From Rhizodiscina lignyota (taxonomy: Eukaryota): a DNA stretch of 64,000 nucleotides. Below, in pieces: positions 1 through 64,000 of the stretch; the stretch's first letter is position 1, and every line of letters starts with the position of its first letter. The stretch covers positions 124,001 through 188,000 of the forward strand of contig ML978140.1 in assembly GCA_010015805.1 (NCBI GenBank), in the 5' to 3' direction. Below the pieces are notes generated by a model, which saw only the letters and a list, made by a program, of their open reading frames with translations, searched no databases and had not been told where the DNA came from. The position numbers and the translations under genes are program-made.

Positions 1-555
1 TGCGTTGTTCGGCGTTTTGCCTTCCGTAGAATTGCAGGCTTCCATTCCTGGTAGAGTCTCACTGAGGACCCGCGGTCAATATATTCAATATATTAGGTTG
101 AATCTTTTAACGATGATCCAGATGCGGATTGAATATAAGCAAACTTCATAAGAGGGCGGAAGGTATTGTTACAGTGTTTGGATATTGGTGGGGGCCCTCG
201 TCAGCTAAATGATACTGGATCGTGCACGGTGCTTCTACTTGGATGGGCCTTCTGCGGCTCGACGTACGCAGACCTCTGGTAAATATATCTTGGCAAGTGT
301 GGCTGGGTGTCTCTGTGAGATTTGGAAGGGAGAGAGGCACATCTGACAGCACCTCGATGCTGCGTTCAGATGGAGTTGATTATTAGCTTATTGAAGATTT
401 TTGGAATTGATTTCATCTGTCATCTGATATTGTAGACCATTATGAGTAGAGACTCTTTTGACCATACCACATCTTATCAGCTACGTCACCTTCGAGCCAC
501 TGAATGGATACTTCAAACTTGACCACTTGCAGTTCACCGATTTTCAGTTCGACAC

Positions 556-1770
556 TCAGGACTTGACGGGTTTGAGCTCGTCGAGATCCTTCGTATCTAG
601 GAGCCGTTTTGCACCACCGAGACTGGCCTTGACCACTTCCCTCATGCGAGTCTTCATTTCCTCCTCGTAAGCCGCCACAGCTTCAATGCCGACACCCTTG
701 TTCTCCAGCTCGCGGCACAAAGTCGCAGCGTCCTGCAGAGCACTTGCCGCTCCCGCAGCACCAGTTGGCGGCATGACATGGGCCGCGTCGCCGATAATGG
801 TGACCTTCGATGCCTTCCAGTCAGGGATGTCGGGATGAGTCGTGAGGACGTGGATGGTCGACGTAAGCGTGGGATCAGCATACTTGAACAGCGAGGTCAA
901 CTTCAACGTCCAGTCTGCCGTAAGCTTCGTCGCCAACCCGAGTGCCTCTTCACCGTGGGAGCGGTGGAAGGAGCCAAGCGGTATGCCATGTTGAGAAAGC
1001 AGATTATGGGGCATCATGAGGACCCAGTAGACATAGTCCACAGGCAGCTCGAACGGTGCGTCAGCGGCTCTGTCTCGATTGAAGTGAATCTTCTCGAGGA
1101 GCAAGTGAAGCGGTGACGGTTGCGATCTGTCTGTTACCAAGCTCATCTTGCGCAAGGCGTCCTCTGAGAATGCCCTGATAAAGTCGTCGGTCATGGGTGT
1201 CTTGCTGTAGATGAGGCAACCTTCAGTGTCTAGCAGCGCGATCTGCGGGAAGACCTGGCTTCTCACTCGAGATCGTGCACCTTCAGCTCCGACGAGGAGA
1301 CTTCCGCGCACCGTCGATCCGTCGGTGAAGTGAGAGACCACGCCATCTGGAGTCACCTCGCTCTTTTGGAACTGCTTGCCCCAGCTCACGCGATTTTGCT
1401 CGAGTCCGGTCAACAGTACGTTTCGCAGAACTGATCGATCGACGGTGTAGGCGTGGCCAGGTGGTCGATGGGCTCCGAAGACCTCTCGAGGTGCAAGTGA
1501 CTCTCCTGTTCCAGGATCAATGACTCCTGGGGCGCCAACCTCCACATCTGCGCAAGTCTGCTCGAAGAGGGTGTACAACTCAGTTGAGAGGCATTGCTTC
1601 AAGGCGTCTGCGCCGTCGGAAGCGAGGCGGACGCGGTAGCCTTGTGGGCGGAACGTCACGTCGGTATCTTTCTCGAAGACTTGGAAAGGGATATTGCGCT
1701 TCTTGAGGCCATTTGCGAGGCAGAGGCCACTGATGCCGGCGCCGATGATGAGGACGGGCAGTTCAGACAT
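556..1770 (-). CDS. FAD-dependent monooxygenase (FAD_binding_3 / aromatic hydroxylase-like)
   Basis: Intronless 404-aa ORF with N-terminal GAGISG Rossmann motif, LVGAEG (DG-motif variant) and IGDAAHVMPP..GA..ALQDA (GD motif). Confidence 0.9.
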   Translation of the reverse strand: MSELPVLIIGAGISGLCLANGLKKRNIPFQVFEKDTDVTFRPQGYRVRLASDGADALKQCLSTELYTLFEQTCADVEVGAPGVIDPGTGESLAPREVFGAHRPPGHAYTVDRSVLRNVLLTGLEQNRVSWGKQFQKSEVTPDGVVSHFTDGSTVRGSLLVGAEGARSRVRSQVFPQIALLDTEGCLIYSKTPMTDDFIRAFSEDALRKMSLVTDRSQPSPLHLLLEKIHFNRDRAADAPFELPVDYVYWVLMMPHNLLSQHGIPLGSFHRSHGEEALGLATKLTADWTLKLTSLFKYADPTLTSTIHVLTTHPDIPDWKASKVTIIGDAAHVMPPTGAAGAASALQDAATLCRELENKGVGIEAVAAYEEEMKTRMREVVKASLGGAKRLLDTKDLDELKPVKS

Positions 1771-3235
1771 TGTTGAAAGATGGCTGATGGAAGTTCAAGG
1801 AAGTTATGAGATTTCGCTGCTTATCGGAGAGTTAGCTTTGTTGTGCCAGAGTAGTTACACTGCAGTTTCACGGAGAATGCGGTGCTTGACGCGACTAAGG
1901 GCGTCTCAGGACAAGTGAGTGTTGTGTGCGAACTGAGAACTGACCTGATTGAGCCAACGAGCGGGAGGTTGGAGTAGCAAACTGTAGTGTGCCTGAAGGA
2001 TGAACACTGTAAAGCGAACTTGAGGGTGAGGTGAACTTTATTTGTTGTCATCACCGATGCCGGCCAGAGAAGGAAGGCACGCCTGGTACCTACTCTTGCC
2101 CGCAACGTCAATCTCCTCCCACGCTCATCTTCTCGTCAACATTTGAGTGCTCCTTGTTCTCGTCCACGCCCACTGCCAACAGCCTGAAAGATGACAGAAT
2201 GCGGCTTTGCGGTCAGATGTACAACTAACCTCGCTTCAAAGTGCTGGCAGGCAAATCAATGAAACCGTCCAACAATGGCAGCCACTCCTTATCAACTCAA
2301 GGGGCTAGGGGACACATATCATGTTGCCGTTGCAACATGATGGCGAGCGGATGTTCACAGCTTCCTCTTGTGCGCTCATGCCTTGCCGTTCTGTCCGCTT
2401 GCGTTCTCGTCATGAACATTGATCAAAGCTCTCGTCCTTCTGTGCCACCTCCACAGGCTGCAGCACGCCCCCTTCTGTCTGCAAGGCAACCAAACGAGAG
2501 ACCAACAAGATGCCTTTACCGTATTATTAGAACCTATATAGTATGTACTAGAGGACTCTTGGATGGTTTACCTGGCACGCCGTCAAAAAGGGGCAGCCAG
2601 TACTGACGAACGCAAGGTCGTCTTGCACGGCGTTAACCTCGCAAGGAACCTCTTCCACGCTGCCGTCGGCGCTGACTCGCGCAGGATTGTGCTCGAGGTA
2701 GAAGGCGCTGTACGTTACCAGTGGAACCTTCCACCGCTGCCCGTTCGGGCAGTCGGTCTTTTCTGTTTTGGAGTTTAACAGCGCGACAGACACCTGCATA
2801 TTGACAGCTCCTCCATGCTCCGACCATGATGACGTCTATGCGCGAACAGGACGATGCACAGCGACAGCGTTACCCACCGAGTCATATCCTATCGGCACCA
2901 ACTGATGTGCGACCAAGTCTGATTTATATTTATAAGTACTATCCTAACGTCATAAATTCAAATTTCGTCCAGCTTATTTTATGAAATTTTCATGTACTGT
3001 GCAAAGTGCTGAGATGCATTGAGGAACATGCTGCGCACCCCGCGAGGCTCGAGCTTCCATCGTGGACTCCTAATACTACGCTCGGTCGCAATGCCAGCAT
3101 GGAAGATGCAGATCCTCAATCGCTTTCGGCGATGAGTGTGCATGAGAAGATCATGTCTCCTCCTAGATTAAGATCACAAGACTGAGATCACAACAGTGGA
3201 GGACATGCGGGCGAATATCATTGAATTGCCAACTG

Positions 3236-3349
3236 CTATCTCGCATCATCCTCGAACTCTTCGGTGAGGAGCTCGATAATCTCTTGCACTTAGCAATCCG
3301 CGAGCACCAGGTAATCCGCCAGTGTAATCTAATTCACGATGATGTAGCA
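3236..3349 (-). pseudogene. Relic of NB-ARC/TPR-type fungal NLR gene
   Basis: Manual translation CYIIVN*ITLADYLVLADC*VQEIIELLTEEFEDDAR* resembles the post-NB-ARC segment of fungal NB-ARC-TPR proteins (recalled consensus roughly YINENxITLADYLxLLxEQEEEVIELLSEEFEDDGRY). Three in-frame stops. Confidence 0.6.
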
Positions 3350-3872
3350 CTTCAATCACATTCTGGCCTTCCTCTCTTGAACAGCAACGTCAATTGAAGT
3401 AGAATACCAGACACAAACGCGCAAGTCAACAGCGAGTTCGGGTATGCCAAATTGTCTCATGGAAGGGTATTACCTTTACCTGCAGAAATGTGTATTTCAC
3501 CTAGTACAATGAGTTGATGCGCCTGCCATTACATGGGCGAAGCGCACTTGTGGCTGTCGATTCCTCCCCTGACAAAGAATTTATCCGTTATGAAGGACAA
3601 AATTAGACCGTTGCTGGCGATGTAAACTGCATCGATTCAACGTGCTCTGGCTGTCAGAATTCGAACGCTGCTCGGAGCGATACATATACTGAAAATGCAT
3701 GTAAAATTGAAGCCCTAAATGCCAACAAAACCGGATGCTTCGTGACCTTGCCACGGAAGCTGTTTGAAATGCGAATTTGAGTCGTTTGAGTACTTCGTTT
3801 AGCCGGAATTCTCTGACAATTCCTCCACCTCCCCAGTGTATCCCGTAGCAATCATAGTCTTTACTCGATTGC

Positions 3873-5741
3873 TCACAAAGTATATCGGAAGAATGGACTT
3901 TTATCACCCATTTCTAGCAATTCGACTTCCGTATACTTAGCTCGGACCTCCTCCACACTCATCTTCTCTCTTTCCTTATTAACCTTATCGTAAGACCATC
4001 TCAGGAAGAAGGACATCAACTGGGCTGCCACAACACAGGTAAGGCAGGTACCAAACCCAGCCCAGTAACGAGGGGCTTCGTTTTGAACGAATATGTTGGA
4101 GCCAATGATACCAGAGAGGTTTCCGATCGAGATTAAGAGAGCCATAGCAATTGCTCTCTTGCTTGACGGCGCGGCGTTGTTCGCTAGCCAAGTATTAGAA
4201 ACTCTTTATAGAAGCGTATCATGAAGAATGAAAGAATCACGAACCTGTCCAAGCAAGCACCAGCTGTTGATTACAGTATAATCCCATCGCCGTCGGGAAT
4301 AAGAAGAAGTACGTCAGGGATGGAAGCTTCGGATGCGGAATTACCAGCAGCGCAATTAAGCCGATTTCCGCAAGTATAAATCCTCCAGCCATGAAATACG
4401 ATCGGACCTGGTAGCGGTCCGATAGCCAAGCCCAAAAGATGATAAATCCACAAGTCACAACATAGATGGGGATAGTCATCAATTGAGCGACTGCGGCGGT
4501 GAAGCCGAGCTCGAGGATCACAACTGGGATGGTAAATGTGAACCTAGCAGATGTTAGTCGCACAAAATTTGGCGTTATATAGAACAGGAATCAATCTTAC
4601 GCGTAGACGCCGACGGAGCAACCCCAAAACATAATTACAGCAGCCCAAGTACGCCACTCCCTGAGTGCTGCTAAAATGTGGCTTACAGTGAGCTTGTCGT
4701 TATTAGTTACCCGCCCTCTTCCAGAACCCGTCTCCACTTGGAGGCGGTAAATAATAAAATCACGCTCTTCTTGTGTGAGGAATTTGCATGTCTCTGGGGA
4801 GTTTGGAACGATGAAGAATGCGGCGACAGCAGTGAGAATGGGGAGGAACCCCTCGATGATGAAAATCCTAGGGGAGTGTTAGATCGGTCAAACAGACGGG
4901 ATAATATACCATTACCAGCGCCAGCCCGCTAAGCCGCCGACTCCTTCCATCTTTTCTAGACCGAAAGCCAGCAGTCCGGAGAAGGCACCAGATAGCGAGG
5001 AACAGGAGTAGAAGACTGCTAGACGGCTCAAGAGTTCGTATCGCTTATAGAAGAGTGTCAAGAGAAAAGCGGCACAAGGGAAGAATCCCGCCTGGAACCA
5101 GAGTTAGCCGTCTTCCATTGAAACCAAGCTCCAAGCATGACAGACCTCACAAACACCCAAGAACCATCTGGCACAAGACAGGCCTGCAAAATTCTGAACA
5201 ATTCCCATCAAAGTCCTACAGGTAGTTGTCCATAATGAGCCATTTAACTTGTAATTTGAGCTCAGGAAGGCTTACATGCATATGCCCCATGCGAACATCA
5301 TTATCGCGAGCCAAACATTTGGCGGTATTGTCTTTGCGACGATGTTGCACGGAACCTCCAGAAGCGCATAAGGGATGAAGAAGAGGGTGATTGCAAGGTT
5401 ATATTGGCCTCCTGAAAGATGCAGATCCTTTTGCATCCCAGCGACCTTTGCATTTCCAACTGTGGCAGCATTAGCAGCTGTCTTACAATGAATGAAAGAT
5501 ACAGACTGTTGCCCCGGTCAAGAAACGCAAGAAGATAGAACCATGCGAGCATTGGTATTAGACGAAGGTCTACCTTCCACATGATACGCCTAGCCTCTTT
5601 ATCCGTGTATTCGGGGATCGCGACGGAGTTAGCTACAATTTCAATGTGCTCTGGCTCTCCATCTTTCTCGGTCCGAAATTCTTGGATGATGATTTTCTCG
5701 TCAGGGCTCGCACTCAAATTCTTCTCTGCATGTCCATCCAT
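3873..5741 (-). CDS. MFS transporter, allantoate/nicotinate permease (Dal5/Tna1, ACS) family, multi-exon
   Basis: Exons encode KVDLRLIPML..FYLLAFLDRGN, AQLMTIPIY..WAWLSDR and C-terminal EMGDKSPFFRYTL. Several GT-AG introns. Confidence 0.9.
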
Positions 5742-6547
5742 GTTGACACAAGAGATATGAAGAGTTTCTGATAGCTTTGGACAACTACAAGATTAATGAT
5801 GAAGGTAGAAGGAACCAGGCCGGTTGATGGCGGCTGCGGAAAACGTTTAATCTTGTATTCGTCTAAAGCGCCTAGAACACTCGGTAATTGATGTATGGCC
5901 TGAAGTCCGCTTCTGTCAGGATTCAGGATGCAAAGGGACCTTTACGTCCGCTCGCATAGTTCGCATGTCAGACTAAGAGAAGTGGGGTGCGTCGGAGAGA
6001 ACGCCAACAGGACAGATTCACTCCGCGAGATCATCCCCACGGGGTAAAAGGGGTAGTGTGGAGTTTGTGGGGAAGCATGTACCCAAGCGCCAGGTCTAGA
6101 ACGCGGGGTGCCTTATCACGCCTACCATGCATGCTACTCTTTATTCGTAACCTAGTTGGCATAAGAATGGATTGTACAGCCTCGTTCAATACCGTCAGAT
6201 GACTTCCTCTTTCCTTTGCTCAGGATGAGCAAAGTCGACGTGTCATATAATAAGGAGATGAGGGCAAAGCTTCGTTCGACGTCATCAGTGGAGAAATTGA
6301 GAGAATGAGAAGGTCAAGGTGAGAGGTTGCAGAAAGCGGAATAGACGACATTTCAAAGATACGAAGAGGATTTGTGTCGCGGACGAGTGACTGATCTCAG
6401 AAAGCCCACCTGCCTCGAAACAGAGTTGTCGGATCTTACTGAGGCGGGGTAGTCAGCCTCGAGCTGGTACCTGGAGACGGCCGCGCAATACGGCGGCAAA
6501 TGACACCGAAATTGTAGGGTATCGTCGGTGCTGGTGACATTACTCGC

Positions 6548-6640
6548 GCACCAGGCATCAACCCAGAAGTATTGCAGTCTGTCTGTCTATCTTCGCCTGT
6601 TCTCCGCAGAGGGAGAGGTTGTCGAAGCTTGGCCCCGGGG
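6548..6640 (-). pseudogene. Relic HET domain (HET-E-like N-terminus)
   Basis: PGPSFDNLSLCGEQAKIDR/LQYFWVDAWC resembles the HET-E-type motif GYxKIxFCGEQAxxDGLQYFWVDTCC. The frame is broken by a 4-bp expansion in a (GACA)n tract at about 6577-6588. Confidence 0.6.
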
Positions 6641-8019
6641 CTACGTGTTCCGCGTCGAGACCCAGCGACCGTGTACTTCCTCCACCGCGTCGGCCGACCT
6701 GGAAGTTCCGCCCAGGCTTTGCCGTCGCGCTTCTGTCCGACGCGTGATGAGGTGCTGGCATCCCCTGGTAGTTGCTAGCAGTGTATAGAGCCTGTTTTTC
6801 ACCTCCAACCTGGTTCTCACTCGACTCATCAACGTTGTTATGCTCCGTCGCCGCTCGCAGCCAGGCTGAGGTGGTTTGGCGCGCCGGAACCAGGCATCCA
6901 AGGCGACGTATTCGTTCTCCCGTCGCAGGACCGCTGGGTGCGCATTCGCGGGCAATTCGACGGTCTCAATGCGCTCACGTGTGGGAGGTGGTTAAGCGAG
7001 CCGACAACGCTCAAGACGTGCTGTCCATGTTGCTTGTCAACCTTGGGCTGGCATTGGACAGTCTCCGGGGCTAGGAGGTTGAACATGTATGGGAGGACGA
7101 TGGAGGTTGTGGGCGAGCTGAAGGGGTATTTCAGGAGAAATCTGGCGGAAGCAGTTGATTAGGAGTCAGGAAGGGAATAACTACATGAAAGAGCCATCGT
7201 TGGTAAGAGCCCCTTAAGTAAATAACGCTGCTCGGGAGTAGCGGCATTGACGGGAGGTAGAACATGACCTCAGTCACGTGCTAAGCCCCCTCGGTGTTGG
7301 ATCGGAGCACGCGCGAGAGGGGAAGACGCAGTCAAGGGAGGACCAGGAGTCGTTACTGTCTTTAAACTTGTCCTCAGGTCTCATTGAAAATGCTGACGGA
7401 TGCTTGCCAGGATTATTAATCGTTTCATCGGAGGTATCGTCCTGCGTACTCGCTGGCTTGATAGATTACCCGACCTTCAGGCTGCCGAAACGGATGAAGA
7501 AAGGAGTTATGAAAAGAGGAAGAGGAACGGCAGAGGGAGAAACTAGTCACGCAGCCTAGAAGTATCACATTTCCCAACGTGGAGGAATGGGAGCTGCGCT
7601 GAACCGCATTGCGCCGACAGCGCTCGCAACGAGAAGTTTGTTACCGCTCAATCCTCTCGATATATTGCCTTAATTTAATCTACAACTTGCGAAGAAAGCG
7701 CTGACTGAAACCTCACAGCGAATGAAGCATCAACAACTCCAGGAACCCCTGAAGTTGTGTTGGCTGAACTTCCCTAGCTTTGCAGCGAACTTCGCAACGA
7801 GATATGAGCTCCACTCGCTTCTTCAGACATGCGCCGCTTCTTGCGTCCTCGGAATGGATCAATTCGTTCTCTAGTGCGGTCATTAATTAGACCGTTCTAC
7901 ACCTTCTAAGATTGCCTTACTCAGCCACCTGCGCAATGTCAGGTTGCATTGCAGTCTCTTCAGCTTCCTCGTCCTCCTCCTCGTCCTTGCGCTTGAATTC
8001 GACGGTGAGGTCCGAGTAC

Positions 8020-9200
8020 AAGCCCTCCCCCACCACGGCAACGCGAGCGCCAATATAAGAATAGCATGCTGGCAGAAAGCACTGTAAGGAAATTTAGTAT
8101 GCACAGTCTGGGCGGATGTCTCATTGGTACTGCCTGCAGGGCGGGCGATTGATGTCAATAGGAGGAGAAGCTGGCCACCCGTTGATTCTCTCGGGCTTCC
8201 GTACAAGCCGGATGATACATGCTGCTAGAAAGCGCGTGTCTTCGTCTCTGTCTGAAAGCAGCCATCGCTTTTTCGATTCGTTGAGGAAGATAGCCTGTAA
8301 AGCATATGTGAAGAACTCAGCCTTGTGGTAGCTAAGGTAGCTCATGATTCGATACTCTGGTGAGAGAGCCCAGATCAAGAGGGGGGGCAGCAAAGACGTG
8401 ATCGGTGGACCAGACAGGCTACCGTGATTGAAAGGGGTTTCTATTTGTGATAACCAGTCTTTAACGCGCGTGTGAAGGCTGTGTGGGACATGTAGCGACC
8501 GGATTTCTGGTTCGTGTCGCTCTTTGCATGGCGATGCGATTGTAGGGCGGCTTGTAGATTCCATTGCATCGCTCTCAAGATCTCGTACTCTGCTTGACGT
8601 TGAGCAGTTGTTCGAGGTTGATTCCTCAAAACAAATCGGAGTTTAATTGAAGCAAAGCCGCTCACAGAAGTGTAAAGTGTTGTTGATGGAGCTTGGCGAT
8701 GTACCCAGTCGATTGGTTCGCGGCTCGGGCCGCTCCAGCCACGTGGCGCCCCTGTCGCCATATCCCTGGTGTATACTCAACTCTCTTCACCAGTGAAAAT
8801 AGCCACCATATTAGCCGAGAGTTCCACTGAGGGCTCTTCCGACAATCTTGACCTCAGAATATTTTCGTTAGCACCAAAAGAAGTGCTGGATTTGATCTCC
8901 TGATTCGGCCTCGACTGCGAACGGTTCTGGTAATATAATCGACGTGCAGAACATCGGTTTGAATAAAGCACTCGATCCACGCCCGCAATGTATGATGTTC
9001 AGGATGTGATCCTCTAATACGCCATATTGGCCACACGCAAGCTTGATCTCGCTAACATGCCACCGGCTGAAGTTTGCATGTTTTCCTTCGATGTCAATAC
9101 CGAAAAGGCCGACCGTGGCCTTGGAGACCATCATCGTGACCCTACAACCCAACAAAGAACAAGCAAAAGCGACGCCTGGGAAATAGGAGATCAACGTCGG
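8020..9200 (-). pseudogene. Decayed GT2 glycosyltransferase, chitin-synthase-like (resembles the ESV/virus-like class)
   Basis: Colinear fragments in different frames: RWHVSEIKLACGQY; SVSGFASI...QRQAEYEILRAMQWNLQ (QxxEY motif, about 8582-8599); SPEYR (EDR-like); FTYALQAIFLNESKKRWLLS (QRRRW-like, about 8255-8280); then a hydrophobic stretch ending WWGR. Multiple frameshifts and stops. Confidence 0.55.
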
Positions 9201-9453
9201 CTAAAAAGCCTCTCTCCACTCCCACTTCCAGTGAGAGTGTTTCACAAACTATCAACACGTGTATAATGGTGATACCCTAAATTAATTAAACTAAGAATAC
9301 AGATATCTTAAAACAGTCTAACGAGAAGGTTGCGAACAAGTAGTAATAATCCCTCTATCCGTAGAGAGTCTAAATTATACACCCAAACGCCTCTTCTCTA
9401 ATGGCATTCCTGATCTGGTTCCCATTTGAATACGAATCTTTGTAACAAGTGTC

Positions 9454-12243
9454 TTATGTTACATACTTTTGGCCCAAAGCATTTGCAGCCATTGCAGAAA
9501 GCATTGGCGGAGCACTCGTTGTGAATACTGACAGCGATTAGGACTTCTTCATTTCTGCGCATGGATCTCAACTTACGATAACCAGGACTTGTGAAGCGGA
9601 GCTCCGCAGCGAGGTGTTTGTTGGTGATGACAAAGGCGCCGGGTAGTTGCAACGGCTTGTGGAATGATCCAAACACAACAAGATGGACCTTGGACTTTTG
9701 ACTGAGCTCTTTCAGGCTAACATGATTCGCCACCCCCAGGCCTCTGTCCCCTTGGAAAGTGATACCATCTCTGTTGTCAAGAAAAACGGTCACTTTTGAG
9801 TGATATTTCTGGGCTTCCTTCGAAATGGACAAGACGAAGTCTTCAAAGGCTTCGGCTGTATGTTGTGGATTGCCAAGCTGAGCATGCTGTAGTAACACGG
9901 TGAAAGCAGTACTCCTGTTTTCCCTCAGAGTATCCTTGACTTGGTCAATGAGTCCAACGATGGTGTCGTACTGCATATGATGCACCGATGCATCTCGTCT
10001 TGCCGAGTTGAGACCCTCTGTGATAGCTTTGGGAGCGTCGGCAGGTGTGTATACAACATGTTGACGGAAACCATTCAGGGGACGGCTCAGCGCATTGACG
10101 GTTGACATGAGTGCTATCCGTGTGTCGTTGAATAAGATTGCATGCATGCCGCCAAAGATGGATCCTAAAGTCTCTTCAAGGTTGATATGAGGTGCAAATG
10201 TGCCATTCAACAGACGAGCTGAGCCAGAACCCACGCCATAGGTATGGAGCGCTTGTCGTCCAGCCTCTGCCACCTTGGATCCATCATATTCTAGCCTCCG
10301 TCGTGCTTGTTCACCAGAAGTTGTTTCAGTGTCTTCCAAGTCCCACATCGTTTTGTTGTAAGCTTTTGTTTTGATGATTCTTTGTTCTGAAATCGGTATT
10401 GCAAGATCGGAGAACTGGTAAACGAGCGGCGAATATGTCGTCTTCGCAATTAGCTTGGTCTGCAGCCCACACTCCACGACGACTCGGACAATGTTGGTAA
10501 TATCTTCATCGGTCAACGCAGCGCTCAGGCATAAACGGATGCGCGGTTTTGGAACAGCCGGTGGGACGACGGGCAGAAGAGTCAATCCTTTCTGCTCGCT
10601 TGTCAGAGGGTTTCGGTTCATAAAGGTAATGGGACCGCTTCTTACCTGACTTGCGAGGTAGGTCATTTCTGCAGCCAAGGCGGCATATCCAACATGGATA
10701 GCTACAATGGGGGAGTCGACATGACCGAAGACTTTGAACCCGGCGAGTTTGAGCTGTTGCCGAACGAAGTTTGACATATGATGCAATCTTTTCAGCGTTG
10801 GCGGGAGGAGTTTAATGCAACGCATCCAGTAAAGGGTTTGTATGACGCTGCAAAGAGGGACCGGTTCCGTGCCTTCCTCGACCATTTCGTTGAGCCACCC
10901 TCGAATGAGTTTATCATGTTTGGCAGTCTTCACGCCGATGTAGCCTCCAAGGGCGCCTGCGGACTTTGCCAATCCAGATGTTCGGATATCAACGATATCT
11001 TCCATATAGCCTCCCAAGTATCGAGAGTGTTCGAGAATGCCGCGGCCTTCTCGGCCAAGAGTTAGGAACGAATGACACTCATCGCAGAATACGGTGAAGT
11101 TGTACTTCTGCTTCAGCTTGGCAAGCTCATGGAGGTTGGGATAATAGCCAGACATGCTATAAAATGTGAGCAATCAGCAGCTGTATTAAAGCGTTTCCTC
11201 GTTATCGGCTCCGGTCATCTACAAAAATAACCCGAGACCTGTGCGTACCTGTATAGTCCTTCAATCCCAACTATAATCTCGTCGCAGTCGTATTGCACCA
11301 TTCTGAGTTTGTCTTCAAGGTCTTCAAAGTTGTTGTTCTCAAACTTTACAAGTCGTAATGCACCTGCTGCTCGGGCAGACGTGATCATAGAATTGTGAGA
11401 ATCCTGTGCGTATATCAGCAATGTGTTGTGGCTCATAAGAACAGAACCGCCACCCACAGAATCGAGGAGCCATATCGTACGTGGTCCTGTGATGGCAATC
11501 ATTGCCGCTACATTTGCTGTATAGCCAGTAGAGGTGACCATGCCATAGGTGTCTCCCACAAACTCAGCAATTTCTCCTTCCAAAGCCTTGACAAGCTTCC
11601 TGCTGAATGTGTGACTTGCTTGTGGCATGAGTTCTTTGAGAGCCTTCTCTTCGAGAGCAAGACAGTTCTCGTCTAGTCGTATGAGGCTCGAGTACGAGTT
11701 CGAGGCAGCGTTGATTTTGTACAGTATTTTACGGTCGAGGTTGCGGTATCCTACGACTCGGCCGGCATCTGTGACAAGGACTCTTGGAATCCTGTTCTCA
11801 TAAAATGGCTCTAGGACGTAGTGGACCCAGTCCCCTTGCTTGGAAAGGCTTTGATACTTCTCTGCTTTGTGGGACTGTCGACAGGGAGAATACGCATCTT
11901 TGAAGTCTTGCGTGGTAACTGTAATGCGCCCACCAGCCATCGTCATAGCATCTTTGACCAGCCCCATTTTCTTGTCTAAAAATCTGTTACGCTTCTTTTT
12001 TGCTACCAGCTCCTCAATGTCTTTGGTATCCTCTTGCTTATGAAACACTGCCCGTTCCTCATCATGAATAGACACACCATAAAGCGTTAGGAGGCTGCCA
12101 GAAGAAGGGGTTGTGTGGATAGGTCCGGCATCGACTCTTAGTTTATCAACACGAGGTGTCGAGCAACTGCGAAGTCGATAGTGTTTCGTTCGGATGGTCT
12201 GCTTCGATAACGCTATTTGGTGAACCGCGTATGTCTCCTCCAT
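9454..12243 (-). CDS. Two-domain PLP-dependent alpha-oxoamine synthase (serine palmitoyltransferase LCB2-LCB1 fusion-like)
   Basis: With predicted introns (about 11404-11457, 11159-11248, 10594-10645, 9530-9576) domain 1 has STGYTAN, DSHNSM, EGLYSMSG, DECHS and SGLAKSAGALGG (PLP lysine). Domain 2 has YGVGSGSARLLNGT..HxxLE, GSFHKPL and GYLFTTSAPP. Stop at 9454. The start is taken from the ORF track. Confidence 0.85.
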
Positions 12244-13027
12244 TCTAGAAAACTTGTGTGATGTACGCTTTGCTAGACCCTTCTCCTTTGAGCGATAGTT
12301 GAAGTAATGATGACAAGAGATGGAAGATCTGAGAGGAGAATCTGTTGAACTAATTATTGAAAGGGACTCTAGAATAAATAAAGAGTTACACTTATCAAAC
12401 AGGAACTTAAGGCGGCTGCCTTTTCAATTTGAGTCCCATCACGCTCTCCCAAATGGGCGAGTGGATACTAGAATGAGCGGGTGGATACTGAATAGGGCGG
12501 TACGATAAGTGCGATCTAAATATACTTCGTCTGTTGCTTTCCTGTAGAGTAAATCTAAGTATGAAAAGAAAGGAGCGGATGCGAAAGTCCGAAAATCGAG
12601 AAACGAAGATGTTGGTTCCACTTGCTGCGCCGAACTGTCAGCTGTTTCCGGCCGTATCGTGGCGGCAGCGACATGCGACAACGCGAAATGACGATTTCAC
12701 AAAGTCCTGAAGTGCAGCACAGTAAGGTCGGTAATACGATGGCTAAAGAATTAACACGCGCAATGCGAGATAGTAGATGCGGCACTGGTTACTGACTAAT
12801 GTCGCAGTGGAGGTGCTCGGATGGGCTGCCAGGTCAAAATCTTCGAGCTGTCTATATCGTACAACGACATCGCATTCCTGATGGAACCCTCCCTGGCGGT
12901 CGGTCAGGCGGTTCGAGCATTGTGTGCCTTAGTTTCCTCGATGCTGATACATCCAGCTCCAACGTTTAATGCTCTTTACGCAGACGGTACATCCTTGCTA
13001 GAGAAAATCCCTGTGAGATTTCAATGA

Positions 13028-13322
13028 TCATCCATCCCTTGAGGTCCGCATCACCACGACATCTTCGTCGGCTGCTCTGCCCTTATCAACCAGATCCAAT
13101 TCCGTGAGAGGTGTCTGAATACGTGTATTCTCGTCATACTCTGCACTTTCCGATGCACCTGGATATGCTTTAGCTGCGTGCCAGAGCTGACTGACTTTGC
13201 TGGTATGAAAAATACGCACATGTCGCTTTACGTCGATGAAGAATCCTTTGAAAGATGGCGACAATATCGCAAAGCAGTTGGAGTGTTCCAAAGATGAGTG
13301 CCAGTTTTGCCTCGGTGTTCAT
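13028..13322 (-). CDS. Small two-exon hypothetical protein (77 aa) with N-terminal hydrophobic segment
   Basis: ATG at 13322. A 61-nt GT..CTAA..CAG intron (13159-13219) joins MNTEAKLALIFGTLQLLCDIVAIFQRILHRRKATC in frame to ASESAEYDEN...RDG*. Confidence 0.4.
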
Positions 13323-14452
13323 GGTCAGTTTCCACCTGTTCTTACAAGGTTAATCTGCTAACCAACCGACATGACGCAAATTCAAAAAGGGGGTGTCTAC
13401 CTTGGTGCAAATTGCACAGTACACGGTCTTGGAATGCGATGTCTCGAATGCTCCGTCGGATAATCCTCATCTCTTGGATCTCTTATCGAGTATAGTTATA
13501 GGTATTGATATAAATATCCTTTGATGAATAGCGACAGGCCTATTCACCGGACCTCAAACGCACTATCAATTCGTTCAAAAATTTCTTCGCGAACAGTGGC
13601 AGGCTCTGTCAATGCAAAGCACTTTTGGTTTCCCGTAATTCCATTTGCAACCCATATAACTTCACCGCTGCGGCCATGTGATTAAAACTGCAACTACGAA
13701 CCGTTCAAATATTCCTCAACCTACCAACAAGGTCCGTCGAATTTCGAGACATTTAAAGGCTCGCTCCTTCGGAATACGCCCGATGGTCATGGTGGCTTAC
13801 GATATCGTATACCAATGCGTTGGCGGCTGATCAAGATACTGGGACCTCCCCCAATGAGAATTCTTGAACAGATGCGACTCATATCAGAACCCCTGATTCC
13901 CCACAGTGTCTCACCAGTTACGGCAGCCGCTAGACCAGGTTAATTTTTGAATCGAGTCTTCTCGAACGTCAGACGCGTTTCACGCGAATAATTCTTCAAC
14001 AAGGCAAACCGGTCAAGATGCGAACCAGGCACCACACCACCTCTCCTCCTGATCCGCAAAGCTTGATCGTTTGCCTTGCTAGTCTTGGGCCATCGAATGG
14101 CTGTGCGCTCGCCACGATCGGTGCGGAGGCCGCTCCTCGAAACTTATTCAATCTGGTCAGCGAGAGCTGATCTTTGTGGGCTGTGATTAAGCTCACCATG
14201 TCGAAGAACACAAAATGCACACCAATGGGTTCAGATAACTCATCTAACTGCTGCCAATTTCTTCCCGTCGTTATATCTCACCATGCTGAGCCTTCGAAGT
14301 AATTCGTAAATTTTAGCACCGCTTTTTGGGCATTTCAGCTTTCAGCCTCGTTCTTTCAATGACGGTAACCGAAATTTAGGGAGGTGGAATTTTTCGAGAT
14401 ACTGAGCAAGTAGGAGACTTGCACCTACTCTCGATTCATTCTTCAGTCAGCA

Positions 14453-16487
14453 ATGAGCCTCTCCCCGAGAGGGCCAGGAGCACCGCCCAAGCCATGGACA
14501 CCAGAATTGGATCGCAAGCTGCTCCGATATTACCTGTTGACTCCTTTAGACCTTGCAGGAATCGCAGCAATGTTAACAACACATTTATTCCTAGTGAAGT
14601 GTGCAATTCAATCCTACCCTCGAAGTTTATCACTGACGTACGTAGGCGTGGCACTCTGTACAGTCGACTGAAGCTTTTGTTGGGCAAAGACTACCACAAG
14701 CATCACATCAGTGATCACCGCCGAGATCGAGCAATTTTGGAAGTGCGATTGAGATGTTTCAAAGACGATCAGCAGGCTCTCATGGCCTAACTGGAACCAC
14801 AATTTATCAACGCAGCGGAGACCGATGAGATGCAAGAAATTACCTGGGACAGTGCTCATCCAGACACAAACGCAGAGGCAGTGTCTCCCAGACTCTCTTT
14901 ACTGGATGCGCTATTCTAGGGTAGCCGAATTACACCGGGATGAAGAACCAATGTCAGACGCATGCAACATTCCTTGGAGGTTTCCATGGTCATCCGAAGA
15001 GCCGTTTTCAGAGGATATGGAGATTGATCTTGTTGTCAAGACACCAGACACAGAGCATGACGAGTTCCAGGCTGATGATCTCTTTGAAGAATACCAGGAG
15101 CTAGTACAGTCGTCGTCAGGGTCGCTAGATGGACCGCAGCTTGGTACGATTGAGCCAGGCACTCCTCCTGCGAACGATTCAGCATCATCGGCATGCCTCG
15201 AATTTGATGCTGCTGCTACTCCGTCGATCAAAGGACATGATACCGCCGATAGTGAAAACCAGACGGAGAGTCAAACTTCAGGCGACACAATTAGAGTGGT
15301 TGAGGACCTTACCGAGAGCATCGCAACATACTCAAATCCGCCCGACACTCCTGAAGAGAGGTTCAGTGTGTCGAATATCTCAGTGGAGAGCCAGTCTCTT
15401 TTGTTGCTACTCGGTATCATTCCATCTTCCTCCAAATCAAGCACCTAATTGATCAAGGCGCGATTTTGGGGCAACACAATGCCGCAAAGCAAAACTTCCT
15501 CTTCGCCTTGAACCTAAAAGGTCTTGGTCGTCGCGGTGAAGATCTACTCCCCCTTCTCCAGTTTGTCCGATCATGCGATCATTCATTTGATTCGACCATC
15601 GAGATTCACACGGACAATGCTTTCTACACTGTCTTTTTGATCAGCTGGTAGATCGAGGTAAAGAGAAGGGTGCCTATGGCATCCCACTGGAGATTATCAA
15701 CAATGTCCTGAGTTTCGTGAGGGCTGACCCGTATAATCCAGACAACCTTGGTCGCACTTTCATGGACGTATTACGGACTCGATACCACTCATGGCAGATT
15801 CGCTGGTTACCGCGCACCAGGCATGACGGCAATTATCCTCTGGAGTATGACTATCGTGAAGACAAATCCCCTCTGGTAGACGACTGGACTTCGCTATGGA
15901 ACGTCAAAAGCCCAACTGCTGATCAAGGAACACACTTCGAAACATTTGTCGAGAAAGGTGGCTACTGGATGAATGATTTCACCTGCAGAGCGAACCGATT
16001 CAAGATCTACGACAGGAAAGGCGACACCTTTCTCATTTCTAAGATTAAATCTCTTTACAGAGCAGACCACGTTCCATGCTACGACTCCTCGCTTTCTTCT
16101 TTCATCTCGCAAACGCTCGGACAAGAACCGAACACCAGGCACGACTTGCGTGATCGAAATGGGGAATCCGCGCTCTTCCTCGCTACCAAATTTGGTCAAC
16201 CACAGGTGGTTTTGTGTCTGTTGAAAGCAGGCGCAGACTACCGCATCGAAAATTACGCCGGGAAAATGCTACTCGCCGCGGCAAGAGAGGAGCTGCTCTT
16301 CCTGAGAAAGCTCAAGGTACCTCATCGTATCCTGAAGGAGGCCGACATCATGGTGTGCATGATTCTCATTCTCAATCATGCACTTGGCGTGCCTATCTCG
16401 AATGGCATTCAGTTCCGGACGATCGAAGACGAGAAGGCGATCCTGAAGAACTACGCGCAGAACAACGAGATTTGGGCCGGGTCGTAG
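14453..16487 (+). pseudogene. Ankyrin-repeat protein with Clr5-like N-terminal helical domain, apparently disrupted
   Basis: N-terminus KPWTPELDRKLLRYYLLT. Ankyrin-like segments HLIDQGAILGQHNAAKQNFLFAL, DNLGRTFMD, DRKGDTFL and DRNGESALFLATKFGQPQVVLCLLKAGAD. Stops or frame changes at about 14790, 15400-15450 and 15651 are not obviously removable by introns. Confidence 0.6.
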
Positions 16488-16575
16488 ATTTGAGCAATCC
16501 CCCAAGCGAGAAGGGGGCTCCCAATTTTTGCAAATCATTACGATGACACTCGGGGCGTCGAGGCTACTGGATGGC

Positions 16576-16728
16576 TATCCCCCTTAGCGCTAGGGCCTCC
16601 CCGGCCTTGGTACAGAAATACCCGTATCACGGGGCGCCAAGGCACCCTGCCCCCTAGAGCTAGGTGCCTTTGGGGCTTAGAGTTTAGGTACTAAACCGGA
16701 AATGCCAGGTCTAGCGCTAAGGGGGATA
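16576..16728. mobile_element. MITE copy 1 (TA-flanked, Tc1/mariner-pogo type non-autonomous element)
   Basis: Perfect 18-bp inverted termini including the TA: TATCCCCCTTAGCGCTAG ... CTAGCGCTAAGGGGGATA. Interior is homologous to 23086-23271. Confidence 0.8.
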
Positions 16729-17257
16729 CGTCTTGCTCTAACGATGGATACTTCTTCAGGTACGACGACATGCAACATATACTCCATACGTCTACTCCGA
16801 TAGTGATAAAAATGTTGAGCTGTGGCTACAATGCAAGCTACGATACGTCGGCCGTCTACTTACCTGTACTCTTCAGCCAATACGGATTATGCCCGTCAAT
16901 GCTGTACGCTTGTAACAGATACTGTCTGGGGCATATCGAATCAAGCATCCAGATATGCTCCCACGAGCGTTGAAGAAGAAATCTCGTATCTGTTGTATAT
17001 ATTGGAACTGACGCGACTTAACTATTTTGTCACCCGCAAGTGGCCCAGTACAGTGCCATTGACGTCATCTGCGGAACATCCCCGAAGAACGCGTACCTCT
17101 AGTTCGAACTTCGCGTCGCTGCGTTGAAGCAAACTTCTTCCCATTCCTCAACTTCCTCGATCAATTGAACGTTTCACAGTTGCCTCAAAGCAATTAAGTT
17201 ACTGCCACAAACTCTTCCAAGCTGCACACTAGCCGCACAGGCCTCCCTCTTCCAAGT

Positions 17258-18019
17258 ATGGATGTGAGTTCCCCATTCCAGAGCGGCTTCTACAGATCTA
17301 ATAGCATCAGGTATACAATGCGTACAAGTACGTCCTATCCTCCAACAACCGCGTCAATCATACATCTCTAACAAAACCAGCCTCGGCACAGCAGGATGGC
17401 TCGCCACGCAGGCCGTCCCGCTTCTCCTCACTCCGCGAGTGATCATCTCGCTCCTCTCGGAGGAGATGAAGACCGCCACTGGTGCGCAACGTCTTCCCTT
17501 CCACCAGCTACAACCATAATCTTGCTAAAATCCTGCCATGATGCTGCAGATCTAGAAACATACTTCTGCCGCTGCCTAAGTTTCTCCCTCCTCGCGCTCG
17601 CATTCATGAGCCTCCTCCTCACCGGCTTCATCCCAATCAACGAGTTCCCAGAGGGTACGTGCTTCTGCTCCCGGGCTCCAGCCACAATCTGTAGGATCCA
17701 GATACTGCTGCTGACATCTTCTCAAGGCGAGACTGCCACGACGACCCCTTATGCCGTGCCTACCTTGTTCGGAACGATGACGTACCACATCGCTACGGCG
17801 ATATACTTGTATGTGCGGTGGAATAGCGGCGGGACTGCATCGATAGCCTTAGGAGCGGTTGCTAGCGGAGTGCTGTCGGTGATGGGGGTGTGGTGCTTGC
17901 TCTTCGCGACAGATAAGGGTCATATCAGCAAGAGGACTGGGGCAGACAAGCGGACTAGCGGGTGGCCGTTTAAGAATGAGATTGCGGATCAGAAGAAGGG
18001 TGGGAAGAAGGGCCTATGA
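17258..18019 (+). CDS. Conserved-type small fungal multi-pass membrane protein, multi-exon
   Basis: Micro first exon ATGGAT|GTGAGT, then exons GTAGWLATQAVPLLLTP, DLETYFCRCLSFSLLAL, PYAVPTL..YH, and a basic C-terminus GHISKRTGADKRTSGWPFKN. Confidence 0.75.
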
Positions 18020-18288
18020 TGCAATGCGGACCACACGATAGAAAAAGGATAGCGTGAAACTTGCAATCAGACATTCTGCATTACTGAAGCCACGCAATCT
18101 CTACAAGCACACTCAAAGATACACTGGGCTTTCATAACTCTCTCCGCTTGGATTCAAGGATAAAACTCGTCTGCGTTGGACGGTTTCAGCGTGCATCGAA
18201 TGATCGCTAAGCTTTTCTGAGATGATCGAGTCCTATCAATGTTCACCCAGTAATAAAACCCAGTGTGCTATTACTTTCGCCATTGTTA

Positions 18289-19644
18289 TTACCTCTCATC
18301 TTCTCCTTCGCCCATCTCGACATCCCCATCGACTTGCATCGGCCCTCCGCTAGCACCACTCTCCGCACCGTCCGCCTTCGCAGCCCATTTCCCACCTTGC
18401 CTCCACCAGGGCGTCCCCGCTGTCCCATTCTCGAGCTGCAGATTCCTCGTCCTTAGCGCATCGCGCTCAATCCGCTGCAGTACCGCGCCATCCAACTTGA
18501 GCGTCTTCTCACCATCTCTTTCTTCCAGCACCGCCATCTCGGCCTCCATCGCGTTCTCCAGCACCAGCTCTTTCGCCATCCATTCTTCTTTGCGCTGCGC
18601 TTCTAGCCGTTCGACTTCTGCCTTCAACTCCTCAGCATCCTGGCTCGCCCACTCCAGCTGGCGCTGGAGGAGGTGTAGGAGGTCTTTAGGTGACATCGCC
18701 GCCTCGCGCTCCGTCCAGCGAATGTCCGGCGGGAACTGGCGCGTGTAGGAGTCGCCGTGCGCGTCCGGCACGAAGATCACGTTGCTGTTGTCGTAGTCGG
18801 ATGTTGGGGGATAGTGCTGCGTCGTTGATGTCGCGGACGGGGAAGCTGGAGTCGATTTGTCGGAGCCAGCTCCGCCATTGGGGGCTTTAACAGTCAAGCG
18901 CAGGCGCTGAAATTTGTTCTGCGGGTTCGAGGAGTGGTGTTTGGGGACAGGGTCAGATGGGCGCAGGGCTTCGGTCTCGTGCACGGTGCGCATGTGTTTT
19001 GCCAGCGCGTCGGAGCGCGTGAAGGAGCGGTCGCATTCTGGAGCACCCGTTTCAGATGAAGTTCTCATCGCGATGTCAATTGAGAGTTAGAAGAGAGAGG
19101 AAGAAGTACCTGGCAAGCTGCAATAGAATGGTTTTTCTCGTGTATGGCTCCGCATATGCGCCCTCAGCGCATACCCGCTTGCGTGTGGAATGCCCTTCCT
19201 ACTACAGTCCACCCACTCGCAGCTGTACTTCTTCTGCCGCGCGAGAATGTGCGCGTCGTGCAGGTGCTCGACCAGCTTGTCCATATTTCCCAGATCCCCA
19301 GCGGGACACCCCTCCCACTTGCACGTCGTGATCTGCTCGCCCGCCAGCGTCTCCTCGTCGCGGTCCTGCACCCCCAAGCCGACTGGATGCGTCGGGCTGC
19401 CGGGCACGCTGCCCTCAGTGTCACTGCTAATATCCGCATCGTCGGTGATGGGGGGGATGTAGGTGGTGCTGTTGGCGCCGGCGTGCGCGTCCCATGAGGT
19501 GTGGCCGCCGGTGCGCTGGCGTTTTGATGGACGCGCGGAGTCGTCGTAGGGGTCGGCGGGACTAATGCTACGCTCCTCACCTTTGATGTCCTCCTCAAAA
19601 GCTTCGGAGGAGAGGGAGGAGAGCTCAGAGTCGGATTTCGCCAT
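18289..19644 (-). CDS. iec1: C2H2 zinc-finger protein, INO80 complex subunit Iec1-like
   Basis: Three C2H2 fingers (CKWEGC..HLHDAH; CEWVDC..HMRSH; TREKPFYCSLP|ECDRSFTRSDALAKHMRTVH) followed by ETEALRPSDPVPK and a coiled coil ending KELVLE. One intron at about 19039-19109. Confidence 0.8.
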
Positions 19645-20174
19645 TGCGATTGTGGTTGGTGTTCTGGAATGTCCGATGTCGAAAGGGGTGGTGGTGAGGA
19701 TGGAAGTTGTGGTGGTTGTTGGCAGGGTTCTGGCTTGGCAACAGGGGTTCAGCTTGGCAGCTCTATAAAATCACCAAGGACTTCTTCCGTCTTTCTCTCC
19801 TCCGCACCACCTCAACACAACACCAGACTTTGTTTCAACTTCATGCCTCCTGCTGGAGTCACTTATATTTCGAAGATGCGCTTGAGATGGTACCATATAA
19901 TGAGCCGATCGCTTCCGCCAATCATGTTCGCGACCGAGGTATCAGGCGTCTCGCCCACAGCTTCATCCAGAAAGGTATGTCTTACCCCTTATACTATACC
20001 ACCAATTTGGATGATGCACAAAGAATTCTGCAATGCGGATGGCCACAGGCCCAAGACGACTAAAAAAATTACTACACTTGATCTGACTCTCCAATTTTCA
20101 ACCATTCACTCATCTTTAAGCTTAACACCGACCGAAGCTAATATACAAACTACAAAGCAGAAACTTAACCACAC

Positions 20175-21313
20175 TCAACCATTGGTATGAGACATGCCGA
20201 ACTCTGGATATCTTGTTCCAGCAACCGTAACCTTGCTCAAGATCGCATTGATGGCCTTTATATCGCCATCCGTCAACTGTGCCGGCTTCATGTTTTCCTC
20301 AACCCTCTCCGCCGTCGTAGCGCCCGGAATCGGGATGATGACAGGAAGACCATTCTTCCCACTCACGGCAAGTATCCAACCGAGAGCGACTTGTGGTATC
20401 GTGGCAGCTTTGTCGTGTGCAATGCGCTCGACTTCATCTCGGAGCTTCACGTTCTGATAGAAGGCATCTCCTGTGAAACGAGGGAAGATTCGGAGACGCT
20501 CGGGCCTGCTGATCATTAGCTACGCGATTTCTTGCATTCGCCGGCCAGCCTTACACGTCTTCGGGTTTCTTCCATCCGCTAGTCAAGAACCCGCGACACA
20601 GAGGTGAGTATGCGAAGATTGGAATGTTGTGCTCGTGGCACGCTTCCGCGATTCCGTTCTCCATGATGTCCGTCGCCATCAGCGAGAACTCGACCTCTAC
20701 GGCAGCGATCTTGTGCAGTTTGGCTGCCTTGCGGATCGTGGCTGCAGACACTTCTGACAGACTGATGCCACCGACTTTGCCAGCTTTAACGTACTCTGCA
20801 ATCGTGTTGAGCGACTGTTCGTACGGCGTGTTGTGATCGACTCTCGCACACTCGAAGAGGTCAATCTTCTTCTTGCCGTCGAGCAGCTTGAGACATTCGT
20901 CGATGGAGCGGCGCACGTTCTGCGGGCTGCCATCGGGTTGCATCCTACCGTAAACGCTGGCGCCTTTGATGCACAGCTGAACTTTTTCGGCGTCTTCAGG
21001 GTATTTCGTGAAGTACGCATTTAGCAAATGCATCGCTGTCTATCTGTTAGGTTTGAGAGTGACGCAATGCCGTATCAAAGCTCACAGTTGTTATCGGGTG
21101 TCCCGTAGAACTCGCCTCCGTTCCACGCATTCGCGCCGAGCTCGAGGCTCTTGCGCATTGCTGGGAAGGCGACTTCGAATGGAGTTGGGTCTGGACGCCA
21201 TGTAAAGCCTGCGATTGCTTGTAAGTCTTGACGCGGACTGGCTGTCGTGAGGAGAACGCACCCATGAGCCCGTAGCCGACAGCGCCGATTTCCTGGTCGT
21301 TGACTTTCACCAT
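20175..21313 (-). CDS. Aldo-keto reductase, pyridoxal reductase (AKR8)-like, multi-exon
   Basis: GAVGYGLMG, KIDLFECARVD, GGISLSEVSAATI, AVEVEFSL, AYSPLCRGFL, IPIPGATT..RVEEN. Confidence 0.88.
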
Positions 21314-22688
21314 CTTGGTAGTGTCTAGACTTCGCTCTTATTGTAGTTCGACTCGATGCTATATCGTTTGCTGTGTCCCGTGGAAGTCGCAGTGGATTTA
21401 TATCGCAATGCTCCGGATTTAGCCTGCAAACTCTCCTCCGGCCAGTGTACGACTGAGGCAGCTAGCAGAGCGGAGAGGAGTGTCGTTCCTGCGTGGATGA
21501 AATTAGCGTCGAAATGGTTTCTCGAAGGAGTAAGGCTCCGATTTCCTCCTTCAGGCGTCGAGAACACGTCACGTTGACCCTTTCACTTTGTCGACGCGAA
21601 GAATGTGGAGAGCGCGGAATTAACACGCTAAATCCCGCTGGTGTTTGGCAAACGAGCAGGCAAGTGGGAGCAGTCCAATGGCGGCTGAGAATGGCAAGAA
21701 ATGAAAGCTTTGAGGTCGCTTGGGTGAAGTGTACGTCATGCATTTTAGATGCTCTGCACTCACTATCAATCTATCTCGCTTCAGCCGCTTGTGCAAAGGC
21801 CATAGCGTGTCCCCCTCTCCGTGACAAAAAGCTAACCACGAGTTTTACTCTTCTGCTTAGGCAACAGTGTCGTCCAAGGCTCAATACCGCCTTAATGAAC
21901 ATTTTGGCACTCCGGAGGCCGTTGTTTCACCGACACCAACCACCCGAAAGCCCGCCCGGGGCTCATTGAATTCCACTTCCGTTCCCAACACTGGAAGTCT
22001 GGGTTTTCTACCGAGTACAGACGCTTGCAAATCAACAAAATCCATCAATTGCTAGACTGCATGCCAATCCCGGATGTACAACGAATCTTTCATCCGAAAC
22101 AAACTGAGCCGGGTGCGCACAATTCAGTAGTCACAGCCTACCACCGTTCGAGCCAGCCACACCGGACGAAACAAAGGACATTTGCTCTGTTTGGTAACCT
22201 TTTCGTTTTCCCAATTCTTCTGGTTTTAATTTTTGTCCAGGCTTTCAGTTGTTTCAGCTCTCATGCTTATTCGCCTCTTCACCTTCTATCTGTTAGGTGC
22301 CGTTAGATCTCTTCAGGTTGTGTATCTGTCAATGCGCCATATTTCGAACGGTTCATCCAGGTGTTTACGGGCTCCAAATGTTGACTGTGCAATCATGATT
22401 CCTATGAACTCGTTTGCATCTCAATCGATTGAGTGTGCACATTGCTACAATGCGCGTCGGTCGAGTGAAGCCCGCGGCATACTTGGAAGCCTCGCTGCCG
22501 ATATATGATCAACCACCTGTTCTCTCTCAATAATCACTTTTCGCAGCCTCGCATATGGCTTGCGTTGTTGCGCTCGCTATAATAATCATATTGGTAAGCG
22601 CGCTTCTCTCGACGGCCTGTCCATCTTTATAGGAAAGTTGCTAACGCTCTCCTGCAGCTCCAGGCATATTCCCATTCGTAACAAACAA

Positions 22689-23529
22689 TGTCGAGAGTTA
22701 GTTATTACAGAATTGACGAATGCACTCTCACATTCGAACGGGCTCTGGGAGACCTTGAATGCATGAGCCTGGAACAGATCAAGATCCAAGACACGCAGTG
22801 GCAGTTGAAGCGAGCGCAAGCGATCGAATGTCGAGCGGCGGATTTAAAGAAGCAGCAGACCTAGGTGATCTACAGATACTGCGGATTTGTCAAGGTCATG
22901 CATTCAGCGTATGATGGATGGCTACCGTCGCCAAGGGACAGCATTGCATTCCCAGACAGCCTAGAGCAGCTACGCATCCAGTATTGCGCGTGAGTCCATA
23001 CTTGCACGTGGCCTGTTGCTGTCTACATGCTGCGCTACCGAGAATTGGTTATTTACTGACACGCTGCCCAGTTTCCTGCAGTTCATATCCCCCTTGCGGC
23101 TAGGGCATTCCCGGCCTCGGTACAGAAGTACCCCTATCACAAGGGCCTAGCACAGTAATTATTCATTCTTCGGTGCATCGCCCCCCAAGGCTAGGTGCCC
23201 TACCCCCCGGAAGTTTAGGGGGAGTTTAGGTACCGAAACCGGGAATGCCAGGTCTAGCCGCAAGGTGTATATAACGCAAAGACAAACGTCTGGCAGCGCA
23301 TCTTCGAAAGCGATGGCCTCGCGCTCTCCCTTAACGAGTCCCGCTCGCACCTGCTCTTCTGGGCGAATCGCCTCCGTCGCAATCATTATGCGACTCCCAA
23401 TTCCGCGAACTTAAACGACGACATGCTTGCAGTGCTCACCTTGCTCCTCAGAGAGTATGGATTCCATGAAGAGAGCGTAGAAGAGCAGATGCAGAAGAAG
23501 AGGCAGTTTGAGGCTTGGGATAGCGTATA
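22689..23529 (+). pseudogene. Decayed paralog of the unknown gene at 24509-25122, interrupted by MITE copy 2
   Basis: Downstream of the MITE, LALSLNESRSHLLFWANRLRRNHY...NLNDDMLAVLTLLL resembles QALTLHLYMEYLLFWVRRV...RLEEDINTVMEFVL. Upstream, LKKQQT*VIYRYC weakly resembles VQAMQDEVLRLFC. Confidence 0.35.
23086..23271. mobile_element. MITE copy 2 (same family as 16576-16728)
   Basis: Termini TATCCCCCTTGCGGCTAG ... CTAGCCGCAAGGTGTATA (16/18 match). Subterminal inverted repeat GGCATTCCCGGCCTCGGTAC / GTACCGAAACCGGGAATGCC. Shares internal blocks with copy 1. Confidence 0.78.
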
Positions 23530-24508
23530 GGATATGTTTCCTGGCCCCGCTCCTCGTATTTCGGGACTTGTGAGCGTGACGTCGAACACTGGGGAGCGAT
23601 TTTCTCTCGGTAGTCACTCAGGGTGGTTAGTAATAATGAAACTTTCATGAATGAATAAATCTCTTGTACGATGCACTTTAGCAATATTAATTTCACAGAT
23701 GATATTACCGACATCCGCCGCACGAATGGTCTTTCCATCTCGATCCAAAAGAGGAGGAAAGTTCCGTTGACGCCTTCGATCACGCAGGCCCTGAGTTACT
23801 GAACAGTCAGGTAACTTTCATTCATTTAGGGTGTCCCAAAAGAAGACTGGCTGATTTGCTCCTCCTGCTAGGCATTTTTCAGACCCAAAAGTTAAGTTGT
23901 GTAAATGTTTTGGGTGAACGAGCTCGGGGGTGACTAAATATATTATATCTGGCCACCATGCAAGCGGAGACGTTGTGAGTGGTAAACAGAGAGTAACAAC
24001 AATCTTTGTTCTAATGTGGAGGATAAAGACATCTCAATTGCTCAGGCAGTTCCAAGCAGAACTAGTGTCTGTCTGTTACAAGCATTCGACCAACATTTTG
24101 AAGTTTCTACCGAAATTGCTGTTTCGGGGATTCATCATCTCTCCTTTGTTGTTTTTGTTTGTCCTTTCATATTCTTGAGAGCTCTGCGAGTTTGCCGCTT
24201 TCTCATGAGCTCTATATAAAGGACTCATTTCTGTCAAAGTGGTGAAGTATCAGATGATTACCTCTACAAGTTGTGAGCTTCGTATGCTTCTTCGACGACA
24301 CCAGTCTCGACCAGTGTGTCCATGGCAGGACAATGTCACTGTTACTTCACGTTGCCAGTAGATAACTGGACTTTACATGCAGAGTACACTACACACTAAT
24401 GCCTTTTGTGTTGAAACATACATGTATATATATCTTTCCTCCATCAGACTATCGTTAACAAACTTTATGCTTATTCTCTTGTCGGAGTTCACGAAAATAC
24501 CGTTGAAA

Positions 24509-25122
24509 ATGTCAAAATTCGACGATTACGAGAACGCGATTGTGGAGCTCATTGTCAAGCACCCTCGGCAGACAACAGTGGAGGTGTGGAAGCAAATTCG
24601 GCAGGATGCGCTGACAGCTCGACTTCAACCTCTCGAAGTTCAGGCAATGCAAGACGAGGTCTTGCGCCTCTTTTGTCTGCACATATCGACATTCTATCCT
24701 TCGGACCTGGAGAAGTTAACCGTGAAGGACACGAAGGAGGCAGATATCGACACGTTATTGCGTAATTCCTTTCGATGTGAGGACTTCATCAATCACGACC
24801 GGCTGAGTGAGCATATTTGCAGGTCAGCATCATGCATGAATACTAGATGCTTTAAACATTGTTGACCATTAGCAGTTTCATGCAAAATGTTTTCCAAGTC
24901 TCCAAGCATCCTGATTCTTCTCGATCCTCGCCACAAGCGCTAACTCTGCACTTATATATGGAGTACCTCTTGTTCTGGGTCAGACGTGTAAGTGTACTTA
25001 GAGAATACCCCCCGGCGGATATATCACGACTGGAAGAAGATATCAACACTGTGATGGAATTTGTATTGCAGAATACGGCACCAGCCAAGAACGACATCAA
25101 GTGGCGCGATCGCATCTTCTGA
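24509..25122 (+). CDS. Hypothetical protein (probably two exons)
   Basis: MSKFDDYENAIVELI... ORF, candidate intron GTCAGC..TTGAC..TAG at about 24823-24872, second ORF to 25122. No recognised domain. Confidence 0.4.
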
Positions 25123-25504
25123 GGTGGTGGCTTCGATTTAGCTCACGCTGTGTCGATATTCGACAGAAACTGTTGAAAGGTGACAACAAGGTTGGGCACA
25201 TAAGGGCACCCAGCAGCAATAGTGTGGTCTCTATGACAAATAATGTATACAGTATTGCCAACGGTGTGCGAGTGTATCATACATTCGAAACAACAGAGGA
25301 CTAAGTTTCCAAGAACAGTCGCACTCGCTTTAAATAGCAAGAGCTGCCCAACTCTCAGCGGTACACCTCATACAGCGGCCGAATAATTCAAGCACTCCAT
25401 GCATCGTCATTTGCGGAAAAGAAGATTATGACAGATCCTCTATGGTTGTTATTGAGCATGCTAGCCTCCGCTGCTTATAACAGCTGTGCTAGACTGTGAC
25501 AATG

Positions 25505-28060
25505 TCAAGTCTGTCCGAACGTGTTCATCAGGTCCTGCCAATTTGATATGGCCCGGTCTAGCATCAGCAGCAGTTGGGTCACCGTCTTGTAACCTTTTGC
25601 CAAAGCGGCCTGTAGCGCATTGCCATGGATTCCACCTTGCGCGTTGACATCGGCGCCATGGAGAAGCAAAATCTCAGCGATCCGCAGATGACCTAGGGCT
25701 GATGCAGCTTGAAGCGCGTTGCCATACAATCCACCTTGCGCATTGACATCGGCGCCATTGGAAAGCAGAATTTCGACGAATTGCGGATGACCTGAAGCTG
25801 ATGCGACTTGTAGCGCAGTGCCGTAACGTTCTAATTCGCATTGATGTCGGCGCCATGGAGACGCAGTGTTTTGACTACCTTCATGAACTCCTTGTCGCCT
25901 AAATACGATGGAAATTCGTAATCCCACTGTTGACCGTGGGTATCAGCGGCATTTCTGGATAGCAGTTCAACCGCCCTTCTGTGGCATTGGTGGCTTGCGG
26001 CACCTAGACCGCAAGAAGTGGTTAGTAGTAACTCATAAAAGTGACTAACTTGTGCGCAGATACTAGCAACTTTACGCTGTAACATCTCAATAATGTCACT
26101 TCCCGCTTGCGCCAGGAACCGTATCACATTGTCCCTGCGACAGTTGCTCACTTCGTCCGACACAGTGCTGTGGTGTAAAATGATGTTCGCGGCCGCCTCT
26201 ACGACCTTTGCTTTGTTTTCTGGGCGTCGGAGGAAAAACTTGATGGCCTTTTCAGGAAAGAATTCTATGAGCTCAGAAATAGTTCCTTCATCAGTCTCGA
26301 CTCTATGGTCATGCTCCGCAAGAAGGAGGGCCACTATTCTGTCTCCGTTCTCAGTATTTCGTGCCGCAGCTCTGATAACCCCTTGTGTGATCTTGACTTT
26401 CCAATGCTGCAGAAGTAGTGCTATGGTCCGTGAATGGAACCATCGTACGAGTTCAATGATGGCACTGCCGTTGATATGATCGTTGTCGTCTTGTTCCTTA
26501 AGGAGGAGAGCTTTCAATTCTACTTTTTCCTCAACATGCCTTGCCGTAGCCGTGGCTCCCATTTGCACGATTTGAACCTTATCCTTCCGCAGCTCGAGAA
26601 GAACTTTCACAGTCTCCATGGAGAATAATTTTACGAGCTCAGGTATGGCACCATCTCCGATCTCAATTTTTATCATCTTGTTCCTCCAGAAGCTGAGCCA
26701 CCACTTTCTTCTCGTGCATAGCGTTCGCTGCAGCGGCCCTCACTACCTTTCCCGTAACTTTGATCTGACTTTTCCGGTGCTTAAGAAGAAGTCGAATGTG
26801 CTTCGGCCGAAATAGGGTCATGAGCTTTGATATTACCTCTTCTGAAATGACTACCATGTCTTCTCGCTGCCTCAGAAGAAGCGCCATCCCCTGCCACCTA
26901 TTCTCTGGAAACGCTGCACGTCTTACCATTTCTTCTGTGATCTCAACTTCTTTCTTAGCAATGAGCTTGAAAATTATTTCCGGACTAACTGCCCGTAATA
27001 ATTTTGCGATTTCACTGTCGGGAGAGAAGAGGTCACCCAAGAAATCCAAAACAGTCCCACAGCTCTTTTCTAGCGCCGTTTCTGATATATCAAGATTGAA
27101 CAAGAACTCGATGACCTCGCGAACAACTTCCGGCTCTGGCTTGTTATAGTCTACGCGTAGTCTGTCAATATCCCGAGCATCTGAACTGATATTAAGCAAA
27201 GCATAAATCAGGTCTCGATCAATACTTGCTTTGCTCCCGCTGAACTTCTGCAATAGAGTATAGAGCTGTCGATTTTGTCTCCACCAAGAGCCGTTCCTTG
27301 ACCACCCCGGCATGATGTCCAGAACGGCCTGACAATGACTTGCAGGAGTTATACCCATCAGTGACGAAGCAAGAGCAAAGGTACGCGCAGGAACAGATCT
27401 ATCACCGCAGCACACTAAGGCTGCTTGGGAATTGGCGACTTCCTGTAAGATCCAAACTCTTTCAAACCACGGTGACTCTAAGGGAAGTCTCATCCCTTCC
27501 CGTTGCCGGCTCAAAAGATTGCTGTGTTTTCTGTGCAATTCCATCTGAATCCTGGACCAGAGACACTTCCAACGTTCATCATCGAGTGTCCAATCCTTGC
27601 AGGCATACTTTAGACTTTCGCTATGCAGCATCTTTATGGATTCCATGGCGACCTTTGTCTCATATGTCCCAACGCCCAGCCAGTAAATGACCGTCTCCGC
27701 TTGACGGAAGATGTCCGCCATATGCTTGACTTGATGTCCTCTTTCCTCAAGATTCTTTTGATCAATGCAGATTGCATCAATCCAGAGGATCCTCTCAGTA
27801 TCCTTTTGTTGGAGCCTCTGAAGCGCAACGTACAGGTTCAGGGTGACCGGAAGTTTCTTTCCGTCTACTGTGACAGTAGCTGTTTTCTCCATGCCTCCCC
27901 AAGTATATGACAAAGCTTCGTAGGGGATCACACTGTTGCGTGGACCAAGTTCGGCGTGGACGAGCTCACACGTAATGTCGGATCCGTCGCCTTTGAATAG
28001 TCGTACGAGTCGAAAGATAGAGTGGTCGAGGTCGAGCGGCGTATACTGGAACTCCTCCAT
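25505..28060 (-). pseudogene. HET-domain (HET-6-like) plus helical repeat plus ankyrin protein with two frameshifts
   Basis: YEALSYTWG, LWIDAICIDQ..ERGHQV..M..I, WFERVWILQEV, DRDLIYALL; ITEEMVRRAA/VTGKVVRAAAAN/ITQGVIRAAARN repeats; GADVNAQGG.YGNALQAAS ankyrins. Frame breaks at about 26667-26671 and 25835. Confidence 0.85.
25560..25860 (-). repeat. Tandem 99-bp ankyrin-coding repeats
   Basis: GCRTTGAYRTCGGCGCCAT recurs at 25641, 25740 and 25838 (spacing 99 and 98). Confidence 0.8.
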
Positions 28061-30275
28061 GTCTAAGAAGATGTAGCCGAGCAACAGTAACGTCAATCTA
28101 GCCCTGAAAAGGGCCACGGGTTGCCGAATAAGAAGTTGCTTTGAAGCTCAGTGAGGAACTTTAACTGTTGAACGTAGGTGTATAAGTAAATGTATGCGTC
28201 AAGACAATCTGGATTATGGATTACAGTGGAGAGAAAATCGTATCAAAGTAGACGGGGACGATGACGAGGCTGTTAGCTGCATTCCCAAGCCTCAAGGTGA
28301 GTTGGTATGACAAGGCTGACTTTGACCGGTGAACTTGTGAAGAGCCAGGGATTCGACAGCAGAATTCTAACTAGCACCAGCTGGCATTCCAAATTGGTGC
28401 ATATGCCAACATCGGGCTGTGCCGCAATTTTTGCTAAGTGGACAAGGCCGGCTCTGAGCTACTCTAAATGGTTGCGACGTGCTTTTAGCCAATCAGCCCG
28501 AGACGGAGGCTGCTTGGGCCGCTACTGAAAAGCTATTTGTCAATAGCAACACAGTTTGTATAACTATGAAGGACAGTCCATTTGGATTTTTGAAGAGCGA
28601 AATTCGCAATGGCTCAATTTGCTGAAGTGTCACTCCCTGGTCCTTACACTAGAACAGAGAGCGAGGCTGCGGTTTTCCAGGGCCTACGAGGCTGAATGCG
28701 TGACCATACTCGGAGAAGGTTACTCTTACGATAAGTGCCTTAGCACGCTCGCCTATTTCCAACTATCGCCGCACTCGTATCGGCTTTGTTGGACACGTGG
28801 CTCTCATCGGTCGCTGTTGGTACAAGTCTGTCCGCCTTGTTGTTTTTGTTTTTCCTATATTAAAGTGTATAATACTCTTGGTGTTAGTCAAACATAATCG
28901 TGTCCCCTAATACTGAAGTTGCTCTTCATTCCTCTTTACGACAACCGAGGGCACTGGTCATTATGGTCCAGATTGTTACAATCAAGTCAACTTCTTCGGC
29001 ATGGAGAAAGCCGCTCCGTCGGAGATTGATTTGTGCGCCCCAAGGAAGATTAGCATCTTTCACTTCAAGCCATCAGATACACAGCAATAGCAAGATCACA
29101 GCAGCACCCAACAAAAAGTCCCTTTCATTCTACATGTGCCGATGATACGGCTCAGGGTAGCGGACAAGCGCTCTTACCTAAGACGAAAGTAGCAGTTGTG
29201 TTGCCAAAAATGGACTGGCGTGCCCGCCATGGACGTCGGACTACATAACGTTGTTCACTTCGCAAAGATCTGACTCGGGAAGTATCTTGTTTAACATGCA
29301 CCAATAAATTTCTGTAAGTGGTTGAGCCCATTAACTGAACGGCTGCAGTATGAACAAGTTTGTTCTCCAGCACGAGCGAGAGCATCTCTGAAAGCTCGAT
29401 TAAATATGGGGCAGATAGGACTGATCCAAAACACGCACCTCCAATGTGTATAATATGTATTAGCTCAGGAGGATATGTATCCTCGCCGTTCGACTTGTTG
29501 TAGCCACGACTTAACTCTTGTCGCTCATTTGCCTGACCACACGACGTCGGCGAAATACCTTGCTTACGGGAATTCTACGCCCCGAAAAAGAGGATGTGGC
29601 ACAAAACGTGAGGCGAGCAAGAGCAGAATCTGTCGGATGGAAATCTTAGCAGTCTGCGTCACTGTCAGCCGCGGTACAAGTATTCGCTCAAACAAGATAT
29701 AGTCGCGCCGCGTATTGTCCTGGAGTTATCGGGCCGTCATCTTCTCGTTGCAGATTACGTTACTCCTCCATGCGGGACAGGAATCTGCCAGTGACTGCAC
29801 CACCATCGCTGCGCTCAAGATGTCAATTGATGAAGAGGTGCTCGTGGTCCATCCGCGTAAAGGAGTCAAGACGACCCAGGAAATTGACAGCGGGGCCTCC
29901 GAGTATGATCTTGTGAACTAGTTCAGCGTTCAGATTAAGCTTAGAAACTCTAAAATGACCTCTCAGTACTCCTCAATTATCAGTGAAATCGAGAACTTGA
30001 CACTGCTGGACAGCGGAAATCGATGAAAAACCGGACACGCAAATAATGAATGCACGATTTGCCGACGCCATCTCAGCATGCATGATATATACAAGACTAT
30101 GTACAGTGGCAGTACACATTACGTGCAAGATCTTTATCCCGTTAATCGCACACATTTCCCTTTATATCCTGCAGAAACTCAAAAAATAGAAGGGTATCCG
30201 ATCGCCTTGCCATGAGAATAAGGGAGAGTCGACGTCGCGAAACATCAGGACGCAGAAGATGCCGAGAGCACGTAT

Positions 30276-31203
30276 CTACAGTGCAACTGCAAAGATGAAA
30301 GACGCCGCTCCGGCAATTATTACCAGCGCGCAACTTCTGCTGGATACCAGGTCTGCGGCATCGCCTTGCGAGTCGAACAGCGTGCCACCACCACCCGGCT
30401 GAGATGTAGATGTGGAGGACGCCGATGTCGATGTGCTCGTACCACTCTTTGGAGTTGGTGTCCCACCAGCCATGACAATTCCATTAGCAGTTGTCGTATG
30501 CTGCTTTGCTGACAAGGTCGATGACGTTGAAGCTGGCATAGGAATGATGCTGACGGTGCTCTTGATAATCGATGTGCTCTTTTCCCCAGAGCTGACTCCA
30601 CTCGGGCCGTATTGCATAGGCTGCTCTACAGCTACTGTGCTGCCTTTCGAGTTTGTCGTCGTCGCCTTCAGCGTGGTCTCCAGCGTGGTCTCCAGCGCGC
30701 TGGGAGGCTGCGTTGTTGAGGCTTTATGCGACGTCTTCGGCTGCGCTGCGGAGCTAGTCGCGGAATTTGCTGCGGCCTGCGCATCGTTTAGGCGCGACTG
30801 TTCAATGCCACTGCTTGTAAGAGAGCAAGAGAACTCGATCGGTGAGAGAAAGCGATCAACTTGGGAGGCTTCGAAGTTGGAGCAGGCCTTCTTCGCGCAG
30901 GAGATGGTGTTCGCGAGGTAGGATGTGTCGCTTGCGAGTTTGCATATACCTGTTTGACGAGATGAGTCAATTCAATCCGCAGTTGCTGGGCTTCAGATGA
31001 TACTCACAGTTCGTCTCATACCATGAGCAATCGGTTCCGCTCGTCTGCTTCGAGCAGCTATCCCAGCAGTCCGGAAGTTCATTCAAGACATTTCCATTTC
31101 CCGAATCTCCATTATCATCACCACCGTGCGCCAATATTAAGTTCGCGCTGAAGGCGAGGAGCAGGAATAACGCGAAAGGAGAGGCACCGCCCGTGGCCAA
31201 CAT
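30276..31203 (-). CDS. CFEM-domain, Ser/Thr-rich, predicted GPI-anchored cell-surface protein
   Basis: Signal peptide; LPDCWDSC...C....NC|ICK...SCAKKAC...FSC cysteine pattern across an intron at about 30949-31007; S/T-rich stalk; hydrophobic C-terminus ALVIIAGAASFIFAVAL. Confidence 0.8.
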
Positions 31204-33544
31204 TTCTGTGGTACAGCAACCCGCTGATCCAGGGGCGCGTAGAATAAGCAGAAGAGACGAAAAGGAGCGACCAAATCAACGCGTCCGCAGGTTAGAGAAG
31301 GAGTGTGAGCGTGTAGCAGTGCATGCTATACACGGAGGTGCAGCGGCAAACTGGCAAGAAGGGAGTGGACGAAGTTATCAAGACGACGAGGTGAGGTGAG
31401 AGGGGAGGTTGCGGCTCTTTGCTGGTGTGGAGCTGATTCGAGCGCGGGCCTCGCGGTGCATCGCGAAGGCAGAAAGGGGAAAGGCGCCGGGGACGCTCGG
31501 GACATCAGGAGGTCGACTTCATTTCCCCAGCAGCGGCCACGCGCAAATCTCCATCAGAACACGAGCCCGCAAATTCTCCGACTTGGTCTTTCTTCCTGCT
31601 GCTGCGCGCTGCTGTTTGGAAACGTCCATTGCGATGTGTAACGCGTGTCGTCATTGCCTGGCTGATCTTCAGCCTCCCCTATTTGCGATCGTCAGGCACT
31701 CTGCACCTCATTCCGACTTTGAGAATGGCTTCTCTCATGCGCAAAGCGCCCGTTCAAGTGCCGTGTGTCCAATTGAGCCAAGATGAGAAGATCATGAAGG
31801 GGCGGCTGAAGGATGGACATCACGACAGTTGTCGCCCACGCAACCAGCATTCCTGCTGCTATTCCCGCGCTCTGTTTCAGCCCTACACAATGTTCCAAAA
31901 CATCCGGCCAATCACAACACTTGGGATGGGTCCGGATATGATGGAAACAAATTCACGGTAGCTGTCGTAAGAGGCGAGGTTGGGATAAATTGCAATCGCA
32001 GGCTTCCTCGAGGATAGGTGACAAAAACCGCTGATTCCGATGGAAGTATTCCGATCATCACAGACGACAGAAATTGAGCTGGTTAGGCTTAGAGTATCCT
32101 TGATGGTTTGACGAATAATGGAAAAGCATAGGCGGTGTTCTCAAAGATGTTCTGCACTTTTTCAGTTGCGATAAGTCTGCTCATTCCTCTTGGTTTTACC
32201 TGTGATGGTATCTATTATACAGTTAACGACAGACATGAGTCGCGAATTCAACACAATACTTAAAACGGTGAGAGGAACTTGATAACACCTAACTAATGGC
32301 GATATTTCCAGAGCCCAGCGAGAGCTTCTGACTATAAAACGGGCGTCAGAGATGTACCTAATGGCATACGCAACACACTCTGCATCATCGGCAGAAAATA
32401 CATGGTGTAGAGCAACGCCGGATCTGCGAAATCGACATCTTGCCAGACTCTGATGCCGTTTGAATTAGAGAGATAGATATGCACATAGGCTGGCTGAGGT
32501 GATCCGTTTGCAACTGTCGCCATTGATATCTGTGGTGGAATCTCGTTCGTCTTGGGCACCCTTTATATGCGTCGAGCCTGACAACAAAACCCCACGGCAT
32601 GCAAGTAGGTTCCCTCCTTCAAATAGTCGTTGGCAGGATAAAGTACTAGGTCCTCGGTTGGGATCTCCTGTGTGTTCGCCGCCTGACAATTGGTAGCCGA
32701 AAGGTGTGATATTTAGTTGATGGTTCATTGCCCAGAACAGCTATGGTAACTTGTTTCACAAGCCAAGCTAACTGTGTAGGGAGAATACCCCTGAGACCTG
32801 AAAGGCATGACATGGATGGAGTGCCGAGGCAAGTCAAAGAAAAAAAAGTTTGGCCGAGACGCGACAAAGGCACAAACGACAAACAGATTAGAACGACGCA
32901 TGTGGTAGCAAAGCAAAATTGAGAATAGGATGGATATTGTATGCTTGACCTAAACTAACATGCGAACAAATAGACATATAAAGATCAGATGAACGAGAGA
33001 AATGGATTTAAGGAGACACTCTGAGATGATCGACTGTACAACTATGGTATCGGTGCATAAAAGAAGAGCATTGAGCAGAAGATCCGCAGTCAGTCTTTGA
33101 CCAGCTCGTATGGATCCACCATCGAAGCCCACGCTCGGAGTTTACATTTTGCAGAACGCGAACGATAATCTCAAAGCCCGGTACGCTAACGCCGCGCATA
33201 GGTGCTGGATGAGAGTTTATGCTGACGATCTTCACGGCTTTCATCAACGGGATGGACTTCGACTTGTAGTGAATGGCTCTATAGAGCTCTTTATAGAGCA
33301 GACGGTGATTAGTAAATACACAATACGATAGTGGAGGATGACATGAGGAAGCGTTGATGCTGGCCGTGGCAGGATCCGTGGGTGAGATGCGGGGATTGCT
33401 CGGCCAGTTTGATCGCCCTCGGATCGTGGCGGCCATCACGACATCAGCTCCAGACGATGCTCACCGAGTATTTATGCAGATGATGATTCATCGTGCTTTC
33501 CATATTGCCATTCAGCGTCAGTTCCTTCAAGTCCCATATCAAGC

Positions 33545-35007
33545 ATGTCTGCTGCCCCATACACCATCTCAGTGCCGGACGCGGCCATCGACCGCCTCAA
33601 CGACTTGCTTAGTGATCCGACGTTTCAGGATGAACTAGAGACGAGCGACCAATGGAACTACGGCGCTCCTCTCGCGGATGTGAAGAGATTGGCGAAATAC
33701 TGGAAAGACGAGTTTGATTGGCGAGAGGCGGAGAAGAAACTCAACCAGCTCCCCAATTACACGACGTCCATTACCGTAGATGGCTTTCAACCCCTGGACA
33801 TTCATTTTGTGCACCAGAAGAGTGACAAGCCTGGCGCTATCCCGTTGCTTTTTGTTCATGGTTGTACGTACTCACTCAGGACCAGCTGAAAATAAAAAGA
33901 GGGAGACCGTTGCTGAGCAGTACATAGGGCCAGGATCGTTCATCGAAGTTACCAAAATCCTTCCGCTGCTGGAAGGCGACGACAGGAACCCAGCATTCGA
34001 TGTCATCGCCCCATCTCTCCCCAATTTTGGTTTCTCTGGGGCCGTAAAAAAGGGCGGCTTTGGCATGGAGCAGTATGCTGAGACGTGCCACAAGCTGATG
34101 CTCTCGCTAGGATACAATGAATATGGTAACGAAACCTTTCGTCTAGCATCCGCATCATGAACTCCATTAACTGACAATTGAGATAGTTACACAAGGCGGT
34201 GACTGGGGCACAATGATTACCCGCACGATGGGAGCCAAGTATCCCGACCACGTGAAAGCGTCACATATCAATATGATTCTCGCGCGACCCCCAACGTTCG
34301 CCAGGAATCCATTCTATGCTCTTCAGCACATGCTCACACCGTACACTACGGGTGAGAAAGCTGGACTGTGAGGCCCCCTTTCCCCTTCCGCTTCACTTCT
34401 CCCGCTCTTACTGTTCTCCATCTTCTCAAACTAACCCCCTCCCAGCGCACGAACAAAATGGTTCTCCGACGAAGGTTCTGGCTACCGCATGCTGCAAAAT
34501 ACCAAACCGCAAACCCTCGGCTACGGTCTCGCCTCTTCCCCAATGTTTCTCCTCGCGTGGATCTACGAGAAGCTGCACGACTGGACAGACTCCTACCCCT
34601 GGACGGACGACGAGATCTGCACTTGGATCTCCATCTACCAATTCAGCACCGCCGGCCCGGCCGCCAGCGTGCGCATCTACTACGAAGTCGCGCATGTGCC
34701 CACACCTACCTTAGCCAAGGTCACGGGACTTCAAGGGCGCGCAGCGAGCGGTGGGTATATCCCAAGGGTGAAGCTGGGGGTGGGGAGGTTCCCAAAGGAA
34801 TTGTGGGTCACGCCAAAGGTTTGGGCGCGGACGATTGGACCGTTGGTCTGGGAGGGGGAGCATGAGAGTGGGGGTCATTTTGCGGCGTGGGAGAGGCCGG
34901 ATGCCATCGCTGGGGATCTAAGAGGTATGCTTGGGAAGAAGGGGCCTTGTTATGGCATTGTGAAGGGGAAGGATGGGTATGAGGCCCAGACCCAGGCGAG
35001 GCTTTGA
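33545..35007 (+). CDS. Microsomal-type epoxide hydrolase (EHN plus alpha/beta hydrolase), multi-exon
   Basis: [24 protein letters not shown]|(W)[20 protein letters not shown] nucleophile motif, GGHFAAWE catalytic His. Confidence 0.92.
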
Positions 35008-35387
35008 CGAGCTAGGGGATATTGAGAAATCCACCAGGTTTCGATAGCGTTGATGTTGGTTTCGTTGGGATTAATACGGGCCTCAGAGAAGAGCGACTTG
35101 TCTGGATGGAACTGGACATATTGGAATGGCACTGATAACTAAATCTGTGAGTTTCGATTAACTTCCTGTGTTGGCGCTTCCAGGTATGTAACTTAATGTG
35201 AAAGATACTTGGATTTCTATGTTCAGCAAATCAGTTGAAGCTAAAAGTCCGTACAATCACGCCGATCGAGTGATATTCCTCAACTGGAGCAAGTTCCAGA
35301 GAAAATTCCTGCAGAATCGACAATTGGAAAGGAAATGTGTCGCAGACAAACCAGAAAGAAGTGGAATCAATGATGCACGCAGCACCC

Positions 35388-38300
35388 TCAACTCGTCCCA
35401 GGAGTCGTAACTGTCCTTCCATCCGTCCACTTCGATCTCGAAGCCGTCGTCGCACTGATAGTCAACACCTCCTCCAGCAACCTCCTCGGCTCCTTCAAAT
35501 CTCTCAACTCCGCTCCAACAAACTCCCTCGCAATCTGCTCCGCCTCCTCAAGCTCGGCCGCCTCTCCCTCCGGCATGACCGCGCACGCCTCAACAAGGTC
35601 TTCCCCTTTTGCCTCCAGCAAAATCAGCTCTTCCGCTCGCTGCACCACTTCCGACGCGATACCATTCATAGCCGCACAGCATGTGCCGAAGCTGGAGGCA
35701 CTGCGCCCGGGGCGCAAGTTGTACAGGTACGTGATCTGGTTCTCGACCTCGTCGGCTTGCAGGTCCACGCGGACTTGCATGTTCGCGAAGGCGAGGGCGG
35801 GGCGCGGCCGCAGGAATCCGGTCTCGAAGATCTCATGATAGTGCGTTGCACCGATGACTTTGGGACAGGAGTTGGAGCCATCTGCGCTGAGACTGAGGAG
35901 ATGCTCGAACACGCCGCAAGCGAGGCCGGCGCCGTCGTTGCTTTCGGTGCCCTTGCCGAATTCGTCGATGATGAGGAGGCTGCGGGGTGTCGCGAGGGAA
36001 AGCGCCATGGAGATCTGCTGGAGGTCGATCATGAATGCACTCTGCATTCGGGAGACCGTTTCATGGGTGGCGATGCGGGCGAGGATTTTGTCTGTGAGGC
36101 CGATTTCTGCGTGTTCAGCTGGAACGAAGCTTCCGACATGAGCCATGTAGACGATTAGCGCGACTTGCTTTAGATAGACGCTTTTACCGGAGTAGTTGGG
36201 GCCAGTTAAGATAAGCATGTTTGGAGCATCGGCTGGAGGGGTTCTCGTATGTGAAGGTGTGCGATGGTCGCTGGCTTGTGAAGTGCCTGTCGTGGACTCT
36301 GGCCATGGTTCAATGTCATCGCCTTGTCCACCAACCAGATATGTATCGTTCGCAACATAGGAGGCAACAGTAAGCTCTTGAAGCGGATGCCGCCCAGCTT
36401 CGATGTTCACAATATTCTTCTTCGTGACCCTCGGTCGAGAATAATTGTACCGTCGAGCCCCCTGAGCAAGAGCAAGTAGACAATCAAGTTCTGCGCAGAC
36501 ATCTGAGCAATCAGCCAGTAAATCCTCGTACTGCAAAATTTCCTGCGCAAGCTGATGAACAATCTCAATCTCTTTATCGCAGATGAGGGTCCATGTGTCC
36601 CCGAACTGATCATCGAGCTCGTACATCTCGCTGCTCTTGTAATACGCGATCATATCAGAGTTGAACATTCGTTCCCACGGACTATCGGCGCTGCCCTCGT
36701 AGATGCCGACGCCGGTATCGCTGTCGAGCTCGATGGCGATAAGGAATCCAATTTGCGGAAATGCCAAAACGTTGATCTCGGCTTCCAGAAACGACGGGAC
36801 TGGCTTGGAGATGTGAATGGCGACCTCCATCAGCATAGATTCCATGCCAGCCCATACTCTCTTCATCCCATCAAGCTCTTCATCTACGCCATGATTCACC
36901 ACAGTACGTCTCTCCTCTTCTGAAGCAGCAAAGTCAACCGCGTCAACAATGCTTCTCCCCACAGCTTGCAAAGTTCTCGCATCAAACTTGTCAACGATCT
37001 TATTCCTAATCGCCAACCTCTCCGCTCCATTGACCTCGTGGAACGTATCCAGTATCTTAAGCGTGCGGTACACAAACTCCCTGAGCGTAGCCCACACGCC
37101 TCGCTTAATCCCACCTTTCATCGTGCCCGCGCTCACACCCTTCCGCATGCTCACTAGAGTCGAGCGGATGTTTCTGATGTGGACAAGATTCTTGACCAGT
37201 TCATCCATGCTTACGGTATTGTCTGGTCTGAGGAACACCGCGATCGAATCCAGACGCTCGTTGATGATGGTGATGTTGAGGCTTGGGCGGAGGAAGTATT
37301 GGCGAAGTAACATTTTGCCCTGCGGCGTTCGCGCTGAGAAGTGAAACAAGCCGTAAACAGACAGCCCTTCCTTTGATCCTGAAGATGCCTTTGTGGGACC
37401 TTGATTGTGGAGATGAGGATGCGCTTCAGACTGGATAATTTGCAACGAAGCGAGCGCGTCGGCATTAATGAACATCGTGTCCTTCAGCGAGAACATGGCA
37501 ACAGTTGAGACTCTGAAGAGCGCATGCTGAGCTCGGTCGCCGGGGAGGAAACTTGCGGCGCGTCGTCGTTGGAGATAGGACAAGACGGCGCCGGCGCAGC
37601 CAACTGTGATTGTGCTCTCGACGTCGATCCAGCCCGCGAGCTTGAGGAGCCAACCTTGTCGTCCAGAAAAGTCTTCTGTGTCATCGTCGACACCGCTAGT
37701 GGGAAGCACGTCGCCGGGGATGACGAAGGTTACGCGTGGTCCCTCACCGTGGTCAATTTGGAGGCCGACGAGCTTGTTTCTCGCCCCTTCATATGCGAAC
37801 TCTGTGGAAGGCCGGACTTCAAGATTGTATGGGAGACGAAACTGATCGCGAGATGCTCCTAAATAATACTGTCAGTCGCGAATGAAGTTTACCATATTTC
37901 AAAAGATCACTCACTGCTCTCTGCCGTCGTGCCTCTTGCTCCGACCTCGGGGTCAAGCTTGTCAATCAACGCGTCGTCCACTCTGTTTGGCACCAGTATG
38001 ACGGTCGGCTCAACATAAGTCTTCACTGCGATATCATAAGCACGAATAACGCCTAACAACCGCATAGAGGAACAAACAGCCATCGACAATATCCGCACCA
38101 CCAGCCTTCACATCCTCCATGAAATATAGTGTCTCCTCTCTTGCTACATAATACGCACAGCCAACGTCTCCCCTACCACGCATATCAACAGCCATGACAA
38201 TTTCATTTAGATATTCCAGTTCTTCGTCGAGTTCCGCCTCCTGCTCGGCTCGCGCGCCGGCCGTATCGAATGTAGCTTGACGAACATTGTCGGAGGGCGG

Positions 38301-38528
38301 GAGAGAAGTCGAGGACACAGCATTTTGGGCTGAACGACGCGTTGAAGAGCTGTTTGACGCGTTTAGTTTGGCGCGCTTTCGGATTGGACGCGGCGCGGCT
38401 GCGTGCTGTGATGCTGAAGAGTGTGAAGCGAATCCGCGAGGCTGTGAAGTTGGCGTCGGGGTCGCATGTTGGCTTTGAAATGCAGGAGTTGACTGCCTTG
38501 AAGAAGTATTTAATGCCCTAGATGTCAT
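35388..38528 (-). CDS. MSH5: MutS homolog 5 (meiotic crossover)
   Basis: [75 protein letters not shown] typical of MSH5. Short 5' exons. Confidence 0.92.
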
Positions 38529-38914
38529 TGCAATGGAAAAGTGGATGTAAAGCGAGTATTGCCGGGGCATGAATAGTTGAAAGGTTGAGAGGGAAGGTTG
38601 ATGACTTTTAAGCGGGATAAGCGGCAATATTCAAGCTTCTCAAAGAAATCATTTATAATACAGCAGATACAGTACATCAATATGCAAGAGCAGGGAGGAT
38701 GTATTGACACAATATACAAGAGCAGATATACAAACGTTCATAATTCGTCAGTGTGTCCAAGTTTGGATCCTCCAACATTTTGCAAATGGCCAGATGGAAC
38801 GCCTCCAAATGCATTTATTCCAACAATACCTGATTCTCACAATGTCAGTAGGAAAACGCCAACAGCTCATTTGAACCTGATGGATCATAAATGAGAATCG
38901 TAGGTTTCAGCATT

Positions 38915-41278
38915 TCAACCATGCTTCGGTGAAACCAACAATCCAGACTTGTCACTCTTGAGCGACACCTCCGCTACATCACCACTCTTAATCTGCCCTC
39001 TAATAATCTGGTCCGCCAGCCCATTACCAACCTCCTTCGAGATGAGCCGATTAAGCGGCCGAGCACCAAACCTCGGATCATAACCCCTCTCACAAAGCCA
39101 TTCCTTCACATCCTGCGGCACACTCAGAGTGATCCGCCGATCTTCAAGCCTCGCCTGTAGTTCTTTCAGTCTGATCTCCAGAATACCCTTCAACGCGTCC
39201 CTCGACAAGCGCCGGAAGATAATGAACTCGTCGATGCGGTTGAGGAACTCGGGTGGGTAATTGGATGCTACGACGTCCATGACTGCCTTCTTGACTTGCA
39301 GAGAGATATCCCCGGTGTCTTTGACTTGGTGGGAGTGCAGCGGCTCGTCGCCGAGGATGATGTCGGCACCCAGGTTGGATGTTAACACGATGATGGTGTT
39401 GCGGAAGTCAATCTTATGGCCTTGCGCGTCGGTGAGGAAGCCTTCGTCCAGCACTTGCAGTAAGAGGGCACTGATGTCTCGGTGGGCCTTTTCGAATTCG
39501 TCGAAGAGGAGCACGGCGTAAGGCTTACGGCGAACGGCTTCTGTTAATTGTCCCGCGTCGTCGTATCCAACGTAGCCCGCAGGACTACCGATGAGGCGGC
39601 TGACTGTGTGCTTCTCCTGGAACTCGCTCATGTCGAAACGCGTGACTGCTGTCTCTGTGGAGAACAGGAAATTCGCCATCTTCTTGCAGAGCTCAGTCTT
39701 ACCGACGCCAGTCGGTCCCAAGAACATGAAGCTTGCTAGCGGTCGATTCTCTCCGCTCAGACCTGCGCGTTGCTGGCGCACGGCATTTGCGACAGCAGTC
39801 AGCGCTTCGTCTTGACCTTTGACAAACTGTCGGAGCATGTCCTCCATGTTGATTAGCTTTTCGACTTCGCCAGCCATCAGCTTCGTCACCGGTATACCGG
39901 TGGCGCGACTGACGACATTTGCTATGTCGTCCGCTGTGACAGAGTCGTGTATCAAAGTATCTGCCGACTTGCCTTGGCCCTCTTTAGGAAGCTTCTCCTG
40001 TAGTTTGGGAATGGTGGCATAACGTAGCTCACCAGCCTTGGCGAAGTTTCCTTCCCGCTGAGCCTGCTCGAGTTCCAGCCTGGCCTTCTCAAGTTCTGAC
40101 TGGACTTTTTTGATGCCTTCAATCTCGGCTCGCTCTTTTTCCCATTTCTCGGTGAGAGTAGCCACCTCTGTCTGCTTCTCCTTCAGTCTTGATTCAAGCT
40201 TCTCGCGACGCTCAACAGAAGCAATGTCACTCTCTTTCCGCAGCGACTCGAGCTCGATTTGGATCGTCATGATCTGGCGGTCCAGCTCCTGGATGGGATC
40301 AGGCTTGCTCTCCTGCTGCAGTCTGAGGCTTGATGCAGCTTCATCAACGAGATCGATCGCCTTGTCAGGTAGGAAGCGGTCGGTAATGTATCGATTACTG
40401 TATGTGGCAGCTGCAACGAGCGCGCCGTCGGTGATGCGCACGCCATGATGAACCTCGTATCTTTCCTTGATGCCACGCAGGATTGATATCGTATCCTGCA
40501 CACTGGGTTCGCCAACGAGGATCGGTTGGAATCTCCTAGCCAGCGCTACGTCCTTCTCAATCTGCCGGTATTCGTTGATTGTCGTTGCGCCACAGCATTG
40601 AAGCTCTCCTCTTGACAGTGCAGGTTTGAGTAGGTTGCTGGCATCAATACTGCCTTCCGCCTTACCCAGCCCCAAGAGTGTATGCAATTCATCCACAAAA
40701 AGTATCACACCACCCTTGGCATCCTCCACTTCCTTCAATACTTTCTTGAGTCGCTCTTCAAAGTCGCCACGAAACTTTGCACCAGCAATCAGCTGTCCCA
40801 AATCCAATGACACAACACGCTTGTTCTTGATTGACTCTGGCACATCACCCCGCACAATCCGTTGTGCAAGCCCTTCCAGAATAGCAGTCTTGCCCGTCCC
40901 GGCAGCTCCGATCAAGACTGGATTGTTCTTCGTTCTGCGCGACAATATCTGGATTGTCCTGTGTATCTCCCCATCTCTGCCGATGACCGGATCGAGCTTG
41001 CCATCTTTCGCCCGTGCTGTCAAATCGACGCCGTACTCTTCCAACGCTGGCTTCTCCTGTCCACCGCCGAGGTTCATGCGATACGTTCCGCCGGGTTGTT
41101 GAGGGCCCTGCGCGTAGTGTCGAACGGCAGTGACGGTTTGGGGCAAGCGGTTCCATGTTGCTCTTACAATCGGCCTCGAAGCGGTCACCGACGAAACGGC
41201 GGGTCTCAACGATCGCGTGGTACCGAACGAGGAGGAGGATATTCGCCTGGAGGCAATTCGAGCTTTGCTGGAAAGCAT
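38915..41278 (-). CDS. HSP78: Mitochondrial ClpB-type disaggregase Hsp78
   Basis: Arg/Ser-rich presequence, no ClpB N-domain, two AAA modules ([16 protein letters not shown]), [21 protein letters not shown]. Confidence 0.95.
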
Positions 41279-41377
41279 TTTTGTGATTGGATTCGTGTTG
41301 GCAGTAAATCTAGGAGGTTGACCTCTCACGGGGAAAGGCTATGATATACACATGGCCATGTCACGCTATTCTGGCCC

Positions 41378-41415
41378 CTAGAAATTCCTGGGCTGCAAAT
41401 GAAAGCTCCAGAACT
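41378..41415. promoter_or_regulatory. Degenerate heat-shock elements upstream of HSP78
   Basis: GAAatTCC at 41381 and GAAagCTCcaGAA at 41401-41413 (nGAAn inverted units, one mismatch each), 100-135 bp upstream of the HSP78 ATG. Confidence 0.4.
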
Positions 41416-41642
41416 CGAGCGAATTCTCTCGACTTCAACGGTACGCTAGTCAGCTTTGGGCAAGGCCTGGATCCGCATGACTCAACTTGCAGGGCAGCTC
41501 GGAAGATGCCGGTGCGTCCCGCACTTGCGTTTTATATTCTGGCCCTTTGCCTCCAACTCTCCCTCTTTCTCCCATCAAGACACACAACGCGCACAAGCCT
41601 CACCAAAAGAGCCGATAAGATCTCTCTTGGAAGACTGTCATC

Positions 41643-42415
41643 ATGTCGAAAATCACAGTCGCCGGAGTGCGCAGCAACGTCAAGGAACTCCTCGAGTACT
41701 CCAACGAAACCAAGAAGCGAAACTTCCTCGAGACCGTCGAACTCCAGATCGGACTCAGTAAGGCCTGAACCTAACTGACCATCGCAAGCATCGAGATTTA
41801 GCTGACATTTATTTTCACCAGAGAACTATGATCCCCAGCGTGACAAGCGTTTCTCCGGTACCATCAAGCTGCCTCAGGTGCCGCGCCCGAACATGTCCAT
41901 CTGGTAAATATCAGCTATCACCTTTCAATTAAACTCATCAACTAACGCGCTCGCGCAGCATCCTTGGTGATCAGCACGATATTGATCGCGCCAAACATCA
42001 CGGCATCGATGCCATGTCCGCCGACGACTTGAAGAAGCTCAACAAGAACAAGAAGCTGATCAAGAAGCTCGCGCGCAAGTACGATGCCTTCCTCGCCTCC
42101 GATACCCTCATCAAGCAGATCCCTCGTCTCCTTGGCCCCGGCCTCTCCAAGGCTGGCAAATTCCCCACTCCCGTGTCCCACGCTGAGGACCTTGCCGCCA
42201 AGGTCACCGAGGTCAAGTCGACCATCAAGTTCCAGTTGAAAAAGGTTCTGTGCATGGGTGTTGCTGTGGGCAATGTTGGCATGATGGAGGATGAGCTGAT
42301 TGGCAATATCATGCTTGCTATCAACTACTTGGTCTCGCTGCTGAAGAAGGGATGGCAGAATGTGGGAAGCCTGACTGTCAAGGCTTCCATGTCGCCGCCC
42401 AAGCGTCTGTACTAG
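41643..42415 (+). CDS. RPL1: 60S ribosomal protein uL1 (L1/L10a), three exons
   Basis: [10 protein letters not shown]...[27 protein letters not shown]...[12 protein letters not shown]...[21 protein letters not shown]. Confidence 0.97.
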
Positions 42416-44102
42416 AGTGTTATCCGCTTCATTGCTGGTATGACACCTCTCTTTCTGCTAAAGGAGTGGGTACAGTGCTTGCAATGGCAATAGTAACTCT
42501 CACGGATCATCTGGGGAATTGATTGAAGGACGAGGAAGTTTGGCGCGATCAACTCACTCTATCGCGTACAATATAGTAGCTTTAAAAAAAAAAATAGAGA
42601 AACTAGATTTGGCTCTCTACATTCTCCTTACTATTTGCTACAACAGCCTTGATTGTGACATGCCCTGAAATTGGGGCCTGTGCGGGAAAATCTGAAGAAT
42701 TGGCATACGAAAGAGCTAGTTTCCAGTGAGCGAACACTACAGATCGATCACAGTTGCCTTTGCTCCGTAGCGCTTCGAACAAGCTTCCGTTCATTGAAGG
42801 CCCGGAGTAGCTATCTTGTCTGCTTTGAGAAGATTTACTTGTCGCCATTGCGGAAGAGAGACCCCGTTGTAAATCTCATACGCTCACGAGAAGCGAGCTC
42901 CGTAGTATTTTGATTACTCCAGTCTCTAACAGGACCGTAGGTGCTTATTCTATTAAGCAGTGCTCATTAAGAGGTGCTCACTCTGATCTTCTTGGACAAG
43001 AATTTTGTTGCGTGGTTCCGCCAATTTTGAAAAACACCTTCGCACGATCTGGACCGTCCCAAATTGATGCATTTTGCGCACACATACGAGACTAGTGACA
43101 CTTTATTGTTAGACGCACTAGAAGGGGCGCGCAAAGCGAGGTATGTTTAAACAATTTCGAATTTATCTTTCCGCAACTCTTGACAGCTAATAGCCTCCAC
43201 CAAATCGGTCTCACAGTTATCGCAGATCTCTCCCACTCTTCGAAGAAAGGTCCTCGAGCCAACTCAAAGTCCTTTCCCTCAATCCTCTATCATCCTGCCA
43301 TACAAAGCTCATATTTCACAGTGAAAAAGAATGTAGCACTCATCCCACAACTCCGATCCATCTGTGCACGGAACACACGTAGTTGGTAGGAAAGACGAGC
43401 GCGTCGTACTACGAGGCCGGGAACGGAAGGAAATTCATAGAGTGTGAATAACCCTCAGCATGTCGCGTTAGCGAAACCTCGATGGACTTTTGGTATAGTC
43501 CTCTACTGATGATGAAGAAGAAAGGAAAGGAGTGAGGTGCGCGGATGAAATTTTATTGGGTTGCCAAGAACTTTTCTGAGCTAGGCTTCAAAGGGATTGC
43601 CAAGGAAGCTTTGACACTAGTCTGGAAGAGGTTGGTGTGAAGAAAATTCGGGGCTAAGCTGAAAAGAGACAGAGAATCCGACGTCAGCCAGGGCGGCACA
43701 AGAGCTCTTCACGTTTCTCACTGGCAAGCCGCTGTCGCTCGAGAGAGACATGACGAGCAGACGTTCATATGCACATGACGGCTCCAAGACGGCTCCAAGA
43801 CGACAACGGCCCGGCAATACTAACAATGGCTTCGGATTCGGATCCTATTTGCCAAAAGAGCGCCCTGTTGTAAAGAAATTATTCAGCGTGACGCCCGGTC
43901 GTCATCGTGGAGTTCGCATTGCTAATAAGTCCTCAGCGTCTTTCTCGGCTGCCTTCTTTTTTTTTGTATTTGAATTACATCATTTTCGCGTCTTTACTTT
44001 TCATGAGTATGGAGTCTGTCGGACCTCAGTTGAGATTCTCATTCAATCCATCGTTTTCTGCGACATCATTTCGTAATATCTCATACGGCTTTCTAAACGA
44101 AT

Positions 44103-45867
44103 ATGGCATCAGAAGCAATTGAACATCAAAATGAATCCCGCTCTCCTCCCCAATTGGAGTCTCCACGACCACTCCAGGGTGAAAGAAAGAAAGACATCGA
44201 GATAAGAGACGGCAATGGTGTCGTCGAGGTGTCCGAAGAGGCAAGAATCGAGAGGCTTGGCCGCATGAGACCTGAAAGATTTCGCACCGTATGGGAAGAA
44301 ATAGGCTTTTGCTTCTCTGTGGTCATGTCTCAGGCACTTACGGTACGTTCACAACTACCGATGCGCGTTCGCCATTGAATAACCTCTTGACTGACGTTGT
44401 CTAGGAATACTTTGTCTCCGGCTTCAACGTAATCCTACCAACTGTGGCACAGGAATTGAATATTCCTAGACCGTCTCAGACGTGGCCAACCGCAGCTTTC
44501 TCCTTAGTGGTATCATCATTTCTGCTGACCTTCGGCCGATTGTCCGACATGTACGGCGGCAAGCTAGTCTACGTGTGTGGGATAGCATGGCTCTTCGTCT
44601 GGTCCATTGTCGCAGCCAATGCGCAGAATGAACTGATGATGGACTTCTGTCGTGCGCTGCAGGGCCTCGGACCTGCTGCGTACTTACCATCAAGCCTGAT
44701 GCTGCTGGGCAGTATATATCGTCCTGGTCCGCGCAAGAATCTTGTGTTCTCGATATATGGCGCAATGGCCCCGCTTGGATTCTATATCGGCATCTTCTTC
44801 GCCGGGGTAACTGCCGAGTTCGCAACCTGGAGTTGGTTCTTCTACATCGGAGCTATATTGACAGGCGTTACTGGAGTTATTGCGTATTTCACCATTCCGT
44901 CTGATACTAAAGAGAGGAGGCAGATGAATATCAAAATGGATTGGTTGGGGGCTGTTCTCATCTCCACTGGACTCATCCTCGTAGTCTTTGCCATCACTGA
45001 TAGTTCACACGCACCGAATGGGTGGGCGACGCCATATATTCCCACGCTTCTCGCTGTTGGACTCATCATCCTTGGAGCTGCCGTGTATGTCGAGGGTTGG
45101 GTGGCAGAGATGCCATTGCTTCCGGCGGATTTATTCAAGGTGAAATATATGACGCCTCTGATCATTGCGCTTCTTTTCAACTATGGCACGCTGGGCATAT
45201 TTTTACTCTATGCAACATTTTACATGACTTACATAATGGGTGGTTCTCCAATGCAGCTTGTGGCATGGTTCACTCCGATGGTTTGTCCCACTGTAGTCAT
45301 TTTAAGCTATTTTCAGTTAACGCATAACAGGCTCTCGGTGGTTGCATCATCGCTACTGTCGGCGGCTTCGTTCTCCACATCATCAGCGGCACCATTATCG
45401 TTATCATCGCCGGGGTCTCGTGGATCATTGCGCCCCTTCTTTTCGCCATCATGCCCGTTGACGCCAACTTCTGGGCTTACACCTTCCCCTCCATGGTCTG
45501 CGCGACGGTCGCAATCGACCTCACCTTCAACGTCACAAACATCTTCATCACTACCAGCATGCCGCTGCGCCGCCAAGGTCTCGCGGGCGCTCTCATCAAT
45601 AGTATCTTGCAGCTGGGCATTGCCATTTCGCTAGGCTTTGCGGACATTGTGGCGAGTGGCACAGAGGGCAAGGGGCTGAGGAGGAGTTACAAGGCGGTGT
45701 TTTGGTTTGAGGTTGCATGGGCGGTTGTGGCACTCGTGCTACTGGTGGGATTTGTGAAGCTTGATAAGGCGAAGAGTGAGTTGACTGCTGATGAGAGGGA
45801 GGAGCTGGAGATGAGGAGTAGACGGGAGCAGATGCGGGCGGAAGAGGCAGAGCAGGGCGATTCATAG
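44103..45867 (+). CDS. MFS drug:H+ antiporter (DHA2, Atr1-like), three exons
   Basis: FGRLSDMYG, RALQGLG, YRPGPRKN..FSIYGA.APLGF, MDWLGA, RQGLAGALINS. Introns at about 44343-44404 and 45281-45330. Confidence 0.9.
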
Positions 45868-46191
45868 CCGCAGAAGTAGGCATATGATCATAGATGGTCT
45901 ATATACTGCTACTGAGTGAAGAACTGATCTTTCAAGAAATATATTCACAACCATCCAATAAGCCCCATGACCAGACGGTTGGGCGCCAAGTTACGGGCCA
46001 ATCAGAACTCACCACCCTGCCACCTCTGCCAAGTATAAATTGCGTGCCGCAGTTTCGCCGACACACTGACACTTTTCAAGCTACTGCACTTTTCCCAATC
46101 CGCGTCAGAAACAGTCAGAACCTCTCAAGCAACCGCTTTCAACACCTCTCAAAGCTTTTTCTCTAGTCGTCTCCTTATATCAACCGACAAG

Positions 46192-47220
46192 ATGGGCTTC
46201 ACCGACTTTGTCTCCGACGCTGGCGTGACCATTCTGAACAACTGGCTCAAGACCCGCTCATACATCGTTGGGTACGTTTTTCTGCCTTCTTGATTTCAGC
46301 TTCAGCCTTTCCACGTAAAGCACTGTATTCCTCCATGATGATAGCAAATTGGTCCGTGTTGATGAGGCAGCCTCAAGACCTGCCGAATGACTATTCAATC
46401 GCGCGCAGCGCAGCTGTTGCAGCTCTGATTCCACTCCTACACTTTTTCGCTTCCTGCTCTAACCAAGCTCTTTGGCCGCCAAACTGACGAAAAATCTCCA
46501 ATGACAGTTACGGCGCCTCCCAAGCCGACGTCAAGGTTTTCCAGCAGTTCAAGTCTGAGCCCGACGTGACCAAGTACCCCTACGCCTTCCGCTGGTACCG
46601 CCACATCGCCTCCTTCGAGCCCGAGTTCGCTTCCCTACCGGGTGATCCCAGCAAGGCTGCCACTGCGTACGGTCCTGAGAGCGCCGAGCTGACGATCAAC
46701 CCCGCCAAGGCGCCTGCTGACGAGGAGGATGAGGATGTGGATCTGTTTGGCAGCGACGATGAGGAGGAGGATGCTGAGGCTGCGAGGATAAGGGAGGAGA
46801 GGTTGGCCGAGTACAAGAAGAAGAAGGAGGGCAAAGTTAAGCCAGCGGCGAAGAGTATGGTTACGTTGGATGTTAAGCCTTGGGGTGCGTCTCCCCTTCC
46901 TTTTCCTCCTCCATTTTATTCCCTCTCTGCTGTCTTCACCAACTTTGGTATGAACGATAGTTGACTATTTTTTTAATTTTTTTTCTGCAGACGACGAAAC
47001 CGACATGAAAGAGCTCGAAGCAAACGTCCGCAGCATCGAACAGGACGGCCTCGTGTGGGGAGCCTCCAAGCTCGTCGCGGTCGGCTTCGGCATCAAGAAG
47101 CTGCAGATCAACCTGGTCGTCGAGGACGAGAAGGTGTCTCTTGACGAGCTACAGGGTAAGATCGAGGAGGATGAGGACCACGTGCAGTCTACGGATGTTG
47201 CTGCTATGATGAAGATATAG
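46192..47220 (+). CDS. EFB1: Translation elongation factor 1-beta, three exons
   Basis: [11 protein letters not shown]..., [54 protein letters not shown]. Confidence 0.97.
46330..46433 (+). ncRNA. snR18: Box C/D snoRNA snR18/U18 in EF-1beta intron 1
   Basis: C box ATGATGA at 46335-46341; guide TTGGTCCGTGTT complementary to conserved LSU rRNA AACACGGACCAA; D' ATGA; D box CTGA at 46425-46428. Yeast snR18 is hosted in the EFB1 intron. Confidence 0.88.
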
Positions 47221-47578
47221 ATGCCTTTACTCTGGCTCCAAGATACCACGGAAGTGGAGGGTTGTGGTGCCGTCAAAGAGCATTTGCGCAGTTGGTGAAA
47301 TGGATAGACGATTTTTTCTTCGCTGCAAGTAAATGAGGGTCATGGGCTGATGAGTTTTATGCATGAGACTACATTCGTAGATGAGGAATGAAAAGAAAAA
47401 TGGACATGGTTGCCGAATCGATTGACCTTGAAAGGTTTGTTTAATCCAAAATGACACCGGGCTATGCTCTTTACTTGTACAGCTCTCAGAGCAGATCAAA
47501 TCCCAAAGCTAAAGCTCCCGTTGTCTGTCCCTGCAGATGCTCAATGCGAAGCTGAGCCTTCTGTAGAACCAATCACCC

Positions 47579-49188
47579 CTACTCCTCATCGTCATCATCA
47601 ATAACTCTCCTCCTCTTCGCCGCTTTCGGACTTGCCAAACTCTGACTCGCTCCCTCTTCCTCCTCGTCATCATCACCACCACTCACCTCCACCGCCCTCC
47701 TCTTCGGTGTTGCACTCCTCTCTCTAGGTCTCGCTCTCGCCTTCTCCCGCTCCTGTGCCTCAATCCTCTCATCAACATCTTCCTCACTATCTTCCTCAAC
47801 AATCTCCTCATCACTCCCGGCAATGAAATCATCCTCCTCATCATACTCATCCTCCTTCGTCCTCCTCCTTCCTGCATAGTCGTCCTCATCGCTGTACTCG
47901 TCCCGCAGACGACGCTTCTTCTTCGGCTTAGTAGGGCGGCCGCCGGCGTAGCGTTTTCCTCCGGCGCCGTCCTCGTGGTCTTCGAGGCCGCCGACGGTGA
48001 GACCGCCAGCGCCGCGTCCACCAGAGCGCCCGACGACACGCCCGTAGCGTTCGCGCTCGCGGTTTGCTTGTGTTTCCGCGCGGCGCTGCGCACGAATCTT
48101 CTCTTTCTCGGCCTGCTCGGCGCGCTTTTTAGCGAGTTCGGGGTCTTCGTGTATGTCATGCTCGAACTGCCCTGCCGCCACTAGCTCGTCCTTTTGGCGC
48201 TGTACTGCCGCCATGCTCTCCTGCAAGCGCTCAAGCGCATCGTCTGCAGCTGCAGCGCCTGCTGTGGGTGTGACTGACAAACCTGTCGTGAGCTTGTGCG
48301 TGAAACGGTGGAGCGCGTAGTCGTGGTGCGGGGTGGCGAGGTAGGTCCATGCGTCTTTGGCGGCGTCGTAGCCAGAGTGTGTCGCGCGCGATTTGGACTT
48401 GGGAGGCAGCATGTTGGGTGTTGGTTTGCGCGGATTGGCTTGGGGCGGGGCAAGCGGGTTTGCGGGAAGCTCATATTGGATCATTGGGTCCGAGGCCAGT
48501 TGCAGGGTTAGAGAGCCATCGGACCAGCGGAGGATGCGTGCATTGGATTGGGTTTCCGAGGGCGCGGAGGGGGAGCGTCGCCAGCGGATAGTAGTCATGG
48601 CGGTAGAATAGGCGGAGAAGGTTGCGCTGGGGGTGGTCTTGGAGCGGTGGTCAGTGTTGGGGGGTTTGAAGCTTTCGAGAGTGAACGCTTTGGGGTCGAT
48701 TTCGAGGAACGAGGGCAGTTTGAGGAGATACATCTAGGGCGTTGTTAGCAAAGGAATGGAGGAGAAATTTGGTATGATGGACATACCTCGCCGTCGCTGG
48801 GTTCTGGTTTCACGGTTCTTGCCAGGTCGAGCTCAACAATGTGTGATTCTTTCTGCTCACGGTATCGCGCCTCGTCATCCTCGTCTCGCATGCGGTCGTC
48901 GCGTCCGACGTCGTCGCCGGAATCGAGCTCTTCGTCGTCGAGCCGTCGCTGTTTCCTGTGCGCATTGTAAGTGGAACAGCAGATTCAGGAATGAAATATG
49001 ACATACTTTGGAATGTCATCCTCGTCTGCTTCGTCGCCAAACAAATCGTCGCCCAGAGCCTCATCATCGACTACGGCACCGTTTGCGCCAACCTCGCTGC
49101 CGGACGCTGATGTGCCCGAGTCTCTTGGTTTGACGGTCCCAGTGACAGTACCATCAGCTGTAGGCGTGTCATCTAAGGGCGACTCCAT
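47579..49188 (-). CDS. LEO1: Paf1 complex subunit Leo1, multi-exon
   Basis: Acidic N-terminus DDLFGDE, LPSFLEIDPKAF, TTIRWR, SNARILRWSDGSLTLQL, acidic/basic tail. Confidence 0.92.
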
Positions 49189-49674
49189 TGTATCTGCTTG
49201 CAACTGAAGCTGCTGATGCCGCCGTGAGGTTTTGCGAAGACGCGTTTGTTCAATGGAAGGGATGGGGTTCAAGAAGCGCAACGTGTATTAGCATGCGGGA
49301 TTGAGCCGCTTAGAGCGTATAGAAGGCAAGTATTATTTCGAGAAGAAGCTAAGGGAGAAGAGGAGGAGAATTGGGTGTACTATAAGTCACTGGGGACAAT
49401 AGGAAGTGGCTGGATTCACGAGTGAAAGTTCGGAGGAACTGCGGGAGTTTGCCCACACGCCATCCCCTTTCTGGACATTGAAAACGCGCATCTTAGGGGG
49501 AGCACAACCATCACCGCTTCACTCTCTTCACCAACACCACAATCAACAACACCAGGCGGCAAGTTCGAACGCGACTTGCCACATCTCTCCACCAGACAAG
49601 AAGTTGCGGATACTCGACTGCGGACACCTTGATCGATTGCGATCATATCTTTACGCGCCGACACGTCAGGCCCC

Positions 49675-51210
49675 ATGGCCTCGTTCTTCTCTAGCGTGTG
49701 AGTTTAAGTCTGCGTTGCTCAGCTTTTTGTGTAGCCTCAGCATGCCCGCTTGCATTAAATTCCAGGCCTCTACCGCTCTTTGTCAAAATCCCCTTTCAAG
49801 TCATTGGCCGTGTGATCGGCGCCAGTAGCACAAGGCGCGTGACCGTTGCATCGCAGTTTGCACGTTCTCTGTGCTTCTACGTTACAGGCCCTCTTCACTC
49901 TTATCTTTCTCCTCCTCCACCCTATTTCGCAGAGACTCAAAAACAGACTTGGTGGATTTGGACAGCCTCCATCATACGCTGTCCTCTGCCTCGAAATTTA
50001 TCCTGCTACTGCTCTTTGCCTGCTCAACTTCTCTCAACTCTCACTTCCGAACAGGTAGACCAAGATCGGTGGATTCTGACAATTTCTCTCTTCTCCAGTC
50101 GTCAAGGGTTCGGCCGCCAGTCGAACAAAAGCAACGCCCAGGCTCGTGGAAACGGACAGAACCTCCCTTCTCCTATTTCTCAAGGCTCCGGCTCTCCTCT
50201 GAGCGCCAACCTTCCTCCTGTCCCACATTCTCCAGGTCCAAACAGCGCCATGCAGTTCGAAACGGATCCCGGCGCCGAGCAGCAGGCGCCGCAGCAGCGC
50301 AAGCCTCCCTTCTTCTTCCGCGAGGAGTACTCCGGCCTCATTGTCAAGGGCAACTTCATGACCTTGGCTGCCAAGCCGGTTCATGTTGAGGAGGGCGAGT
50401 GGCTGGCTCATCAAGGTATGTATTCTCGACTTCATCGGTGAAAATTAACTCATAATCTCCAAAGTTGTCGAAGAATATCGACTACTCGACAACATGATCA
50501 AGATTGTCAAGACGGTCAATGAGAAGACGGGGGCGCCTATCTGCAACCCTAACTCTTGCCCTACAATGTCTGCGGCGGGGTTTGTATACACCGTCGATGT
50601 TATCATCCAATCAGATTTGGTAACTCTTGACAGTCACACCTACACCTGGCTCGACCAGCAGAAGCGTCCCATCAAGATCCCCGCCTGCCAGTACATCATG
50701 CTCGTGCAGAAGTGGATCGAGGGCAAGTTTGACGATCGCAACACCTTCCCGACCGACAACAAGGAGCCCTCCTCAGGCCTTAGCTCTGGCTTGAGCACTC
50801 CCGGCGCTGGCACTCCCATTGCCGCGGGCCCTACCAACGTCAGCGCATCACTCTCGAGTCTCGCAGGCAAGGATTGGCTCGGCAAGTCGAGCGGCTTCCC
50901 TGAGCATTTCGAGAGCGACCTCAAGAGCATCTTCCGGCAGATGATGCGTTGCTATGCGCACCTGTACCACGGCCACTGGCTTGAGCCTTACTGGGACCTC
51001 GGTTGCACGCAGTACCTCAACACGTGCTTCATCCACTTCATCAATGTCGGCCGTACCTTTGGCATGCTCGGTGACCGCGAGATGGAGCCCATGCTGCCAC
51101 TGATCCAGATCTGGGAAGCCAAAGGACTACTCCAGCCTCCACAATCGCAGTCGTCCAAGATGGATATCTCTCCCGTCACGGCTGCTCCTCCCCCCGGCAC
51201 GGCTTCTTAA
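49675..51210 (+). CDS. MOB2: Mob1/phocein-family kinase activator, Mob2 type, multi-exon
   Basis: IVKGNFMTLAAKP..VEEGEWLAHQ, CNPNSCPTMSA, YTWLD, FPEHF, IFRQMMRCYAHLYHGH, LNTCFIHF. The first exon MASFFSSV|RQGFG is inferred. Confidence 0.88.
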
Positions 51211-52310
51211 GCCTGACCTCACCAGCTCTTGCGCTCTACCCTTCGCGCGTTCTCCAACACTGATCGACTATCATCGACATGTTGCCCATCGTGGCTTCTC
51301 TATATGGTACAGTGTCCTTCCAATATATCCGAGTCTACTTATTTTATGGCATATAGCTTTCCAAGTGCATATGGGGCCACCTTTTCCTCTTTCAGCATGA
51401 TCATGGCACGGTATTGTCGAGAGATTCTGCGGGTGCGTTCAAAATTGCAATTTTGCTGCGATAACCTTTAAAGGTTTCCAAGGGTGCGTTTTGAGCCTTC
51501 ATGGTGGCGTTAGAGGTAGCATCGCACGACTCTGAATACGTCGGCGGAGTCTGGGTCAAAAGGACAATGAACACGGACGCATGATCTGTCCAGTTCTTGT
51601 AACGTAGACCACAAAGTTCAGCAATATTGCGGAAAATGCGCGACGCAAAATGCGCAGCGGGAATGAAAATACGGCTGCCTGATGAGCAGGCTAGGCTCTC
51701 ACTTTGCTCGTGTCTCAAGCTCGTCCCTTGTTGTAAATGAAGCCAGCTGGCTAATCGAATCGTTACTACTAAAGCCGTCTCCGCTCCATACTGTGCCAGC
51801 AGAATCAATCGAATCACTTCCCACACTATCAACATTCAACATCGAGAGCAAGGCCGTAGTTTTATACGCGCTTACATAATCGTAAGCCACGCCATTTTCA
51901 GCCGCGTGCGAATCCTTACAGCATCTCGACGAGCCGACCGCCTCAAAGACACAACAACAACCTCACCCAAGCACCTCCACCACAACTGCACCTCCAGCAC
52001 CACTTCTCACCGTCGTTTGAGGCCGTTTGCATTGCCTGTGAGTTGCTTTTGTGCTCCCCCGCACACATGCCCTGCCACGCCGAGCGCCGCAGGGCCACCC
52101 TACATTTCTGACCCCGTTGCGTTTTTGAACACGAAAAATCGCTACTCGTGCGACACTGCCGCACCTATCTGTTCCTCATCCTCAACAACACGCATACTCG
52201 TTGATCTCAAGGCTAACCGCTGTTTTCACCCGATAAGGCTTTCGACGTTCATATCTTCCTGGGCCGCTATCCGTTGGCAGCCCTCCTCCCTTCGAGATCA
52301 TAACAAGTAG

Positions 52311-53200
<890 letters not shown>

Positions 53201-53757
53201 ATTGCACAATAGTCCCGATTAGACAAGTCCAGTCAATCCAGCTGGAAACCAATCCGCAAGTCGATGGAAGATGGATGGAGACGAGCGGGCCTCACGAACG
53301 AAACAAATGGCAAGATTGCGATCCTTTCACTATGGTACATCGAGCAAAAAGAAGAGTGTAGTTGGGTTTTCAATTCTACCTCACCTCACTTGTGATGTGA
53401 TTTCGGGAGGGTGGAAGAGGTAGACTTTGAAAGAAAATGGATGGCGGATGGCGAGATGCTCTTTTTCCTAACCTTTTGCTGTCATACTTGTTACCATGGA
53501 GTTGCTTAGCTAGTGTCTGCACGCTGGTTTCTACCTTAACCTGCTTCTTGGGGGAACAATAGTGTTGTTTTTCCTTCAGGAATCACCCCTTTTTGTCAAG
53601 TATGGCTGCATGCAATGCTATCTTCCTGCTCCTTAGACTTTGTGCTTACTATGGATTACATTGTGATATTGATGCAATTGCTACTTTTCATTTCACTTAC
53701 TCGTCAGACTGCCATTTTCTGTCACAATATCAAAAGTCCCTTCCCTTGCGCAACTAA

Positions 53758-55378
53758 TTATGCATCCGTCGTCTCACTCGTCCACTGCGGCACCGTCGCC
53801 TTGTCCTGAATCATCCTCTGCACACCATTAGCACCACTCTTACTCTCTTTTCCCTCAGGCCTCTTGAAATGTGGTTTCAGCGGCTCCCAACTCTCCGCAT
53901 TATAGTCCTCTTGCACCTTCTTACACCTCGAGAGCCCCCACTCCGTCACGCCCACCATCAAGCACGACTCGAACATGAACGCCATGCTACCCTCGCCGAC
54001 TTTTTGAGGCTTTAAGTCGGCGTTGGACGCTTTCTCGTGCGTGGTGGCATCTGGACCGTGTGCGCTCATCACGTTGTGCAAGGAGGCGCCGGCGGGTTGG
54101 AACCCACCTCCGGTTTTGGCGTCGTATTGCCCGTGGATGAGGCCCATGAATTCAGACATTGTGTTGCGGTGGTACCAGGGAGGGCGGAAGGTGTCTTCGG
54201 CGACTAACCTGTTTTCGGCGTATTGTATTAGTCGTGTACTTTACGTGTCTTATGAGTTACAAGAGGGGCGCGGGATAGCTGGGAGAGGAAAATGGGAGAG
54301 GCTACGTACCATCGTGGAGGAAAGATGACGAAATCAGCAATAGCAGTCCCCACATGGTCCGATTGAGCAGTCAACACGGTGTATATGCTCGGATCTGGAT
54401 GATCGTAGCTCACGCTGCCGACCGTGTTGAACCGTCCCAGGTCGTACTTGTAGGGATAGTAGTTCCCGTGCCAGGCTACGACATCGAAAGGAGAGTGGTT
54501 CTGTTTCGCCTCAAACAAATGGCCGGCGAATTTCGATAGGAGAGTGTAGCTGTTGGCTGTGTCTTCGACAAAGGAAGCGACAGGTGCCTGGAAGTCACGC
54601 GCGTTGGCTAGACAGTTCGATCCGATGGGGCCGAGCTCAGGGAGGGTGAAGTGGTTCTGGTAGAGCTCGAGGATATACCCGCGTATTGGGCCTTCAGGGA
54701 GGGTGACACGATGTCGGATGCCTCGTGGGATCACACAGATCTCGTTGGGCCGCACGAGCAAGTTTCCCAGCTCGGTCTGGATATCGAGAACTCCGTGCTG
54801 CGGCACGATCAGGAAGTCCCCGTCAGCGGAATAGAATGCCTCCCGCTCAGACATGTCCTTCCCCGCGGCGAAGATGTAAATGCCAATGCCAGATTTCATC
54901 ACTGGCGACCCCGCCCCAGCCACGAGGTGTAAGGAGTGCACCCAGTCGACGGTCTCATCGAGGTCGAACGGGTCCCAGCGCAGCTGGTTCGGGATCTGGT
55001 AGATCTTCTCGAATGGCTTAGACTCTGGATTTGTGTTGTATGTTGCGGACTCTTTGGTGGCGAAGGGAGCGTGTGCGGACGCGGGCAGGATACGGTACAG
55101 CCAGGTTTGCTGGTTCTCGTGCCGGGGCGCGGTGAAGGCAGTGCCGGAGAGCTTCTCGGCGTACAGGCCTAGAGGGGGTTTCTGGGGTGAGTTGGCACCG
55201 ATGGGAAGGGCGCCTTGGATGGCTTCGGTTCTGGGGAAGACGGTTAGTGACGAAATTGAAAGAGAGCAAGTCGGGCAATTGAGAGTATAGGAGAGTCAAT
55301 TGAGACTCACTCATGGTAGCAATTGAATCCATTCTGATACCGATATTTTTCGGGGACCTTGAAATCTGTGGAAGGCAT
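53758..55378 (-). CDS. hmgA: Homogentisate 1,2-dioxygenase
   Basis: [113 protein letters not shown]. Two introns. Confidence 0.96.
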
Positions 55379-55562
55379 CGTGCTCGTCGCAGTAGTCCGG
55401 GTTGAAGAATTCGGTCAGGTTACGCTCCGTCAGCGGTATGACGGATTTGGGGGGCTTTTTCTCCTTCTTGAAGATGTGTGTGAGTTTCTTCCAGCGGAGG
55501 TGCTGTTGCTCTGGAACGGGCTTGTTCGGGTCCATATACTGGACTGATGGCGAGCCCGACAT
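55311..55562 (-). CDS. 83-codon upstream ORF overlapping the hmgA start out of frame
   Basis: CCGCC-ATG context, G/C-ending codon bias, covers all 68 coding nt of hmgA exon 1, TGA immediately before the splice donor. Confidence 0.55.
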   Translation of the reverse strand: MSGSPSVQYMDPNKPVPEQQHLRWKKLTHIFKKEKKPPKSVIPLTERNLTEFFNPDYCDEHDAFHRFQGPRKISVSEWIQLLP

Positions 55563-55926
55563 GGCGGATAGTCACGGCGGTGCTTGCTTTCGGAAATGGT
55601 GGTGGTGCTCTGTTGGAGAAGATGATGCGTGACCAGCGGGCGGAGGAGGCGCGGAATTAATTCCTCGCTCAGTTCCTATTGGGGCCTCAGATGGATTGGA
55701 GAGGCCTCCGTGGGTGCTGCTGAGGTCAGGTACGGGGTCCCCACACTAATGCCGGCTTTGTGCGGTATAGCTAGGTGCTGCGCGGTATACGTTAGCACAC
55801 CTCTCTTTTGCACTGCGATGAGAGCTTGACGATGCTCGGTGATAGACGCTGAGGATCATATAAGGGCTATAGTTCAGGCGATTGAGCAGTTTGGAGGAGC
55901 AGAGAAACGGCAACAAGACTGCAATC

Positions 55927-57462
55927 ATGGCTCCTCTTCGGTCCTGGTTTCCTATCCCACCGGCGTCTCATTTCTCACTGGCAAATATACCCTTTGGCAT
56001 GTGCGTTCGTTGCTGTCCCCTTCAGTCCATCTAATTGATTGATATAAGTGAGCTGACTCTCATTGGAAACTAGAATAAGCACGACGGCCAATCCCAAACC
56101 ACGACTAGGCGTCCCAATTGGCGACCATGTCCTCGATCTCGCCCTGTTTACCGCAAACAACGGTTTCGCGCGCCAATCAACCATCCAGCCACACCAGCAC
56201 GTCTTCAGCGAGCTGACATTGAACTCCTTTGCGGCATTGGGTCGGCCAGTGCATAGTGTGGTGAGGAAGTACATACAGGACGTCTTTTTGGAGAACACGT
56301 CGTACCCAGAGATTTTGAAAGATAATGCAGCGTTGCAGAAAGAGGCGCTGGTCCCGCTGAAGGAAGTGACGAACCATCTGCCTCTTGAGATTGGAGACTA
56401 TACGGATTTCTTCGTAGGAAGGAACCATGCGTACAACTGCGGTATCCTCTTTCGCGGACCAGAGAATCCAATCGCACCGAACTATGATCATCTGCCTGTT
56501 GGCTACCATGGACGAGCGTCGTCTGTCGTGGTGTCCGGAACGCCGATCAGGCGGCCGTTTGGGCAGATTGAGGCGGAAAAGAACAACCCAATTCAGTCGC
56601 CGTGCTTAAGGCTAGATTTCGAGATGGAGATGGGCGCATTCGTGTGCAAGGCAAACAAGATGGGCGAGCCGATCCTGATTGATGAAGCTGAGGACGCCAT
56701 CTTCGGTTTGGTGATGATGAACGATTGGTCTGCGAGAGATATTCAGTGCATCTAGCCACTCTCACATTTTGATTGGGATCAACATTGCTGACATTGAGTA
56801 GATTCTGGGAATCTACGCCTCTTGGCCCGTTCAATTCGAAGAACTTTGGCACCAGCGTCAGCCCATGGGTCGTGCTGATCGATGCACTCGAGCCATTTGC
56901 AGCGAAAGGCTTGCCGAATGCACAGCAGACGCTGCCGTACATGCAGCAGAAGAACGAGAAGAATCAGTACGATATCAAGCTCAAAGTCGACCTCACCTGT
57001 AAGCTACTATATGAAGTCAAACTTAAACCCCTCAGCATGGCTAACTGTTAGCAGCACAATCAGGACAAACAGCAACAGTCTGCAAAGTATCCGCGACAGA
57101 ACTACTGTTCTCATTCCCACAAATGGTCGCCCATCACACAATAGGTAAGAATAGAGGTAGTCCCCAGAATTATTCATCGGGCCGAAGATCTGACTACTGA
57201 ACCAACAGGCGGCTGCCCGATGAGAGTAGGAGACCTGCTCGGCTCCGGCACGATATCAGGCAACGAGCCGGGGTCCTGCGGCTGCTTCCTCGAGTCTACG
57301 CAGGGCGGAAAGGTCGGTATTACGCTGAGCGGCGGCGAGAAGAGGATGTTCCTGGAGGACGGCGACACTGTTACGTTTTCTGGGGTGTGCGGAACTGAGG
57401 ATGGTGGGTTGGTGGGCTTCGGTGAATGCTCGGGAACGATCTTGCCAGCATTGAAGTTGTAA
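55927..57462 (+). CDS. fahA: Fumarylacetoacetase, multi-exon
   Basis: HFSLANIPFG, IGDYTDFF, HLPVGYHGRASSVVVSGTPIRRP, LDFEMEMG, NDWSARDIQ, PLGPFNSKNF, GDLLGSGTISG, GFGECSG. Confidence 0.95.
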
Positions 57463-58086
57463 GGGAAGAAAATGCTTCGGCCAGTTGACCGTAGCGAGAG
57501 ACAGAAATTAGATGGATCTTATGTATCTATCTATCTATCGATGAAGAAATAGATATGAGGTTAGCTTACCTAGGCGGAAGAGTTCCGTCGTAAGCGCGCT
57601 GCACGCTTGCGTATGGATCAACGTGCTACCTGGGTTTCAACGTTGTAATGATGTTTCTAGGTCTGCCCCGCCTGTATTGGATTCCTTTTGCCTCTTAAGG
57701 TTAGCTCATTGATTGATTGGCACTAGTAGGCCTGCTTCAACGAGATACTTTACAGTACTATACAGGTCCGCCGATATCCACAGTAAAAGCTAGCTAATAC
57801 GTCAACCGCCCACATCCCCGCACACCTCCACAGAAAGGAGTGACAATTGCGATGCCGCATATCCACACTCCAAATCACGAGCCATAAGCGCGGAATTGCC
57901 TTGAGACTGGAGAGATCCCACGGGATCTAGGACCAAGTATAAACTTTCGGGCGCCGACCGCATCATCACCAGTCTCTCTCAAATCAGCAATTCCCAATTT
58001 CATACTTTCTTCTTTTCAGATTTCACCTATTGGTCAATTCCTTTTTGCGTAATTGAAGAGCTCGACCACGGAGAGAGTAGTTCAGC

Positions 58087-59795
58087 ATGACGCTCAACCC
58101 CAATGTCATTGCGATTGCGGTGGTGTCGTTCATTTACTTCACCATTAAGTACTTCAATCGCACGGACACGCCCAAGGTCAAGGGAATACCAGAGATTCCT
58201 GGATGGCCCCTCTTTGGCAGCTTGATAGAGCTGGGTGCCAACCATGCAAAAGTTGCGCAGAACTGGGCGAAGAAATATGGTCCCGTCTTTCAAGTTCGCA
58301 TGGGAAATAAGGTACGACATTGCATTTCTCATTTGTATAGGAATTAGTCAGTTGCTCACCTGTGCCATTTAGAGGATCATATGGGCAAATTCATTCGACT
58401 CCGTAAAGCAACTCTGGATTAACAACCAATCTGCCCTCATCTCCAGGCCCACTCTGCACACCTTCCACACCGTTGTGTCTTCCTCACAAGGCTTCACAAT
58501 CGGTACCTCTCCGTGGGACGACTCCTGTAAACAGCGCCGTAAGGCCGCCGCCACGGCCCTCAACAGACCCGCAGTGCAAACGTACATGCCAATCATCGAC
58601 CTCGAAAGTACTGCTAGCATCAGGGAGATGTACGAGGATGGTAAGAAGGGCACAATCGACATCAACCCCATCCCGTACTGGCAGCGCTTCGCTCTAAACA
58701 CGAGCCTAACGTTAAACTACGGCATTCGCATCTCAGGCAACATCGACGATGAGTTGCTGCGAGAGATTGTCCATGTCGAGCGCGAGGTCTCGAATTTTCG
58801 CTCAACAAGCAACAATTGGCAGGACTATATCCCGCTGCTGAGACTGCTCCCGAGTAGTTCGACGAAGGCGCAAGAGTATCGCGTCAGAAGGGATGTGTAT
58901 ATGGATAAATTGCTGGGAATGCTGAAAGAAAAGATTTCGAGCGGCACGGACAAGCCATGCATTACGGGGAATATCTTGAAAGATCCGGAGGCCAAGCTTA
59001 ATGACGCAGAAATCAAGAGTATCTGCTTAACAATGGTATCTGCGGGAATTGATACGGTGCCGGGCAATTTGCTCATGGGGATTGCATATCTGGCGAGTGA
59101 GCATGGCAAGGCTATCCAGGCAAAAGCGTATGAGGAGATTATGAAGGTGTATCCTGATGGGGATGCATGGGTGAAGTGTCTGGTTGAGGAAAAGGTGCCA
59201 TATATCAGCGCGCTCGTGAAGGAGGTGCTGAGGTTCTGGACTGTCATTCCAATTTGGTAAGAATCCCCAGCTCTATCCTTGCACTCCCTCTGCATCGTTG
59301 ATGCAGATACTGACAGGGTGTAACAGCCTCCCCCGCCGCTCCATCAAAGACATTACTTACAACGGCGCCACCATCCCCGCCGGCACAACTTTCTACATGA
59401 ACGCTTACGCCGCCGACTACGACCCTACGCACTTCACCAACCCTGCTGCATTCAATCCTGACCGCTACCTCAAGAACTCGTCAGATACCACCGAACTCTC
59501 TGAAGCAGATGGCACTCCACACTACGGCTACGGCGCCGGCAGTCGCATGTGCGCCGGCTCGCATCTTGCGAATCGCGAACTGTATACAGCATTTCTGAGG
59601 ATGATCCTGGTTTTTGAAATCTTGCAGCCACAGCAGGAGGCGGATCGCCCAATCCTGGATGCGCTGGAAGCAAACGCTATTCCGACGAGTTTGACGCTCG
59701 AGCCGAAGCCCTTCAAGTGTCGGTTTAGGGTGCGGGATCGAGAGATGTTGGAGAGGTGGGTGGAGGAGAGTGAGGAGCGGACGAAGGATCTTTAA
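58087..59795 (+). CDS. phacA: Cytochrome P450 CYP504A, phenylacetate 2-hydroxylase-like, three exons
   Basis: SSSQGFTIGTSPWDDSCKQRRKAAATALNRPA signature, AGIDT I-helix, EVLR, YGYGAGSRMCAG heme motif. Adjacent to fahA and hmgA. Confidence 0.88.
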
Positions 59796-60369
59796 TGGCG
59801 TCCAAGGATGGTGAATTATAGTTCCGGAAGTTTGAAATGTGAATAGGACAGTAAGCCAGCCTGACTTGTAAGGTGCTTGGGAAATTTGCATTGGGATGCA
59901 CGGGAGTCGAGGTAGCGGCATACACGTTGCTCATTTTGCGCTATGAGTCGCACCATATATCCTCCTTTGAGTAGTCGACAAAATTTCATTATCCATCTCC
60001 GAAACTGCTGCTTATTTCACATTTCATAATCATGGTCATGTTTAGCACATTACTCCAACACCGTTGCGTGCGTACCTACGAAGGTGCCAGTTCCCCGCGA
60101 GCGAAGAGTACAGGATCACTCTACTCTAGTCGCCTTCAGCTCTTCTAAGAAGCTTTTACATGTTAATGAGTTTGGATTCGAGATTGTTAGGGAGCAGCTT
60201 GCCAGGGCTAACTTAGAAGGTTTACTTCTTGTTATCGCGGAAACGATGCGCCATCACAGAGCTCACACGCTCACGAGAATTTTGCTCCGCGTGGATGCAA
60301 AGGTGCGCTCCACTATCTACGCGCCGCTCAATCGCTCTTTAGCAGGCAGCAACGCGAAACACCAATGAC

Positions 60370-60408
60370 ATGAGTCATGCATGTGTTTAGTCATCTCTTA
60401 GTATATAA
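60370..60408 (+). promoter_or_regulatory. Gcn4/CpcA (AP-1)-type site ATGAGTCAT plus TATA box
   Basis: ATGAGTCAT at 60370-60378, TATATAA at 60402-60408, ATG at 60504. Confidence 0.55.
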
Positions 60409-60503
60409 CACTTCCATACCTCTCTGAGCTCTCTCTCCCTCCTTCTCTTCTCTTTCTTCTTCCACGCTACCCTTGCACAACCACAACAACAACAACACTC
60501 AAG

Positions 60504-61404
60504 ATGGACGTGGACATGAAGAGGAAAGTCGAGTTCCTGAATCTGCCCGAGTACCCTGAACTCTCTTCTACGAGGGTGACACCAACTATAACGCGCCGTT
60601 CCGTGGGCGGCCTCGAGGATACATACAACGAGTGGAAGATGTGGAACAAGGATGCTACCGTCACCATTGAGGAGTTCCGATCTATTGCGAACTGGTTGGG
60701 TCGGAAGGACGATGTTCACGAGGCGTTTGACGTTCGCTTTGTCCCTCGCATCATCAATGTCGCGCCCCTCAACATCGCCGAGATGGACACGAGCGAAATC
60801 ACGCCGGCGGATGCTTTCGTGACCTTCCTCTATCACACCAATCCTCAAGGCCTCCGCTACTTTCTGGACCACTGGTTCGATCTAGACCAGTTCGATCTCC
60901 GGTTCCGGGAGACGACAGGTCCAGGCAACAGAGCATTCCTGATTACCACGACGGAGATTGACAACCGCAAAAGGCTCTCAGTAAGATAACTGTATTTCAC
61001 ATTAACGGATGTCACTTTCACGTTTCTGGCAGATCAGGAAGGTCATGAGCGAGCATGTTACCGCTACGCTGGACACCGACAAGCTGTGCGAGGACTTCGC
61101 CATGTACTTCGAGATTCTGGAAGGCGGCCAGTGGAAGATGGATCAGATCCACTTCCTCAACTCACTCGGACGCAGGCTGAAGCACTGTTATGACACGGGA
61201 CTCGTGAAGGCCGTCAGCTATGAGCATCCGGACACTGAACGTGAGATCGGGCGAATCGACGAGGCAATGCTTGACCAAAACCTCCGACAATCTTCGCGCA
61301 TCGCAACAGACATGCTCGTCGAGATGCTCTGGGGGCGCGATGACGGCCATCTTAACCTGGCAGCATCTCACAATCATGGGTTGGCCCAAGAGTCGTGGTC
61401 GTAA
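60504..61404 (+). CDS. Hypothetical protein, tandem paralog A (two exons)
   Basis: Coding-like ORFs joined in frame by a GTAAGA..TTAAC..CAG intron at 60981-61032. N-terminal ~125 aa align with the ORF at 61815. Confidence 0.7.
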
Positions 61405-61708
61405 GGAGGTAACAGTGCAGCAGTCATTGGGATGGGCTCAAATGGTCGTCTTTTGTCTGTCCTCAACGGGTCGCAAAAAGGTCAATGAAGTTAGATACAA
61501 CTCGACCTCAATCAAAATGAGTTATCACGAGTGAAACATTGAAAATACCTTCCGTGAGACTGTGAAGCTTTAGTACGTGCGAGTGAAAACGTATCAATTT
61601 CAAGTGGTGCTATTTGTAAAGGCGCCGAAGGGGAACCAATTATCTTAACTTGATGAGTGGACTGTTTACATGGAGTTAGCGCACGCGAGGCAGCACCAAA
61701 CACCTCGC

Positions 61709-61747
61709 ATGAGTCATTGGTGTTGTTATTCGTCGCCTACTTTAAAA
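61709..61747 (+). promoter_or_regulatory. Gcn4/CpcA (AP-1)-type site ATGAGTCAT plus TATA-like box
   Basis: ATGAGTCAT at 61709-61717 and TTTAAAA at 61741-61747, the same spacing as upstream of paralog A. Confidence 0.55.
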
Positions 61748-61814
61748 TACTTCCGCTCCTCCTTTTGGTTTTCTTTCTCTTTCTCCTCTTTCCAACACCG
61801 GCCAGAATCGCAAA

Positions 61815-62719
61815 ATGGAGCATGACATGGATGTGAATATGGATGTGAAGAAGCTAGAGAAGGTCAAGTTTCTTGATCTGGCCGAGTTTCCGGAATTCTC
61901 GCCGACGAAGAGCGCGCGTGCACCAAGGGTGGTGGTCTCCGATGGGCTGGAAGAGGACTATAAAGAGTGGAAGAAGGAGAGCAGGGACCAAACCATCACC
62001 ATCGAGCAATTCAAGTCGATACGCGAAGCCTCTAGCTCGAAGTTTCCCCGACGCAAGTATGTCCGTACGATCGACTTTCGCGTCATTCCTCGTATCGTCG
62101 ACGTTGCATCGTTCGACCGCTTCAAAATAGACCTCACAGATCTGACACCCGCGGATGCCCTCGTGACCGCGCTCTACAACTTCGATCCCAGGGAGCTTCG
62201 GCGCCTGATGAATAACTGGGAATTGAAGGGCGGCCGTACACAGTACGAGTTTATCAGGCGCTCTCTTAGAGAGGGTGTCTTTGCCGTAGAGATGTGGGAT
62301 GCTGCTGGCTAAGCTAGACTTTCGGTAACATGAATTCCTCTTTGATTTATAGCAGTTTACTCTCACAGCATTGAAAGATACGTATGGATCTGGACAGCCG
62401 TCCAGAATCTCAAGACGGATTCAAGATGCTGTTCGAGCCTCAGGATGATGGAGAGTGGAGAGTGACAGAGTGTTTGATGCTCCGCACCGACACGCGCCAG
62501 GGTATCTCGGAAAGGAAAGAAATCTCCCTCTACCACGGCGGAACCATGGTGTCGGGCTCTGGAAAAGAGGAGCTGAGTGTGGAAGATGCTCGAGCCCGGC
62601 TGCGAGAATGGTCGTTTCCTGCCGGCTATGTGATCATCAAACAGCCATGGAAGTGTGAAGAGTGGGATGTGCTTAATGTGGTAGAGGCTCGCTCGCGAGA
62701 AATCAAAAGGCAGGCTTAA
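61815..62719 (+). CDS. Hypothetical protein, tandem paralog B (junction between its two ORFs uncertain; may be disrupted)
   Basis: Aligns with paralog A (KVxFLxLxExPE, GLExxYxEWK, TIExFxSI, DxRxxPRI, TPADAxVTxLY). No canonical in-frame GT donor was found before the stop at 62312. Confidence 0.6.
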
Positions 62720-64000
62720 ATTCAAAGGTATAAATGAAGATGGCCAGCTAGCGAGAGGATATCATAGAGCCGTTCTCCTTGTCGCCGTCTTGAAACTGCC
62801 TCTTATCGGAATGTAGTGGCGGAAGACCATCGTGGGGATGTAGATACATCTTGGACTCAGCCCAAGAGAATGATCGAAGATGAATGCAATGAGGTCTTTC
62901 CCCTGAAGAGTGCGTACGAGCAGCGAGTCGACGTCTGGCGAAGCTCTTCTGCTTGGAGTATCGTGCGCTTGCCGCTTTATCGGCAGGCGTCTTTTCGTGT
63001 CGCGTCTTCACGTCTCCCTTTGGAGTCTTTCAACGCCAAACGCGCCATTCATCTGTCCGGTACCAATGATTCCGCGTGAGACGGAGCTTCGGATCTCAAG
63101 TAAATGATTCAAACCGCGTTGTTTCACAAGAGCTCCAAAGAGCACAAGGCCTGCACAACATCCTGAAGCTTCCGTCGGAGGAGCGACGGCCACCGCACGG
63201 GTTACGTATGTACCTGGTGGTGCACGATACTTGGATTCTTCCTCCGAGCATCAGTATTGTCATCACTAGGCTTTCCTTATTTATTTACTTTTTTCTCCTT
63301 CACTTTTATTTAATTTTCATGGCATTGTCATGCACGCCATGAGGTGTATTGTGCAATTCTCGGATCGAGTATTGTCTTCACAAGAGAGCTGATAAATATA
63401 GTTCTCATGCTTTGATTAAACCCAAGCGTACGAGGAAGAAGCTATGCGGGAGGAACACACACATCAAATTTCTAGGTGAGGCTGAGCGCGATATGTTTGA
63501 AGGAGCTTCTGCACGCTGACAGATTCTGCAAGCCTACGCAGAGGCCGGCCACAGGCCGCCAACACCATTACCTCAAAGCTTGTCCACTTGTCTAACAACG
63601 GGAGCGCTGCATGCGAAAATAATGGGGCTGAGCACTATTCAACTGTCTGGGTGCTCAGAATGGTGTGGTTGGATATGAGGAAGCTGTCGCAGGTTAGCCG
63701 CCGTTCGCGTTTCAGATGGCTCGCGATGCACCCGACCGACGGCAAACCGCACCCAATCCTCGCCATTGCAACGAAACAACGAGAAAAGGCTTGTGTGAGC
63801 TTGGCACAACCGCTTCTGGATGTTTCTCGATCCGAGCGACTCAGGCATGCCGGTGAAACGCACTGCGCCCACCGGATGTTGATGTACCTCGTGGAAGACG
63901 AGCGTGATCTCTGTAAAGCTTCTTCATAAAGAGCCTCTTTGCTTCCTGCGCTTGCTCTCCTGCAAAATTAGCACATCAATCGACGTTCCTGTCTTAGATT

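What the first reader, a model, noticed from the sequence alone, without database searches (positions are those of the whole stretch)
55311..55562. Long, coding-like uORF overlapping the hmgA start: candidate translational control or dual-coding unit in Phe/Tyr/phenylacetate catabolism
Seen: an ATG in strong context (CCGCCATG, 55562) lies 184 nt upstream of the hmgA ATG (55378), so hmgA is in the +1 frame. The 83-aa ORF runs through all of hmgA coding exon 1, and its TGA is the last three exon bases before the GTGAGT donor, so splicing does not rescue it. Its codons are strongly G/C-ending (aag gag ttc ttc aac ccg gac tac tgc gac gag cac), like real genes here and unlike UTR. It encodes Phe-Phe..Tyr just before the hmgA ATG, and the hmgA frame is open for only 12 codons upstream. 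Known: overlapping uORFs block reinitiation, and fungal metabolite-sensing peptide uORFs exist (arginine attenuator peptide). Inference: this is a conserved peptide uORF or microprotein that gates HmgA synthesis by leaky scanning, an alternative TSS or a +1 shift, possibly in response to aromatic amino acids. I know of no description of it.
Basis: partly seen in the sequence, partly recalled or inferred. Interest (0 to 1): 0.75.

Follow-up and report, generated by a model that had tools for sequence, protein, structure and literature searches.

The report
Conserved peptide-coding uORF overlapping fungal hmgA
A small upstream reading frame that runs across the start of the fungal homogentisate dioxygenase gene is a real, evolutionarily conserved coding sequence, so this tyrosine/phenylalanine breakdown enzyme probably has an undescribed layer of translational control or a hidden companion microprotein.

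Summary
There is an 83-codon ATG ORF at 55562..55311 on the minus strand. It starts 184 nt upstream of the hmgA ATG and is one frame off hmgA. It ends on the last three bases of hmgA exon 1.

It is not a chance ORF. Two protein searches found about 60 relatives of 50-180 aa, and a metagenome scan gave 11 DNA loci. In all 12 DNA sequences the ORF lies directly on hmgA in the same frame relation.

- **Upstream of the hmgA ATG:** substitutions are almost all synonymous in the uORF frame (core pN/pS 0.13, against 2.2 and 1.5 in the other two sense frames). Only this frame is open in 8 of 8 non-redundant loci.
- **Inside the overlap:** hmgA synonymous change is suppressed (pS 0.40 against 0.76 in exon 2). 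Both frames are therefore constrained.

No Pfam, PDB or literature match was found.

The best reading is a translated, conserved-peptide, start-overlapping uORF. By its geometry it diverts ribosomes from the hmgA AUG. Whether the peptide acts in cis by arrest or in trans as a microprotein is open. Sensing of aromatic amino acids, a +1 frameshift and a fusing intron have no support. RNA evidence is one protein assembled from metatranscriptome reads.

The parts
55311..55562 (-). uORF of 83 codons plus TGA; founding member here of an unnamed peptide family
   Evidence: Relatives. Alignments A1 and A2.
55560..55562 (-). uATG, context ccgccATGt
   Evidence: A purine sits at -3 of the homologous ATG in 10 of 10 complete loci.
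55509..55538 (-). N-terminal motif Y-x-D-P-N-K-x-x-P-E (residues 9-18)
   Evidence: Y9 in 33/44, D11 in 42/44, P12 in 43/43 and P17 in 33/40 aligned sequences. Also seen in the divergent members.
55446..55496 (-). K/R-rich variable stretch (residues 23-39); partly a predicted helix (17-30)
   Evidence: Alignments. AF2 model. Indels here are all multiples of 3.
55380..55433 (-). Core block LTERNLTEFFNPDYCDEH (residues 44-61), lying entirely upstream of the hmgA ATG
   Evidence: pS 0.863 and pN 0.110 in the uORF frame, with ratios of 2.17 and 1.47 in the other sense frames. T45 and N48 are invariant in 53/53.
55376..55378 (-). hmgA start codon, embedded in uORF codons 62-63 (GAT GCC)
   Evidence: The context cacgATGc is fixed in 10/10 loci.
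55311..55378 (-). Dual-coding segment: hmgA coding exon 1 (22 codons + 2 nt) and uORF codons 62-83 plus stop
   Evidence: hmgA pS is 0.396 here against 0.757 in exon 2. The minimum over 99 sliding windows is 0.695. Synonymous variation occurs at 2/9 against 76/81 invariant-residue codons, Fisher p 3.4e-6.
55311..55313 (-). uORF stop TGA, preceded by CCA (Pro); the last 3 nt of exon 1
   Evidence: Identical CCA TGA in 12/12 DNA sequences. 54 of 63 family proteins end right after this Pro.
55231..55310 (-). hmgA intron 1 (80 nt, GTGAGT...CCCAG)
54310..55230 (-). hmgA exon 2
54209..54309 (-). hmgA intron 2 (GTACGT...AACAG)
   Evidence: Read. The same junction is continuous in the intronless L010 ORF.
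53758..54208 (-). hmgA exon 3, up to the TAA stop
55928..57462 (+). fahA (fumarylacetoacetase), transcribed divergently. Its ATG lies 365 nt from the uATG.
   Evidence: Pfam FAA_hydrolase_N and FAA_hydrolase. The divergent fahA arrangement is kept in 5 of 10 loci.

Best explanation
This is a translated, evolutionarily conserved upstream ORF that overlaps the start of hmgA (a uoORF with a conserved peptide).

**Shown**
- The frame and its peptide are conserved in about 60 relatives.
- It is always attached to hmgA.
- It begins 184-232 nt upstream of the hmgA AUG, at an AUG with a purine at -3.
- hmgA is always in the +1 frame.
- Selection acts on the peptide both upstream of the hmgA AUG and inside the overlap, so exon 1 is dual-coding.

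**Inferred from the scanning model**
- On any mRNA that carries the uAUG, a ribosome that starts there reads across the hmgA AUG. It terminates 65 nt past it, after about 83-100 codons, and cannot make HmgA.
- HmgA then comes only from ribosomes that leak past the uAUG, or from a shorter transcript that starts downstream of it.
- The uORF therefore sets, and may regulate, the HmgA yield per transcript.

**Inferred from the conservation pattern**
- The amino-acid sequence is kept along its whole length, and the ORF usually ends in Pro-UGA.
- So the peptide itself matters.
- It may act as a nascent chain that slows elongation or termination and tunes the block, as the arginine attenuator peptide does. 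It may also act as a released microprotein.

Confidence that it is a real translated conserved ORF is about 0.9. Confidence in the cis gate as its main role is about 0.55-0.6.
For: **Family.**: 19 of 19 candidates matched, E 1e-17 to 8e-34, lengths 79-104 aa; a profile search of 1.84 billion representatives gave 47 hits at E <= 1e-3 and 24 at E <= 1e-10. I read two of these as repeat-protein false positives.

**Linkage.**: of 115 pattern matches, 11 metagenome loci encode a relative; in all 12 DNA sequences the ORF tail is hmgA exon 1. In 11 of them a GT donor, an intron of 54-80 nt and exon 2 follow. In L010, exon 2 follows without an intron.

**Geometry.**: the uATG to ATG distance takes 6 values between 184 and 232 nt, all equal to 1 mod 3. 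A purine is at -3 in 10/10.

**Selection upstream of the hmgA ATG.** This used 8 non-redundant sequences (28 pairs). One search shows synonymous codon swaps, including CGT/AGA/CGC/AGG for Arg and CTG/TTG for Leu; the core has pS 0.863 and pN 0.110, with pN < pS in 28/28 pairs. The other two sense frames give ratios of 2.17 and 1.47. The N-terminal part gives 0.49 against 1.09 and 1.42.

**Open frames.**: only the uORF frame is free of stops in 8/8. Each of the five other frames carries stops in at least 6 of 8.

**Overlap.**: hmgA pS is 0.396 against 0.757. Synonymous variation is seen at 2/9 against 76/81 codons (Fisher p 3.4e-6). Asn16 is AAT and Tyr12 is TAT in 7/7, and His22 is CAT in 12/12. 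In exon 2, AAT, CAT and TAT make up only 0.28, 0.38 and 0.26 of their codon pairs. Trp78, which needs that AAT, is in 53/53.

**RNA.**: P0067 is a 100-aa protein that covers the whole uORF plus 7 upstream residues. It carries the source label 'merc'. That is a catalogue assembled from marine eukaryotic metatranscriptome reads (10.1101/386110; abstract and passages read).
Against: - No transcript map, ribosome footprint or reporter exists for any member. No RNA run holds this locus.
- The only RNA hint is the single protein-level assembly P0067. It could rest on DNA carry-over or chimeric reads, and my reading of the label 'merc' is an assumption.
- L010 is an intronless full-length hmgA contig that may be a transcript. 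It begins only 55 nt upstream of the hmgA ATG, inside the uORF. That would fit a start site downstream of the uATG.
- The N-terminal motif lies 65-75 residues from the stop. It would be outside the ribosome tunnel during any arrest near the end, which fits a released protein better than a pure arrest peptide.
- The protein-guided alignment favours the uORF frame in gapped regions. The ungapped core and the overlap are free of this bias.
- The pairs are not phylogenetically independent.
- 9 of 63 members do not stop at the exon end, so the Pro-UGA ending is not universal.
- 8 of 53 members show no residue pair compatible with a +1-frame ATG at the homologous column.
Confidence: 0.58

Rival explanations
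1. Trans-acting microprotein. The ORF is in effect a small gene co-transcribed with hmgA. Its product of about 60-100 aa is released and acts elsewhere, for example on the Tyr/Phe pathway, its regulator or pyomelanin formation. Under this reading, the overlap with hmgA only sets the ratio of the two products.
For: Three separate conserved modules span the whole peptide, including Y-x-D-P...P-E near the N-terminus. Selection also acts on the C-terminal tail inside the overlap. The AF2 model has locally confident short helices at 17-30, 46-52 and 75-80, with pLDDT 91-93 at the C-terminal end, as expected for binding motifs. Codon usage resembles that of real genes (GC3 0.79).
Against: The model is not globular (pTM 0.26). 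No family or structure match was found. A simple co-expressed gene has no need to overlap the enzyme's start codon, yet the overlap is kept in 12/12 DNA sequences. This reading is not exclusive of the cis gate.
Confidence: 0.28
2. Two-promoter switch. A long transcript carries the uORF and is poor for HmgA. A short induced transcript starts inside the uORF and makes HmgA. This resembles the brlA alpha/beta arrangement or yeast long undecoded transcript isoforms (both recalled). It is a variant of the cis gate that differs in how HmgA escapes.
For: L010 is intronless and the size of an mRNA (1682 nt). It starts 55 nt upstream of the hmgA ATG, inside the uORF core. P0067 implies RNA that spans the uATG in another organism. 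The strong uATG context in 10/10 loci makes leaky scanning an inefficient route for an enzyme that I recall is strongly induced.
Against: It is unknown whether L010 is RNA-derived or whether its 5' end is real. No start-site data exist. The space between the uATG and the fahA ATG is only 280-398 nt.
Confidence: 0.25
3. N-terminally different HmgA isoform. The uORF would be joined to HmgA by a +1 ribosomal frameshift, either antizyme-like at CCA-UGA or at CCC-CGA, or by a short frame-correcting intron.
For: After splicing, the +1 frame at CCA UGA A is the hmgA frame (read). In the window, CCC CGA and a possible 58-nt intron GTAACC...CACAG would both restore the frame. Two automatic Coniosporium gene models fuse the two ORFs.
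Against: hmgA keeps its own ATG in a fixed context (10/10). It also keeps a conserved N-terminus, Y-x-Y-x-N-G-F-x-x-Y-H, which a shift at the stop would delete. CCC CGA is present in only 5 of 12 DNA sequences; the others have CCC AGA, CAA AGA, GGA GGA or TCC AGA. The GT of the putative intron exists only in the window, 1 of 11 sequences covering it, and the peptide is conserved straight across it. The two Coniosporium models use different joins, and each removes conserved HmgA residues. 9 of 63 members lack the stop at that site.
Confidence: 0.03
4. Not translated. The conservation would reflect a promoter or 5'UTR nucleic-acid element, an antisense gene or chance.
For: The region lies in a compact bidirectional hmgA-fahA promoter. 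One antisense frame shares wobble positions with the uORF and also shows a low ratio of 0.20.
Against: Variation is concentrated at third positions of one frame, and there are Arg CGN/AGR and Leu CTN/TTG swaps. All indels are multiples of 3. That antisense frame has 7 stops within the core across the 8 sequences, and every frame other than the uORF frame carries stops in at least 6 of 8 loci. Peptide motifs persist at 35-55% identity, where DNA similarity is gone.
Confidence: 0.03

Closest known systems
Arginine attenuator peptide (AAP) uORF of Neurospora arg-2 / yeast CPA1 (recalled from the literature)
   Same: It is a fungal uORF whose peptide sequence is conserved. It sits on the mRNA of an amino-acid metabolism enzyme. 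The likely logic is a nascent peptide acting in cis on ribosomes upstream of the main ORF.
   Different: AAP is about 24 residues, lies wholly upstream of the main AUG and serves a biosynthetic gene. This peptide is 60-100+ residues with three conserved modules, overlaps the main AUG and first exon in another frame, and serves a catabolic gene. There is no sequence similarity; no Pfam family matched.
Start-overlapping inhibitory uORFs such as ATF4 uORF2 and the long uORF of some fungal cpc-1 mRNAs (PMC5487733, passages read)
   Same: The uORF's stop lies downstream of the main AUG in another frame, so uORF translation and main-ORF initiation exclude each other.
   Different: In those cases the peptide is not the conserved feature. 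For cpc-1, the paper reports more synonymous change in the main-ORF frame than in the uORF2 frame. A short upstream uORF provides the regulated bypass there. Here the peptide is conserved, and no conserved short uORF precedes it.
Plant conserved-peptide uORFs, CPuORFs (PMC2075485 and PMC7106846, seen as search listing and abstracts only)
   Same: They are defined by the same criterion used here: a uORF peptide conserved across taxa with an excess of synonymous change.
   Different: It occurs in a different kingdom and has no homology to them. Most plant CPuORFs do not overlap the main ORF (recalled).
Dual-coding alternative ORFs that encode microproteins, e.g. human alt-RPL36 (PMC7820019, abstract only)
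   Same: An upstream-starting ORF overlaps the canonical coding sequence in another frame and yields a separate small protein. Both frames are constrained.
   Different: No product has been detected here. It is a fungal catabolic gene. The overlap is only 22 codons, and most of the peptide is encoded upstream.
Antizyme +1 frameshift (recalled)
   Same: A short ORF1 ends in UGA, with the downstream ORF in the +1 frame.
   Different: hmgA has its own conserved AUG and N-terminus. The stop is not universal in the family, and no conserved shift site exists.

Membership tests
Conserved-peptide uORF (CPuORF) | The ORF starts upstream of the main ORF's AUG. | tested here: met
   The uATG lies 184-232 nt upstream of the hmgA ATG in 10/10 complete loci.
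Conserved-peptide uORF (CPuORF) | The peptide sequence is conserved, with non-synonymous change rarer than synonymous change in the uORF frame only. | tested here: met
   The core pN/pS is 0.13 against 2.17 and 1.47 in the other sense frames. The N-terminal part gives 0.49 against 1.09 and 1.42. About 60 relatives were found.
Conserved-peptide uORF (CPuORF) | The uORF and the main ORF lie on the same mRNA. | tested here: inconclusive
   No RNA run holds the locus. P0067, from a metatranscriptome-derived catalogue, covers the whole uORF through hmgA exon 1. L010 may be a transcript that starts inside the uORF.
Conserved-peptide uORF (CPuORF) | The effect on main-ORF translation depends on the peptide sequence. 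| not testable with these tools
   This needs reporters or toeprinting.
Start-overlapping uORF (uoORF) | The uORF stop lies downstream of the main AUG, out of frame with the main ORF. | tested here: met
   The stop lies 65 nt past the hmgA ATG and hmgA is in the +1 frame, in 12/12 and 10/10 sequences respectively.
Dual-coding segment | Synonymous change in the main ORF is suppressed where the two frames overlap, and both frames show pN < pS. | tested here: met
   pS is 0.396 against 0.757, and synonymous variation is seen at 2/9 against 76/81 codons (p 3.4e-6). In the overlap, pN/pS is 0.51 in the uORF frame, 0.43 in the hmgA frame and 0.95 in the third frame.
Arginine attenuator peptide family | Sequence membership. 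A Pfam model for the arg-2/CPA1 leader peptide exists, by recall. | tested here: not met
   No Pfam family matched the window peptide. None of the 53 members matched such a model at E <= 0.1.
Antizyme-type programmed +1 frameshift | The downstream ORF has no start of its own, and a shift site at the ORF1 stop is conserved throughout the family. | tested here: not met
   hmgA has its own ATG with a fixed context (10/10) and a conserved N-terminus. 9 of 63 members lack the stop at that place.
Homogentisate 1,2-dioxygenase (the main ORF) | The HgmA_N and HgmA_C domains are present. | tested here: met
   Pfam E-values are 7.8e-72, 2.7e-21 and 3.3e-37. Exon 2 is 84% identical to the annotated Coniosporium HmgA.

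The most novel reading that the evidence does not exclude
The peptide is a metabolite-sensing arrest peptide for aromatic amino-acid catabolism. While still in the ribosome, or through its already emerged N-terminal module, it would respond to a pathway compound such as homogentisate, Tyr, Phe or phenylacetate. It would hold the ribosome over or just past the hmgA AUG, usually at Pro-UGA. That would switch HmgA synthesis, and so the balance between homogentisate breakdown and pyomelanin formation, at the level of translation. As far as I know, it would be the first conserved-peptide uORF described for a fungal catabolic enzyme. It would also be dual-coded with the enzyme's own N-terminus.
Probability: 0.2. 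Interest if true: 0.85.

Novelty: new member of a known kind. Interest (0 to 1): 0.72.

Why it matters
By recall, hmgA sits at the branch between complete Tyr/Phe degradation and homogentisate accumulation. That accumulation gives pyomelanin, a stress-protective pigment of black fungi and of Aspergillus. The papers I consulted describe control of the pathway as transcriptional, through HmgR (PMC3203155; abstract and passages read).

A conserved translated ORF lying across the hmgA start adds an unannotated coding sequence and, most likely, a translational control point. Gene predictors either miss it or mis-fuse it to HmgA, as in the two Coniosporium models.

The question is directly testable. 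The uATG lies outside the HmgA coding sequence, so it can be mutated without touching the enzyme. The family also offers a new, long example for studying how nascent peptides or uoORF microproteins work in fungi.

Tried and rejected
- **Own genome:** none is held for this window.
- **RNA runs:** no RNA holder is listed. The one run, X1, holds all sampled words including intron and intergenic words, so I read it as DNA and did not lay it.
- **Earlier scan notes:** nothing by place, sequence or words.
- **Protein atlas:** only unnamed clusters with low feature sharing, so no lead.
- **Pfam and PDB:** no Pfam family for the peptide or for the 53 members. No PDB sequence match at E <= 1.
- **Complex prediction:** HmgA (L010 ORF) with the window peptide gave no verdict, with scores of 0.00 and 0.00. 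The alignments I supplied were not used, and the pair is cross-species.
- **'Longer' searches for natural fusions:** these returned only ORF calls extended upstream (P0020, P0021) and two automatic Coniosporium models with inconsistent joins.
- **58-nt intron idea (GTAACC...CACAG):** rejected. The GT is present in 1 of 11 sequences, and the peptide is conserved across it.
- **+1 shift at CCC-CGA:** rejected. It is present in 5 of 12 sequences.
- **Antisense coding:** rejected because of stops.
- **ATG-free leader upstream of the uATG:** true in the window, where the nearest ATG is 297 nt upstream. It is not general; other loci have ATGs 12-86 nt upstream.
- **Cluster look-ups for organism names:** none were given. 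The family's taxonomic range beyond Coniosporium is therefore not established.
- **Literature:** seven searches and passage searches in PMC5487733, PMC3203155 and PMC4374905 gave no mention of an hmgA uORF. Supplements of these papers were not opened. Subscription papers are not in the library, including the original A. nidulans hmgA description, which I only recall.
Full report
**1. The observation**

The minus strand holds an ATG ORF of 83 codons at 55562..55311. Its ATG has the context ccgccATGt. The hmgA ATG at 55378 lies 184 nt downstream, so hmgA is read in the +1 frame relative to the ORF.

The ORF covers all 22 codons of hmgA coding exon 1. Its TGA (55313..55311) is the last triplet before the GTGAGT donor. 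The hmgA frame is open for only 12 codons upstream of its ATG.

In the 61 non-overlapping codons, third-position G+C is 0.79 in this frame, against 0.53 and 0.33 in the other two. That compares with 0.71 in hmgA exon 2.

**2. Surroundings**

The main gene is homogentisate 1,2-dioxygenase (Pfam HgmA_N and HgmA_C). It has three coding exons:
- 55378..55311
- 55230..54310
- 54208..53758

Exon 2 is 84% identical to the annotated HmgA of Coniosporium apollinis, a Dothideomycete.

Fumarylacetoacetase (fahA) is transcribed divergently from an ATG at 55928. Only 365 nt therefore separate the uATG from the fahA start. A cytochrome P450 follows fahA. The genes on the other side (Arf, Mob1, Leo1, EF-1 beta, MFS) are unrelated housekeeping genes.

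No whole genome is held for the window. No RNA run holds the locus.

**3. Conservation**

*Protein searches.* A word-seeded search with the 83-aa peptide returned 19 proteins of 79-104 aa, all 19 candidates passing, with E from 1e-17 to 8e-34 and 55-80% identity.

A profile of these, searched against 1.84 billion cluster representatives, gave 47 hits at E <= 1e-3 and 24 at E <= 1e-10. I read two of them (786 and 638 aa, internally repetitive) as false positives.

The relatives share three modules:
- An N-terminal Y-x-D-P-x-x-x-x-P-E motif (D11 in 42/44, P12 in 43/43).
- A K/R-rich stretch of variable length.
- A core L-T-E-R-N-L-x-E-F-x-N-P-x-Y (T45 and N48 in 53/53, L44 in 52/53).
- After these, an acidic stretch and the tail R-K-x-S-x-x-E-W-x-x-L-P (W78 in 53/53).

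No Pfam family, PDB chain or atlas cluster matches.

*DNA loci.* One scan of metagenome contigs used two patterns from the core and tail. It gave 115 pattern matches, of which 11 encode a relative.

Together with the window, that makes 12 DNA sequences. Ten are complete at the 5' side. L002/L003 and L006/L008 are near-duplicates (99.3% and 99.7% identical), which leaves 8 non-redundant complete sequences.

In all 12, the ORF tail is hmgA exon 1. In 11 it is followed by a GT donor, an intron of 54-80 nt and exon 2. In L010, exon 2 follows directly.

The distance from uATG to hmgA ATG takes six values: 184, 199, 214, 217, 226 and 232 nt. All equal 1 mod 3, and a purine sits at -3 of the uATG in 10/10. 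The loci were found through the core and tail only. The open frame and ATG upstream of the core are therefore an independent observation.

**4. It is coding**

In the ungapped 18-codon core, which lies wholly upstream of the hmgA ATG, the differences between loci are nearly all synonymous in the uORF frame. They include Arg CGT/AGA/CGC/AGG and Leu CTG/CTT/TTG.

| Region, over 28 pairs | uORF frame pN/pS | Other sense frames |
|---|---|---|
| Core (pS 0.863, pN 0.110) | 0.13; pN < pS in 28/28 pairs | 2.17 and 1.47 |
| N-terminal part | 0.49 | 1.09 and 1.42 |

The N-terminal alignment was guided by the uORF translation, which favours that frame. The core is free of this bias.

Corrected NG86 distances could not be computed for most pairs because synonymous sites are saturated. 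I therefore report uncorrected proportions.

Only the uORF frame lacks stops in 8/8 loci. Each of the other five frames carries stops in at least 6 of 8. The antisense frame that shares wobble positions has 7 stops within the core across the 8 sequences.

**5. The overlap is dual-coding**

This comparison used the seven sequences that reach far enough into exon 2. L004 was dropped because its contig ends 8 codons into exon 2.

| Measure | hmgA exon 1 | hmgA exon 2 |
|---|---|---|
| pS | 0.396 | 0.757 over 120 codons |
| Lowest of 99 sliding 22-codon windows | n/a | 0.695 |
| Invariant-residue degenerate codons with any synonymous variation | 2 of 9 | 76 of 81 |

The difference in the last row gives Fisher p = 3.4e-6.

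The fixed codons are often the rarer ones. Asn16 is AAT and Tyr12 is TAT in 7/7, and His22 is CAT in 12/12. In exon 2, AAT, CAT and TAT make up only 0.28, 0.38 and 0.26 of their codon pairs. AAT is what gives Trp78 of the peptide, and CAT gives its stop.

Within the overlap, pN/pS is 0.51 in the uORF frame, 0.43 in the hmgA frame and 0.95 in the third frame.

**6. What it probably does**

The conservation shows that the frame is translated. The rest is inference.

Under the scanning model, a ribosome that starts at the uATG reads over the hmgA AUG and stops 65 nt beyond it. After 83-100 codons it will not reinitiate upstream. On a shared mRNA the uORF is therefore an obligatory diversion. HmgA arises only by leaky scanning or from a shorter transcript.

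The peptide is conserved along its whole length, and 54 of 63 family members end with Pro followed by a stop. This argues that the peptide itself is functional.

The AF2 model (pLDDT 75, pTM 0.26) shows three short helices and no globular fold. That fits either a nascent-chain effector or a motif-bearing microprotein.

I rank a cis-acting translational gate first, at about 0.58. A trans-acting microprotein (0.28) and a two-promoter switch (0.25) are alternatives or additions. These three are not mutually exclusive.

**7. RNA evidence is thin**

P0067 is a 100-aa protein identical to family member P0010, with 7 extra upstream residues. It carries the source label 'merc'. MERC is a catalogue assembled at the protein level from 775 marine eukaryotic metatranscriptomes (10.1101/386110; abstract and passages). 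If the label means that catalogue, then RNA reads span the whole uORF in one organism.

L010 points the other way. It is an intronless full-length hmgA contig of 1682 nt that begins 55 nt upstream of the hmgA ATG, inside the core. It may be a transcript with a downstream start, a truncated assembly, or DNA of a species without these introns.

**8. Rejected readings**

- **+1 frameshift at CCA-UGA.** It would delete the conserved HmgA N-terminus, and 9 of 63 members lack the stop there.
- **Shift at CCC-CGA.** The site is not conserved; it is present in 5 of 12 sequences.
- **58-nt frame-restoring intron.** It has its GT only in the window (1 of 11), and the peptide is conserved across it.
- **Annotated fusions.** The only ones are two automatic Coniosporium gene models. 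They use different joins, and each removes conserved HmgA residues. I read them as predictor artefacts that show how annotation handles this locus.
- **Aromatic-codon sensing by Phe-Phe/Tyr.** It has no specific support. These residues are less conserved than T45, N48 and W78.

**9. Comparison and novelty**

It works like a conserved-peptide uORF and like a start-overlapping uORF, and it meets the sequence-level criteria of both. The functional criteria could not be tested.

It is not a member of the AAP family, and it does not fit the antizyme design.

Seven literature searches and passage searches in three papers found no description of an hmgA uORF in fungi. Supplements and subscription papers were not seen.

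I rate it a new member of a known kind, with interest 0.72. A specialist would be surprised by a long, three-module, dual-coded peptide conserved across many fungi on a well-studied catabolic gene. The uATG can be mutated without touching the enzyme, so the question is directly testable.

The main limits are these:
- There is no transcript or ribosome data.
- Organism names are known only for Coniosporium.
- The selection statistics are pairwise, not tree-based.

Noticed in passing
L010:1-1682: This metagenome-collection contig holds an intronless full-length hmgA ORF (56..1447, 463 aa). It starts 55 nt upstream of the ATG, inside the uORF core. It may be a spliced transcript contig, which would hint at a start site downstream of the uATG, or DNA of a species that lacks both introns.
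   Followed up: partly
P0067 (no window coordinates): A 100-aa family member carries the source label 'merc', a catalogue assembled from marine eukaryotic metatranscriptome reads. It covers the whole uORF plus 7 residues from an in-frame upstream ATG.
   Followed up: partly
P0022 and P0071 (NCBI models of Coniosporium apollinis and C. tulheliwenetii): Automatic gene models start HmgA at the uATG and jump to the HmgA body by two different invented introns. Each removes the conserved Y-x-Y-x-N-G-F-x-x-Y-H-E segment, so both are likely mis-annotations caused by the uORF.
   Followed up: yes
window 55438-55632 (+): A 64-aa antisense ORF lies over the 5' part of the uORF, in the antisense frame that shares wobble positions. 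The antisense frames carry stops in the relatives, so it is a by-product of the uORF's codon pattern.
   Followed up: yes
window 55563-55927: The hmgA-fahA bidirectional spacer has only one ATG on the hmgA strand, 297 nt upstream of the uATG. This ATG-poor leader is not seen in relatives, which have ATGs 12-86 nt upstream. These include a conserved ATG at -16 in L001, L005, L006 and L008, and an in-frame one at -12 in L007.
   Followed up: partly
window 58373-59792 (+): A cytochrome P450 gene (two ORF pieces, Pfam p450) lies just beyond fahA. It may belong to the same aromatic catabolic neighbourhood. This was not examined.
   Followed up: no
P0060, P0062, P0064, P0065, P0061 (family members): A divergent subgroup has a shorter core (P-L-T-E-R-N-I-E) and does not stop at the exon end; the ORF runs on past the final Pro as ...L-L-P-R-V.... 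This implies His CAC instead of CAT, so the uORF would run on into hmgA exon 2 after splicing in those species.
   Followed up: partly
L001-L009, hmgA exon 1 against exon 2: HmgA's first 22 residues evolve faster at the protein level (pN 0.184) than exon 2 (0.088), while their synonymous sites evolve more slowly. This is the expected signature of a compromise between two overlapping frames.
   Followed up: yes
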